Shown piece by piece: positions 1-45,377 of a stretch of 45,377 nt of DNA. The stretch's first letter is position 1, and each line of letters starts with the position of its first letter. Below the pieces are notes generated by a model. The model saw nothing but the letters and a program-made list of their open reading frames with translations, searched no databases and had not been told where the DNA came from. This DNA comes from Eubacteriales Family XIII. Incertae Sedis bacterium (GTDB lineage Bacteria > Bacillota > Clostridia > Peptostreptococcales > Anaerovoracaceae), in assembly GCA_031276515.1 (NCBI GenBank), contig JAISMX010000118.1, positions 1 through 45,377 on the forward strand, given 5' to 3'. Made by a program: the position numbers and the translations under genes.

Positions 1-513
1 TACGCGAACAGCAGCTTCAGCGACGTTTCGGCCGGGCAGTATTACACCGCCTACGTCGAATGGGCGAAGGCGAACGGGATTGTGAACGGCGTGGGCGACA
101 ACCTCTTTGCGCCGAACAGCAATGTTTCACGGCAGGATTTCGCGGTCTTGCTCCTGCGCTACGCGGACTTCGCGCAGAAGCAGTTCCCCACGACGCGGCA
201 GTTCAGCAGATTCGCGGACGACACGGAGATCGCGGGGTACGCGCGGAATGCCATCCAAACGCTGTACAACGGCGGCATCATCAACGGCATCGGCGGGAAC
301 GCGATCAATCCCAGAGGCAACGCCACGCGCGCCGAGGTCGCGGCCATGCTGCACCGCTTCATAGATGCGTCGGGCGGCATAGAGGCCCACAAGGCGCCGG
401 CCGATGAAACGGCGGACGCGGCAAAGACGGAAGAACCGGCGGCCGGCACGGACGCCGAGAAAACCGAAACCGGCACGGATGCGGACAAGACCGGCGCCGG
501 CGGTACGAAATAA
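1..513 (+). CDS. S-layer homology (SLH) domain protein, C-terminal part (5' end outside window)
   Basis: Frame 1 is open from base 1 (YANSSFSDVSAGQYYTAYVEWAKANGIVNGVGDNLFAPNSNVSRQDFAVLLLRY...). It contains repeated SLH-like units (F.D......YA..AI..LY..GII.G ... RAEVAAML), an acidic/Thr-rich tail and a TAA stop at 511-513. Confidence 0.8.
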   Translation, partial: YANSSFSDVSAGQYYTAYVEWAKANGIVNGVGDNLFAPNSNVSRQDFAVLLLRYADFAQKQFPTTRQFSRFADDTEIAGYARNAIQTLYNGGIINGIGGNAINPRGNATRAEVAAMLHRFIDASGGIEAHKAPADETADAAKTEEPAAGTDAEKTETGTDADKTGAGGTK

Positions 514-548
514 GCGCACGAGCGATTGATTTGACTTGATGCGGTGAA

Positions 549-590
549 AGGGCCGTTCCCCCGCAAAAGGGAGGAGCGGTCCTTTTTGCG
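549..590 (+). terminator. Rho-independent terminator after the SLH gene
   Basis: The stem is GGGCCGTTCCCCC / GGGAGGAGCGGTCC (with G-U pairs), the loop is gcaaaa, and a TTTTT run follows. Confidence 0.5.
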
Positions 591-759
591 GAGAAAATCC
601 GCATTGCGTTCAACCTGCCTTTGGGTGTACAATAAGACAAAGGTTTTTTGACGCTTGCCGTCCAAGGCTATGACACCGGCACGATAACCGCAATAACGGC
701 CGGACTGCTTCGCTTTGCTCGCAATGACGGAGGATGCACAGCCGCAGAGGTTTGGAACA

Positions 760-996
760 ATGAACAAATATACGGAAATTTCCCCGGAACAGTCGTATTT
801 TGCCGTATTTTGCATTGAGGCATTGTCCGACGAATTGGGTGTGCCGGGCGATAAGGTTTACAGATTGCTCACGGAGGACAGCGACATTTTGGATGCCTAT
901 ATCCTGCCTTTCCACGACGCGCTGCACACGCAGGGCAAAGGCTACATTGTCCGGGAACTGAAAGAACTCCTGCAAAAGCGAGGCCTTTTGAAATGA
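760..996 (+). CDS. Small helical protein, DUF3791-like (family recognised from memory)
   Basis: ATG at 760 is preceded by AGAGG at 746-750. The product is MNKYTEISPEQSYFAVFCIEALSDELGV...LHTQGKGYIVRELKELL. The stop overlaps the next start (ATGA at 993-996). Confidence 0.7.
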   Translation: MNKYTEISPEQSYFAVFCIEALSDELGVPGDKVYRLLTEDSDILDAYILPFHDALHTQGKGYIVRELKELLQKRGLLK

Positions 997-1484
997 TGCT
1001 TTACCACGGCTCGTACACGGTTGTTGAAAAGCCGGATTTGTCTTATTCCCGGCTTCGTACAGATTTTGGAAAAGGTTTTTATCTCACGCCTCTGAAAGCG
1101 CAGGCGAAAAGCTGGGCGGCACGGTTTCTCCGCGAACGCGGTTCCGCTGTTTTGTCGATGTATGCGTTTTTGCCGAACCCGGGTGACAAACTCCCGGCCG
1201 AACTGAATATTCTCGAATTTGACACGCACAGTTTGGAATGGCTCGAATTCATTACGGCTTGCCGACTTGGGCAGTCTGTCGGCACGGCGCCGGACTTGGT
1301 GATCGGCGGCGTTGCCAACGACAAGGTGTTTGATACGCTCCAACTGTACTTTGATAAACTGATCGGAGCGGAAGAAGCCATCGGGCGATTGCGGTACAAC
1401 AAACCGAATTTCCAATACTGTTTCAAAAACCAAGCCCTGATTGACGGCTATCTCGCGTATAAGCATTCGGAGGTGTTGAAATGA
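993..1484 (+). CDS. DUF3990-like protein with a PARP-like HGS / GKGFY motif pair (candidate ADP-ribosyltransferase fold)
   Basis: 163 aa: MMLYHGSYTVVEKPDLSYSRLRTDFGKGFYLTPLKAQAKSWA... ATGA overlaps are present at both ends (993-996 and 1481-1484). Confidence 0.75.
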   Translation: MMLYHGSYTVVEKPDLSYSRLRTDFGKGFYLTPLKAQAKSWAARFLRERGSAVLSMYAFLPNPGDKLPAELNILEFDTHSLEWLEFITACRLGQSVGTAPDLVIGGVANDKVFDTLQLYFDKLIGAEEAIGRLRYNKPNFQYCFKNQALIDGYLAYKHSEVLK

Positions 1485-1702
1485 TTGCCAACCGCACCCT
1501 CATCGGACACAAATGCGATCATGTCATCAAAGCCTATGCCGAATTTGCGGGCGTATCGCTTCGTGAGGCGTTGGATGTGTTTTATAAATCAAATCTGTAT
1601 ACGGAAATTCGCGACGGCATTTCCGATATGCACTGCCGAAGCGACGGCTATCTCGCGGAGGAATTGCTGCTTGAAGTGAATCGCGGGGGCGAAGATGCGT
1701 AA
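1481..1702 (+). CDS. Small helical protein, second DUF3791-like paralogue
   Basis: 73 aa. It shares ...[LM]H-x4-GY[IL]-x-[RE]EL with the 760-996 product (DMHCRSDGYLAEELL versus ALHTQGKGYIVRELK). It overlaps the flippase start by 8 nt. Confidence 0.7.
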   Translation: MIANRTLIGHKCDHVIKAYAEFAGVSLREALDVFYKSNLYTEIRDGISDMHCRSDGYLAEELLLEVNRGGEDA

Positions 1703-3356
1703 AAAGACATTTCTGACGGGCGCCGCCATCCTCGGCGCGGCGGGCCTGATCGTGCAGATGATGGGCGCGGTGTTCCGCATTCCGCTCGCGAACATCATCG
1801 GCGAGGTGGGCATGGGCTACTACCAGACGGCCTATCCCGTCTATATCTTCCTGCTCGTCTTTTCGACGAACGGCGCGCCTGCGGCCATATCGAAGATGAC
1901 CTCGGAGCGCATCGCGGCCGGGCGCCGCGCGGAGGCCCACCGCGTGTTCAGGCTGGCCTTCGTCGTCATGCTCGCATTCGGACTCGCGGCCGCGCTCGGC
2001 GTGGCGCTCTTCGCGGCGCCGCTCGCGCACTTCGTGAAGAGCGAGGGTTCGTATTTTTCGCTGCTCGCGATCGCCCCCTCCCTGCTCTTCGTGCCGCTCA
2101 TGTCCGTGTTTCGCGGATATTTTCAGGGCATGCAGGAGATGCGCCCGACGGCCGTGTCGCAGCTTTTCGAGCAGGCCATACGCGTGGGCGTGGGCCTCGG
2201 TCTCGCCGTGTTTTTCGTCTCCGACAGCCTGGAGTTAGCTTCGGCCGGCGCGTGCTTCGGCGCGAGCGTCGGACCCGTGGCCGGCATACTGATCCTCATC
2301 GTCATCTACGCGCGCCGGAAGCGCCGGGCGGGCGGATCGCCGGCGCCGGCGCCGCTTGCGCGCGGACGGACGCCGGACGGCGCCGGGCGCGCGACAAACG
2401 GCGCCGGGCATGAGACGGACGCCGGCGGCGAAAGCGCGGGCGCGCTCCTGAAAACCCTGGTCGCGCTGACCGTTCCCACGACGATAGGCATATCCATATT
2501 GCCGATCATGAACGTGGTCGATATGCTGCTCTGCCGCATACGGCTGATCGACGCGGGCTTCGGCGCGCTGGAAGCGGAAGGCCTGTACGGGCTGATGGCG
2601 GGTTTCGCGGCCCCCATCATCAACATTCCGATGGCGCTGGCCCTCAGCATAGCGCTGAGCATGGTGCCGGCCGTCGCGGCGGCCTGCGGCGCGGGAGACA
2701 GGGATTTTCTCGACACGAACATCCGCATGGGCCTACGCACGGCCATGATCATAGGCGTACCCTGCGCCCTCGGTCTCATGCTGCTCGCGGAACCCATACT
2801 CAGGCTCATCTATCCCGCGCAGACCGTCGCCATTTCCGCCGCGCCCTGCCTCGCCATACTCGGCGCGGGCGTCGTGTTCCTCTGCGTGGCGCAGGCCATG
2901 GCCGGCATCCTGCAAGGGTTGGGGCGCGCCTCGTTGCCCGTCGTCTCTCTGCTCGCAGGGCTTGCGGTCAAGTTCGCGCTCACCTACGCGCTGACGGCCT
3001 TGCCCGCGCTGAACATAAACGGCGCCGCGCTGGGGAGCACGGCCGGATACGCCGTAGTGGGCATTCTGAATCTCGTCTTCGTCAAACGCGCGGCGGGCGT
3101 CCGCTTCGACGCGATGCTCTCGGTCGTGAAGCCGCTGGCATCGGGCGCGCTGATGTGCGTGGCCCTCGGGATCGTCTATTTCGTCTGCCGGATCTTTCTG
3201 TCCCTCGGCATGTCCACGCTGGCGGCCATCGGCGCCGCCGCCGTCGCCTACGTTCCCGCCATCCTGAAATCCGGCGCCGTTCTGCCGCACGAGGTGGAGC
3301 TTTTGCCCAAGGGTAAGGCATTGGCCGCCCTGCTGCGAAAGCTTCGGCTCATATAA
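1695..3356 (+). CDS. MurJ/SpoVB-type (MOP superfamily) lipid II / polysaccharide flippase-like membrane protein
   Basis: 553 aa and polytopic. The N-terminus MRKKTFLTGAAILGAAGLIVQMMGAVFRIPLANIIG..GMGYYQ.AYPVY is typical of the family. A Gly/Ala/Pro/Arg-rich cytoplasmic loop lies mid-protein. Confidence 0.85.
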   Translation: MRKKTFLTGAAILGAAGLIVQMMGAVFRIPLANIIGEVGMGYYQTAYPVYIFLLVFSTNGAPAAISKMTSERIAAGRRAEAHRVFRLAFVVMLAFGLAAALGVALFAAPLAHFVKSEGSYFSLLAIAPSLLFVPLMSVFRGYFQGMQEMRPTAVSQLFEQAIRVGVGLGLAVFFVSDSLELASAGACFGASVGPVAGILILIVIYARRKRRAGGSPAPAPLARGRTPDGAGRATNGAGHETDAGGESAGALLKTLVALTVPTTIGISILPIMNVVDMLLCRIRLIDAGFGALEAEGLYGLMAGFAAPIINIPMALALSIALSMVPAVAAACGAGDRDFLDTNIRMGLRTAMIIGVPCALGLMLLAEPILRLIYPAQTVAISAAPCLAILGAGVVFLCVAQAMAGILQGLGRASLPVVSLLAGLAVKFALTYALTALPALNINGAALGSTAGYAVVGILNLVFVKRAAGVRFDAMLSVVKPLASGALMCVALGIVYFVCRIFLSLGMSTLAAIGAAAVAYVPAILKSGAVLPHEVELLPKGKALAALLRKLRLI

Positions 3357-3357
3357 T

Positions 3358-3531
3358 GTTACTACTCACCCACCACGCCATTTTTGCCCATCTCGGAACC
3401 TGCCGCCCCATATTGGCTTCCTCACGTACGTCTTATGTACGCTCCGGGAGCCAAATGGGCCGGCAGAACCCGATCTGAACAAAACTTACGCGGCGTGTGA
3501 GTAGTTTTGATTTAAATAGCTGAGTAGTAAC
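3358..3531. repeat. Intergenic imperfect-palindrome repeat, copy A (REP/MITE-like long hairpin)
   Basis: It is near-identical over about 150 nt to 23095-23250. The left arm 3361-3428 pairs with the right arm 3437-3504. An extra outer inverted repeat is GTTACTACTCA (3358-3368) / TGAGTAGTAAC (3521-3531). Confidence 0.8.
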
Positions 3532-3594
3532 CATATAATAAATCGGCGCGACGGTCGAGCAAGCTCCGGTGTTTGAAAAGCGGAAAGCACATCC

Positions 3595-6500
3595 ATGAAA
3601 TGGAATAAAGAGCAAGAAGAAGCCATAAAATCCAAAAAGAAAAACATACTCGTTTCCGCCGCGGCGGGTTCCGGCAAGACCGCCGTGCTCGTCGAGCGCA
3701 TCGGGCGGTTGATTTTGGAAGAAAAGGTTCCGATTTCCGAAATGCTGATCGTCACGTTCACGAACGCGGCGGCGGCGGAGATGCGCCGGAGGATAATGGG
3801 CTTCCTGACGGATCGGCTCGCGGAGGAGGGGTCGGCGGAGCGGCGGCCCGCGGCGGACGAGAGGGCTTTTCTGCGAAAGCAGCTCTCCGAGCTGTACGGC
3901 GCGCAGATCAGCACCTTTCACGCGTTCGCCCTGTCGGTGATCCGGGAGTACCATTTCAAAATCGGTCTCGCTCCGGAGCTGCGCATCTGCGACGAGGCGC
4001 GGCGAAGCATCCTCAGAAACGAGACCGCGGACGAGTTGTTCGCGCGCCGCTTTGCCGACGATTACGACAATTTCACGGATTTTCTGCGGCGCTACGCGGG
4101 GGAGAAGGATGAGGAAAGTCTGCGGAACGACGTGCTGTTCGCCGTGTACGACGCGATCCGCGCCGAGCCGCACCCCTTTGAGCGGCTGCGCGAGCGGGTG
4201 GCCTTCCTGTATAAGCCGCCGCGCGAACTGCTCGCGGACGGCGTGGCGAAGGCCGTCTTGGAGGACGTCGCGAACGAGTTGAAGAAAGCGCGCGCTTTCT
4301 GTCTCGCGGTTCGAGATCTCGTGGAAACCTGCGGCGCGCGCGCGTATCTTCCGCTCTGCGACGCGGACGCGGACGGACTTGCCGCCCTTATCGAAACGGC
4401 GGAAGGGGCCGATCCGCGCGACGCAAGTGCCGCGCAGGATGTCCTCGGCGCGGTCTCATGCTTTGAATTCGCGCGCTTCGCGGTTTCGGACAAGGAAGAA
4501 AAGGCGAAGTACGAGCCGGTTAAGGAGGACGTGACGCGCTTGCGCGGCAAGGCGAAGCGCATCCTGCGCGAGGGCGTGACGGAGCGCTACTGCATGCGTT
4601 CCCTGATCGATTACGCCGTCGAAATCAACGAAACCGCCCCGCACGCCGCCTATCTGGCGGAGCTTCTTGAAGATTTTGACGAAATATTCAAAAACAAGAA
4701 ATTGGAGCACAGCCTCATGGACTTCGCCGACGCGGAGCATTACGCGCTTGAAATACTGGACGACGAGGAGGTTTCGGCGGCTTATCGCCGGCGCTTCCGC
4801 CACATATTCGTCGATGAATATCAGGACAGCAACCTCATGCAGGAGACGCTGATCGCGAGGATCAACGAGGGCAACGGCCTGTTCATGGTCGGCGACGTGA
4901 AGCAGAGCATATACAAATTCCGGCTCGCGGAGCCGGAGCTTTTTATGCGCAAATACGAGGAATACGGGCGCGGCGGCGATCCGGAGCGCTTGCGTTTGGA
5001 TCTGAGCGTGAACTATCGCAGCAAAGCGCCGGTCGTGGACGCGATCAACGGGGTTTTTCGCGGCATCATGAAGCCCGATACCGCCGGCTTGGATTACGAC
5101 GAAAACGCGGCCCTGCGCAAGGGACTCGCGTTTGAAAACGAAGAAGCTTGGAACAGAAAAGCGCTGCTCTGCGTGATCGACGACGATTCCGACGGCGATG
5201 CCGAAGAAAGCGATTCCGGCGTAGGCGCGGAGGGCGTCTCCGAGGGTTCTTCGGGAAAATCGGATGCGGATGCCGGCGTCGGCGCGGAAGGGAGGCCGCT
5301 CGGCGAGGACGACGCGCGCGATGCCATCCGCGAGCTGCAACGGGCGGAGATCGAGGCCCATGCCGCCGTCGAGCTGGTCAAAAATGAGCTCCGCGGGGAG
5401 GACGGCGAGCGGCGGCGATTTTTCGACGCCAAGAAAGGCGAGGCGCGCGCGCTTTCGCTGCGCGACATCGTCGTCCTGATGCGCGGGGCGCGAAACCAAG
5501 CCGACGTGTTCCGGCGGGTGTTCGAGGAAAGCGGCCTGCCGGCGTACACGGACACGGGCGTCGGGTATTTCGACACGGTCGAGATCGAGACCTTCATGAA
5601 CCTGCTGCGCGTCATAGACAACCGGCGGCGGGACATAGCTCTGCTTTCCGTCATGTATTCGCCGATTTTCGGCTTTTCGACGCGGGAATTGATGGACATA
5701 CGGCTGGCCGCACCGCGCGCCGCCTACTGCGACGCGCTGCTTTTCTGCGCGGAAGCGCCGGCGTCCGCGAGCGGCGGCGAGACCGCCGAGGATGCTTCGC
5801 GCGCGCGCGAAGGGCCGGCCGCGCCGCTGCGCGCGAAGATACGCGATATGCTCGCGCGGCTCGACGCTTGGCGCGAGAGCGCCGCGTTTATGCCCTTGGA
5901 CGAATTCGTCTGGACGCTGCTGCGGGAGAGCGGATACCACACCTTCGCGGGCGCTCTGCAAGGCGGCGCGCAGCGCCGTGCCAACCTGCGGGCGCTGGCG
6001 GACAAGGCCTTGGATTTTCAAAACGCGCACATGAAGGGGCTCGCCGGCTTCATAAGCTACGTCGAACACGTCAGAAAAAAGGTGGACGTCGGCCAGACGC
6101 GGCTGGTCGGCGAGAACGAGGACGTGCTGCGCATCATGACCGTACACAAGAGCAAAGGTCTTGAATTTCCCGTCGTCATCGTCGCGGGTATGGGGCGGCG
6201 TTTCGTCTCGGAACGAATGGGCGTCGTGAGCGTTCACAAGGAGGTCGGTTTTGCGCTGCGCCGCGCGGATCCCGCAACCGGCCTTTACTCGAATACGCTG
6301 CTTCAAAAGCTGATCGCGCGCCGAAGGGCGGCGGAGAACCTCGCGGAGGAAATTCGCATACTCTACGTCGCGTTCACGCGGGCCATGGATCGGCTGATCC
6401 TGCTCGGAACCGCCAAGGGCGGCATCGAGGGTCTGCGAAAGCGCGGCGCTTTGGCCGACGGGCGCTCCCACTTGGCATTGGTCGCGCGGGAGGCCGAGGC

Positions 6501-7332
6501 GGCGGGCTTTGTCGTTCAGACGATCAAGGCCAAGGCCGGCGCGGCGCCGGACGATATCGCCGCGCGGCCCCGGGATTTGGCGGCCTTTTTCGCCTCGACC
6601 GACGAATGTGACCCCGAGACGGCGCGAGAGGTCAAGCGGCGTCTCGGATTTTCGTATCCCTTCGCGAAAGCGGCGGCCATGAAGTCCAAATACACGGTCA
6701 CGGAGTTGGCGGCGGCGCGGGCGGAAGCCCTCGGCGCCGCGCCGCGCGAGATGCGGCCTTTTTCCGCGACGGCGCCGCGCTTCCTATCGGGCGCGCGCGC
6801 GCCGGACGCCGCCGAGAGGGGCAGCCTGTTGCACAGGGCGCTCGAACGCCTGGACTTCCGCGCCGTGCGGGAAGGTCTCGCGCGGCCGGGCCGTCTGGAA
6901 GAGGATTTGCGCGCCCTGACCGCGCGCGGCGTGTTCACGCCCGAGGAGGCCGCGGTCGTGGACGTGGCGCGTCTCAGGAATTTCTTTGAATCCGACATCT
7001 GCCGGCGCGCCGCGGCCGCGCCCGAGCTCTACAAGGAGACGCCCTTCGTGATCCGAAAGGAATCGGACGGGGAAGAGATTCTCGTGCAGGGCGTGATCGA
7101 CTGCTGGTTCGTCGAAAACGGCTCGCCCATCCTGATCGACTACAAATCGGGGTCCGCCTTCGCATCCTTCCCGGAAGCGCGGGAGGCGGCGATTTCGCGC
7201 TTCGCGCTGCGCTACGGCGCCCAGCTCGCCGTCTACGCGGAAGCCATCGAGGCCATTCGCGGCGCGCGCGTTTCGGAGGCATGGCTGTTCCTGCTCGGCG
7301 AGGGCCTGTGCGTACCCGTGGAGCTCGCGTAG
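3595..7332 (+). CDS. addA: ATP-dependent helicase/nuclease subunit A (AddA; UvrD-like helicase plus C-terminal PD-(D/E)xK nuclease)
   Basis: 1245 aa. Motifs seen are Walker A AAAGSGKT, FVDEYQDSN, VGDVKQSIYKFR, TVHKSKGLEFPVV, and a C-terminal nuclease motif GVIDCWF...ILIDYKSG. Confidence 0.9.
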   Translation: MKWNKEQEEAIKSKKKNILVSAAAGSGKTAVLVERIGRLILEEKVPISEMLIVTFTNAAAAEMRRRIMGFLTDRLAEEGSAERRPAADERAFLRKQLSELYGAQISTFHAFALSVIREYHFKIGLAPELRICDEARRSILRNETADELFARRFADDYDNFTDFLRRYAGEKDEESLRNDVLFAVYDAIRAEPHPFERLRERVAFLYKPPRELLADGVAKAVLEDVANELKKARAFCLAVRDLVETCGARAYLPLCDADADGLAALIETAEGADPRDASAAQDVLGAVSCFEFARFAVSDKEEKAKYEPVKEDVTRLRGKAKRILREGVTERYCMRSLIDYAVEINETAPHAAYLAELLEDFDEIFKNKKLEHSLMDFADAEHYALEILDDEEVSAAYRRRFRHIFVDEYQDSNLMQETLIARINEGNGLFMVGDVKQSIYKFRLAEPELFMRKYEEYGRGGDPERLRLDLSVNYRSKAPVVDAINGVFRGIMKPDTAGLDYDENAALRKGLAFENEEAWNRKALLCVIDDDSDGDAEESDSGVGAEGVSEGSSGKSDADAGVGAEGRPLGEDDARDAIRELQRAEIEAHAAVELVKNELRGEDGERRRFFDAKKGEARALSLRDIVVLMRGARNQADVFRRVFEESGLPAYTDTGVGYFDTVEIETFMNLLRVIDNRRRDIALLSVMYSPIFGFSTRELMDIRLAAPRAAYCDALLFCAEAPASASGGETAEDASRAREGPAAPLRAKIRDMLARLDAWRESAAFMPLDEFVWTLLRESGYHTFAGALQGGAQRRANLRALADKALDFQNAHMKGLAGFISYVEHVRKKVDVGQTRLVGENEDVLRIMTVHKSKGLEFPVVIVAGMGRRFVSERMGVVSVHKEVGFALRRADPATGLYSNTLLQKLIARRRAAENLAEEIRILYVAFTRAMDRLILLGTAKGGIEGLRKRGALADGRSHLALVAREAEAAGFVVQTIKAKAGAAPDDIAARPRDLAAFFASTDECDPETAREVKRRLGFSYPFAKAAAMKSKYTVTELAAARAEALGAAPREMRPFSATAPRFLSGARAPDAAERGSLLHRALERLDFRAVREGLARPGRLEEDLRALTARGVFTPEEAAVVDVARLRNFFESDICRRAAAAPELYKETPFVIRKESDGEEILVQGVIDCWFVENGSPILIDYKSGSAFASFPEAREAAISRFALRYGAQLAVYAEAIEAIRGARVSEAWLFLLGEGLCVPVELA

Positions 7333-7440
7333 GTGCGCGGGATGAGCAAAACGCAAACACCGGGCGAACACCGACCAACACCAACACCGGCGAAACATCG
7401 GCGGATGGGCGAATGGCGAATGGCGAATGCAAAAAATTTC

Positions 7441-7469
7441 TTGATTCCCTCCGCAAACTGTGCTATCAT
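7441..7469 (+). promoter_or_regulatory. Sigma-70/SigA-type promoter of the tRNA-Leu pair
   Basis: TTGATT (7441-7446), 17-nt spacer, TGcTATCAT (extended -10, hexamer 7464-7469). An A6T3 UP-like tract at 7431-7439 precedes it. The tRNA starts at 7484. Confidence 0.55.
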
Positions 7470-7483
7470 ATGTGAAGAAGTTG

Positions 7484-7570
7484 GCCGGCGTGATGGAATT
7501 GGCAGACGTGCCGGACTCAAAATCCGGTGGTGGCAACACCGTATCGGTTCGACCCCGATCGCCGGCACCA
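7484..7570 (+). tRNA. tRNA-Leu (anticodon CAA), class II with long variable arm, CCA encoded
   Basis: Hand-folded. Acceptor is GCCGGCG/CGCCGGC. The anticodon arm is CCGGA-CTCAAAA-TCCGG. The T arm is ATCGG-TTCGACC-CCGAT. The discriminator is A, followed by CCA. Confidence 0.9.
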
Positions 7571-7668
7571 TTCGATCTTTCCCTTTTATCCAAGACCCGC
7601 GTACGCGGATGTGCTTGGATTGTCGTCTCGGAACAGCGGAATGCAGGGTCAATACGCATTCGTTTCGT

Positions 7669-7751
7669 GCGGTTGTGGCGGAATAGGCAGACGCGCACGG
7701 TTGAGGGCCGTGTTCGAGAGAGTAAGGGTTCAAGTCCCTTCAACCGCACCA
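7669..7751 (+). tRNA. tRNA-Leu (anticodon GAG), class II, CCA encoded
   Basis: Hand-folded. Acceptor is GCGGTTG/CAACCGC. The anticodon arm is CACGG-TTGAGGG-CCGTG. The T arm is AAGGG-TTCAAGT-CCCTT, followed by A-CCA. Confidence 0.9.
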
Positions 7752-7758
7752 AGCAAAT

Positions 7759-7805
7759 ACTGCATTCAGGGCTTAAATAAAAAGGCCTTGAATGCAGTTA
7801 TTTCT
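7759..7805 (+). terminator. Rho-independent terminator after the tRNA pair
   Basis: A 14-bp stem ACTGCATTCAGGGC / GGCCTTGAATGCAGT (one G-U pair) is followed by TATTTCT. Confidence 0.6.
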
Positions 7806-7906
7806 ATAAAAGGGCTATTTCGCAATGTCATCGTATTTTGAAAGAGACGCAAAATCAAAATCCGCAACAATTGCAAATTTATATGAAAAGAGGCGGTCAA
7901 TCTGAG

Positions 7907-8143
7907 ATGAACGGTATTATGAAAGCAACTGCGTTGAGTCTTTTCTCCGGAATTGGCGGGTTTGAAGTTGGAATGTCAAGGTGTGGTTTTTCATTTTTGA
8001 AAACCCTCGAATGGGATGAGAACTGCTGTAAAACTTTGAGCCAAAACAAGATACTGACGGGTACCGCCGAATGCGAGATAAATACTGCGGATATAACGAA
8101 AACATCGCCGGAAGAGTTTTACAACGGGGATGTAGACTATTGA
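7907..8143 (+). pseudogene. N-terminal fragment of a C5 DNA-cytosine methyltransferase-like gene (motifs I-III only)
   Basis: The product is MNGIMKATALSLFSGIGGFEVGMSRCGF....LEWDENCCKTLSQN...ADITKTSPEEFYNGDVDY followed by TGA at 8141. The stop falls exactly where motif IV (GGPPCQ) should begin. Confidence 0.75.
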
Positions 8144-8901
8144 TAAAAAACGGGCAACAATTGTCATTTGATAAGCGAAAAGGAGAAAAAGCAAGAAGAT
8201 CGCGTTCAAAAAAGACACTTGCGTATGCGGACTTAAAGCAACTCAATTTGTTCGATTTGGAGAATGAAAAAATTTGCGCTTATCCGGAATTCAAACGAGA
8301 ATACAATATTTCAGGCATTCTTTCCATTTGGTCATTTGTCGGCGGTAAGCTCGACATAATTTTAGGAGATGAGCCAATAAGCGACACACCGAAGACCGAC
8401 ATCACATTGACTTTTTTCGGAACCGTGACGTCAAATATTAGGCAAATCAGAGCATCGGCGCATTGCGCGCTAAATAACGGCGAAGAATTGCGAATTCTTT
8501 GGTCTGAGATACATAGAGCAATAAGCGAAATAACGTCATATGATTCGCTCATACCGCTTTATGGGCATTTTACCGAACCATATCCCAAATTTGAGATTCA
8601 TTTTAGAACTTCATCGACGGCTCAAGCGTCCGTATTTCAAAAACTGGCCTTGGACGGAGGAATGCTGAGCAAAATCCAACCGTATTCGCTTCTTGGAGAT
8701 ATTGATAACAACGTTGATGTTTTCTTGAAATCCATGCGTGAATTTGGATACGATGTTCGCACAAATCATACAAACAGAACAATCCCCGCGCAGCATTTCA
8801 GAATCTGTTATCCATTTACGATGCCCGCTGACGCGAAGAACAATATTGTATGGGCGGGCGGCATGGCGCAAGGTGTTTTATACGGACGAAGATTGTTGTA
8901 A
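8071..8901 (+). pseudogene. Frame-1 ORF that continues the same methyltransferase-like gene with degenerate motifs (or an uncharacterised 276-aa protein)
   Basis: From 8137 it reads LLIKNGQQLSFDKRKGEKARRSRSKKTLAYADLKQLNLFDLENEK. Compare M.HhaI [49 protein letters not shown]: the KxKG-to-EN[VE] spacing is nearly the same (25 versus 26 aa). PC is replaced by GQ and ENV by ENE. Confidence 0.45.
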
Positions 8902-9034
8902 AATATGGGCAAGGGACGAGCGAGGGCGGTCCATTCCGGGAAGCTATAGTATGCGAGGTGCGGATGAGGGAATCAGCATCCCTCTTCTCGCCAAACACGA
9001 TTTATGTTCGGGTTTCTGTTCGGACAATTCCGGT

Positions 9035-9721
9035 ATGCAGGGCAGTCGCGCTGTTGAAAAAATGCGCTCCTTAAAGAGACTCGACGCTGATTTCGATACG
9101 GCGCAGCGGACGGTATTCGACTTGAAGCTCTTTGCCGCAATCGATGTGCGCAAATTCCTTGCGGATACAGCAGACCCCGAACTAACAAAATGTGTCGTTG
9201 CCGCTTGTCTCGACGTTATATTCGCTCCGCATGGTTGTATGCTTGCGGGTGTAGAAGACTATAAAACCGCAGCGGACGCCAGAGCTCGAAAGCCAGGAGA
9301 TCTTTGTGTCGTTTATAATGGAGAACCAAGAATTGCCGTTGAAGTCAAAGATAAAACGCAAACCATAGATTGGAATAACATTGAACGAGCGAAGAAAATC
9401 ATTGATGCCAATGGTGCTGTTCGTGACTTTGTCTTTGTATTGGAGCGAAAGCAGTCGATATCACATCCCATTATTGCCGAAATGTTCTCCGCGCCAAAAT
9501 TCGATAAAGACCCATATAACAGAATATCTATAGTTTCCTTTCAGGATATGTATTTATTGGCTTTATCGATTGCCGACTCTGATGCGATTGCGGCTAAGAC
9601 ATCGGAGTTCATCGCTTTGGCTCCCGCAATCAAACCCGAAACCAAAGACAGATGGATCGATGCCGTAAACAAAGCGATTAACACACAAGCCGAAGAAAAC
9701 GACATGAAGAGCGGGAATTAA
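9035..9721 (+). CDS. Putative PD-(D/E)xK restriction-type endonuclease
   Basis: Candidate ATGs are at 9035 and 9062, and the ORF is open upstream to 8738. The motif is GVEDYK...KPGDLCVVYNGEPRIAVEVKDK, which fits the E...PD...EVK pattern. A terminator lies downstream. Confidence 0.6.
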   Translation: MQGSRAVEKMRSLKRLDADFDTAQRTVFDLKLFAAIDVRKFLADTADPELTKCVVAACLDVIFAPHGCMLAGVEDYKTAADARARKPGDLCVVYNGEPRIAVEVKDKTQTIDWNNIERAKKIIDANGAVRDFVFVLERKQSISHPIIAEMFSAPKFDKDPYNRISIVSFQDMYLLALSIADSDAIAAKTSEFIALAPAIKPETKDRWIDAVNKAINTQAEENDMKSGN

Positions 9722-9781
9722 CCGCATATGCACGGCAATCGTCCATAAAGGTTACGACAAACCAATCGGCCAATACAAACT

Positions 9782-9814
9782 CACTTTCAAATTTAATTTG
9801 AGAGTGTTTTTTTT
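9782..9814 (+). terminator. Rho-independent terminator at the end of the AT-rich islet
   Basis: The stem is CACTTTCAAA / TTTGAGAGTG, the loop is TTTAA, and a T8 run follows. Confidence 0.65.
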
Positions 9815-9902
9815 GCCAAACGCAAAGGCCGCCGGCGAAGCCGCAGCGAAGCGGTATTTTGAAGTAAATGCATTTTATTTGAAAATATTTCTAAAAATGT
9901 TC

Positions 9903-9931
9903 TTGACATGAATAATAAACAGTGATATGAT
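9903..9931 (+). promoter_or_regulatory. Strong SigA-type promoter of the tad/flp operon
   Basis: TTGACA (9903-9908), 17-nt spacer, TGaTATGAT (hexamer 9926-9931). Confidence 0.6.
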
Positions 9932-9954
9932 TCAATTGCAAAATACATGGAGAT

Positions 9955-11142
9955 ATGGAAATGATATCAATATTGCTGTTGGATGAAGATCGAGAATACG
10001 TGACCTTGCTTGCGCAAAGGCTCGCCGCTGCCGGCCGCGAGTTTTCGGTGACGGCGGGCGCGCCGCCCATGCAAGCCGCGCCGCCCGCCCCGGAGACTTC
10101 CGCGGGTGAGCCGCGCGCGGAAGCGACGTATGACTTTGTCATACTGGGCGAGAGCGCGGCGAAGGCAAACCTCGCGCGAGAGACGGGCTTCGGCGAAGCG
10201 CGGACGGTCCTCCTCTGCGAATCCGGCGATGCGACTTTGGGCGGACGCGGATTTTTGAGAGCGGAACGTTTCGGCCGAGTCAGCGCTCTCGCCGCACTGC
10301 TCCGCGCGGAACACGCGGCGCTGCACGGGAACGGCGGCTTTCCGCAGAGTCTCGGCGGCGCCGTGAAGTACATCGGATGCTTTGGGCTCGGCGGTTGCTG
10401 CGGCGCCTCTTCGGTCGCGATAGGCCTCGGCAGGGAACTCGCCGCGCACGCCGGCAGACGCGCGCTCTACGTGAGCCTCGAGACCTTGGAAGCGGAGAGC
10501 CTGTGCGTGCGCAGGGCGGAGGGCGATAGGCATATCGGCGATTTCATGTACCTGATGCTGCGCAAGCGGGACGCGGATCTGCGCATGTTTCTCGAAGCCT
10601 GCCTGTTTCGGGACAGCCACGGGCTGGCGCGCTTCTTTCCATCTCCGGGGCCGAACGACCTCGCCCGCGCCTCTTTGGAAGAACGCGGCGATTTCTTTCG
10701 ATTCATCGACGCTTGCGGCGCTTTTGACGCGGTCGTTCTGGATTTGGGGAGCGAGTGCAACGATCTCGCGCTTGGAGCCGCACAGCTGTGCGACGCGCTG
10801 ATTCTCGTCGAGAACGCCGGCGTCGCCGATGCGGGCAAACGCGCGCGCGCGGCGGCGCTCCTGCGCGCGGCTTGGCGGCGAGACGGCGGCGAGAATCCCC
10901 TCCGCGTGAAGAATCTGGCGCGCTTCTCCTACGGCGCGGACGAGGAGGAGGCCGCGGAAGCGGTTCGGGAGGCCGTCGCGGCGAAGCCGGCGTCCGAGGA
11001 GGAAGAGGCGATGATCGAAATCGGCTACGACAGCGCGAGCTTTCGGCGTTTTGACGGCGTGACGGACTTCGTGCTGTCCAATGAATTCGGACTCGGCATA
11101 CGCAAGCTGGCCGCCGCTCTGCCGGCGCGCGTCTTTGAATAG
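9955..11142 (+). CDS. TadZ/CpaE-like pilus-assembly protein (receiver-like N-domain plus ParA/MinD-like domain)
   Basis: The N-terminus is (ME)MISILLLDEDREYVTLLAQRL. The atypical P-loop is IGCFGLGGCCGASSVAIGLG. It sits directly upstream of cpaF. The true start may be ATG 9961, which has better spacing to GGAGA at 9949-9953. Confidence 0.7.
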   Translation: MEMISILLLDEDREYVTLLAQRLAAAGREFSVTAGAPPMQAAPPAPETSAGEPRAEATYDFVILGESAAKANLARETGFGEARTVLLCESGDATLGGRGFLRAERFGRVSALAALLRAEHAALHGNGGFPQSLGGAVKYIGCFGLGGCCGASSVAIGLGRELAAHAGRRALYVSLETLEAESLCVRRAEGDRHIGDFMYLMLRKRDADLRMFLEACLFRDSHGLARFFPSPGPNDLARASLEERGDFFRFIDACGAFDAVVLDLGSECNDLALGAAQLCDALILVENAGVADAGKRARAAALLRAAWRRDGGENPLRVKNLARFSYGADEEEAAEAVREAVAAKPASEEEEAMIEIGYDSASFRRFDGVTDFVLSNEFGLGIRKLAAALPARVFE

Positions 11143-11145
11143 GCG

Positions 11146-12396
11146 ATGGGCGAAATGAACAAAAACGAAATGGGAAAAAGCGAAATGGACAAAGCGGAAC
11201 TCGTGAAAGAAATAACAAACACCATGCGCGAGCGCGTCGGCGCCATGCAAGGCGACGGCGGCGACGAGGCCGTGTTCGCGTCCATAGAGGACTTCGTGCT
11301 GCGCCACGCCGAGGCGGAGACGCTGCCCGCGAAGGAGAAGGCCGACCTGATCGACGCCGTGTTCTGCCGCATACGCAAGGATTTGAGCATTTTACAGCCC
11401 CTCGCGGACGACCGCGCGGTCTCGGAAATCATGGTGAACGGCAGGGATCGCGTATTCATCGAGAAGAACGGACGCGTCGTCGAAACGGATATGCGCTTTG
11501 AAAGCACGGAGGAATTGGAAGAAATCATCCGCCGCATTGCCTCCGGCGTACACAGGGAGATCAACGAGCTGAACCCCATATTGGACGCCCGTCTCGGCGA
11601 CGGCTCGCGCGTGAACGCGGTATACAAGAATGTGGCGCTGAACGGGCCGATTCTGACGATACGAAAATTTCCGGAAAACCGCATCGCGATGGACGACCTG
11701 CTGGCGTTTGAAACGATCACGGAAGAGGCCGCTGAATTCCTGCGCGTGCTCGTCGAATGCGCGTACAACATCTTCATCAGCGGCGGCACGAGCTCGGGCA
11801 AGACCACGTTTTTGAACGTGCTGTCGAACTACATACCGGCGGATGAGCGCATCATCGTCATAGAGGATTCCGCGGAGCTTCAGATCACGGCGATTCGCAA
11901 CATCGTGCGCCTCGAATGCCGCAACGCGAACGTGCAGGGCAAGGGGGAGGTCAGCATGCGCCAACTGATCAAATCGAGCCTGCGCATGCGCCCGAACCGC
12001 ATCATCGTCGGGGAGGTGCGCGGCGAGGAGGTTCTCGATATGATACAAGCCATGAACACGGGCCACGACGGTTCGCTTTCCACAGGCCACGGCAATTCGC
12101 CCAAGGGCATGATTTGCAGGCTCGAAGCCATGTATTTGCAGGCCGCCGACTTTCCGGCCGAGGCCATCCGCCGGCAGATATCGGAGGCGATAGAGATCCT
12201 GGTGCATCTGGGCAGATCCGCGGACGGCCGCAGACGCGTGCTCGAAATCTGCGAGGTGACGGGCATGACGGGCGGGGAAATCAATCTGAATTCCCTGTTT
12301 AAATACGAGGCGGGGCGGGGGCTGAAAGCCACCGGCGCCGCCCTGCGAAACGATGCGAAATTGAAGATGCGAGGAGGCGCGCTGCGATATGCCTGA
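11146..12396 (+). CDS. cpaF: CpaF/TadA-family type II/IV secretion ATPase
   Basis: Walker A is ISGGTSSGKTTFLN, Walker B is RIIVIEDSAEL, and the His box is MNTGHDGSLSTGHGNS. Confidence 0.9.
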   Translation: MGEMNKNEMGKSEMDKAELVKEITNTMRERVGAMQGDGGDEAVFASIEDFVLRHAEAETLPAKEKADLIDAVFCRIRKDLSILQPLADDRAVSEIMVNGRDRVFIEKNGRVVETDMRFESTEELEEIIRRIASGVHREINELNPILDARLGDGSRVNAVYKNVALNGPILTIRKFPENRIAMDDLLAFETITEEAAEFLRVLVECAYNIFISGGTSSGKTTFLNVLSNYIPADERIIVIEDSAELQITAIRNIVRLECRNANVQGKGEVSMRQLIKSSLRMRPNRIIVGEVRGEEVLDMIQAMNTGHDGSLSTGHGNSPKGMICRLEAMYLQAADFPAEAIRRQISEAIEILVHLGRSADGRRRVLEICEVTGMTGGEINLNSLFKYEAGRGLKATGAALRNDAKLKMRGGALRYA

Positions 12397-13138
12397 CTAC
12401 AACAACTATGAAATGACGCCAAAGGAGACGCGGCGATATTACTTGGTCGCGGCGCTGATGTCGCTGCTCGCGGGGTGGATTTTCTACCGGAGCTTCGTCT
12501 GCTCCGCGCTGCTTGGCCTTTTGGTCTTTCCGTGCAAACGCCTGTATCTGCGGCGCTTGGCGGAGAAGCGAAGGAGCGCGCTCGGGATCTCGTTTCGCGA
12601 TCTGCTCTATTCGCTGTCGGCTTCGTTTTCGACGGGGCGGCAGATGCCGGAGGCTCTCAGGGAGGGTCTTGCGGCCATGCGCCTCGTCTATCCGGACGAC
12701 GCGCCCATCGTGCGCGAACTCGCGCACATGACCGCGCGCATCTTTGAAGGCAGGGACGACGAGGCGGCCGTGCTCGACGATTTCGCGAAGCGCAGCCACA
12801 GCGAGGACATTCGCAATTTCGTGGACGCCTATTTCATATGCCGCGATACGGGCGGGGACATGGAAGCCATGGTCGTGAAAGCGTCGGCCCTGATCATTGA
12901 CAAGATCGAGATTCAAAAGGAGCTCAAGACGCTTACGGCGCAAAAAAGGCTGGAGGGCAACATCCTGCTGCTGCTTCCCGGCGTCATGCTCCTGTGTCTC
13001 GGTGTGTTTTCTCCGGATTACGTCGCGGCCCTCTACGACGGGCCTGCGGGTAGGCTCGTCATGACGGCGGCGCTGGGTCTGATGGCACTGTCCCACGTTT
13101 TGAGTCTGCGTCTCACGAATTTTGAGACGCTTCGATGA
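12389..13138 (+). CDS. TadB-like type II secretion system F-family membrane protein
   Basis: 249 aa with an N-terminal TM segment, a cytoplasmic helical domain and C-terminal TM segments. It overlaps cpaF by 8 nt. Confidence 0.75.
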   Translation: MPDYNNYEMTPKETRRYYLVAALMSLLAGWIFYRSFVCSALLGLLVFPCKRLYLRRLAEKRRSALGISFRDLLYSLSASFSTGRQMPEALREGLAAMRLVYPDDAPIVRELAHMTARIFEGRDDEAAVLDDFAKRSHSEDIRNFVDAYFICRDTGGDMEAMVVKASALIIDKIEIQKELKTLTAQKRLEGNILLLLPGVMLLCLGVFSPDYVAALYDGPAGRLVMTAALGLMALSHVLSLRLTNFETLR

Positions 13139-14553
13139 AAAGGAGGTCGATGCGCGTGAAGGAAATTTTCAAACGGCGGCGGGAGCGCGCGGCGCGCGGC
13201 GCGAAGCCGGGATTGGTGTCGAGGCTTGCGGACCTGATGCCGCAGGCGCTGACCGGAAGCGCGGAAGAGATGGAAAGGCGTTTGCAATCGGCCTTCGGAA
13301 ACGATGCGTTTCACGAGTGGGTCGAAGCGGCGCGACACAGGAACGCGATGCATTGGCTCATTTGCGCGGTTCTAACGCTTCTGCTGCTCGCGACGCTCGC
13401 CGTGCAGCTCGCCCGGAGCGGCGAGCCTCTAATCGCCGTCGAACGGCCGCCGTATCCCTCCGCGCCCCTGCGCGTAAACGCCGCGGTGGAGGCCGAATAC
13501 GGGGACGCTTCGGTCAAGCGCAAGGTGGAATTGACGGTGCGGCCCAAGGAGCTTGCGGACGATGAGAAGCGCGCGCGCGTAGAGGCGACCGCGCAGAGGT
13601 TGCCGCGCTTGATACTCGGCGAAAACGAAAGCCTGTCGGCCGTGGAATCGGATCTGAAGCTGCCGGCGTTCGATGAAGAAACCGGCGTCGCCATATCGTG
13701 GGCGTCCGAAACTCCGGAAATTCTCGGCGACGACGGCGTCCTGAACAGGGTGACCGGCGGGGAAGGGGACGGCTTCGCTCTCAAGGCGCGGCTGCGTCTC
13801 GGCAATATCGGCGAGGAAGTGAAAATAGAGGGCGCGCTGGGAGGCGGCCCGGTTTCAACCGAAAGCGTCGCGGAGGACGTCGCGGACGTTCTGGCGGATA
13901 CCGTGGAAGCCTTGAACGCTTCCTCGGAAGGCGACGCCCTGACGCTGCCGCTTGCGGACGCGCACGGCGTGCGCTACCGCTGGGAAGGCGGCGCCCGGGA
14001 CGCGCACATCCCCGAACTGCTGGCCCTCGCGGCCTTTGGCGTCATGCTGTACCTGCGCCGCTACGGCGCGATAGACAAACGCATAAAGGCGTCGCGGCGG
14101 AGCATGATCAAGGATTTTCCGGAGTTCATAGACAAGCTGCTCCTGATGCTGAACGCCGGACTGGTGGTGTCGGCGGCCATCTCGCGCATCGCCGCCGACT
14201 ACGAGCGCCGCAGGGACGCAAAAAATCCGCGCCGTCTCTACGAGGAGCTCGCGGCGATACGTCGGCGGGTGGAGAACTCGAACGCGTCGCTGTCCGTCGA
14301 ATTGAACCGCATGGCGGCGCGCAGCGGCGTTCGCGAGCTGATGCGCTTCGCGGCCGTCGTGTCCGACAACATCGACAAGGGCAGCGCTTTGGCGGAAAAG
14401 CTGAAAGCGGAGGGTGAGCTCGTGTGGAAGCTGCGCAAGAAGGACACGGAGGAGGCGGGAAGGCTGGCGGAAACGAAGATGATCCTGCCGATGACGCTGA
14501 CGCTGCTGACGTTGATCCTGCTCACGATGGCGCCCGCCGTGCTCGACATGTGA
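13135..14553 (+). CDS. TadC-like T2SS-F-family membrane protein with a ~200-aa extracytoplasmic N-terminal insert
   Basis: 472 aa. The C-terminal part (FPEFIDKLLLMLNAGLVVSAAISRIA...) is T2SSF-like. It has a 4-nt overlap with tadB. Confidence 0.7.
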   Translation: MKRRSMRVKEIFKRRRERAARGAKPGLVSRLADLMPQALTGSAEEMERRLQSAFGNDAFHEWVEAARHRNAMHWLICAVLTLLLLATLAVQLARSGEPLIAVERPPYPSAPLRVNAAVEAEYGDASVKRKVELTVRPKELADDEKRARVEATAQRLPRLILGENESLSAVESDLKLPAFDEETGVAISWASETPEILGDDGVLNRVTGGEGDGFALKARLRLGNIGEEVKIEGALGGGPVSTESVAEDVADVLADTVEALNASSEGDALTLPLADAHGVRYRWEGGARDAHIPELLALAAFGVMLYLRRYGAIDKRIKASRRSMIKDFPEFIDKLLLMLNAGLVVSAAISRIAADYERRRDAKNPRRLYEELAAIRRRVENSNASLSVELNRMAARSGVRELMRFAAVVSDNIDKGSALAEKLKAEGELVWKLRKKDTEEAGRLAETKMILPMTLTLLTLILLTMAPAVLDM

Positions 14554-14590
14554 TGCTGTGACGCGCCCGGAACCCGATCCATGGCAATAA

Positions 14591-14619
14591 TTGGATTGAT
14601 GTGGGTCGGTTGCCATAAT
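14591..14619 (+). promoter_or_regulatory. Possible internal promoter for the pilin gene
   Basis: TTGGAT (14591-14596), 17-nt spacer, TGcCATAAT (hexamer 14614-14619), in the 100-nt gap before flp. Confidence 0.35.
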
Positions 14620-14655
14620 TTAAAAAATCGCAAGGGAAATGAAAGGAGATTTACA

Positions 14656-14799
14656 ATGAAGAACAGCAAAAAAGGGATGGAATTGGTACAGGTTGGCATA
14701 CTCATCGGCATCGCGGTCTTTCTCGGCTTGATTTTCAAGACGCAGATCGGCGATTTCATCAACGGCGTGTTCAACAGCCTGATGGGGGCCGGATTCTGA
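14656..14799 (+). CDS. flp: Flp-family type IVb pilin precursor
   Basis: 47 aa: MKNSKKG/MELVQVGILIGIAVFLGLIF... The RBS is GAAAGGAG at 14641-14648. It has a basic leader, then Gly, then a hydrophobic helix. Confidence 0.75.
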   Translation: MKNSKKGMELVQVGILIGIAVFLGLIFKTQIGDFINGVFNSLMGAGF

Positions 14800-15320
14800 T
14801 GCGCGGCCGCGCGCTTTTCGGAAAGCGTTCCGGCGTTTGCGGCGGCTTCCTTGGGAAGCCGCCGCGGGGCGCGCGGGGCGGCAAGCGAGGCACGGCGATG
14901 GTCGAAGCGGCCGTCGTCTTTCCGCTCGTGATCGCTTCGGTGATGGCGGTCGTCTATCTGATGATCGATCTGTATTGTTTCACGGCGCTGCGTTCCCACC
15001 TGCACGTGGCGCTGCGCGCCGAGGCGGATGCGGAGACGGGCTTGAGCGAGGTCGTTATCGCCGACGGCCGCGTCCGCGACCGCTATCGCGCCGCCGCCGA
15101 GCGGCGCGGCATATCTCCGGAACATCGGCGCAAGGGATTGTTCAATCCTTATGTGGCGGCGGAGGAAAGCAAGAGCTACGGAGGAAACGCCATGATCGAG
15201 CGCGGCGTGACGCGGAAGCATTTCGGGCGCTTCTACGTGCTCGACGAGGTGAGCTTCGTACGGAATCTGTCGCTTGTGACGAGCGTGGCGGACGGAGGCG
15301 GTGGCGGCGATGAAGAGTAG
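14799..15320 (+). CDS. TadE-like pseudopilin / pilus assembly protein
   Basis: It carries the TadE N-terminal motif RGTAMVEAAVVFPLVIASVMAVVYL. The ATG overlaps the flp stop. Confidence 0.7.
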   Translation: MRGRALFGKRSGVCGGFLGKPPRGARGGKRGTAMVEAAVVFPLVIASVMAVVYLMIDLYCFTALRSHLHVALRAEADAETGLSEVVIADGRVRDRYRAAAERRGISPEHRRKGLFNPYVAAEESKSYGGNAMIERGVTRKHFGRFYVLDEVSFVRNLSLVTSVADGGGGGDEE

Positions 15321-16779
15321 GGAAGGCACGGCAAAAGGGCCGGCCCGCGGAAGCGGCGCGCCCACCGCGCAAGCAGCGCCGCGCGCGGTCTGCGCGATGC
15401 GTTCGGTCTGCGCGCTTAAAAGCAGAAGGGGTTCGTCCGCCGTCTTTCTCGTGATGATCCTGTCCGCCATGCTGCTCCTCGCCGGCACGCTGATCGGCGC
15501 GGCGGGATTGACGGCCGGAAAGAGCTGCGGCGATCTCGCGTTTCGCATGGCCGGCCGCTCTCTGCTCGCGGAATACGACAGAAGACTCTATGCGGATTAC
15601 GGTCTGTTCGCCATGCGAAGCAACGAAACGGAGGCCGCGCGCAAACTGACGCACTACGTCGACGCCGCCTTGAAAAACGGCGGGCGAGCCGGCGCCGTAT
15701 GGCTGATTCCCTTCGATGTAAAAGATCTGCGCGTGCATTTGAGCGATTTTTCGCTGATCGACGCCGATACCTTTGAAAAGCAGATATTGGACGATATTAA
15801 ATTCATTATGCTAAACAAACTCGCGGACAAGCTCCGCCCCGCCGCGGACGCAAACGGCACGGAAGCCGCGAACCCGCGAACCATCAACAATCAAGCGGTG
15901 TTGAACAGTCTGCCGTCCAAGGGTTTGGGCGGAGGCGGACCGTCGGTCTTTTCCATGCTCGCCTCGGGTCTGCCCTCCGCCGGCGACCTATTGAGCGGCG
16001 GGACGGATTCCTTCTTCGTTTCGGAGTATATCATGGCCCGATTCGCGCACGCTTACGAAGCCGTTCCGAATCTCGCGGCGGGACACGCGCGCTTCTTTCA
16101 AAACGAAGTGGAGTACGTCTTGATCGGCGGCCGCGACGACGCGGAGAACTTGAAGGCCGTCGAAGGCAGACTGCGCTTGCTCCGTTTCGCTTTGAACGAG
16201 GTCTGCGTCCACGGCAACGCCGAATTGTCCTCGCGGGTTGACATGCTTGTGGCGGCATTGGCGGCCGTATTGGAGGGCGTGCCGCCGCCGATTCTCAAGG
16301 AACTCGTATTGGCGGCTTGGGTCGCCTTGGAAACGGAGAACGATTTGAAGCTGCTCCGCACGGGGCGAAAGGTGGCTCTTATAAAAAACACCGCAAATTG
16401 GGCCGTAGGCATTGATAAGGTTCCCGCGGTCATAGGCTCGTATTTCAAAAGCGCCGCAAGCGACGAAGACATGCCTCCCGACATAAGCGAAACGTCGGAG
16501 AACGCGTCCCGTTTCACGGAGGCGGTCGAACCGAGCGACAAAAGCGGCTTCTCTTACGGCGAGTATCTGCGCATATTCCTCTTTTTCGCGTCGAGGGAGA
16601 ACAAGCTGCTGCGCAGCATGGATTTGATACAGATCAACATGAAGACGGGATATTATGAGTCTTTTTTGATCCGTGAACACTATACGGGTCTGCGCTTCGA
16701 TTTTGTCATGAATGGGGATCGCTGCGCATACAGGCAAAGCTACGACGCGCCGGACGGGCAAGCGGAAAGGCGATCTTAG
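15301..16779 (+). CDS. TadG-like / large Tad-associated membrane-anchored protein
   Basis: 492 aa. The N-terminal anchor is RRGSSAVFLVMILSAMLLLAGTLIGAAG, of TadG-like N-terminal type. It overlaps the upstream gene by 20 nt. Confidence 0.6.
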   Translation: MAAMKSREGTAKGPARGSGAPTAQAAPRAVCAMRSVCALKSRRGSSAVFLVMILSAMLLLAGTLIGAAGLTAGKSCGDLAFRMAGRSLLAEYDRRLYADYGLFAMRSNETEAARKLTHYVDAALKNGGRAGAVWLIPFDVKDLRVHLSDFSLIDADTFEKQILDDIKFIMLNKLADKLRPAADANGTEAANPRTINNQAVLNSLPSKGLGGGGPSVFSMLASGLPSAGDLLSGGTDSFFVSEYIMARFAHAYEAVPNLAAGHARFFQNEVEYVLIGGRDDAENLKAVEGRLRLLRFALNEVCVHGNAELSSRVDMLVAALAAVLEGVPPPILKELVLAAWVALETENDLKLLRTGRKVALIKNTANWAVGIDKVPAVIGSYFKSAASDEDMPPDISETSENASRFTEAVEPSDKSGFSYGEYLRIFLFFASRENKLLRSMDLIQINMKTGYYESFLIREHYTGLRFDFVMNGDRCAYRQSYDAPDGQAERRS

Positions 16780-16780
16780 G

Positions 16781-17557
16781 ATGTTAAAAAATGGAAATTA
16801 TTTGCGCGCGCGAAGAGGTTCGTTTACGCTTGAAGCGGCGATATTTCTGCCGATTTTCATCCTTTCCGCGCTGACGATCGCGTATCTGATCAAACTGATC
16901 GCAGTGCAGGAAAACGCGTTTCACGCGCTTGCGGACGAGACGCGAAAGATTGCCGCGGAGGCCGCGATGTCGCCGTTCCCGGTGTTTTTCAAGGGCGACG
17001 TTTTGGCGCGAATCGGCGAGGAAAACGGCGGAGAGCTTGAGAATTTGCGCGTCGCGCGCTTCGATTACCGCTACGGTCTCGGGGAGTACACGGAGCAGAT
17101 ACGCGTGACGGTCGATTACGACATAGGCGTCAAGTTGCCCGCCGCTCTCATAAGCGCGATTCCCGTGTCCGATACGATACTGTGCAGAGCCTTCGTCGGC
17201 GCGATCAACGCGGACGCTCCCATGTCGAACGAAGAACTCGAAGAGGAGAAGACCTCGCGCACCGTATGGGTGTTCCCGCGCGCGGGAACGAAATATCACG
17301 GCGAAGCCTGCTCTTATGTCGCGGTGTACCCCAAGGAACTTCTCCTCGGCGAGGGCGTCAGACGGCGCTACGCTCCCTGCAAGCTGTGCGACCCGGGCTC
17401 GCTGCCGACCGGCAGCGTCGTCTATTGCTTCCAAAGCACGGGAAAAGCCTTTCATCGCGGCGATTGCGCTTCGGTGGATCGCTACGTGATTCCGATGGAG
17501 CTCGAGGAAGCCGAGGCGCGTGGTTACACGCCCTGCGCGAAGTGCGGGGGATACTGA
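16781..17557 (+). CDS. TadE-like protein with two C-terminal H-C-C-C zinc-ribbon-like repeats
   Basis: The N-terminus is MLKNGNYLRARRGSFTLEAAIFLPIFILSALTIAYL (TadE motif). The C-terminus carries GTKYHGEAC-x21-PCKLC and GKAFHRGDC-x21-PCAKC. Confidence 0.7.
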   Translation: MLKNGNYLRARRGSFTLEAAIFLPIFILSALTIAYLIKLIAVQENAFHALADETRKIAAEAAMSPFPVFFKGDVLARIGEENGGELENLRVARFDYRYGLGEYTEQIRVTVDYDIGVKLPAALISAIPVSDTILCRAFVGAINADAPMSNEELEEEKTSRTVWVFPRAGTKYHGEACSYVAVYPKELLLGEGVRRRYAPCKLCDPGSLPTGSVVYCFQSTGKAFHRGDCASVDRYVIPMELEEAEARGYTPCAKCGGY

Positions 17558-17605
17558 TTGTCGCGCGTACCCCGGGCGATTTGTGCCGCCGGATTTGGCG
17601 GCCGG

Positions 17606-18175
17606 ATGGAGGATGTTATGTTGCATTTGGTCGACGCGGAGGCGGGAAAGCGCCGGGCGGAGGTGGAGGCGGCGGATGTGCTGCCCTTCGAGGAAAGGAT
17701 ATTGGCGGCCGGGCGCTGCGGCGCCGTGCTGCCCGCCGTGATTCTGACGGTGGACGGGCGGCGGCTCATACGCTACGACACCACGGGCCATCTGTGCTTC
17801 GCGGCCTACCCCTTTCGTCGCCTTGACGAGGTGCTCGGCGCGCTGTACGAAACGCCGCTGCTGCTTCTGGATGCGGAGGATTGGCTTCTGCGCGCGGACA
17901 AGTTCGCCCTGAGCGGCGAGACGCTGTTCGTCGACGCGAAAAGCCGCAGACTGGGGCTGATCTACGGCGCTCGCCCGGACGCGCGCGGGGGTTTCGCGGA
18001 GGGCTACGCATCGCTGCTCGCTTTGGCCGGCGGCATGGAGCACATAACAGGTCTGCCCGCCGCCGTGCGCCGCATAGAGGAGCGCGTGCGCCTCGAAAAC
18101 CCGGACATCAAAAATCTGCTGCGCATTGTGGAGACCGTGCGGCGCGAATGGAATTACATCCATCCCGGCACTTGA
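17606..18175 (+). CDS. Hypothetical soluble protein, last gene of the tad locus
   Basis: The ORF is in operon context (MEDVMLHLVDAEAGKRR...). I recognised no motif. The start is uncertain (17558, 17606 or 17618). Confidence 0.5.
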   Translation: MEDVMLHLVDAEAGKRRAEVEAADVLPFEERILAAGRCGAVLPAVILTVDGRRLIRYDTTGHLCFAAYPFRRLDEVLGALYETPLLLLDAEDWLLRADKFALSGETLFVDAKSRRLGLIYGARPDARGGFAEGYASLLALAGGMEHITGLPAAVRRIEERVRLENPDIKNLLRIVETVRREWNYIHPGT

Positions 18176-18237
18176 TTCGAATAATACTTGTATAAGACAG
18201 CCGAATGTGTTATATTGTTCCATAAGAAAGGGAATAA

Positions 18238-19191
18238 ATGAAACACATTTTCATATTGAATCCCGCCGCCGGCAAAGGCGCCGCGATCAAGAAGTGTCTG
18301 CCTTCCATCCTATCCGCCGCCTCGAAACTGGACTACGCGCTGCATCGCACCACCGGCCCGCGCGAGGCCGAATTCTACGTTCGGGAACGATGCGCCGAGA
18401 CGCCGTCGGAGCAATTGCGCTTCTACGCCTGTGGCGGCGACGGTACGGCAAGCGAGGTGATGAACGGCATATACGGTTTTCCGAACGCGGAGCTGACCGT
18501 TCTGCCGGCGGGAACCGGCAACGATTTTGTTCGCAACTTCGCGTCCGTGCGCGATTTTTGCGACATCGAGCGTCTCATTGACGGCGTTGCTGTCTCCATG
18601 GATGTGGTGTCCTATGCTTTTCATGACGAAAAAACGGGCGCCGACAGACGCAAATTCGCGCTGAACATGTGCAACATCGGCTTCGATTCGGAAGCGGTGG
18701 CATGGGCGGAGCGTTTGAAAAAATATCCCTTTTTCGGCGGCGGCATGGCGTATATCGGCGGCGTGGGCATGGCGCTCATACGCAAGAAATCGCTGGAGTT
18801 GCGCTTTTCGTTCGACAATGGCGAGGTGCTGCGGGAAAGAGTTCTTCTGACGGCGGTGGCGAACGGAGCGTACTGCGGCGGAGGATTCAAGGGGGCGCCG
18901 GAGGCCGACCCGAGAGACGGCATATTGGACGTTTTTATCGCGAAAAACGTGACGAGACGGACTTTTCTGTCGCTCCTGCCCAAATATCACGAAGGGAAGC
19001 ACTTCACGGAACCGCGCGCGAAGGACATACTGCTTTACAGGCGCTGCGAGGCTTTGTGCATTTCGTCGGACGAATTGATGCATATCGCCGTCGACGGAGA
19101 AGTATTTCTCACGAAAAGCGCTTCTTTTAAAATACTTCCAAGCACAGTAAAATTTGTGATTCCGGCGGCGCTCCCGCAGAGGTCTCTTTAA
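18238..19191 (+). CDS. Diacylglycerol-kinase-family lipid kinase (YegS/BmrU/DagK type)
   Basis: Motifs are MKHIFILNPAAGKG, ACGGDGTASEVMNG and LPAGTGNDFVRNF. Confidence 0.85.
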   Translation: MKHIFILNPAAGKGAAIKKCLPSILSAASKLDYALHRTTGPREAEFYVRERCAETPSEQLRFYACGGDGTASEVMNGIYGFPNAELTVLPAGTGNDFVRNFASVRDFCDIERLIDGVAVSMDVVSYAFHDEKTGADRRKFALNMCNIGFDSEAVAWAERLKKYPFFGGGMAYIGGVGMALIRKKSLELRFSFDNGEVLRERVLLTAVANGAYCGGGFKGAPEADPRDGILDVFIAKNVTRRTFLSLLPKYHEGKHFTEPRAKDILLYRRCEALCISSDELMHIAVDGEVFLTKSASFKILPSTVKFVIPAALPQRSL

Positions 19192-19851
19192 ATGCTCAAT
19201 CAAACTTCGGGCGGCGCGCCGAGACGCCGTTGCGTAATCATCACCGCTCGCGTCGAAGGCCCGATTGCCGACGCGCTGCGCATCGGGGCGGACGACTTCG
19301 TCATATGCGCCGACGGCGGCTTCGATCGCGCGGCGGCGGAAGGCGTGAAGCCCGACGTGATTCTCGGCGATTTCGATTCGATAAGCGCGCCGCCCGCGGC
19401 GTCTCTCGCTCGGGTGATCGGCTTTCCCGCCGAAAAGGACGACACGGACACGCTGTTGGCCATAAAGCACGGGCTCGACGCCGGCCATTCCGACTTCGTC
19501 GTCGTCGGCGGCTTGAGCGGCCGCTTCGATCACAGCTTCGCGAACCTTCAAGCCGCGGCATACTGCTTGGATCGCGGCGGTCGCGTATGGATTGCCGACG
19601 CGGCGAACAGGGCGACCATGACGGACGCCGGCGCGTTCGTGCTGCGGCCGGAAAAGGGATTCTTTTTTTCCGTCTTTTCGTGGACGGAAAGCTGCGAGGG
19701 CGTGGATATCGAAAACGCCAAGTACGTCGCGCAAAACCTCCGCCTCACGCAGAGCTTCCCCATCGGCGTCAGCAACGAATTCGCGGACGGTCCCGTCACG
19801 ATCCGAAAGAAAAGCGGCCGTCTTCTCATCGTCCTGTCGCGCAAAGACTGA
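19192..19851 (+). CDS. thiN: Thiamine pyrophosphokinase
   Basis: Motifs are ADGGFDRA...PDVILGDFDS...EKDDTDTLLAIKH...VVGGLSGRFDHSFANL. Confidence 0.85.
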   Translation: MLNQTSGGAPRRRCVIITARVEGPIADALRIGADDFVICADGGFDRAAAEGVKPDVILGDFDSISAPPAASLARVIGFPAEKDDTDTLLAIKHGLDAGHSDFVVVGGLSGRFDHSFANLQAAAYCLDRGGRVWIADAANRATMTDAGAFVLRPEKGFFFSVFSWTESCEGVDIENAKYVAQNLRLTQSFPIGVSNEFADGPVTIRKKSGRLLIVLSRKD

Positions 19852-19894
19852 CGCGGGCGCGGCGGCATCCCGGCGCGCGGCGCGCAAAGACGAC

Positions 19895-19924
19895 AAAGGC
19901 CGCCGGGCAGCTCCGGCGGCCTTT
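19895..19924. terminator. Bidirectional terminator between thiN and the MCP gene
   Basis: A perfect 12-bp stem AAAGGCCGCCGG / CCGGCGGCCTTT flanks the loop GCAGCT, with A/T runs on both sides. Confidence 0.65.
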
Positions 19925-19941
19925 GCGCGTTCGCGCATCCA

Positions 19942-21702
19942 TCAGTACTTGTCGAAACCGCTTTCCAGATCTATCTCCTGCATTCTGCCGTAAGACGGCG
20001 GAACGTCGTTCAGAGAGGGCCGCGCGGAGAAGGCCTCGCGCGCCGCCGCAGAACCTTCCTTGAGTTTGAACTGCGCAAGGATGTTCTCGAGCATGTGCGA
20101 CTGCGCGGAAAGTTCCTGCGCCGCCGCCGCGGACTCCTCCGCCGTGGCGGAATTGGCCTGCACCACGTCCGAAATCTGGCTCATGCCCTTTGTGATCTCG
20201 GATATGGAGCTGCTCTGCCTGCTCGAAGCATCGCTGATCGCCTGCATGGACAGGGCGTTTTTTTCGGATATTTCGTTGACGGAATTGAGACTTTCGCTCG
20301 TCTTCGTGGCGATGGAATTGCCCTCCGTGACCTTTTGCGTGCTGCTCTCTATCAGCACGGCCGTCTCCTTGGCGGCCTCGGCCGATTTGGACGCGAGGTT
20401 TCTGACTTCGTCCGCGACGACGGCGAAGCCCTTGCCGTGCTGCCCCGCCCGCGCGGCTTCCACGGCGGCGTTCAGCGCGAGTATGTTGGTCTGGAAGGCG
20501 ATGTCGTCTATGACCTTGATCACCTTCGCGATGTTGTTCGAGCTCTCGTTGATGTCGTGCATGGCCGCCGTCATATTGTACATGGATTCCATGCTCTCGC
20601 TCATGTATTTGGACGAAAGCCGCACGTCGTCGTAAGCTTCTTTCGATTTCTTCGTGTTTTCCTCGGATTGCGAAAGCACCTCCGCGATGGACGCGGAAAA
20701 CTCCTCGAGGGTCGCCGCCTGCTCGCTCGAGCCGGAGGCCAGCGACTGCGCGCCCGTCGCGATCTGGCTCGCGCCCGCGGAAACCTGCGCCGAAGCCTCC
20801 TTTATTTCAAGCAGCATCTTGTTGTTCTTGTCGATGACCGTGTTGATGGATCGGTTCATGATATCCTTGTCGGATCGGACGGAAATGGACGAGCGGTAAT
20901 CTCCGTCGGCGATCAGCGCCAATATGCCCGCCTGCGCCTTGATGGCTTCGATCATGTTTCGGAATGCCTCCGCGAGAGAACCGATTTCATCCTTGCTCGT
21001 CGCGTCCACGTTGACGTCGATGTCGCCCTTCGCGATGGAACTCGCCGCCTCGACCAAACGCAAGGTGGGTGTCGCGATGAGCTTGGCGATGATCAGTCCC
21101 AAGACGACGGCGCCCGCCACGGAAATGACCGATATCGCGATCAGCGCGCCGATCAGGATCATGGCCAGTCTCGTATCGGCTTTGTTTGAATTGTTGGCGG
21201 TGGTTTTGATCAGCTCCGAAAGCTTGGCGATGCTCGCCTGCAGATCCGCCGTCAGAGAACGCGACATGATCTCCAAAGCGCCCGCCGCGTCGCGCGCGCG
21301 GATTCGCATCACCAGATCGTCGAGCCTTTTCAAATATTCGTTGTTCGCCGCGTCGATATCGTTCATGATGGCCCTGCCGGCATCCGTTACCAGATGCGCT
21401 TTCAGGTACACGATCTCGTCGGCAATCTGCTTTTTGGCCTCGTCCAGCTTGTTGAGCGCGTCGTTCATTTTTGTGGAATCGTCGATGTACATAATTGCGT
21501 CTCGGTACGCAACGCGCTGTGTGGCCAAACCGTAATCCAGATTCCCAACATACTCCATATTTTGGACGTGCGTATACATCTGCGCCTGCGTCTTGTCCAG
21601 CGCCAACATGCCGTAAATGCCTATAACGCCGACGATGGCCGTCAAAACCGCCACAAACAGGAATCCAAACAACAGCTTGTTTCTTATTTTCCAATTTTTC
21701 AT
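19942..21702 (-). CDS. Methyl-accepting chemotaxis protein (TM, 4-helix-bundle sensor, HAMP, MA domain)
   Basis: The signalling hairpin [37 protein letters not shown] is present, with a HAMP region around [16 protein letters not shown]. Confidence 0.9.
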
Positions 21703-21984
21703 TTACAAACCTCCATCAATTACAATAATCCCAATCGCATTGCGCCTTTTCCCCAATCGCCCCCATGATCCGACGGGCTTTTCGCGCCTTTTGCCACTGT
21801 CTTCCGCCATTTCAAAAACAAATGCATACTGTGTTGTACAGGTATGACAAATGCTTGAAATCAAGCGAAATTCAATGCCATATCCGATATTATTTTAAAC
21901 GCTTCCGGTATTCGCGTCAAGTGGCGCGTTTGATTTTACCTTCTTTTTCTGTCGATTTTTTACGGTTTGCGACGGACAAAAAAA

Positions 21985-22013
21985 TTGATATCCGCGAGAG
22001 CAGATGGTATAAT
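21985..22013 (+). promoter_or_regulatory. SigA-type promoter of pit
   Basis: TTGATA (21985-21990), 17-nt spacer, TATAAT (22008-22013). Confidence 0.55.
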
Positions 22014-22044
22014 AAAAAACGCGAGAACAGAAAGGACATCGTGC

Positions 22045-23094
22045 ATGACCATATCTTTGGAATATTTTCTGAGCCAATTGTCGAATCCCGTTTTTTTCGT
22101 TACGACCGTGCTGACGCTGGGCGTAATTTTGGTGAACGGCTGGACCGACGCCCCGAACGCCATCGCCACCTGCGTTTCCACGCGGTCGATGGACGTTCGC
22201 AAGGCGATATGGATGGCGGCCGTTTTCAATTTTTTGGGCGTGCTGGTCATGACCGCGCTGAACGCCACCGTCGCGCATACGATATACCGCATGGTGGACT
22301 TCGGCGGCGATTCGCGCGTCGCGCTCTCGGCCCTGTGCGCCGCGATGCTTTCGATCGTCCTGTGGGCGACGGCGGCTTGGCGCTTCGGCATACCCACGAG
22401 CGAGAGCCACGCGCTGATAGCGGGCATCTCCGGCGCGGCGATGGCCCTTCAGGGCGGCTTGTCCGGCATCAACGCCTCCGAGTGGATCAAGGTGCTGTAC
22501 GGCCTCGTTCTCTCTACGGCGCTCGGCTTCTTCATGGGCTATCTTGCCGTAAAGGGCATAGAGTTTCTGTTTTACGGGGTTGACCGCGTCCGCGCCCAAG
22601 GCATGTTCATGCGCGCGCAGGTGGCGGCGGCGGCGGGCATGGCCTTTATGCACGGCGCGCAGGACGGGCAGAAGTTCATGGGCGTATTCCTGCTCGGCCT
22701 GTTTCTGTCGGCGGGCCGCGCGGACGTCGATCTGTTCGTCATTCCCGTCTGGCTCATGGTGCTCTGCTCTCTCATCATGGCGCTCGGAACCTCCATCGGC
22801 GGATATCGCATCATCAAGTCGGTCGGCATGGATATGGTCAAACTGGAGAAGCATCAGGGCTTTGCCGCCGATCTCGCCGCCGTGTTTTGCCTGTTGCTCG
22901 CGTCGATCTGGGGCTTGCCCGTCAGCACCACGCACACGAAGACGACCGCCATCATGGGCGTGGGCGCGGCGCGCAGGCTGTCCTGCGTTAATTGGAAAAT
23001 TGTGGGTGAGATGATATTGACCTGGGTGCTGACTTTTCCGGGCTGCGGGTTGATTGGATATTTGATGGCGCGGCTGTTTATAGCCGTTTTTTAG
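22045..23094 (+). CDS. pit: PiT-family inorganic phosphate transporter
   Basis: ATG at 22045 follows AAAGGA. Motifs are NGWTDAPNAIAT and GAQDGQKFMG. The protein is polytopic. Confidence 0.9.
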   Translation: MTISLEYFLSQLSNPVFFVTTVLTLGVILVNGWTDAPNAIATCVSTRSMDVRKAIWMAAVFNFLGVLVMTALNATVAHTIYRMVDFGGDSRVALSALCAAMLSIVLWATAAWRFGIPTSESHALIAGISGAAMALQGGLSGINASEWIKVLYGLVLSTALGFFMGYLAVKGIEFLFYGVDRVRAQGMFMRAQVAAAAGMAFMHGAQDGQKFMGVFLLGLFLSAGRADVDLFVIPVWLMVLCSLIMALGTSIGGYRIIKSVGMDMVKLEKHQGFAADLAAVFCLLLASIWGLPVSTTHTKTTAIMGVGAARRLSCVNWKIVGEMILTWVLTFPGCGLIGYLMARLFIAVF

Positions 23095-23250
23095 GTAACT
23101 ACTCAAACGCCACGCCATTTTTGTCCATCTCGGAACCTGCCGTCCCATATTGGCTTCCTCACGTACATCTTGGTACGCTCCGGGAGCCAAATGGTCCGGC
23201 AGAACCCGATCTGAATCAAAACTATCGCGGCGTTTGAGTAGCCTTGATTA
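23095..23250. repeat. Intergenic imperfect-palindrome repeat, copy B
   Basis: It aligns base-for-base with 3358-3514 apart from a few substitutions. It starts 1 nt after the pit stop codon. Confidence 0.8.
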
Positions 23251-23284
23251 TGTATGTTATGTTAATCGGTGTAGGAGGGTTGCG

Positions 23285-23902
23285 TTGTCCAAGGAAGACA
23301 AGTATTATGAATCGTTTGTGGAGATGGTGGGCTATTCCTATGAAGCGGCGCAGCTGCTGAAGAAGATATTGCACGACTTCGATCCGGGCGATATGCAGGC
23401 GCGCATGCGGGATATGCACGAAATCGAGCATTCCGGCGATATCGCGCGGCACGTCATGACGAAAAAACTGGCCAGAGAATTCATCACGCCCATAGAGCGC
23501 GAGGACATCATGGCCATGGCCGAGGCCATCGACAACGTCACGGACAAGATAGAGGACGTGCTGATGCGCATCTACATCTTCAACATCCCCGAAATTCGCG
23601 AGGAGGCCAAGAAGATCACGGATGTCATCGTGCGATCCTGCGAGACGCTGCGCGAGGCCCTTGCCGAATTTCACAATTTCCGCAAATCCAAAACCCTCCA
23701 TGAAAAGATCATATTGGTAAACCAATTGGAGGAGGAGGCCGACAACATCTACACGACGGGCGTGCGGAACCTGTATATGGAAAAATCGGATCCCATACTC
23801 GTGCAGGCGTGGTACGAGACCTTCCAATTTCTCGAGGATTGCTGCGATGCCTGCGAGGACGTCGCGGACGTCATCGAGAGCGTCATGCTGAAAAACGCGT
23901 AG
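23285..23902 (+). CDS. DUF47-family (PhoU-like) phosphate-transport accessory protein
   Basis: TTG start at 23285, 6 nt after AGGAGG (23273-23278). The product is LSKEDKYYESFVEM...PIEREDIMAMAEAIDNVTDKIED...EEEADNIY. Confidence 0.8.
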   Translation: MSKEDKYYESFVEMVGYSYEAAQLLKKILHDFDPGDMQARMRDMHEIEHSGDIARHVMTKKLAREFITPIEREDIMAMAEAIDNVTDKIEDVLMRIYIFNIPEIREEAKKITDVIVRSCETLREALAEFHNFRKSKTLHEKIILVNQLEEEADNIYTTGVRNLYMEKSDPILVQAWYETFQFLEDCCDACEDVADVIESVMLKNA

Positions 23903-23956
23903 GATTGATTTTCGCGCAAGCGAATTTTATGGCTGCGCATAAGGAAGGGGAAAGGC

Positions 23957-24559
23957 ATGCTCGTGGTCGCTGCGACGCAGAACGCGCATAAAATCAGGGA
24001 ATTGACCGAAATCACAAAGGCTTTCGGCATGACTGTGATCTCCCGTTCGGAGGCGGGCGTGCCGGATTTTGAGATCGAGGAGGACGGCGCGACCTTCGAG
24101 GAAAACTCGCTGAAGAAGGCGCGCGCCATCATGGAACGCTGCGGCCTGGCGGCCATAGCCGACGATTCGGGTCTCGTGACGGACGCTCTCGGCGGCGCGC
24201 CCGGCGTGCTGTCCGCGCGCTTCGCGGGCGTATCCGGGGAGAGCGCCGACGCGGCGAACAACGAAAAGCTGCTCGCGCTCCTGTCCGGCGTGCCGGACGC
24301 GGAGAGGACGGCGCGCTTCGTTTCCGTCGTGACCTTGGTCTTTCCGGACGGGCGCGCGCTCGCGGCGCGCGGGGAATGCGAGGGATTCATCGGGCGCGCG
24401 GGAAGGGGCGACGGCGGCTTCGGCTACGACCCTCTGTTCACGCCGCGCGGCTTCGAAAAAACTTTCGCCGAGCTTTCCGCCGAAGAAAAAAACGGGATCA
24501 GCCACAGGGCAAAGGCGCTCGCCGCGCTGCGGGAGCTTCTGTCGAAGGGCGCGGGCTGA
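23957..24559 (+). CDS. rdgB: XTP/dITP diphosphatase (RdgB/HAM1 family)
   Basis: The product is MLVVAATQNAHKIRE...IADDSGL...GAPGVLSARF...GFGYDPLF...SHRAKA. Confidence 0.9.
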   Translation: MLVVAATQNAHKIRELTEITKAFGMTVISRSEAGVPDFEIEEDGATFEENSLKKARAIMERCGLAAIADDSGLVTDALGGAPGVLSARFAGVSGESADAANNEKLLALLSGVPDAERTARFVSVVTLVFPDGRALAARGECEGFIGRAGRGDGGFGYDPLFTPRGFEKTFAELSAEEKNGISHRAKALAALRELLSKGAG

Positions 24560-24602
24560 AATTCGCGGCCGCGCGTTCCGCGAGCCGCCGGGCCGCCGCG
24601 CC

Positions 24603-25772
24603 CTACCTGTCCGGACGAATCACGCGCACGGATATGATGCCGTCGCAGCCTTTCAGTATGCGCTTCAATTCGCTCTCCTCGACGGGCGAATCGATGTCCG
24701 CGAGGGTGTAGGCGTAATCTCCCTTGCTGCGGTTCAGCATGTCGCGGATGTTGATGTCTTTTTCCGCGAGCGTTCCCGTGATCCATTTGAGCATGGAGGG
24801 GATGTTCTTGTTCAATATGCAGACGCGCGCCAGAGCCGTGGGCGTTCCCATATTGCACTTGGGATAGTTCACGGAATGGCTGATGTTGCCGTTTTCGAGG
24901 TAGTCCATGATTTCGTCGACCGCCATGATGGCGCAGTTGTCCTCCGATTCCTTCGTGGACGCGCCGAGGTGGGGGATGGCCACGACGTTTTCGACGCCGA
25001 CAAAGCGCTCGGTCGGAAAATCCGTCACGTAGGTTCTGACCCTGCCCGCGCCGACGGCGCGGAGCACGTCTTCGTCCTTCACGATCTTGTCTCTTGAGAA
25101 ATTCAGAAGCACGACGCCCGGCTTCATCGCCGCGAAGCTCTTTTCGTCGAACATGCCCGTGGTGTTCTCCATGAAGGGAACGTGTATGGTGATGTAATCG
25201 GATTGTTTCAGCACATCGTCTATGGCGTCGCAGAGCAGCACCGACGCGGACAGCTCGTGCGCGTTCCTGACGGTGATGTAGGGGTCGTGGCCGACGACGC
25301 GCATGCCCAGAAGCACCGCCGCGTTTGCCACAAGCACGCCCACGGCGCCGAGACCGACCACGCCGAGCGTCTTTCCCTTGATTTCCTCGCCCGCGAATTT
25401 GGATTTGTTCTTCTCCACGGCCTTGGGTATGTCTTCGCGCAGGGTTTTCGTCCAGGCTATCGCGCTCGAAAGATTTCTGGCGCTCATGAGTATGCCGGTC
25501 AGGACGAGTTCCTTGACGGCGTTGGCGTTGGCGCCGGGGGTGTTGAACACGACAATGCCTTCCTCGGAGCAGCGCTCGACGGGGATGTTGTTGACGCCGG
25601 CGCCGGCGCGCGCGATGGCGAGCAGGTTGGGGGAGAAGCGCAGGTCGTGCATATCCTGGCTTCTGACCAATATGCCGTGCGCTTCGCTCGCGTCCCCCGT
25701 GATTGAAAATTTCGCGTCGAGGCGGTTTAGGCCCGCGCTCGATATCTTGTTCAGTGCCGCTATTTTATACAT
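24603..25772 (-). CDS. serA: D-3-phosphoglycerate dehydrogenase with C-terminal ACT domain
   Basis: The start MYKIAALNKISSAGL is at 25772, with RBS GGGAGA. The NAD motif is GVVGLGAVG and a C-terminal ACT-like segment is present. Confidence 0.85.
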   Translation of the reverse strand: MYKIAALNKISSAGLNRLDAKFSITGDASEAHGILVRSQDMHDLRFSPNLLAIARAGAGVNNIPVERCSEEGIVVFNTPGANANAVKELVLTGILMSARNLSSAIAWTKTLREDIPKAVEKNKSKFAGEEIKGKTLGVVGLGAVGVLVANAAVLLGMRVVGHDPYITVRNAHELSASVLLCDAIDDVLKQSDYITIHVPFMENTTGMFDEKSFAAMKPGVVLLNFSRDKIVKDEDVLRAVGAGRVRTYVTDFPTERFVGVENVVAIPHLGASTKESEDNCAIMAVDEIMDYLENGNISHSVNYPKCNMGTPTALARVCILNKNIPSMLKWITGTLAEKDINIRDMLNRSKGDYAYTLADIDSPVEESELKRILKGCDGIISVRVIRPDR

Positions 25773-25834
25773 TTTGTCTCCCGGTGATGATCTCCTGTAA
25801 ACAACGCAAGAAACCGGCAAATCGCCGCTACCGC

Positions 25835-25862
25835 ATTATAGCATTTCTTCGGCGCGGAGTAA
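25835..25862 (-). promoter_or_regulatory. Possible serA promoter
   Basis: The minus strand reads TTACTC, 16-nt spacer, TGcTATAAT. Confidence 0.35.
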
Positions 25863-26061
25863 AGCGCTATCGCGGTATTTTGCATATATACAAACACATT
25901 GAAATTGGTGGATTACCACCCCTTCGGCAATTCCCGAAACTCGTCCCGCTTATCAAGCACGACGGTACATTTCTCCCAATCGCCGCAATCGGGAATACTT
26001 CCCTCGTACTTCAAGACAAACGGATTCACTAAACGCGTCGAAAGGCAGCAATGACGCTCCT

Positions 26062-27351
26062 TTATATCCGAACGATATACACCTTTTCTTTGCCGACCTT
26101 GCGATACGACAACAGTTCACGCTCCACCATTCGTTGCAACAGCTTGTACGCACCGCTGAGGGATATGCCGAGCAATTCCGCCGTCTCTTGTTTCGTGAAC
26201 TCCGATTTGAAGAAATCCGCAATCTTCTGTTCTTTGTCGGTTAGGAGAGGTTTTGCGGCAAGTTGCAAGACATGGTTCAAATTGGGCAGGCTGATCAGAA
26301 ATCCGCCGCTCGTAATGGGGATGGCGGGAGAGACTCCGAACTTCGCATAGGTTTCAAATATGCGCGGAATCCCGGTGCCGTAGGCTTCGATCAGCTTCAA
26401 TCGGTGGAACACCGCCGCCAACTTCTCGTTGCGCGGAACGGACACGCCCGCCCGCATAAGTTCCCGCGTCACACCCGGCATAATCCCACCGAGCGACATG
26501 ATCTCAAGCCTGTCGTCGAACACACTCACCAAAATACTGCCTTCAATGTAATAATCGCGGTGAATTATGGCGTTCAGCAACGCCTCGCGCAAAACGATTT
26601 CCGGGTAGTCCGGTCGGTCAATGCGATACGCGCCCTCAAACGTGGACGCGACTTTGTTATATACGTTCAGATACGCCAAAACCTCGTCAATCTGCCGAAA
26701 CACCGAACCTGTAAATTCATTCCTGTCCTTGAAGGTTTCTTTGGTCATGCCGCCGAAAATCGCCGCCTTGACCGAATATGGGCATTGGTCGGACAGAATC
26801 AGGGCGAGATTGGAATAGCGTCCGTCGGCGCGGATCAGTCCGAGCGACTTCCGTTGCGTTTCGCCGAAAACAACATCTTTTTCCCCGAAAATACGCGCAG
26901 CATAGTCAAAAGTGAGTTCTTGGTTCAATGAAAGAGCTTCAATAAACTTCTCACCGTCGTTCTCGCGTATCATCTGCTTGATATGCTCTCGCGATGCCGA
27001 AACGCTCTCGCTCCCGATGCGAACATACACGCCCTGCGGCACAAGTCCGTGGGATTTCAGACAATATGGCAAAGCCGCTCCGCGCTCCACAGAGATTTCG
27101 ACAACAGTCTTTCCTTCGCGCCGGATCGGTGAAGCATTGAAATATCCGGTAGGGTCGGGATTTATCGAATCGCGGAAGCTGTTGACCGCTTTGAGCAAAA
27201 GTCCGTCAACGTCGTCAACACCGACAACATTTCCATCGTCGGCAATGCCGATATACAGCGTTCCGCCGTCCGTATTCAGAAACGATAGCAGAACCTTGTT
27301 CACCTTATCGTTGTAAACGCTCTTGAACTCCGTGCTTGTGTTTTCAATCAT
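26062..27351 (-). CDS. AlbA_2 (Schlafen-like) plus HATPase_c_4 plus wHTH putative transcriptional regulator ('RecG-like' annotation class)
   Basis: The product is MIENTSTEFKSVYNDKVNKVLLSFLNTDGGTLYIGIADDGNVVG ... REALLNAIIHRDY ... AYGTGIPRI, with a C-terminal wHTH (ETAELLGISLSGAYKLLQRM). Confidence 0.8.
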   Translation of the reverse strand: MIENTSTEFKSVYNDKVNKVLLSFLNTDGGTLYIGIADDGNVVGVDDVDGLLLKAVNSFRDSINPDPTGYFNASPIRREGKTVVEISVERGAALPYCLKSHGLVPQGVYVRIGSESVSASREHIKQMIRENDGEKFIEALSLNQELTFDYAARIFGEKDVVFGETQRKSLGLIRADGRYSNLALILSDQCPYSVKAAIFGGMTKETFKDRNEFTGSVFRQIDEVLAYLNVYNKVASTFEGAYRIDRPDYPEIVLREALLNAIIHRDYYIEGSILVSVFDDRLEIMSLGGIMPGVTRELMRAGVSVPRNEKLAAVFHRLKLIEAYGTGIPRIFETYAKFGVSPAIPITSGGFLISLPNLNHVLQLAAKPLLTDKEQKIADFFKSEFTKQETAELLGISLSGAYKLLQRMVERELLSYRKVGKEKVYIVRI

Positions 27352-27397
27352 CGACCGCCCCCCCCGAAATAGTTTGTGTTCGTATCATAACACGTAA

Positions 27398-27480
27398 CTC
27401 TCCAAACGTCAATATGCAAATTGGAGTTTTGGAGAGATTATGGAGTTTTGGAGATTTTCCGGAGTGATGGAGATTTGGCG
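27398..27480. repeat. Cluster of GGAG(T/A)nnTGGAGA direct repeats plus an inverted copy, upstream of the AlbA_2 regulator
   Basis: There are three ~20-nt units at 27421, 27441 and 27461. An inverted 9-mer pair is CTCTCCAAA (27398-27406) / TTTGGAGAG (27428-27436). Confidence 0.6.
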
Positions 27481-27506
27481 TTTTCGAGTGAAGACCTTCG
27501 CCGGTT

Positions 27507-28040
27507 TCACACCGCAATCCGCTTGATCATCGCGGACAAGGTTTCGGGCGACTCCCTTTTTTCGCTGTTCAGCCACATGCAGACGATTCTGAAAGCGCCG
27601 TAAATGATAAAGTTGAACAGATATTCGGTCTCCGCGGCGTCATACTTTCCAAAGCAATTTTTGAGGAAGCTTTCCTTGATGACGGCGAGAGAAAACAGCT
27701 TTTCGGGGAAGGCCGAATCGATGTTGTTGTTGATCAGCAAGCGCGCGAATTCAAGATTGTTTTCCAGATATTTGCAGAGGACTTGGATCGTCGTTTCGAT
27801 GTTCGCCTGATTTTTCGCAACCGTCTTGTTGATAAAGGCAATGATGTCGTTTTCCATGTCGGTCAGCAGGTCGAACTGGCTGCCATAGTATTTGTAGAAG
27901 GTGGTGCGGTTCACATCGGCGCGCTCACAGAGCTCTCTTATGGAAATGTGGTATATGTCTTTTTCTCGCAGCAATTCGATCAGCGCATCCTTGAGCATCC
28001 GCTTCGTCAGCGCGGTGCGGCGGTTTTCTTTCCCTTCCAT
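27507..28040 (-). CDS. TetR/AcrR-family transcriptional regulator
   Basis: The start MEGKENRRTALTKRMLKDALIELL follows GGAGG. The HTH is ISIRELCERADVNRTTFYKYY. Confidence 0.85.
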   Translation of the reverse strand: MEGKENRRTALTKRMLKDALIELLREKDIYHISIRELCERADVNRTTFYKYYGSQFDLLTDMENDIIAFINKTVAKNQANIETTIQVLCKYLENNLEFARLLINNNIDSAFPEKLFSLAVIKESFLKNCFGKYDAAETEYLFNFIIYGAFRIVCMWLNSEKRESPETLSAMIKRIAV

Positions 28041-28097
28041 GGTCTCCTCCCATTTTGATTTTTTGCCGTATGTCAACAGTTCGATTCCAAATGTTGA

Positions 28098-28155
28098 TTT
28101 ATAAACCGTTTATAAAAATCTGTCGGTTGCGCAATAAACACATGTTTATTATAAT
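28098..28155. promoter_or_regulatory. Two palindromic operators overlapping the MMPL promoter
   Basis: Operator 1 is TTTATAAAC-c-GTTTATAAA (28098-28116, perfect 9-bp arms). Operator 2 is AATAAACA-ca-TGTTTATT (28133-28150). The promoter is TTGCGC (28127-28132), 17-nt spacer, TATAAT (28150-28155). Confidence 0.6.
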
Positions 28156-28205
28156 GCGATTGCAATGTTTCGTCAAGGCGTAATCGATTTTGGAGGTATT
28201 GTTTA

Positions 28206-31200
28206 TTGTTGGCGATGAAGAAAACGGCCGATTTCATTGTGAACAAGAGAAAGCTTTTGCTGATTGTCATGCTTGTTTTGACCGCGGTTTGCGCTTTCCT
28301 GGCCGCCAAGATGGAAACAAACACGGATATGACGAAGTATCTGTCCGAAGACTCCAATATGCAGCAGGGTTTTACGCTCATGGACGCGTGGTTTTCCGAC
28401 GACGAAGAAAATTCGTCCATACGGGTGATGTTCGATGATTTGCGCGCGGATGAGATAGCCCTGATCAAGGAAGAACTGAGCGATATTCCCTATGTGAGCA
28501 GCGTGGATTACGAGGCGGACGACGAGGATTACAACAAGGACAATCATACGCTGTTTGTCGTAAACACGAGATTCGACTACGGCACGGAGGAAGAGCTTTC
28601 CATCGAGCGGGCCATCGGCGACGGCTTTACCATATACGACATGGCGTTCTGCAACAACGACATTCCCTCCACCGAGGTGTCCGTGACGCTTTTGGCGTCG
28701 GCCGTGGGAATGCTCCTCGTCATCCTCTTTATCATGAGCGCGTCCTGGCTGGAGCCGATCCTGTTCATGATCACCATCGGCATTGCCGTCGTGATCAATC
28801 TCGGCACCAACGTCGTGTTCCCGTATACGGCCGAAATCACGGCATCCATCGCGCCGATTCTGCAACTCGCGCTCTCGATGGATTATTCCATCATACTGAT
28901 GAACCGCTACCGCCAAGAAAAGCCGCTCCACGAAAACAAAGAGGATGCGATGAAAGCGGCGCTGGCCAATTCTTTTTCCTCCATCGCTTCCAGCGCGCTG
29001 ACCACCGTCGTGGGATTGCTCGCTCTCGTCTTTCTCTCCTTCAAGCTCGGCCCGGAGCTCGGCATCATCCTGGCAAAAGGCGTATTTGTCAGCATGTTGT
29101 GCGTTTTCGTCATCCTGCCGTTTTTGATTTTGAAGTTCGACGGCGGCATTGAGAAGAGCGGGAAAAAATATCCGCATTTTCCCATGGGCCTTTTCGCAAA
29201 GCTCAGCAACAAGGCGAGATTTGCGATGCCGGTCGTTTTTGTCGCGCTGTTCGTTTCCTTTTACATCTTGCAGGGGAATACCGCCATCTCCTTCACGGAA
29301 GGCAAGACCGACCCGCTGGCCGGCGTTTTTCCCAAGGACAACGAGATCGTTCTGCTGTACAACAGCAAGGAGGACGAGGAGAGCACAATGGAAATCGTTT
29401 CCGCATTGGAGGACGACGAACGCGTCAAAAGCATCATCGGATACGAGAATACGCTTGGCGAGGAGCGCAGCGCCGAGGATATGTCGGAGGCCATCGCCGA
29501 AATGGACGATGGGATCGATGTGGACGAGGAGCTCATCCGTATGCTGTATTATCTGTATTTCGACGGAAAAACGCCTTCCATAAAAGCGGAGGATTTCCTG
29601 GTGTTCGTCAGGGACGACGTCATGTCGAGCGAATTGTTTTCGGACTACATGGACGAAAGCATGACCGAAAACATCGATTCCATCGATAAATTCGCGAGCA
29701 AAGAAAGGCTGACGCGGAAAATGACCGCCGATGAGATGGCGGATTTCTTCGAGATGGACGCCGAGGACATCGAGAGCCTGTACCTCTACCGCTTTACGGA
29801 GGACGGCGGCGCGGAAAGCGGCGCGATGACCGTGTCCGCGTTTGCGGATTACGTCGTGAACACGGTGGCGGAGGACGAAGACTACGCCTCCATGTTTGAC
29901 GCCGATACCCTGGATCGGCTCGAAACCCTGCAAACCTATACGGACAAAGCGAAGATGACAAAGAGCGGGAGCTATTTGGATACGGCCTCGATCATCGAAA
30001 TGGACGAAGACCAGGTGGAATTGCTGTACGTGTATTATTTTGAAAAAGATCCCAATTACGTTCCGTCGCGAATAGCGCTGGACGAATTCGTTGACTTCAT
30101 GCAAAACGACGTCGCCAAAAATCCGATGTTCGCGTCGTACATAGACGACGACGCGATAGAGCAGATGGACGTGCTCGAGGACTTCGCGGACAAAACGGCG
30201 CTGCGGGAACGGCTTTCCTTTCGGCAACTGGCCGGCAAGCTGGGCATGGAGGAAGAAGAGGCGGAACTGATCGGGGTCTATCGCCGCATGGAAAACAAAA
30301 GCCATTCTCCCGAAAAAATGACGCTCCGCGAATTCATCGCCTTTATGCGAAACGAGGTCGCCGACAATCCCATGTTTTCGTCCTATATCGACGCGGACGC
30401 CTTGGAACAGATGGATATGCTGGCCGAATTGACGAGCAAGAAAACGCTCGGGGCGCGGCTTCCGCTTTCGACGCTCGCGAATATGCTCGGAATCGAAAAG
30501 CAGGCGCTGGAAATGGTCTATATGCTTTATCAAGGCGACAGCGCGGTCAATGTTACAAACGAGATGCAGGAGCCGGTTCCTTTGAACACGCTGGCGGGGA
30601 TGCTCGGAACCGGATTGGAAACGGCGGAAATGCTCTATTTTTATCATCGAATGAACGATCCCGAGTATGCGCCGGAGCCAATGCGGCGTTCCGAATTCCT
30701 GTCGTTTGCGCAAAATGAGGTCATAGGCAACAAGGCGCGCGAATCGTATATCGGCGCCGCCACGCTTACCACGCTTGCGGCGATTCAAGCGGCGCCGGCC
30801 GAAACGGGCGACGACCCCCGTTCTTACGCGGAAATCGCAGCCGGACTGGGCATTGCCGAAGGGGACGCGAAGGCGATCTTCGTCCTTGCAGGCGGCAGGA
30901 CGGGCAAAATGTCGATCCTGGACGCCTGCACGCTGCTGTTCTTCGACGAGCAAATTCACGCGCGGCTCGGCGAAAGCGAATATGAGCGGTTGGCCATGCG
31001 CCTTCTCGGCGCGCTTTCTTCTTCCTCCTCCGTCGGCGGCGAAGCGGCCATGCCGATCGAAACGCTCGTTTCCTTCATCCTTTCCAACAGCGTGACAAGC
31101 GCGATGCTGGACGGCGGCTCCCTTTCACAGCTTAGAATGCTGGATCGCATCATCAAGCTCGCTAAGGCGGACGCAAAGCTTTCCCACCGGGAAATCGCGG

Positions 31201-32852
31201 ATGCGCTCGAGATGGACGCGGAAAGCATACGCTCCGTCTTTATTCTTGCCGACGGCGACGCGGGAACCATATCGATCGAGGAGGCCGTTTCCTTCATCCT
31301 TTCAAACGACGACATCAAATCCGAGCTCGACTCCGATTCCCTGAAACAGCTTCGGAAACTGGATACGATCATCGGATACGCGCTGAACGACGGCGGCCTG
31401 TCCCACGCGGACATTGCCGAGCTCGCGGAGATGCCCGAGGACGATGCGAAGATGCTGCTTGCGTACAGGGACGCGGAAAACGGCGAATTCGAAAACAATC
31501 ACCATTTGTCGGTGCAGCAGGTCATGAACTTTCTCATCGACAACAAAAGGGATTTCAAAGCCGCCATCGGGGACAATTGGGATGACATCAAAACGGCGCA
31601 GAAGCTGATCAACGCCGCCGTTGAAGGCACGCCGCATTCCCCCTCCTCGCTCGCGCGGCTCCTCGGGATGCGAAAATCGCAGGTGGAGGATATCTACCTG
31701 CTTTACATAAGCGAATTCGGCGACACCTCCGCTTGGCGGCTTTCCCCGCAGGAGTTCGTCAACTTTACCGTAAAAAAGGTTTTGCCCAACGAAGCGTTTT
31801 CGACCTATTTTGACGACGAAACGACCGAGCAGTTAAAGAACGGCAAAACGCTCATCGACGCGGTCGTTTCGGAAAAAAGCTTCGGCGCGAAAAAGATGGG
31901 AGACATCCTCGCCGCTCTTTCGGACGATCTTACCCAAAGCGACATCGAAATGCTGTATTCCTATTACGCCGGCATGAAAAGCGAAGAGGAGGATTGGCGG
32001 ATGACGATCCCGCAGATGTTCGATTATCTCTGCGATGAGGTCATGAACGACGCCGAATTCTCCGATATGTTTGACCGCCAAACGAAAAATGACATCATAA
32101 GCCGCAAGGCCGATCTGGATGAGGGCATCGCGCAAATGAAGGGGGAAAACTACTCCCGGCTGATCTTTACGACGGACTATCCGGAGGAATCGGCCGCCAC
32201 CTCGGAATTTGTGACAAAGTTGGATACTCTGCGAAAATCGAAGCTTGACAATGACTCCTATATGATCGGCGCCTCCGCCATGGTCTATGAGATGGAGAAC
32301 GGATTCCCGAAGGAGTTCGCGGTCATAACCATCCTCACGGCGGTCGCGATATTCGCCGTGGTTTTCCTCGCGTTTCGCAATCTCGTGATTCCGCTTTTGC
32401 TGACCTTGCTCGTGCAATGCGGCGTATTCATCACGGTGACATCCATCGGGTGGCAGGGACTTTCCGTATATTATCTGTCGCTGTTGAACGTGCAGAGCAT
32501 TCTGATGGGCGCGACCATAGACTATGCCATCGTTTTCAGCGAGTATTATCGCAACAACAGGGGCGGCATGGGAAGGACGGAGGCGCTCAAATCCGCTTAC
32601 GACTGCGCCATCCACACCATCATGACCTCCGGCGCGATCCTGATCCTGGTGACCGCAATCCTCGGCGCGTTCTCTCCGGCGGGGATTATCGCGCAGGTGT
32701 GCACCACCTTGTCCATCGGCTCGCTGATAGCGGTTTTGCTGATTCTGCTCGTTCTGCCCGGAATGCTCGCGGCCTTCGATCGTTTTATCGTGAAGAAGAA
32801 AGAGCGGATCCCCGCGGAGATCGAGCCCGAAGCGGCGCAAGGCTTGGATTGA
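28206..32852 (+). CDS. MMPL/RND-superfamily transporter with a giant tandem-repeat extracytoplasmic insert
   Basis: 1548 aa with two blocks of about 5-6 TM helices (aa ~10-330 and ~1340-1520). About 900 acidic residues organised as about eleven ~75-aa repeats lie between them. TTG start at 28206 is 9 nt after GGAGG. Confidence 0.85.
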   Translation: MLAMKKTADFIVNKRKLLLIVMLVLTAVCAFLAAKMETNTDMTKYLSEDSNMQQGFTLMDAWFSDDEENSSIRVMFDDLRADEIALIKEELSDIPYVSSVDYEADDEDYNKDNHTLFVVNTRFDYGTEEELSIERAIGDGFTIYDMAFCNNDIPSTEVSVTLLASAVGMLLVILFIMSASWLEPILFMITIGIAVVINLGTNVVFPYTAEITASIAPILQLALSMDYSIILMNRYRQEKPLHENKEDAMKAALANSFSSIASSALTTVVGLLALVFLSFKLGPELGIILAKGVFVSMLCVFVILPFLILKFDGGIEKSGKKYPHFPMGLFAKLSNKARFAMPVVFVALFVSFYILQGNTAISFTEGKTDPLAGVFPKDNEIVLLYNSKEDEESTMEIVSALEDDERVKSIIGYENTLGEERSAEDMSEAIAEMDDGIDVDEELIRMLYYLYFDGKTPSIKAEDFLVFVRDDVMSSELFSDYMDESMTENIDSIDKFASKERLTRKMTADEMADFFEMDAEDIESLYLYRFTEDGGAESGAMTVSAFADYVVNTVAEDEDYASMFDADTLDRLETLQTYTDKAKMTKSGSYLDTASIIEMDEDQVELLYVYYFEKDPNYVPSRIALDEFVDFMQNDVAKNPMFASYIDDDAIEQMDVLEDFADKTALRERLSFRQLAGKLGMEEEEAELIGVYRRMENKSHSPEKMTLREFIAFMRNEVADNPMFSSYIDADALEQMDMLAELTSKKTLGARLPLSTLANMLGIEKQALEMVYMLYQGDSAVNVTNEMQEPVPLNTLAGMLGTGLETAEMLYFYHRMNDPEYAPEPMRRSEFLSFAQNEVIGNKARESYIGAATLTTLAAIQAAPAETGDDPRSYAEIAAGLGIAEGDAKAIFVLAGGRTGKMSILDACTLLFFDEQIHARLGESEYERLAMRLLGALSSSSSVGGEAAMPIETLVSFILSNSVTSAMLDGGSLSQLRMLDRIIKLAKADAKLSHREIADALEMDAESIRSVFILADGDAGTISIEEAVSFILSNDDIKSELDSDSLKQLRKLDTIIGYALNDGGLSHADIAELAEMPEDDAKMLLAYRDAENGEFENNHHLSVQQVMNFLIDNKRDFKAAIGDNWDDIKTAQKLINAAVEGTPHSPSSLARLLGMRKSQVEDIYLLYISEFGDTSAWRLSPQEFVNFTVKKVLPNEAFSTYFDDETTEQLKNGKTLIDAVVSEKSFGAKKMGDILAALSDDLTQSDIEMLYSYYAGMKSEEEDWRMTIPQMFDYLCDEVMNDAEFSDMFDRQTKNDIISRKADLDEGIAQMKGENYSRLIFTTDYPEESAATSEFVTKLDTLRKSKLDNDSYMIGASAMVYEMENGFPKEFAVITILTAVAIFAVVFLAFRNLVIPLLLTLLVQCGVFITVTSIGWQGLSVYYLSLLNVQSILMGATIDYAIVFSEYYRNNRGGMGRTEALKSAYDCAIHTIMTSGAILILVTAILGAFSPAGIIAQVCTTLSIGSLIAVLLILLVLPGMLAAFDRFIVKKKERIPAEIEPEAAQGLD

Positions 32853-32933
32853 GGCGAACGGCCGGCGCGCGGCCGGGAGGCCCGATTTCGGCGCGCCTTG
32901 CGGATGCGAATCGACGAACGAATTTTCTTAAAA

Positions 32934-32951
32934 ATCACATGATCATGTGAT
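32934..32951. promoter_or_regulatory. Perfect 18-bp palindrome upstream of the SDR operon (candidate activator/operator site)
   Basis: The sequence is ATCACATGATCATGTGAT. A TATAAT lies at 32974-32979 with no good -35. Confidence 0.5.
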
Positions 32952-33036
32952 ACCGCTTCCGGATATCGGTCAATATAATAGAGGTGTGAGTTATTTCGTG
33001 TTTTTTTAACAAAATCGAGACGAAAGGAGAACCGAA

Positions 33037-33855
33037 ATGGGGAAGTTGAGCGGAAAAACCGCGCTGATCACCGGCGCGGCCCGCGGCTTGGGCAGGGCGT
33101 ACGCATTGCATTTGGCGTCCTTGGGCGCCAACATCGGCGTGATAGACATCAATTTGAAATCTTTTGAAGATTTCGAAACGGAAAAAGTTTTGTTGACCGC
33201 CGATACCGTCATGGACGAGGTGCGGGCGCTTGGGGTGAAATCCGCGGGTGCCACCGCGGACGTATCCGATCCGGAGCAGGTAAACGCAGCCGTCAAAAAA
33301 ATCAACGAGGCATTGGGAGACATTGATATTTTGGTGTGCAACGCGGGCGGCGGTTCAGGCAAAATGACCGACAACGTCGCTTCCGAACTTGATTTGGAAC
33401 AATATCATCTGATTGTGGAGCGCAATCTTTCGGGCACCATTCATACGGTTATGGCCGTGGCGCCCGCAATGAAAGCGAAAAAGAAAGGCAAAATCATCAC
33501 CGTCAGTTCACATGTGGGACAGGCGGCCACGTCAACCGGTTCCTATGCTCATTACGCAATCGCCAAAGCCGGCATACTGCATTACACAAAGCTGCTGGCG
33601 CAGGATTTGGGCGCATATGACATCAATGTCAATTGCATTTCCCCCGGTTTCATCGCCACGGGACGCATGGCGCAGGGTTTTAAGGCCATGGGAGAAGAAA
33701 AATTCCTCGCGGCTCTGGCTCTGAAACGCTTTGGCACACCGGAGGATTGCGCGAAGGTCGTTGAATTTCTGGCCACGGATCTGTCCGACTACGTCACCGG
33801 CTCATGCATCGAGGTGGCCGGAGGAAGCACGTGCAGGCTTACGCTTTCGTTGTGA
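33037..33855 (+). CDS. Short-chain dehydrogenase/reductase (SDR)
   Basis: Motifs are TGAARGLG, NAG, and YAHYAIAKAG (YxxxK). Confidence 0.85.
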   Translation: MGKLSGKTALITGAARGLGRAYALHLASLGANIGVIDINLKSFEDFETEKVLLTADTVMDEVRALGVKSAGATADVSDPEQVNAAVKKINEALGDIDILVCNAGGGSGKMTDNVASELDLEQYHLIVERNLSGTIHTVMAVAPAMKAKKKGKIITVSSHVGQAATSTGSYAHYAIAKAGILHYTKLLAQDLGAYDINVNCISPGFIATGRMAQGFKAMGEEKFLAALALKRFGTPEDCAKVVEFLATDLSDYVTGSCIEVAGGSTCRLTLSL

Positions 33856-33922
33856 CGGCGCGGCAAAACCGCGATCGGCCGGCCGCGTTTCATGAAAAAC
33901 CCAATGGAAAGGAGTTGTCATT

Positions 33923-34921
33923 ATGTCCAGAATGATCAATACCGTCACCGGGCCTGTTTCGTCCGACAATCTTGGCGCCGTTTTGGCGCATGAGCACGTC
34001 TTGTTCGGTTATCCGGGTTATGAGGGCGACGCCACGTGCAATGTCTGGGACGAGGAGCGCTTTTTCGGCGTCGTCGAACCCGTCATCGAGAAAATAAAGG
34101 CACAAGGAATCCGAACGATTGTGGATGCCACCCCGAATGATTGCGGACGCGACGCCGCAATGCTGAAAAAAATTTCCGAGCGCTGCGGCATCAACATCAT
34201 CTGCTCCACGGGATATTATTACGAACGCGGCGGCGCGTCGGCCTATTGGAACTTCCGCAGGAATTTCGGTTTTCCCGCGGACGAAGAAGTGTATGAACTG
34301 ATGAAGCTGGAATTGAACGAGGGCATTGCCAAAACGGGCGTCAAAGCGGGGGTCATAAAGGTGGCGAGCGGCATCGGCGCAATCGGCGATTACGAGAAAA
34401 TGTTTTTCCTCGCCGCATGCAGACTTGCGAAAGAAGATCCGGGCGTGCGAATCGTCACGCATTGCTCACACGGAACAATGTTGAAAGAGCAGGCCGAATT
34501 GTTCATAAGCGAAGGGGTGAATCCGAATCAGGTGCAATTGGGCCATTTCTGCGACACCGTGGATTTGAGCGCGCAAATAGATGTGATGGAGAAGGGTTTT
34601 TATGCCGGATTCGATCGCATGGGACAGGTTGGCTTTGACGGTATGCCGTATGACGACGATCGCCTTGCCGCCATATGCGCGCTGACGTCGCTGGGGTTTG
34701 GAAAACGGATCTTGCTCTCAAATGATCGGATATACTGGTTTTTGGGACGAGAATTCCTGTTATCCAAACAAATCGTTGATACCCTGATCAAGGAATGGCA
34801 TTGGACCTATATTTTTGAAAAGCTTCTTCCGAAACTACAAAAAATGGGATTGAGCGAAGAACAGACGCATGGATTTATGTTTGAAAATCCCGCCGGATTT
34901 TATGGAGGTGCGTTGGCATGA
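33923..34921 (+). CDS. Phosphotriesterase-related amidohydrolase (COG1735 / PTE-like lactonase family)
   Basis: The N-terminus is TVTGPVSSDNLGAVLAHEHVLFG, with the H-x-H metal motif. It is 332 aa, the size of a TIM-barrel enzyme. Confidence 0.8.
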   Translation: MSRMINTVTGPVSSDNLGAVLAHEHVLFGYPGYEGDATCNVWDEERFFGVVEPVIEKIKAQGIRTIVDATPNDCGRDAAMLKKISERCGINIICSTGYYYERGGASAYWNFRRNFGFPADEEVYELMKLELNEGIAKTGVKAGVIKVASGIGAIGDYEKMFFLAACRLAKEDPGVRIVTHCSHGTMLKEQAELFISEGVNPNQVQLGHFCDTVDLSAQIDVMEKGFYAGFDRMGQVGFDGMPYDDDRLAAICALTSLGFGKRILLSNDRIYWFLGREFLLSKQIVDTLIKEWHWTYIFEKLLPKLQKMGLSEEQTHGFMFENPAGFYGGALA

Positions 34922-35976
34922 ACGGAAAAATGAAGGCAGTACTGAAAAAGAATTTGCTTCCCGGGCTGAATGTGGAAGAAATACCCATTCCCGAAATAGG
35001 CGAAGGGGAAGTTTTGATCAAGGTCAGAGCGGCCGGCATTTGCGGTTCCGACGTGCATATGTTTGAAGGGGCGGACAGCTATAAGGTGTTTGAAAAATTC
35101 ATGCCGCTGGTTATGGGGCATGAGTTCTGCGGCGACGTCTGCGATGTGGGTTCCGCCGTCAAAGCGGTCCGTCCCGGCGACAGGGTCGTCAGCCGTGTGG
35201 CGGCGTCGTGCGGAGATTGCCGGTATTGCCGCAGCGATCGAATGCACTTTTGTTCCGTGGCGTTCACGCGCATTTTGGGTTTGCAGAAAAACGGCGGATT
35301 TGCCGAATACGTCGCGGTTTCCGAAGAAAGCTGCATCCTCCTGCCGGACGCGATCGGTTACGAATTGGGTGCGCTTATCGAACCGCTCGGCGTAACCGGA
35401 AACGCGGTGAACGATTCGGGACTTACGTTGGGGGAAACGGTTGTGATCCAAGGACCGGGACCCATAGGGCTGCTCACTCTGCTGCATGCAAAAGCGCGCG
35501 GCGCCGGAAAATGCATTGTCGTCGGAACCAAAAATGACAGCTTCCGTCTGCGCAAGGCCAAGGAATTCGACGCGGATCACATTGTCGTCGCGGACGAAGA
35601 GGATCCGGTAAACGCGGTGCGGGAGCTTACGGGGGGCTATGGAGCGGATGTCGTATTCGAAGCTTCCGGCGTACCGCAATTGTTGCAGACCGCATTGGAT
35701 ATGTGCGACAAGACCGGACGCGTGGTGGTCGAGGGCATTTACGGCTCCCCCGGAACGATAGATTTCACGCCGATGGTGCGCAGCGCGAAGAAGCTTCTGG
35801 GTACCTACGGGGGTCCCATAGCCTGGGATCGCATGATCGCTTGGTTGAGCGCGGATTCCCGGTACGCAAAGCTGCCGTTGAGCGTAATAACGCACAGAAG
35901 CAAGCTCGAAGACGCCGAGGCGGCTTTCAAACGCAGCGTAAAGAAAGAAAACATCAAAGAATTGTTCATTCTATGA
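34918..35976 (+). CDS. Zinc-dependent medium-chain alcohol/polyol dehydrogenase
   Basis: Motifs are GICGSDVH, GHEFCG, the structural-zinc motif CGDCRYCRSDRMHFC, and the Rossmann motif GPGPIG. It has an ATGA overlap with the upstream gene. Confidence 0.85.
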   Translation: MNGKMKAVLKKNLLPGLNVEEIPIPEIGEGEVLIKVRAAGICGSDVHMFEGADSYKVFEKFMPLVMGHEFCGDVCDVGSAVKAVRPGDRVVSRVAASCGDCRYCRSDRMHFCSVAFTRILGLQKNGGFAEYVAVSEESCILLPDAIGYELGALIEPLGVTGNAVNDSGLTLGETVVIQGPGPIGLLTLLHAKARGAGKCIVVGTKNDSFRLRKAKEFDADHIVVADEEDPVNAVRELTGGYGADVVFEASGVPQLLQTALDMCDKTGRVVVEGIYGSPGTIDFTPMVRSAKKLLGTYGGPIAWDRMIAWLSADSRYAKLPLSVITHRSKLEDAEAAFKRSVKKENIKELFIL

Positions 35977-36004
35977 CACCCCCCAATAGAGAGGAGAATC
36001 GCAC

Positions 36005-37711
36005 ATGGAGAAGAAAGCGTCTGTTTCGGCCAGAATCGCGCTCGCGTTGAAGCGGCACGGTGTGACCGAAATCTTTGGACAAAGCAATCCGCCGACCGTG
36101 CTCTTGGCGGCGGAAAGCATGGGCATTCGTCAGATCGGATATCGTCAGGAGAATGCGGGAACCTACATGGCGCAGGCTTATGGCATGTGTTCGGGACGCG
36201 TGCCGGTAATCGCCGCGCAAAACGGTCCCGCGGCGACGCTGATCGTTCCCGGTTTGGCCGAATGTCTGAAAGCCTCGCATCCGATCGTTGCGGTTGTGCA
36301 GGACGTGGATTCCAATACGGTTGATCGAAACGCTTTTCAGGAATTGGATCATCTCAAGCTGTTCGAGGGCGTGTCTAAGTGGGTCAAGCGCATCTCGAAC
36401 GTGAACAGGGTCGAAGATTTTGTGGACATGGCTTTCGTGGCGGCCTCGTCCGGGCGCCCGGGTCCGGCCGTGTTGCTGTGTCCCACGGACATGATTTTCA
36501 GTCCCGTCGAAACAGCCATCGACGAAAACCGCAATATTGCTTACGGCTATTATCCGCTGGATCGCGTCGGCGCGGATCCGGACGCGATAAAGAAAGCCGC
36601 GCGCTTGCTTGCGTCGGCCAAACATCCCTTCATCTATGCCGGCGGCGGCGTCCTGTCTTCCCGCGCCGGCGCGGAATTGCGCGCTTTGCAAGAAGAATGT
36701 TCCATACCCGTGGCCAACAGCACGATGGGAAAGGGCTGCGTGGACGACGGACACCCGCTTTCGATGGGGACCATAGGATATTATATGGGACATCGCGGCG
36801 CGGCGAAATTTATGAGGCCCATGATCGACGAAGCGGATGTCATCCTTTTGCTGGGCAATCGCACCAATCAAAACGGAACCGACGCTTGGACTTTGCTGCC
36901 GAGAAACGCGCAATACATTCACATCGATATCGATCCCATGGAAATCGGACGAAATTACGAATCGCTGCGAATTGTGGGAGACGCGAAGCTTGCGTTGGCG
37001 CAGTTGAAAGAAGCCTTGCTGAAGGAAGATGTCTCCGTCCGCAAGGGGGCGCGCGCCGAAGCGGAAAATCGAATAGCGGAGGCCAGGGCCGCGCACAAGC
37101 GAGAAGCCAAGGAAGTGCGCGAGTCGGACGCTTCGCCCATACGCGTGGAACGTTTCCTGGCGGAAGCGGAAAAGCTGTTTGACGACGACCACATAATCGT
37201 CGCGGACGCCAGCCTGTCGTCCGTGTGGTTGGCAAATTATATAAGCGCTTCAAAAAACCGCAAATTTATTTTTCCGCGCGGCATAGCGGGACTCGGTTGG
37301 GGTCTGCCAATGGCCATGGGAGCGAAGCTTGCTCAACCGGACAAGAAAGTGTTTTGTTTGGTCGGAGACGGCGGTTTTGCCCATGTGTGGAGTGAACTTG
37401 AGACGTGCAAACGCGAGAAGATCGATGTCTGTCTTGCCGTCATCAACAACGAGATATTGGCATATCAAAAACACGCGGAGCGCGCGCTGTTGGGCGCGAG
37501 CACATCGGCCTGCGATCTCGGCGCCGTAAATCACGCCATGATAGCGAATGCTTGCGGCATAAAAGCGATTCGAATCTCGCAAGCCTCGGAAATCGCGGGC
37601 GCACTGACCGAAGCTTTTGCGCATGACGGCTCGGTCGTCCTCGATGTGATCATGGAGCCGAACTGCATTCCGCCCATACCGTTTATGGGGAAATTGGAGC
37701 CCGGCATATAG
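36005..37711 (+). CDS. Thiamine-diphosphate-dependent enzyme (acetolactate-synthase-like family)
   Basis: 568 aa. The ThDP motif is LVGDGGFAHVWSELET...VINNE. Confidence 0.8.
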   Translation: MEKKASVSARIALALKRHGVTEIFGQSNPPTVLLAAESMGIRQIGYRQENAGTYMAQAYGMCSGRVPVIAAQNGPAATLIVPGLAECLKASHPIVAVVQDVDSNTVDRNAFQELDHLKLFEGVSKWVKRISNVNRVEDFVDMAFVAASSGRPGPAVLLCPTDMIFSPVETAIDENRNIAYGYYPLDRVGADPDAIKKAARLLASAKHPFIYAGGGVLSSRAGAELRALQEECSIPVANSTMGKGCVDDGHPLSMGTIGYYMGHRGAAKFMRPMIDEADVILLLGNRTNQNGTDAWTLLPRNAQYIHIDIDPMEIGRNYESLRIVGDAKLALAQLKEALLKEDVSVRKGARAEAENRIAEARAAHKREAKEVRESDASPIRVERFLAEAEKLFDDDHIIVADASLSSVWLANYISASKNRKFIFPRGIAGLGWGLPMAMGAKLAQPDKKVFCLVGDGGFAHVWSELETCKREKIDVCLAVINNEILAYQKHAERALLGASTSACDLGAVNHAMIANACGIKAIRISQASEIAGALTEAFAHDGSVVLDVIMEPNCIPPIPFMGKLEPGI

Positions 37712-37753
37712 AAATCCGGTCTTTCCCCGATTGTTTTCCGCAAAAGAAAAAAC

Positions 37754-37797
37754 AAAGCCCTTTGGACTTCGTTTGGATGTTCAAAGGGCTTTTTTTG
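37754..37797 (+). terminator. Rho-independent terminator of the SDR-PTE-ADH-ThDP operon
   Basis: The stem AAAGCCCTTTG / CAAAGGGCTTT is followed by a T run. Confidence 0.65.
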
Positions 37798-37822
37798 TCG
37801 CGGCGCGCGAGTGGTTGTGATT

Positions 37823-37892
37823 CCAAACAGGTGTGCGGCGGCGTCGCGCGGTTTTGATGCCAAACAGGTGTGCGGCGGCGTCGCGCGGTTTT
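37823..37892. repeat. 37-bp tandem duplication (2 copies)
   Basis: CCAAACAGGTGTGCGGCGGCGTCGCGCGGTTTT occurs at 37823-37855 and again at 37860-37892. Confidence 0.85.
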
Positions 37893-38659
37893 TATCTGAG
37901 CAGTCGATACAGAGCGTATTGATTGTCGATTCCCAGCTTTCTGTATATATTGCAGACGTGTGTCCGCACAGTGTTAATGCTGATGAATAAACCGTCCGCC
38001 GTCTCCTGATAGCTTTTTCCGTCCGCCAATGAATGCGCGACATGCAACTCCCTTTCGGACAAGCCCAAACATTTTGTCCGCGCAAAGCGATCCGGATCTC
38101 TCATTGTTTCCGCGGCGCCGAGATTTGCGGGAGCGCCGGCCTCGACGGATGGATGCCGCTTTCGAATCAAGGAGGCCAGAAGCTCCATCGCGTCGCATTC
38201 TTCCGCGGAAAAATCGACGGCGGCATTCTCTTTGTAAACGGTGAGCCTGTATTTGTCTATGGGCATGGACAAAGCCCACGCGTATCCGTAATGCCTGATG
38301 AAGCGGGAATACTCGTTGGAAAAGCAGTTGTCGGCGAATACCTTGCCCGATTGCAAGAAAGGAATGGTCGGATTTTCTTCGCACACGCGGCCGATATGCG
38401 CGGCGAAGGGATCCCTTTGCTGAAAATTCCGGACGTAATGCGCTTTCATCATGGAGATGTCTTCGCCGCCGACGGCCAGCACTCCGTCAAATTTTTGGCG
38501 AAACGTATAACTCGACATGGTTACGGTCGTAAAGCCAAAGCATTTCTTGACGAGATGCAGCAGAGGCTCGCGCATAACGTTTTTCTCGGAGCGGCAGAGA
38601 CGTTCAAATTCCAAAGTAAAGAGAGTAAAATTCCGGAAACCGATCGCACATTTCGCCAT
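37892..38659 (-). CDS. LuxR-family (GerE-type HTH) transcriptional regulator with ~190-aa N-terminal ligand-type domain
   Basis: The start MAKCAIGF follows GGGAGG. The C-terminal HTH is LSERELHVAHSLADGKSYQETADGLFISINTVRTHVCNIYRKLGI. Confidence 0.8.
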   Translation of the reverse strand: MAKCAIGFRNFTLFTLEFERLCRSEKNVMREPLLHLVKKCFGFTTVTMSSYTFRQKFDGVLAVGGEDISMMKAHYVRNFQQRDPFAAHIGRVCEENPTIPFLQSGKVFADNCFSNEYSRFIRHYGYAWALSMPIDKYRLTVYKENAAVDFSAEECDAMELLASLIRKRHPSVEAGAPANLGAAETMRDPDRFARTKCLGLSERELHVAHSLADGKSYQETADGLFISINTVRTHVCNIYRKLGIDNQYALYRLLR

Positions 38660-38952
38660 TTTGAAACCTCCCGATACATCCGTTAACGAGTGGTTTGGCT
38701 TCTCCGGGAGAATTCTCCTCCGCAATCAGAATTATAACATGGTTTTTGTCGAAATTGCAAGAAAGTTTTGACTTGCGCCCGCGCGGCCCGATACGCTCCG
38801 ATACGCCGGTGGATTGCCGGTAGATTGTTGTTGCAAAGGGATAACAAAAAGTGCATAATATAGATATACGGTTTCAATATTGGCTTAAAATTTATTCGAG
38901 AGCGGCCGGTTTCACGGATCCCGTCGCCTTTGAAACATATTCGGGAGACTTT

Positions 38953-40086
38953 ATGCAAACGCCAAATGTCAGATCGAAATCCACGGCGGCCGTGGTCGTT
39001 TCGATTTTACAATTCGTAGCGGTAATACCCATCGTCATTATATATATTTCAACATATGTGACCTTGGCGATTTTGCGAGAGGGTTTTCTCGGAATGGGCA
39101 ATTACGACGGAACGTGGATTGCGGTTTCCTGCGCGTATGTCTGCGCGTTCATGATCTTCTACGGGATCAGGAGGTTGCGGCTCGCCGGAAACGCCAAGAG
39201 CATCACGCAGATGGCGCGCAACGCTTATGGCGGACGGATTCCTCTCGAAACGGCCGCGCGGAATCTCGGAAAACCGCTCAAGCGCCTCTATTCCGATATA
39301 GGCCGCATGTTCGCGCTGCGCTATATCACGGGCGCGTCCGTGGACGCGGAGCGAAAAGAGATCGTTTTCGACTACGCCGCGGCGCCCAAGGATGAAGTCG
39401 AGAGCGGCGTGATCCTTGCCGAAACGAACGATTTCAGCGCCGCTCCCGCGGTGATTTTCATAGGCATATGGCTCAACGCCTACACCTTCCTCCAGTTGAC
39501 GAATATGCGGAATTTGCTTGCGGTCGCGGCGGCTTCGATAGGAGGCGCGGTCATATCCTTCGTTCTGATTCCCAAAAGCAAGCGCTTGGTTGAATCCGAG
39601 AAACCCGTGGACCAAGTGCTTTTGCAAAGCAGCGGCGACGCGGAATTCGATGAAAAGATGAACGCCGCCTTCGCGCAGTCGCTGGAGCTCAAAAAGCTGA
39701 GCAAACGCCTTTCCGGCTCGAAGATCGGGACGCAGCTCCCGGTGATCGGAGACACGGCGAATGAGATACTCGTTTATTTAAAGGCAAACAACAAAAACCT
39801 TAAAAATTCAAGGCAATTCATCGCGTACTATCTGCCGACGAGCGTCAAGCTTTTCAATGAATACGCCCAATTGGCGGAACAGTCCGTGAAGACGGATAAC
39901 ATTGTCGCGTCGATGGAGCGCATCGAAGCGTTCACGGAAAGAATCCGAGAAATTTTCAAAAATGAGCTCAACAACCTCTATGAGAACAAGACCGAAGACA
40001 TTACGGCGGAAATATCGGTAATGCAGAGCATGATACAGGGCAGTTTGGGCGTCGGCGCCGAAAAAGCGCCGGACGATGCGGAATGA
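38953..40086 (+). CDS. xpaC: XpaC-like (5-bromo-4-chloroindolyl phosphate hydrolysis protein family) membrane protein
   Basis: It has two N-terminal and two central TM segments and a C-terminal helical domain (QFIAYYLPTSVKLFNEYAQL...). It sits directly upstream of telA, as in Bacillus xpaC-yaaN. Confidence 0.6.
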   Translation: MQTPNVRSKSTAAVVVSILQFVAVIPIVIIYISTYVTLAILREGFLGMGNYDGTWIAVSCAYVCAFMIFYGIRRLRLAGNAKSITQMARNAYGGRIPLETAARNLGKPLKRLYSDIGRMFALRYITGASVDAERKEIVFDYAAAPKDEVESGVILAETNDFSAAPAVIFIGIWLNAYTFLQLTNMRNLLAVAAASIGGAVISFVLIPKSKRLVESEKPVDQVLLQSSGDAEFDEKMNAAFAQSLELKKLSKRLSGSKIGTQLPVIGDTANEILVYLKANNKNLKNSRQFIAYYLPTSVKLFNEYAQLAEQSVKTDNIVASMERIEAFTERIREIFKNELNNLYENKTEDITAEISVMQSMIQGSLGVGAEKAPDDAE

Positions 40087-40099
40087 AAGGTGGTTTGCC

Positions 40100-41245
40100 A
40101 TGAGCGAGAAAGAAATGCCGATTCTTACATTGGATTCCTTTGCGAAAGCGGAGACGGAAAATTCCGCGGCGAATGCGGCCGCGACCGGCGCCGCGGCGCC
40201 GGTTATGCCGGAAAATCCGCTGTCCGAGCGTGAAATGGCCGCCGTGCGCGAATTCGCGGACAAGATAAACATTTACAATTCGTCCGAGATAATCAATTAC
40301 GGCTCGGCCGCGCAGACAAAGATGCGCTCGTTTTCGGAAAACGCGCTCGATAAGGTGCGCACCAAGGACATGGACGAAATAGGCGGCATGATCGTGAACC
40401 TCGTCGGCGAGCTGCGCGGCGTTTCCGAAACGGACAAGAAAGGCGGCGGGCTGTTCGGCATTTTCAAGAAGGCGGGCGATTCGGTCGCGCAGATGAAGGC
40501 GAATTACGCCACAGTGGAGAAAAACGTCGACAGAATCGTGGAATCGCTCGAAAAGCATAAGCTGTCGCTGATGAAGGACATCGCGGTCATGGACCAACTC
40601 TACGAGAAGAATCTCGAATACTATAAAGAGTTGACCATGTACATCCTGGCCGGCAAGGTGAAGCTGGAACGGCTTAAAACGACGGAGCTGCCGGAATTGC
40701 TGCGGAAGGCCGAGGTGAGCGGAGAGCAGACCGACGCGCAGGCCGCAAAGAATCTGTCGGAGCTGTGCGACAGGTTTGAAAAAAAGATATACGATCTCGA
40801 GCTCACGCGGACGATTACGATGCAGATGGCGCCGCAGATTCGCATGGTTCAGGATGCGGACAGCACGATGGTCGATAAGATTCACTCGTCGATCGTGAAC
40901 ACGATACCTCTGTGGAAGAACCAGCTTGTGATTTCCCTTGGACTCGCGCACACGAGGAGCGCGATGGAGGCCCAGCGCCGCGTGTCCGACACGACCAACG
41001 AGCTCTTGAAAAAGAACGCGGATCTGCTGAAAACGGGTACGGTCGAAGCCGCCAAGGAAGCGGAGCGCGGCATCGTGGACATCGAAACGCTGCGCTACAC
41101 GAACGAATCCTTGATCAGTACGCTCGACGAGGTTCTGGAAATCCGGCGGGAAGGAAAGCAAAAGCGCGTCGCCGCCGAGCAAGAGCTGCGGGAAATAGAA
41201 AGCGCGCTCAAAGAAAAACTGCTAAAAATCAGCCGAGACGCGTAA
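40100..41245 (+). CDS. telA: TelA/YaaN-family toxic-anion-resistance protein
   Basis: 381 aa and all-helical. Family-typical segments are IINYGSAAQ..M..FSE, VDKIHSSIVNTIPLWKNQ and NADLLK. Confidence 0.75.
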   Translation: MSEKEMPILTLDSFAKAETENSAANAAATGAAAPVMPENPLSEREMAAVREFADKINIYNSSEIINYGSAAQTKMRSFSENALDKVRTKDMDEIGGMIVNLVGELRGVSETDKKGGGLFGIFKKAGDSVAQMKANYATVEKNVDRIVESLEKHKLSLMKDIAVMDQLYEKNLEYYKELTMYILAGKVKLERLKTTELPELLRKAEVSGEQTDAQAAKNLSELCDRFEKKIYDLELTRTITMQMAPQIRMVQDADSTMVDKIHSSIVNTIPLWKNQLVISLGLAHTRSAMEAQRRVSDTTNELLKKNADLLKTGTVEAAKEAERGIVDIETLRYTNESLISTLDEVLEIRREGKQKRVAAEQELREIESALKEKLLKISRDA

Positions 41246-41315
41246 ATATAGTTGCCGCTCGGCTATTTAAATCAAAACCACGCACACGCCGCGCAAAAAA
41301 AGGAGAAACCGGCAC

Positions 41316-42413
41316 ATGGAATTCGACAGGCGCATATACAATTTTTCCGCGGGACCGTCCATGCTCCCGCAAGAGGTTCTGGAAAAAGTGCGGAACGAGC
41401 TCTTGAACTATGGCGGCAGCGGCATGTCCGTCATGGAGATGAGCCACCGCTCGGGAACGTATCAACGCATCATAGACGAGGCGGAGGCCAATCTGCGGGA
41501 GCTGCTCGAAATCCCGGACGACTACAAGGTGCTGTTCTTGCAGGGCGGCGCGACCCTTCAATTCTCGATGGTTCCGATCAATCTGCTCCGCGCGTCGCGA
41601 AAGGCCGACTACGTGCTGACGGGTTCGTGGGCGGAAAAGGCCGCGCAGGAGGCGGGGAAGTTCGGCGACATACGCGTGGCGGCCTCGTCGAAGGAGGCCA
41701 AATTCTCCTATGTGCCGAAGCTGTCGCGCGCGGATTTCAGGCCCGACGCCGACTACGTCCACATCACGATGAACAACACGATCTACGGGCTGCGCTACAA
41801 TTGCGTGCCGGACACGGGCGGCGCTCCGCTCGTCTGCGATTGGTCGTCCGGCATACTGTCGGAGCGCGTCGACATCGGCAAATTCGGCCTGATCTACGCG
41901 GGCGCACAGAAGAACATCGCGCCGGCCGGCCTGACCATCGTCATCGTGCGCGCGGATCTGATCGGCTTCGCGCCCAAGGACGCGCCCATCTACCTCGATT
42001 ACGGGATTCACGCGAACAACGGCTCCATGTACAACACGCCGCCCGCCTTCACGATCTACGTCGCGGGCGAGGTGTTCAAGCACCTCAAGGCGAGCGGAGG
42101 CGTCACCGCGCAGGAGAGGCGAAATCGCGAGAAAGCCGGCAAGCTCTACGATTACATAGACGGCAGCCGCCTGTACCGCGCGCCGGTCGCGAAGGAGGAT
42201 CGCTCGCTGATGAACGTCGTGTTCGTGACGGGCGACGAGGCTCTGGACAAGAAATTCGTCGCGGAAGCGCGCGCGGAGGGGCTTGCGGAGTTGAACGGCC
42301 ATCGCTCGATAGGCGGGATGCGCGCGAGCGTCTACAACGCCATGCCGCCGGAGGGCGTGGACGCGCTGATCGACTTCATGCGGCGCTTCGAGCGCGACAA
42401 TGCGCGGGCGTGA
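41316..42413 (+). CDS. serC: 3-phosphoserine/phosphohydroxythreonine aminotransferase
   Basis: Motifs are NFSAGPSMLPQEVL, SVMEMSHRS and YAGAQKNIAPAGLT (PLP lysine). Confidence 0.9.
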   Translation: MEFDRRIYNFSAGPSMLPQEVLEKVRNELLNYGGSGMSVMEMSHRSGTYQRIIDEAEANLRELLEIPDDYKVLFLQGGATLQFSMVPINLLRASRKADYVLTGSWAEKAAQEAGKFGDIRVAASSKEAKFSYVPKLSRADFRPDADYVHITMNNTIYGLRYNCVPDTGGAPLVCDWSSGILSERVDIGKFGLIYAGAQKNIAPAGLTIVIVRADLIGFAPKDAPIYLDYGIHANNGSMYNTPPAFTIYVAGEVFKHLKASGGVTAQERRNREKAGKLYDYIDGSRLYRAPVAKEDRSLMNVVFVTGDEALDKKFVAEARAEGLAELNGHRSIGGMRASVYNAMPPEGVDALIDFMRRFERDNARA

Positions 42414-42465
42414 ATTGGGAATTGAAAAATTGAAAAATTGAGAATTTGGAATTAAGAGGAATTTT

Positions 42466-43683
42466 ATGAAGTATTTGATACTGGTACCCGACGGCTGCGC
42501 CGACAGACCCGTGCGGGAGTTGAACGGCAAGACGCCGCTCGAAGTTGCGGAGATGCGGCATATAAACGCAATCGCGCGGATTTCCGAGGTGGGCGCGGTC
42601 AAGACCATACCGGAGGGCATGAAGCCCGGCAGCGACGCGGCGAATCTGGCCGTGATGGGCTTCGATCCCGCCGTGTATCTGACGGGACGCTCTCCGCTCG
42701 AAGCCGTGAGCATGGGCATAGACATGTCGGACACGGACGTGGCGTTCCGGACGAATCTGGTCACGCTCGAAGGCGAAGGCGCTTACGAGGATCTGATCAT
42801 AAAGGATCACAGCGCGGGCGATATACCGAGCGAGCAGGGGAGGGAGCTGATCGCCGCCGTCGAGGAGCGGCTCGGCGGCGGCGCCATCCACTTTTATCCG
42901 GGCGTCAGCTACCGCCACGCCATGATCGTGGATCGCGGAAAGACGCACTGCGTTTTGACGCCGCCGCACGACGTTCTGACGCGCAGGGTGGGCGACCATC
43001 TGCCCCGAGGCGAGGGCGCGGAGGAAATCGAAGGCCTGATGCGCGCGAGCCACGCGCTGCTGCGAGAGCATCCCATCAACGTCGCGCGGCTGCGCGCCGG
43101 GCTCAATCCCGCCAATTCCATCTGGATATGGGGACAGGGCAAAAAGCCGATGCTGCCCTCGTTTTACGAGAAATACGGCATACGCGGCGCCATCGTGGCC
43201 GCCGTCGATCTGATCAAGGGCATAGGACTCTGCGCGGGGCTTTCCGCGCGCGACATTCCGGGCGCCACGGGTACGCTGCTGACGAACTTCGCCGGGAAGG
43301 CGGAGGGCGCCATAGCGGAATTCCGCTCGGGGAAGGATTTTGTGTACATCCACGTGGAAGCCCCGGACGAATGCGGACATCAGGGCGACCTTCCGGGCAA
43401 GATCGAATCCATGCGCCGCATCGACGAAGACGTCTTCGCGCCGGTGCTGGAATACCTGCGCGGCTGCGGCGAGCCGTATCGCGTGCTGGTGCTCCCCGAT
43501 CACAGGACACCCATCGAAATCAGGACGCATTCCTTGGAACCCGTGCCGTACCTGTTTTTCGACAGCGAAAATCCCCTGCCCACCGATGCGGACAAGGCTT
43601 TTTCCGAGGCGGCGGGGGAGAGGGGGGCATGCTTGGATAGCGGCCCCGCGCTGGCGGCCCGGTTTTTCGGAGGATCCCGGTGA
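42466..43683 (+). CDS. ApgM-type cofactor-independent phosphoglycerate-mutase-family protein (family also proposed as alternative homoserine kinase)
   Basis: Motifs are MKYLILVPDGCADRP, HVEAPDECGHQGD and LVLPDHRTP. Confidence 0.8.
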   Translation: MKYLILVPDGCADRPVRELNGKTPLEVAEMRHINAIARISEVGAVKTIPEGMKPGSDAANLAVMGFDPAVYLTGRSPLEAVSMGIDMSDTDVAFRTNLVTLEGEGAYEDLIIKDHSAGDIPSEQGRELIAAVEERLGGGAIHFYPGVSYRHAMIVDRGKTHCVLTPPHDVLTRRVGDHLPRGEGAEEIEGLMRASHALLREHPINVARLRAGLNPANSIWIWGQGKKPMLPSFYEKYGIRGAIVAAVDLIKGIGLCAGLSARDIPGATGTLLTNFAGKAEGAIAEFRSGKDFVYIHVEAPDECGHQGDLPGKIESMRRIDEDVFAPVLEYLRGCGEPYRVLVLPDHRTPIEIRTHSLEPVPYLFFDSENPLPTDADKAFSEAAGERGACLDSGPALAARFFGGSR

Positions 43684-45041
43684 GAATTCCCGGTTTCGCG
43701 GCGGCGCTCTTGGCTTTCCTGCTTCTGGCGCCGGCCTTGGGCTTCGCCGCGCCGGCGCGCGCGGCGAAGCCCATACCCGAGACGACGGCGCTTTCGGCCG
43801 TGCTGATCGACGCGAAGACGGGAATGGTTCTCTACGACAAGGACATGCACGCGGTTCTCTACCCCGCGAGCCTCACGAAGGTGATGACGGGTCTGCTCGC
43901 GGTTGAGCGCCTTTCGCTTGACAAATCCGTGACGATCGACGCGGAAACCCCTTTCACCAAGGGTTCGCGCATCTATCTGCTCGAAGGCGAAGAAGTCACG
44001 GCGGAGCAGCTTTTTTACGCGCTGATGATCGAATCGGCGAACGACGCCGCCGTCGCCCTCGCGAAGGAAATATCCGGCACGACGGAGGCCTTCGCGGAGC
44101 TCATGAACCGCAGGGCAAAGGAGCTCGGCGCCCTGCACACGAACTTCGTGAACCCGAACGGCCTCGAACACGACGCGCACGTCACCACGGCCTACGACAT
44201 CGCCATGATCGCCAAGGAGGCCATGAAGCTTCCCGCGTTTCGCAAGGCGGCGGCGACCTACCCCTACACGCTGGAACGGACGAACAAGCAGGAAACGCGC
44301 TATTTTTACAACGGCAACCGACTGCTCTACGACGAAAAGCACACGGTGGTCTACGAGGGCGCGTCGCGCCCCATCAAATACGCGGACGTCACGGGCATCA
44401 AGACGGGCTACACCGCGCAGGCGGGCAACTGTCTCGCGGCGAGCGCCAAGCGCGGCGATACCGAGCTGATCGCCGTCATGCTGCGGGCGGAGGGCATGAA
44501 CGTCTACCTCGACGCCATATCGCTGTTTGAATACGGTTTCGATAATTATAAATCCTTCCAAGCTGTGTCGGCCGGCGCGCCGCAGGGCGAGATTCGCGTG
44601 AAAAACGGCGCCGTCAAAACCGCCGCGATCCAAGCCGGATCGGACGCGTGGGTGACGATTCCCGCGAGCGCGTCCCCGTCTCTCGTGACGACGGAACCGC
44701 GGCTGCCCGCGCGCGTCGAAGCGCCGGTGGAGGAAGGGCAGGTCGTGGGAACGATGGGCATCCTGCTCGACGGAGAGGAACTTGGCGTCGTCGAGATCGC
44801 GGCCGCCGAAGCGGTCCCCCTCGGCGGGCCGCTTTCGCGCATCGGCATCCCGGATGGCACGGCCGGTCGAATCTTGCGGATACTCATCGCGGCTCTGCTC
44901 GCGCTGCTGTTTCTTGCGGTCGCCTATGTGCTTCTGAAGCGCAGGCAGATCAAGCGCAGAAATCGCAGGCGCGAGGAGCGCCGCGCGCGCTTGGAGGCGG
45001 CGGAGCGCAAGCGAGAGGAATTTCTCAGAAAGTTGAGGTGA
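43680..45041 (+). CDS. D-alanyl-D-alanine carboxypeptidase (S11, PBP5-like) with C-terminal membrane anchor
   Basis: GTG start follows GGAGGA. A signal peptide is present, with the SxxK motif ASLTKVMT, the SxN motif SANDAA and KTGYT. Confidence 0.85.
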
Positions 45042-45044
45042 CCG

Positions 45045-45067
45045 CTCAAACGCCACGCCATTTTTGT
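45045..45067. repeat. Truncated left end (23 nt) of the palindrome repeat family
   Basis: CTCAAACGCCACGCCATTTTTGT is identical to 23099-23121. It starts 4 nt after the carboxypeptidase stop. Confidence 0.6.
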
Positions 45068-45075
45068 TTGAATTT

Positions 45076-45377
45076 ATGTTTGATATACGGGAAAATCTGA
45101 AAAATCTGCCGGACAAGCCGGGCGTTTACCTGCACAAGGACGCTTACGGCGAAATTTTATACGTCGGCAAGGCCGCATCGCTTAAAAACAGGGTGCGGCA
45201 ATATTTTCAATCCGCGCGCGGCATGGACGCCAAGGTTCGCGCCATGGTTTCGCACATACGCGAGTTCGAGTACATTACGACGGATACGGAGATGGAGGCG
45301 CTGATCCTCGAAAACAACCTCATCAAGAAGCATCTGCCGCGCTACAACGTGCTGCTGCGCGACGACAAGACCTATCC
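45076..45377 (+). CDS. uvrC: Excinuclease ABC subunit C, N-terminal GIY-YIG part (3' end outside window)
   Basis: The product is [44 protein letters not shown]...[29 protein letters not shown]. Confidence 0.9.

Follow-up and report, generated by a model that had tools for sequence, protein, structure and literature searches.

Gene Organization and Composition of the Locus

The window analyzed here, 45,377 nucleotides of contig JAISMX010000118.1 from an Anaerovoracaceae bacterium, carries a cassette of three small genes. All features described below lie on the forward strand. Gene A (760-996) is an ORF for a 78 aa DUF3791 protein, gene B (993-1484) is an ORF for a 163 aa DUF3990 protein with a predicted ADP-ribosyltransferase (ART) fold and an H-Y-Q triad, and gene C (1481-1702) is an ORF for a 73 aa protein that appears to be a distant DUF3791 paralogue. 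ATGA overlaps join the ORFs at both the A/B and B/C junctions, and the coordinates and linkage reported in a preliminary description of this DNA were exactly reproduced. A Shine-Dalgarno-like AGAGG (746-750) was read directly from the sequence 9 nt 5' of the gene A ATG. The end of gene C overlaps by 8 nt the ATG (1695) of a gene outside the cassette, which encodes a SpoVB/MurJ-type polysaccharide flippase (1695-3356, 553 aa, Pfam and NCBIfam matches).

The upstream ORF (82-513) encodes an SLH domain. At the end of this gene, outside the cassette, a terminator-like hairpin with a T-run (556-596, inverted repeat with 17-nt arms) forms the left-hand limit of the low-G+C insert. A possible triad promoter (TTGCGT, 18 nt, TACAAT, with TG just upstream) was picked by eye at 604-633 with low confidence. 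A consensus promoter and terminator scan around the cassette gave nothing beyond the shuffled expectation, and it missed the 604-633 candidate because the -35 element fits only 3/6. Among relatives, the regions upstream of the triad hold no conserved operator or promoter. The similarity of close relatives begins at the gene A ribosome-binding site, and the DNA further upstream differs. No flanking direct or inverted repeats bounding a mobile unit and no tRNA were found at the site, and an Rfam scan in and near the cassette gave no RNA element.

The G+C content of the triad is 50.5%, compared with 66.8% for the flippase gene and 57.4% for the whole window, in agreement with the earlier remark that the triad is less G+C-rich than the gene it abuts. 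The GC3 values are 57-62% for the triad and 86% for the flippase gene. Because of this difference in composition, the triad is considered foreign to its surroundings.

The Triad Matches the PADLOC Candidate PDC-M13

The three adjacent same-strand genes matched the PADLOC models PDC-M13A (A, E 2.5e-24), PDC-M13B (B, E 5e-53), and PDC-M13C (C, E 1.5e-26) in the order A-B-C. PDC-M13 is given as a three-family cassette in the supplement of Payne et al. (bioRxiv 10.1101/2024.01.29.577857), where it is a predicted phage defense candidate obtained via guilt-by-embedding. The triad is one copy of this very widespread candidate cassette, and the idea itself is not new. The preliminary description had stated that no function was assigned to the triad; it was already listed under PDC-M13, but the listing is a prediction only. 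In the accessible portions of the main text and supplements of Payne et al., DUF3990, DUF3791, and ADP-ribosylation are not mentioned.

Protein B and Its Predicted ART Fold

Protein B matched Pfam DUF3990 (PF13151) with 147.4 bits (E 3.5e-43) over positions 1-147 of the 152-position profile, against a curated gathering cut-off of 32.2 bits. Pfam assigns DUF3990 to the ART clan (PMC7955679). Single-sequence and profile searches of B and A against solved structures gave no credible relative, and NCBIfam and PHROGs gave no significant match for A, B, or C. An AlphaFold model of protein B, built from a shallow, 38-sequence alignment (69-88% identity), reached a pLDDT of 82.8. When this model was compared with the PDB using Foldseek, the best match was the RES toxin 9r35_A (E 7e-4). 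Tankyrases and PARP10 occupied ranks 2-34, cholera toxin was also found, and the top matches were all ARTs. The TM-scores to solved ARTs were modest (0.40-0.48). Among viral models, the matches were ART-PolyVal proteins, a rifampin ART, and DarT, the last being a weak fold match. This fold check had been proposed in the preliminary description, and it returned ART-fold proteins almost exclusively.

The ART motifs could be located along the model. H5-G6-S7 (ART motif 1, codons 1005-1013) lies at the end of the first predicted strand (residues 2-7), and D24-F25-G26-K27-G28-F29-Y30 (ART motif 2, codons 1062-1082) carries the nicotinamide-stacking tyrosine, Y30, within the predicted strand 29-32. 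Q141 (codon 1413-1415), the candidate third-motif residue, stands directly before the predicted strand 142-144, a strand position that makes it the putative counterpart of the catalytic E. Conservation was assessed across 81 relatives with 31-67% identity. H5, G6, and S7 were kept in 77/81, 69/81, and 71/81 of these, respectively, while D24, F25, F29, and Y30 were each kept in 79/81, G26 in 78/81, and Q141 in 80/81. The residues conserved in at least 90% of the 81 sequences were H5, D24, F25, G26, F29, Y30, T32, Q37, R91, D101, D110, and Q141. Loss of H5, G6, S7, and the motif tyrosine among relatives had been named beforehand as grounds for abandoning the ART assignment, and the counts above show the opposite. 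Two details of the preliminary description required correction: the spacing between HGS and FGKGFY is 17 aa rather than 20 aa, and the motif tyrosine is Y30 rather than Y29. The PARP1 motifs that it cited (LWHGS...FGKGIYFA) were found in PARP1 chains.

In PARP and diphtheria-toxin enzymes, an E-to-Q change strongly lowers transfer. Catalysis by protein B is not assured, since its third-motif residue is an invariant Q instead of E. The modest TM-scores, together with this invariant Q, are points that call for caution. The charge of protein B is near neutral. The predicted fold and the conserved motifs support protein B as a putative ART-fold protein of the H-Y-[E,D,Q] clade, a triad described for an ART clade that includes CmdT (PMC11618068).

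Flanking Proteins A and C

Protein A matched Pfam DUF3791 (PF12668) with 62.2 bits (E 4.7e-17), above the curated cut-off of 25 bits, and protein C matched it with 16 bits (E 0.012), below the cut-off. Alignment of the A family against the C family using hhalign gave P 0.0036 over the whole domain (56 columns). A and C each matched the PADLOC model of the other, and a C orthologue carries the name DUF3791 in RefSeq. These profile comparisons moderately support A and C as probable distant DUF3791 paralogues, which is the relationship that had been suggested earlier. From the motif then proposed for both proteins, [LM]H-x4-GY[IL]-x-[RE]EL, the H and Y are conserved family-wide and the G is not.

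Protein A is an acidic protein (pI 5.0) for which five helices are predicted, and L55-H56-T57-Q58...Y62 is conserved in it. Protein C is likewise predicted to be helical and is also acidic (pI 5.0), with conserved Y35-x-S37-x-x-Y40 and D49-M50-H51-C52-x-S54-D55-x-Y57-L58. The AlphaFold model of protein A had a pLDDT of 86, and a fold search with this model against the PDB gave no match with a probability >0.18. A low E-value match of protein A to 8gaa, a designed helical repeat protein, was dismissed as compositional. A DNA-binding HTH role for A and C was rejected as unsupported, the A model having no structural match. Because of their acidity, both proteins are suited to being binding partners rather than DNA binders.

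Synteny, Fusions, and Spread of the Cassette

A survey of gene neighborhoods, as recommended in the preliminary description, demonstrated a strict gene order. The complete A-B-C order was present in 76 of 80 genome loci, and the remaining 4 end at contig edges. Gene A was upstream of B in 78/80 loci and gene C downstream of B in 78/80. ATGA was found at 65/78 A/B junctions and 60/78 B/C junctions. Such recurrence makes a chance arrangement untenable. Fusions of B+C were found in three independent 50%-identity clusters, and one A+B fusion was found. On the Bacteroides plasmid pBF9343, a 149-aa fusion of C-like and A-like proteins lies 5' of B, and this pair adjoins a zeta-toxin gene within the transfer region. 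The A+B, B+C, and C+A fusions indicate that A, B, and C form one putative complex. A classical labile antitoxin is a poor fit to the stable fusions that join B to A or C. At two loci (L083 and L116), two ORFs share the coding sequence of B while A and C are unbroken; these are signs of decay of B and, like DUF3990 in Rhs toxins, an indirect hint at its possible toxicity.

The genes neighboring the triad are hypervariable, with about 170 and 160 Pfam families among 125 and 133 genes, respectively, and none occurring more than 4 times. The neighbor survey found no fourth conserved gene and no conserved ADP-ribose-removing partner (macrodomain, ARH) near the triad. Triad copies with 59-77% identity occur in >10 phyla, many of them in termite-gut MAGs, and about 3,300 hits were reported in 6,530 rumen genomes (PMC13356809). 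Relatives of protein B are present in 85 plasmid records, of which 28 are conjugative, and on 70 viral contigs. Very large phages are among the viral carriers, and the usual viral arrangement is an A-B pair. The viral relatives are distant, with identities of 24-53% in most cases. Some copies lie directly 3' of BREX pglX (L076) or Wadjet jetC (L029), and most genome loci sit among housekeeping genes rather than in defense islands. The cassette is horizontally acquired and mobile.

The varied neighbors, the many phyla, the carriage on plasmids and viral contigs, the BREX and Wadjet adjacency, and the guilt-by-embedding listing all favor selfish or defense behavior. On the contrary side stand the mostly housekeeping surroundings and the lack of a conserved ADP-ribose remover near the triad and of a conserved operator or promoter upstream of it.

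Insertion Next to the Flippase Gene

All 25 of 25 related flippase loci are without A, B, and C, and 10 of these retain the downstream helicase-nuclease gene. Conversely, no flippase was present among about 260 neighbors of the 80 triad loci. A functional link between the triad and the flippase was rejected on both counts. The comparison shows foreign DNA to have been inserted at the 5' end of the flippase gene. The overlap of gene C with the flippase gene is incidental, an accident of this insertion. The translational coupling to the flippase claimed in the preliminary description is real as an 8-nt overlap but does not extend to function, given the 25 related loci without the triad. No near-identical flippase locus without the triad (an empty site) was found. 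The exact insertion boundaries are undefinable because the closest flippase relatives are only 50-58% identical.

Proposed Function and Alternative Explanations

We consider it reasonably probable, though well short of certain, that the three genes make up a self-contained conflict cassette, acquired horizontally, with toxin-antitoxin or abortive-infection logic. The strict synteny, the hypervariable neighbors, the plasmid and phage carriage, and the presence of DUF3990 in Rhs effectors fit the toxin/immunity or defense module that had been proposed from the first reading of the locus, and the computational checks suggested at that time did not overturn the idea of an ART-based module. From these observations, we infer NAD+ use and toxicity of B, its neutralization via binding, a trigger, and an anti-phage role. 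Protein B would bind NAD+ via H5, Y30, and Q141 and act as the effector or toxin, either by ADP-ribosylating an essential target in the cell or the phage or by consuming NAD+. A and C would jointly, in a heterodimer-like manner, neutralize B by protein binding through a helical fold without a known relative, with the A/C stoichiometry set by translational coupling. One of the two, most likely C, may double as the trigger sensor. When a phage infects or the element is lost, A and C would be lost or displaced, B would be freed, and growth would stop.

A purely stabilizing function of the cassette, in which B is a toxin, A and C are antitoxins, and post-segregational killing keeps plasmids and islands without any phage defense, is an unlikely alternative in our estimate. 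Its appeal comes from the B relatives in 85 plasmid records (28 conjugative), the pBF9343 pair beside a zeta-toxin gene in a transfer region, and the chromosomal copies, most of which are solitary among housekeeping genes. However, some copies lie in or beside BREX and Wadjet loci, and the cassette was found through embedding in defense systems. The addiction and defense readings are not exclusive because many toxin-antitoxin systems serve both purposes. It is improbable that B is instead an inactive ART-fold protein which only binds NAD+ or ADP-ribose, making the triad a small-molecule sensing or regulatory complex. An inactive B would account for the invariant Q where the catalytic E is expected, for the near-neutral charge, and for the stable fusions with A or C, which suggest an obligate complex. 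In contrast, the whole NAD-pocket signature is strongly constrained, along with invariant D24, R91, D101, and D110; H-Y-[E,D,Q] is accepted as a catalytic triad in this clade (PMC11618068); and DUF3990 holds the toxin position of Rhs effectors.

The association with viruses raises another alternative, a phage-derived or counter-defense cassette in which B serves a phage or mobile element by modifying proteins or nucleic acids of the host and A and C are chaperones. By fold and by profile, B comes closest to ART-PolyVal, a domain found in phage polyvalent proteins, and B relatives occur on the 70 viral contigs, very large phages included, mostly as A-B pairs. Nevertheless, phage genes are not adjacent to the window copy or most of the 80 genome loci, PHROGs gave no significant match, and the viral copies are distant (mostly 24-53% identity), leaving this alternative very unlikely. 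The position of the window copy could also suggest an ART with a housekeeping or regulatory role in the export of cell-envelope polysaccharide, co-expressed with the flippase because it regulates that pathway. The 8-nt overlap of C with the flippase start, without an intervening terminator, speaks for this, as does a Parabacteroides distasonis plasmid on which the triad directly precedes the flippase gene of a polysaccharide locus. This explanation is extremely improbable in view of 0/25 related flippase loci with a triad, the flippase-free set of about 260 neighbors at 80 triad loci, the foreign composition of the triad, and its hypervariable neighbor genes.

Within the preferred conflict-cassette reading, a more specific model can be put forward tentatively, although we think it rather less probable than its failure. 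Here, an A/C heterodimer of an unseen small helical fold would restrain, and perhaps sense phage for, an H-Y-Q ART with nucleic acid or an essential protein as its substrate. The cassette would then be a new tripartite abortive-infection system, among the commonest in anaerobic gut microbiomes.

ART-based immunity, as in DarTG and CmdTAC, is a recent and active topic. The PDC-M13 cassette is far commoner in anaerobic gut communities than DarTG or CmdTAC, and its DUF3990 and DUF3791 families have no sequence-detectable relative among solved structures. If B is active, its invariant Gln, at a position usually held by a catalytic Glu, would inform the chemistry of the clade. If the proposed function is true, the paired DUF3791 proteins would represent a new kind of neutralizer or sensor. 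H5, Y30, and Q141, plus D24, R91, D101, and D110, are candidate mutation sites in B, and the natural fusion proteins ease reconstitution of the complex.

Comparison with Known Systems

Protein B shares the H-G-S and G-x-G-[FI]-Y motifs with PARPs and tankyrases. It differs from them in its TM-score of about 0.4, its identity of 10-12%, its third motif with Q rather than E, its shorter motif spacing, and its lack of a helical regulatory domain. The term PARP-like, used in the preliminary description, holds at the level of the clade but not for the PARP family itself, as B has no Pfam PARP match at E <= 1 and its nearest relative is ART-PolyVal (PF18760). ART-PolyVal is nearest both by profile (E 7e-4 to 4e-5) and by predicted fold (model comparison E 1.5e-4, TM 0.51-0.55), and N-terminal H...Y motifs are common to both. 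The Pfam match of B to PF18760 reached 20.8 bits (E 7e-4), below the cut-off of 31.2 bits, and covered the N-terminal 66 residues only. ART-PolyVal is a domain of giant multi-domain polyvalent proteins of phages and conjugative elements, whereas B is a stand-alone protein of 163 aa with two small partners.

DUF3990 is also the C-terminal domain of T6SS Rhs effectors, such as Serratia Rhs5 and Enterobacter RhsA. This placement provides a toxin precedent for B: the Pfam family is the same, and DUF3990 occupies the position of a polymorphic-toxin domain. The Rhs proteins are secreted fusion toxins (predicted) followed by an immunity gene whose family is not reported, in contrast to the cytoplasmic, stand-alone B. 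DarTG resembles the cassette as a toxin-antitoxin or defense module with an ART-fold toxin, and DarT is among the weak fold matches of B. However, B has no DarT Pfam match, the macrodomain antitoxin is absent from the cassette, and the Macro family is not among the top neighbor families of the triad loci, which separates the triad from DarTG.

The best solved-structure match of B is the RES toxin of the Pseudomonas putida Xre-RES complex. RES-Xre, MbcTA, and ParST resemble the cassette in pairing a small ART-fold toxin with a tightly linked small partner and in lacking an ADP-ribose-removing enzyme. Unlike RES toxins, B has no Pfam RES match and carries H-Y-Q rather than R-E-S motifs, and two DUF3791 partners take the place of one Xre-type HTH antitoxin. 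With no RES or HTH Pfam match in A, B, or C, the triad does not belong to RES-Xre. CmdTAC, an anti-phage system, also consists of three genes; its effector belongs to the H-Y-[E,D,Q] ARTs and depends on the small partner proteins for both folding and restraint (PMC11618068). CmdA is a ChAD-tailed antitoxin and CmdC a SecB-like chaperone, whereas A and C appear to be mutual paralogues without a SecB or other Pfam match beyond DUF3791; the triad is not of the CmdTAC type, and the likeness of B to CmdT is one of description. The generic type II-like toxin-antitoxin layout is present, with small partner genes overlapping a candidate toxin gene within one operon in mobile DNA. Among the systems compared, PDC-M13 is the one from which the triad shows no difference, and the triad is a member of it.

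Gene Organization and Flippase Overlap

Genes A (760-996, 78 aa), B (993-1484, 163 aa) and C (1481-1702, 73 aa), all on the + strand, are chained by ATGA start/stop overlaps at both junctions, and the ATG of a flippase-like gene (553 aa) at 1695 overlaps the end of C by 8 nt. These coordinates and overlaps agreed exactly with the preliminary description of the sequence. A Shine-Dalgarno-like sequence was read before each of the three genes. Both junctions carry the identical 10-nt stretch TTGAAATGAT (988-997 and 1476-1485), where A and B both terminate L-K-stop and the overlapping ATG starts the next gene. An exact 15-nt direct repeat, GACGGCTATCTCGCG, was found at 1443-1457 and 1643-1657, coding D-G-Y-L-A near the C terminus of B and within the conserved motif of C. 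Shuffled sequences gave an expectation of 0 matches for this repeat, and with ORF-calling overlaps set aside it was seen in 0 of 80 related loci. It may record a local gene-conversion event.

The triad is foreign by composition, with 50.5% G+C and GC3 of 57-62%, against 66.8% and 86% for the flippase gene (the difference remarked on earlier) and 57.4% G+C for the whole window. The flippase was considered as a system part and rejected. All 25 loci encoding flippase relatives lacked A, B and C, 10 of them retaining the UvrD/PD-(D/E)XK helicase-nuclease gene that also lies downstream in the window, and no flippase occurred among ~260 neighbors of other triads. The C/flippase overlap is incidental. 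As a terminator scan found none, transcription may read through into the flippase. The only other flippase adjacency seen was on a Parabacteroides distasonis plasmid (locus L083, NZ_OY725754.1, 4741-7200), where the triad shortly precedes an oligosaccharide flippase that belongs to a polysaccharide locus.

Fold and Conserved Residues of B

B matched Pfam DUF3990 (E 3.5e-43), a member of the Pfam ADP-ribosyltransferase (ART) clan (PMC7955679), and B and several relatives also matched ART-PolyVal sub-threshold. An AlphaFold2 model of B was built from 38 homologues (mean pLDDT 82.8, pTM 0.77). Its top Foldseek match in the PDB was the RES toxin of an Xre-RES toxin-antitoxin complex (E 7e-4), followed by tankyrases, PARP10 and the cholera and heat-labile toxin A chains (TM 0.40-0.48), in line with the ART fold proposed earlier. 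Against viral models, the best match was an unnamed protein (TM 0.76, E 1e-10), and further matches included ART-PolyVal proteins, a rifampin ART, DarT and an iridovirus PARP-like protein. Sequence and profile searches retrieved no solved structure for the DUF3990 family. As far as computation can tell, B is an ART-fold protein; its match scores to solved ARTs are modest.

An exhaustive search with B returned 2,515 cluster representatives at E ≤ 1e-3, and conservation was read from 81 full-length members with 31-67% identity to B. H5, G6, S7 and the motif tyrosine, on which the ART proposal had been made to depend, were kept in 77, 69, 71 and 79 of the 81. D24, F25 and F29 were each kept in 79, G26 in 78 and Q141 in 80. 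R91 was invariant, and T32, Q37, A38, W83, D101, G105, A108 and D110 were conserved in at least 90% of these relatives. The PARP1 motifs quoted in the preliminary description are genuine; its spacer from HGS to FGKGFY is corrected from 20 to 17 residues and its tyrosine from Y29 to Y30.

In the model, Q141 directly precedes a predicted strand (142-144). The catalytic Glu of PARPs and diphtheria-type toxins occupies the same strand-start place, and this position, rather than superposition, suggests that Q141 is its equivalent. The triad of the ART clade is given as H-Y-[E,D,Q] (PMC11618068), which makes B a candidate H-Y-Q enzyme. Its chemistry may be weak or unusual, given the invariant Q.

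A and C as Likely Paralogues

A matched Pfam DUF3791 (E 4.7e-17), and C did so only sub-threshold (E 0.012). Both are acidic (pI ~5). A is predicted to form a five-helix bundle (pLDDT 86), for which no significant structural match was found in the PDB, and A had no sequence relative among solved structures. A profile-profile comparison of 79 A with 79 C orthologues was colinear over the whole domain (P 0.0036), the PADLOC models of A and C cross-matched each other's protein, and RefSeq gives one C orthologue the name DUF3791. These results indicate that A and C, already proposed to be paralogues, are ancient and distinct ones. Within their suggested shared motif, His and Tyr were conserved family-wide but the other residues were not.

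Synteny and Fusions

The neighborhood survey proposed for the DUF3990 family showed a complete A-B-C set, with order and strand unchanged, in 76 of 80 loci from GTDB species genomes; the other four end at contig edges. ATGA was present at 65/78 A/B junctions and 60/78 B/C junctions, with GTGA or TTGA at most of the remainder. A single A+B fusion (P0159) was found, and B+C fusions came from three distinct clusters defined at 50% identity (P0134, P0165 and P0174). A 149-aa protein encoded upstream of B on the Bacteroides conjugative plasmid pBF9343 and on one viral contig matched the C profile in its N-terminal half (iE 2.8e-7), and the A profile (8e-13) and Pfam DUF3791 (1e-18) in its C-terminal half. 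We read these fusions as Rosetta-stone evidence for joint action of A and C on B. Among 70 viral contigs, 44 carried A-B, 9 A-B-C and 17 B alone; the A-B core is therefore older, with C added in this clade.

On pBF9343 (NC_006873.1, 3555-5615) and many relatives of this plasmid, the genes for the fused protein and DUF3990 are directly followed by a small ORF and a gene of the zeta-toxin family, so that two toxin-type modules cluster inside the transfer region. Two cluster representatives (P0248 and P0238) join a type I restriction specificity subunit fragment (Methylase_S) to DUF3990. They may be genuine fusions, or gene calls that read through in copies embedded within RM loci.

Mobility and Genomic Context

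Upstream DNA was unconserved among close relatives, which limits the conserved unit to the three ORFs. Around the 80 loci, 125 upstream genes represented 172 Pfam families and 133 downstream genes 162, with no family occurring more than 4 times, a hypervariable context. Neighbors were mostly housekeeping genes, with a minority of defense or toxin-antitoxin genes. BREX pglX directly precedes the triad in a Faecousia MAG (L076, 2086-6749), as does Wadjet jetC in an Accumulibacter MAG (L029, 1142-6690), each on the same strand. These are concrete cases of the triad embedded in, or adjoining, defense systems. Other copies adjoin PDC-S01, PDC-S05, GmrSD, HipA and Fic genes.

Relatives of B occurred in 85 plasmid records and 70 viral contigs. 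Copies at 59-77% amino-acid identity span >10 phylum-level groups, among them Firmicutes, Actinobacteria (Coriobacteriales), Spirochaetes, Synergistetes, Fibrobacteres, Beta- and Alphaproteobacteria, Campylobacterota, Kiritimatiellaeota and Planctomycetota. The triads closest to that of the window (L001-L037, about 50-77% identity) are in MAGs from very different phyla, many of which bear termite-gut metagenome sample codes (Emb289, Th196, Nt197, Nc150 and others). This spread suggests intense cross-phylum exchange within the termite-gut habitat. Two Treponema MAGs hold two copies each (L012/L030 and L036/L037).

Elsewhere in the window (7484-9950), tRNA-Leu genes at 7484-7570 (anticodon CAA) and 7669-7751 (anticodon GAG) are directly followed by a 43% G+C island, whose two ORFs (8071-8901 and 8738-9721) had no Pfam match. 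The island resembles a further foreign insertion, this time at a tRNA site. A 429-aa protein (26062-27351, -) combines Schlafen AlbA_2 and HATPase_c_4 domains, an architecture linked with defense or mobile regions.

Proposed Function and Comparison with Known Systems

A, B and C match the PADLOC models PDC-M13A, B and C in order. PDC systems are candidates, predicted because their genes sit inside BREX, DISARM and type I RM loci, and the supplement lists a three-family cassette under 'Assign as candidate PDC-M13' (Payne et al.). For PDC-M13, a count of 3,324 was given in 6,530 rumen genomes (PMC13356809). DUF3990 also forms the C-terminal domain of Rhs effectors of the T6SS in Serratia and Enterobacter. 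In line with the preliminary statement that the triad has no assigned function, the literature searched assigns none to DUF3990 or DUF3791. The triad adds another copy to a candidate system that is catalogued, uncharacterised and very common. What this analysis adds is an H-Y-Q signature that holds across the family, fusions of the C+A, A+B and B+C types, a DUF3791 family without detectable structural relative, the cross-phylum spread and a flippase link shown to be accidental.

We lean slightly toward a toxin-antitoxin-like or abortive-infection cassette. The original toxin/immunity or defense interpretation, as a candidate, is upheld. B is predicted to ADP-ribosylate a target with NAD+, or to deplete NAD+, and A and C would bind it as a pseudo-heterodimer, neutralizing it. 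C might serve as sensor, by analogy with fused toxin-antitoxin defense proteins. At two loci (L083 and L116) B is split into two ORFs with A and C intact, an anecdotal fit to selection against an active toxin. The split B of L083 is unannotated in RefSeq, and both its DUF3791 genes are intact. Doubts about this reading come from the modest fold-match scores to solved ARTs, the invariant Q and the stable fusions, which are atypical of labile antitoxins. No macrodomain or other reversing enzyme was found in the triad or conserved nearby, so neutralization would be by occlusion. The proposed cassette would thus resemble RES-Xre, MbcTA and ParST, which are neutralized by occlusion, and differ from DarTG, where neutralization is by reversal.
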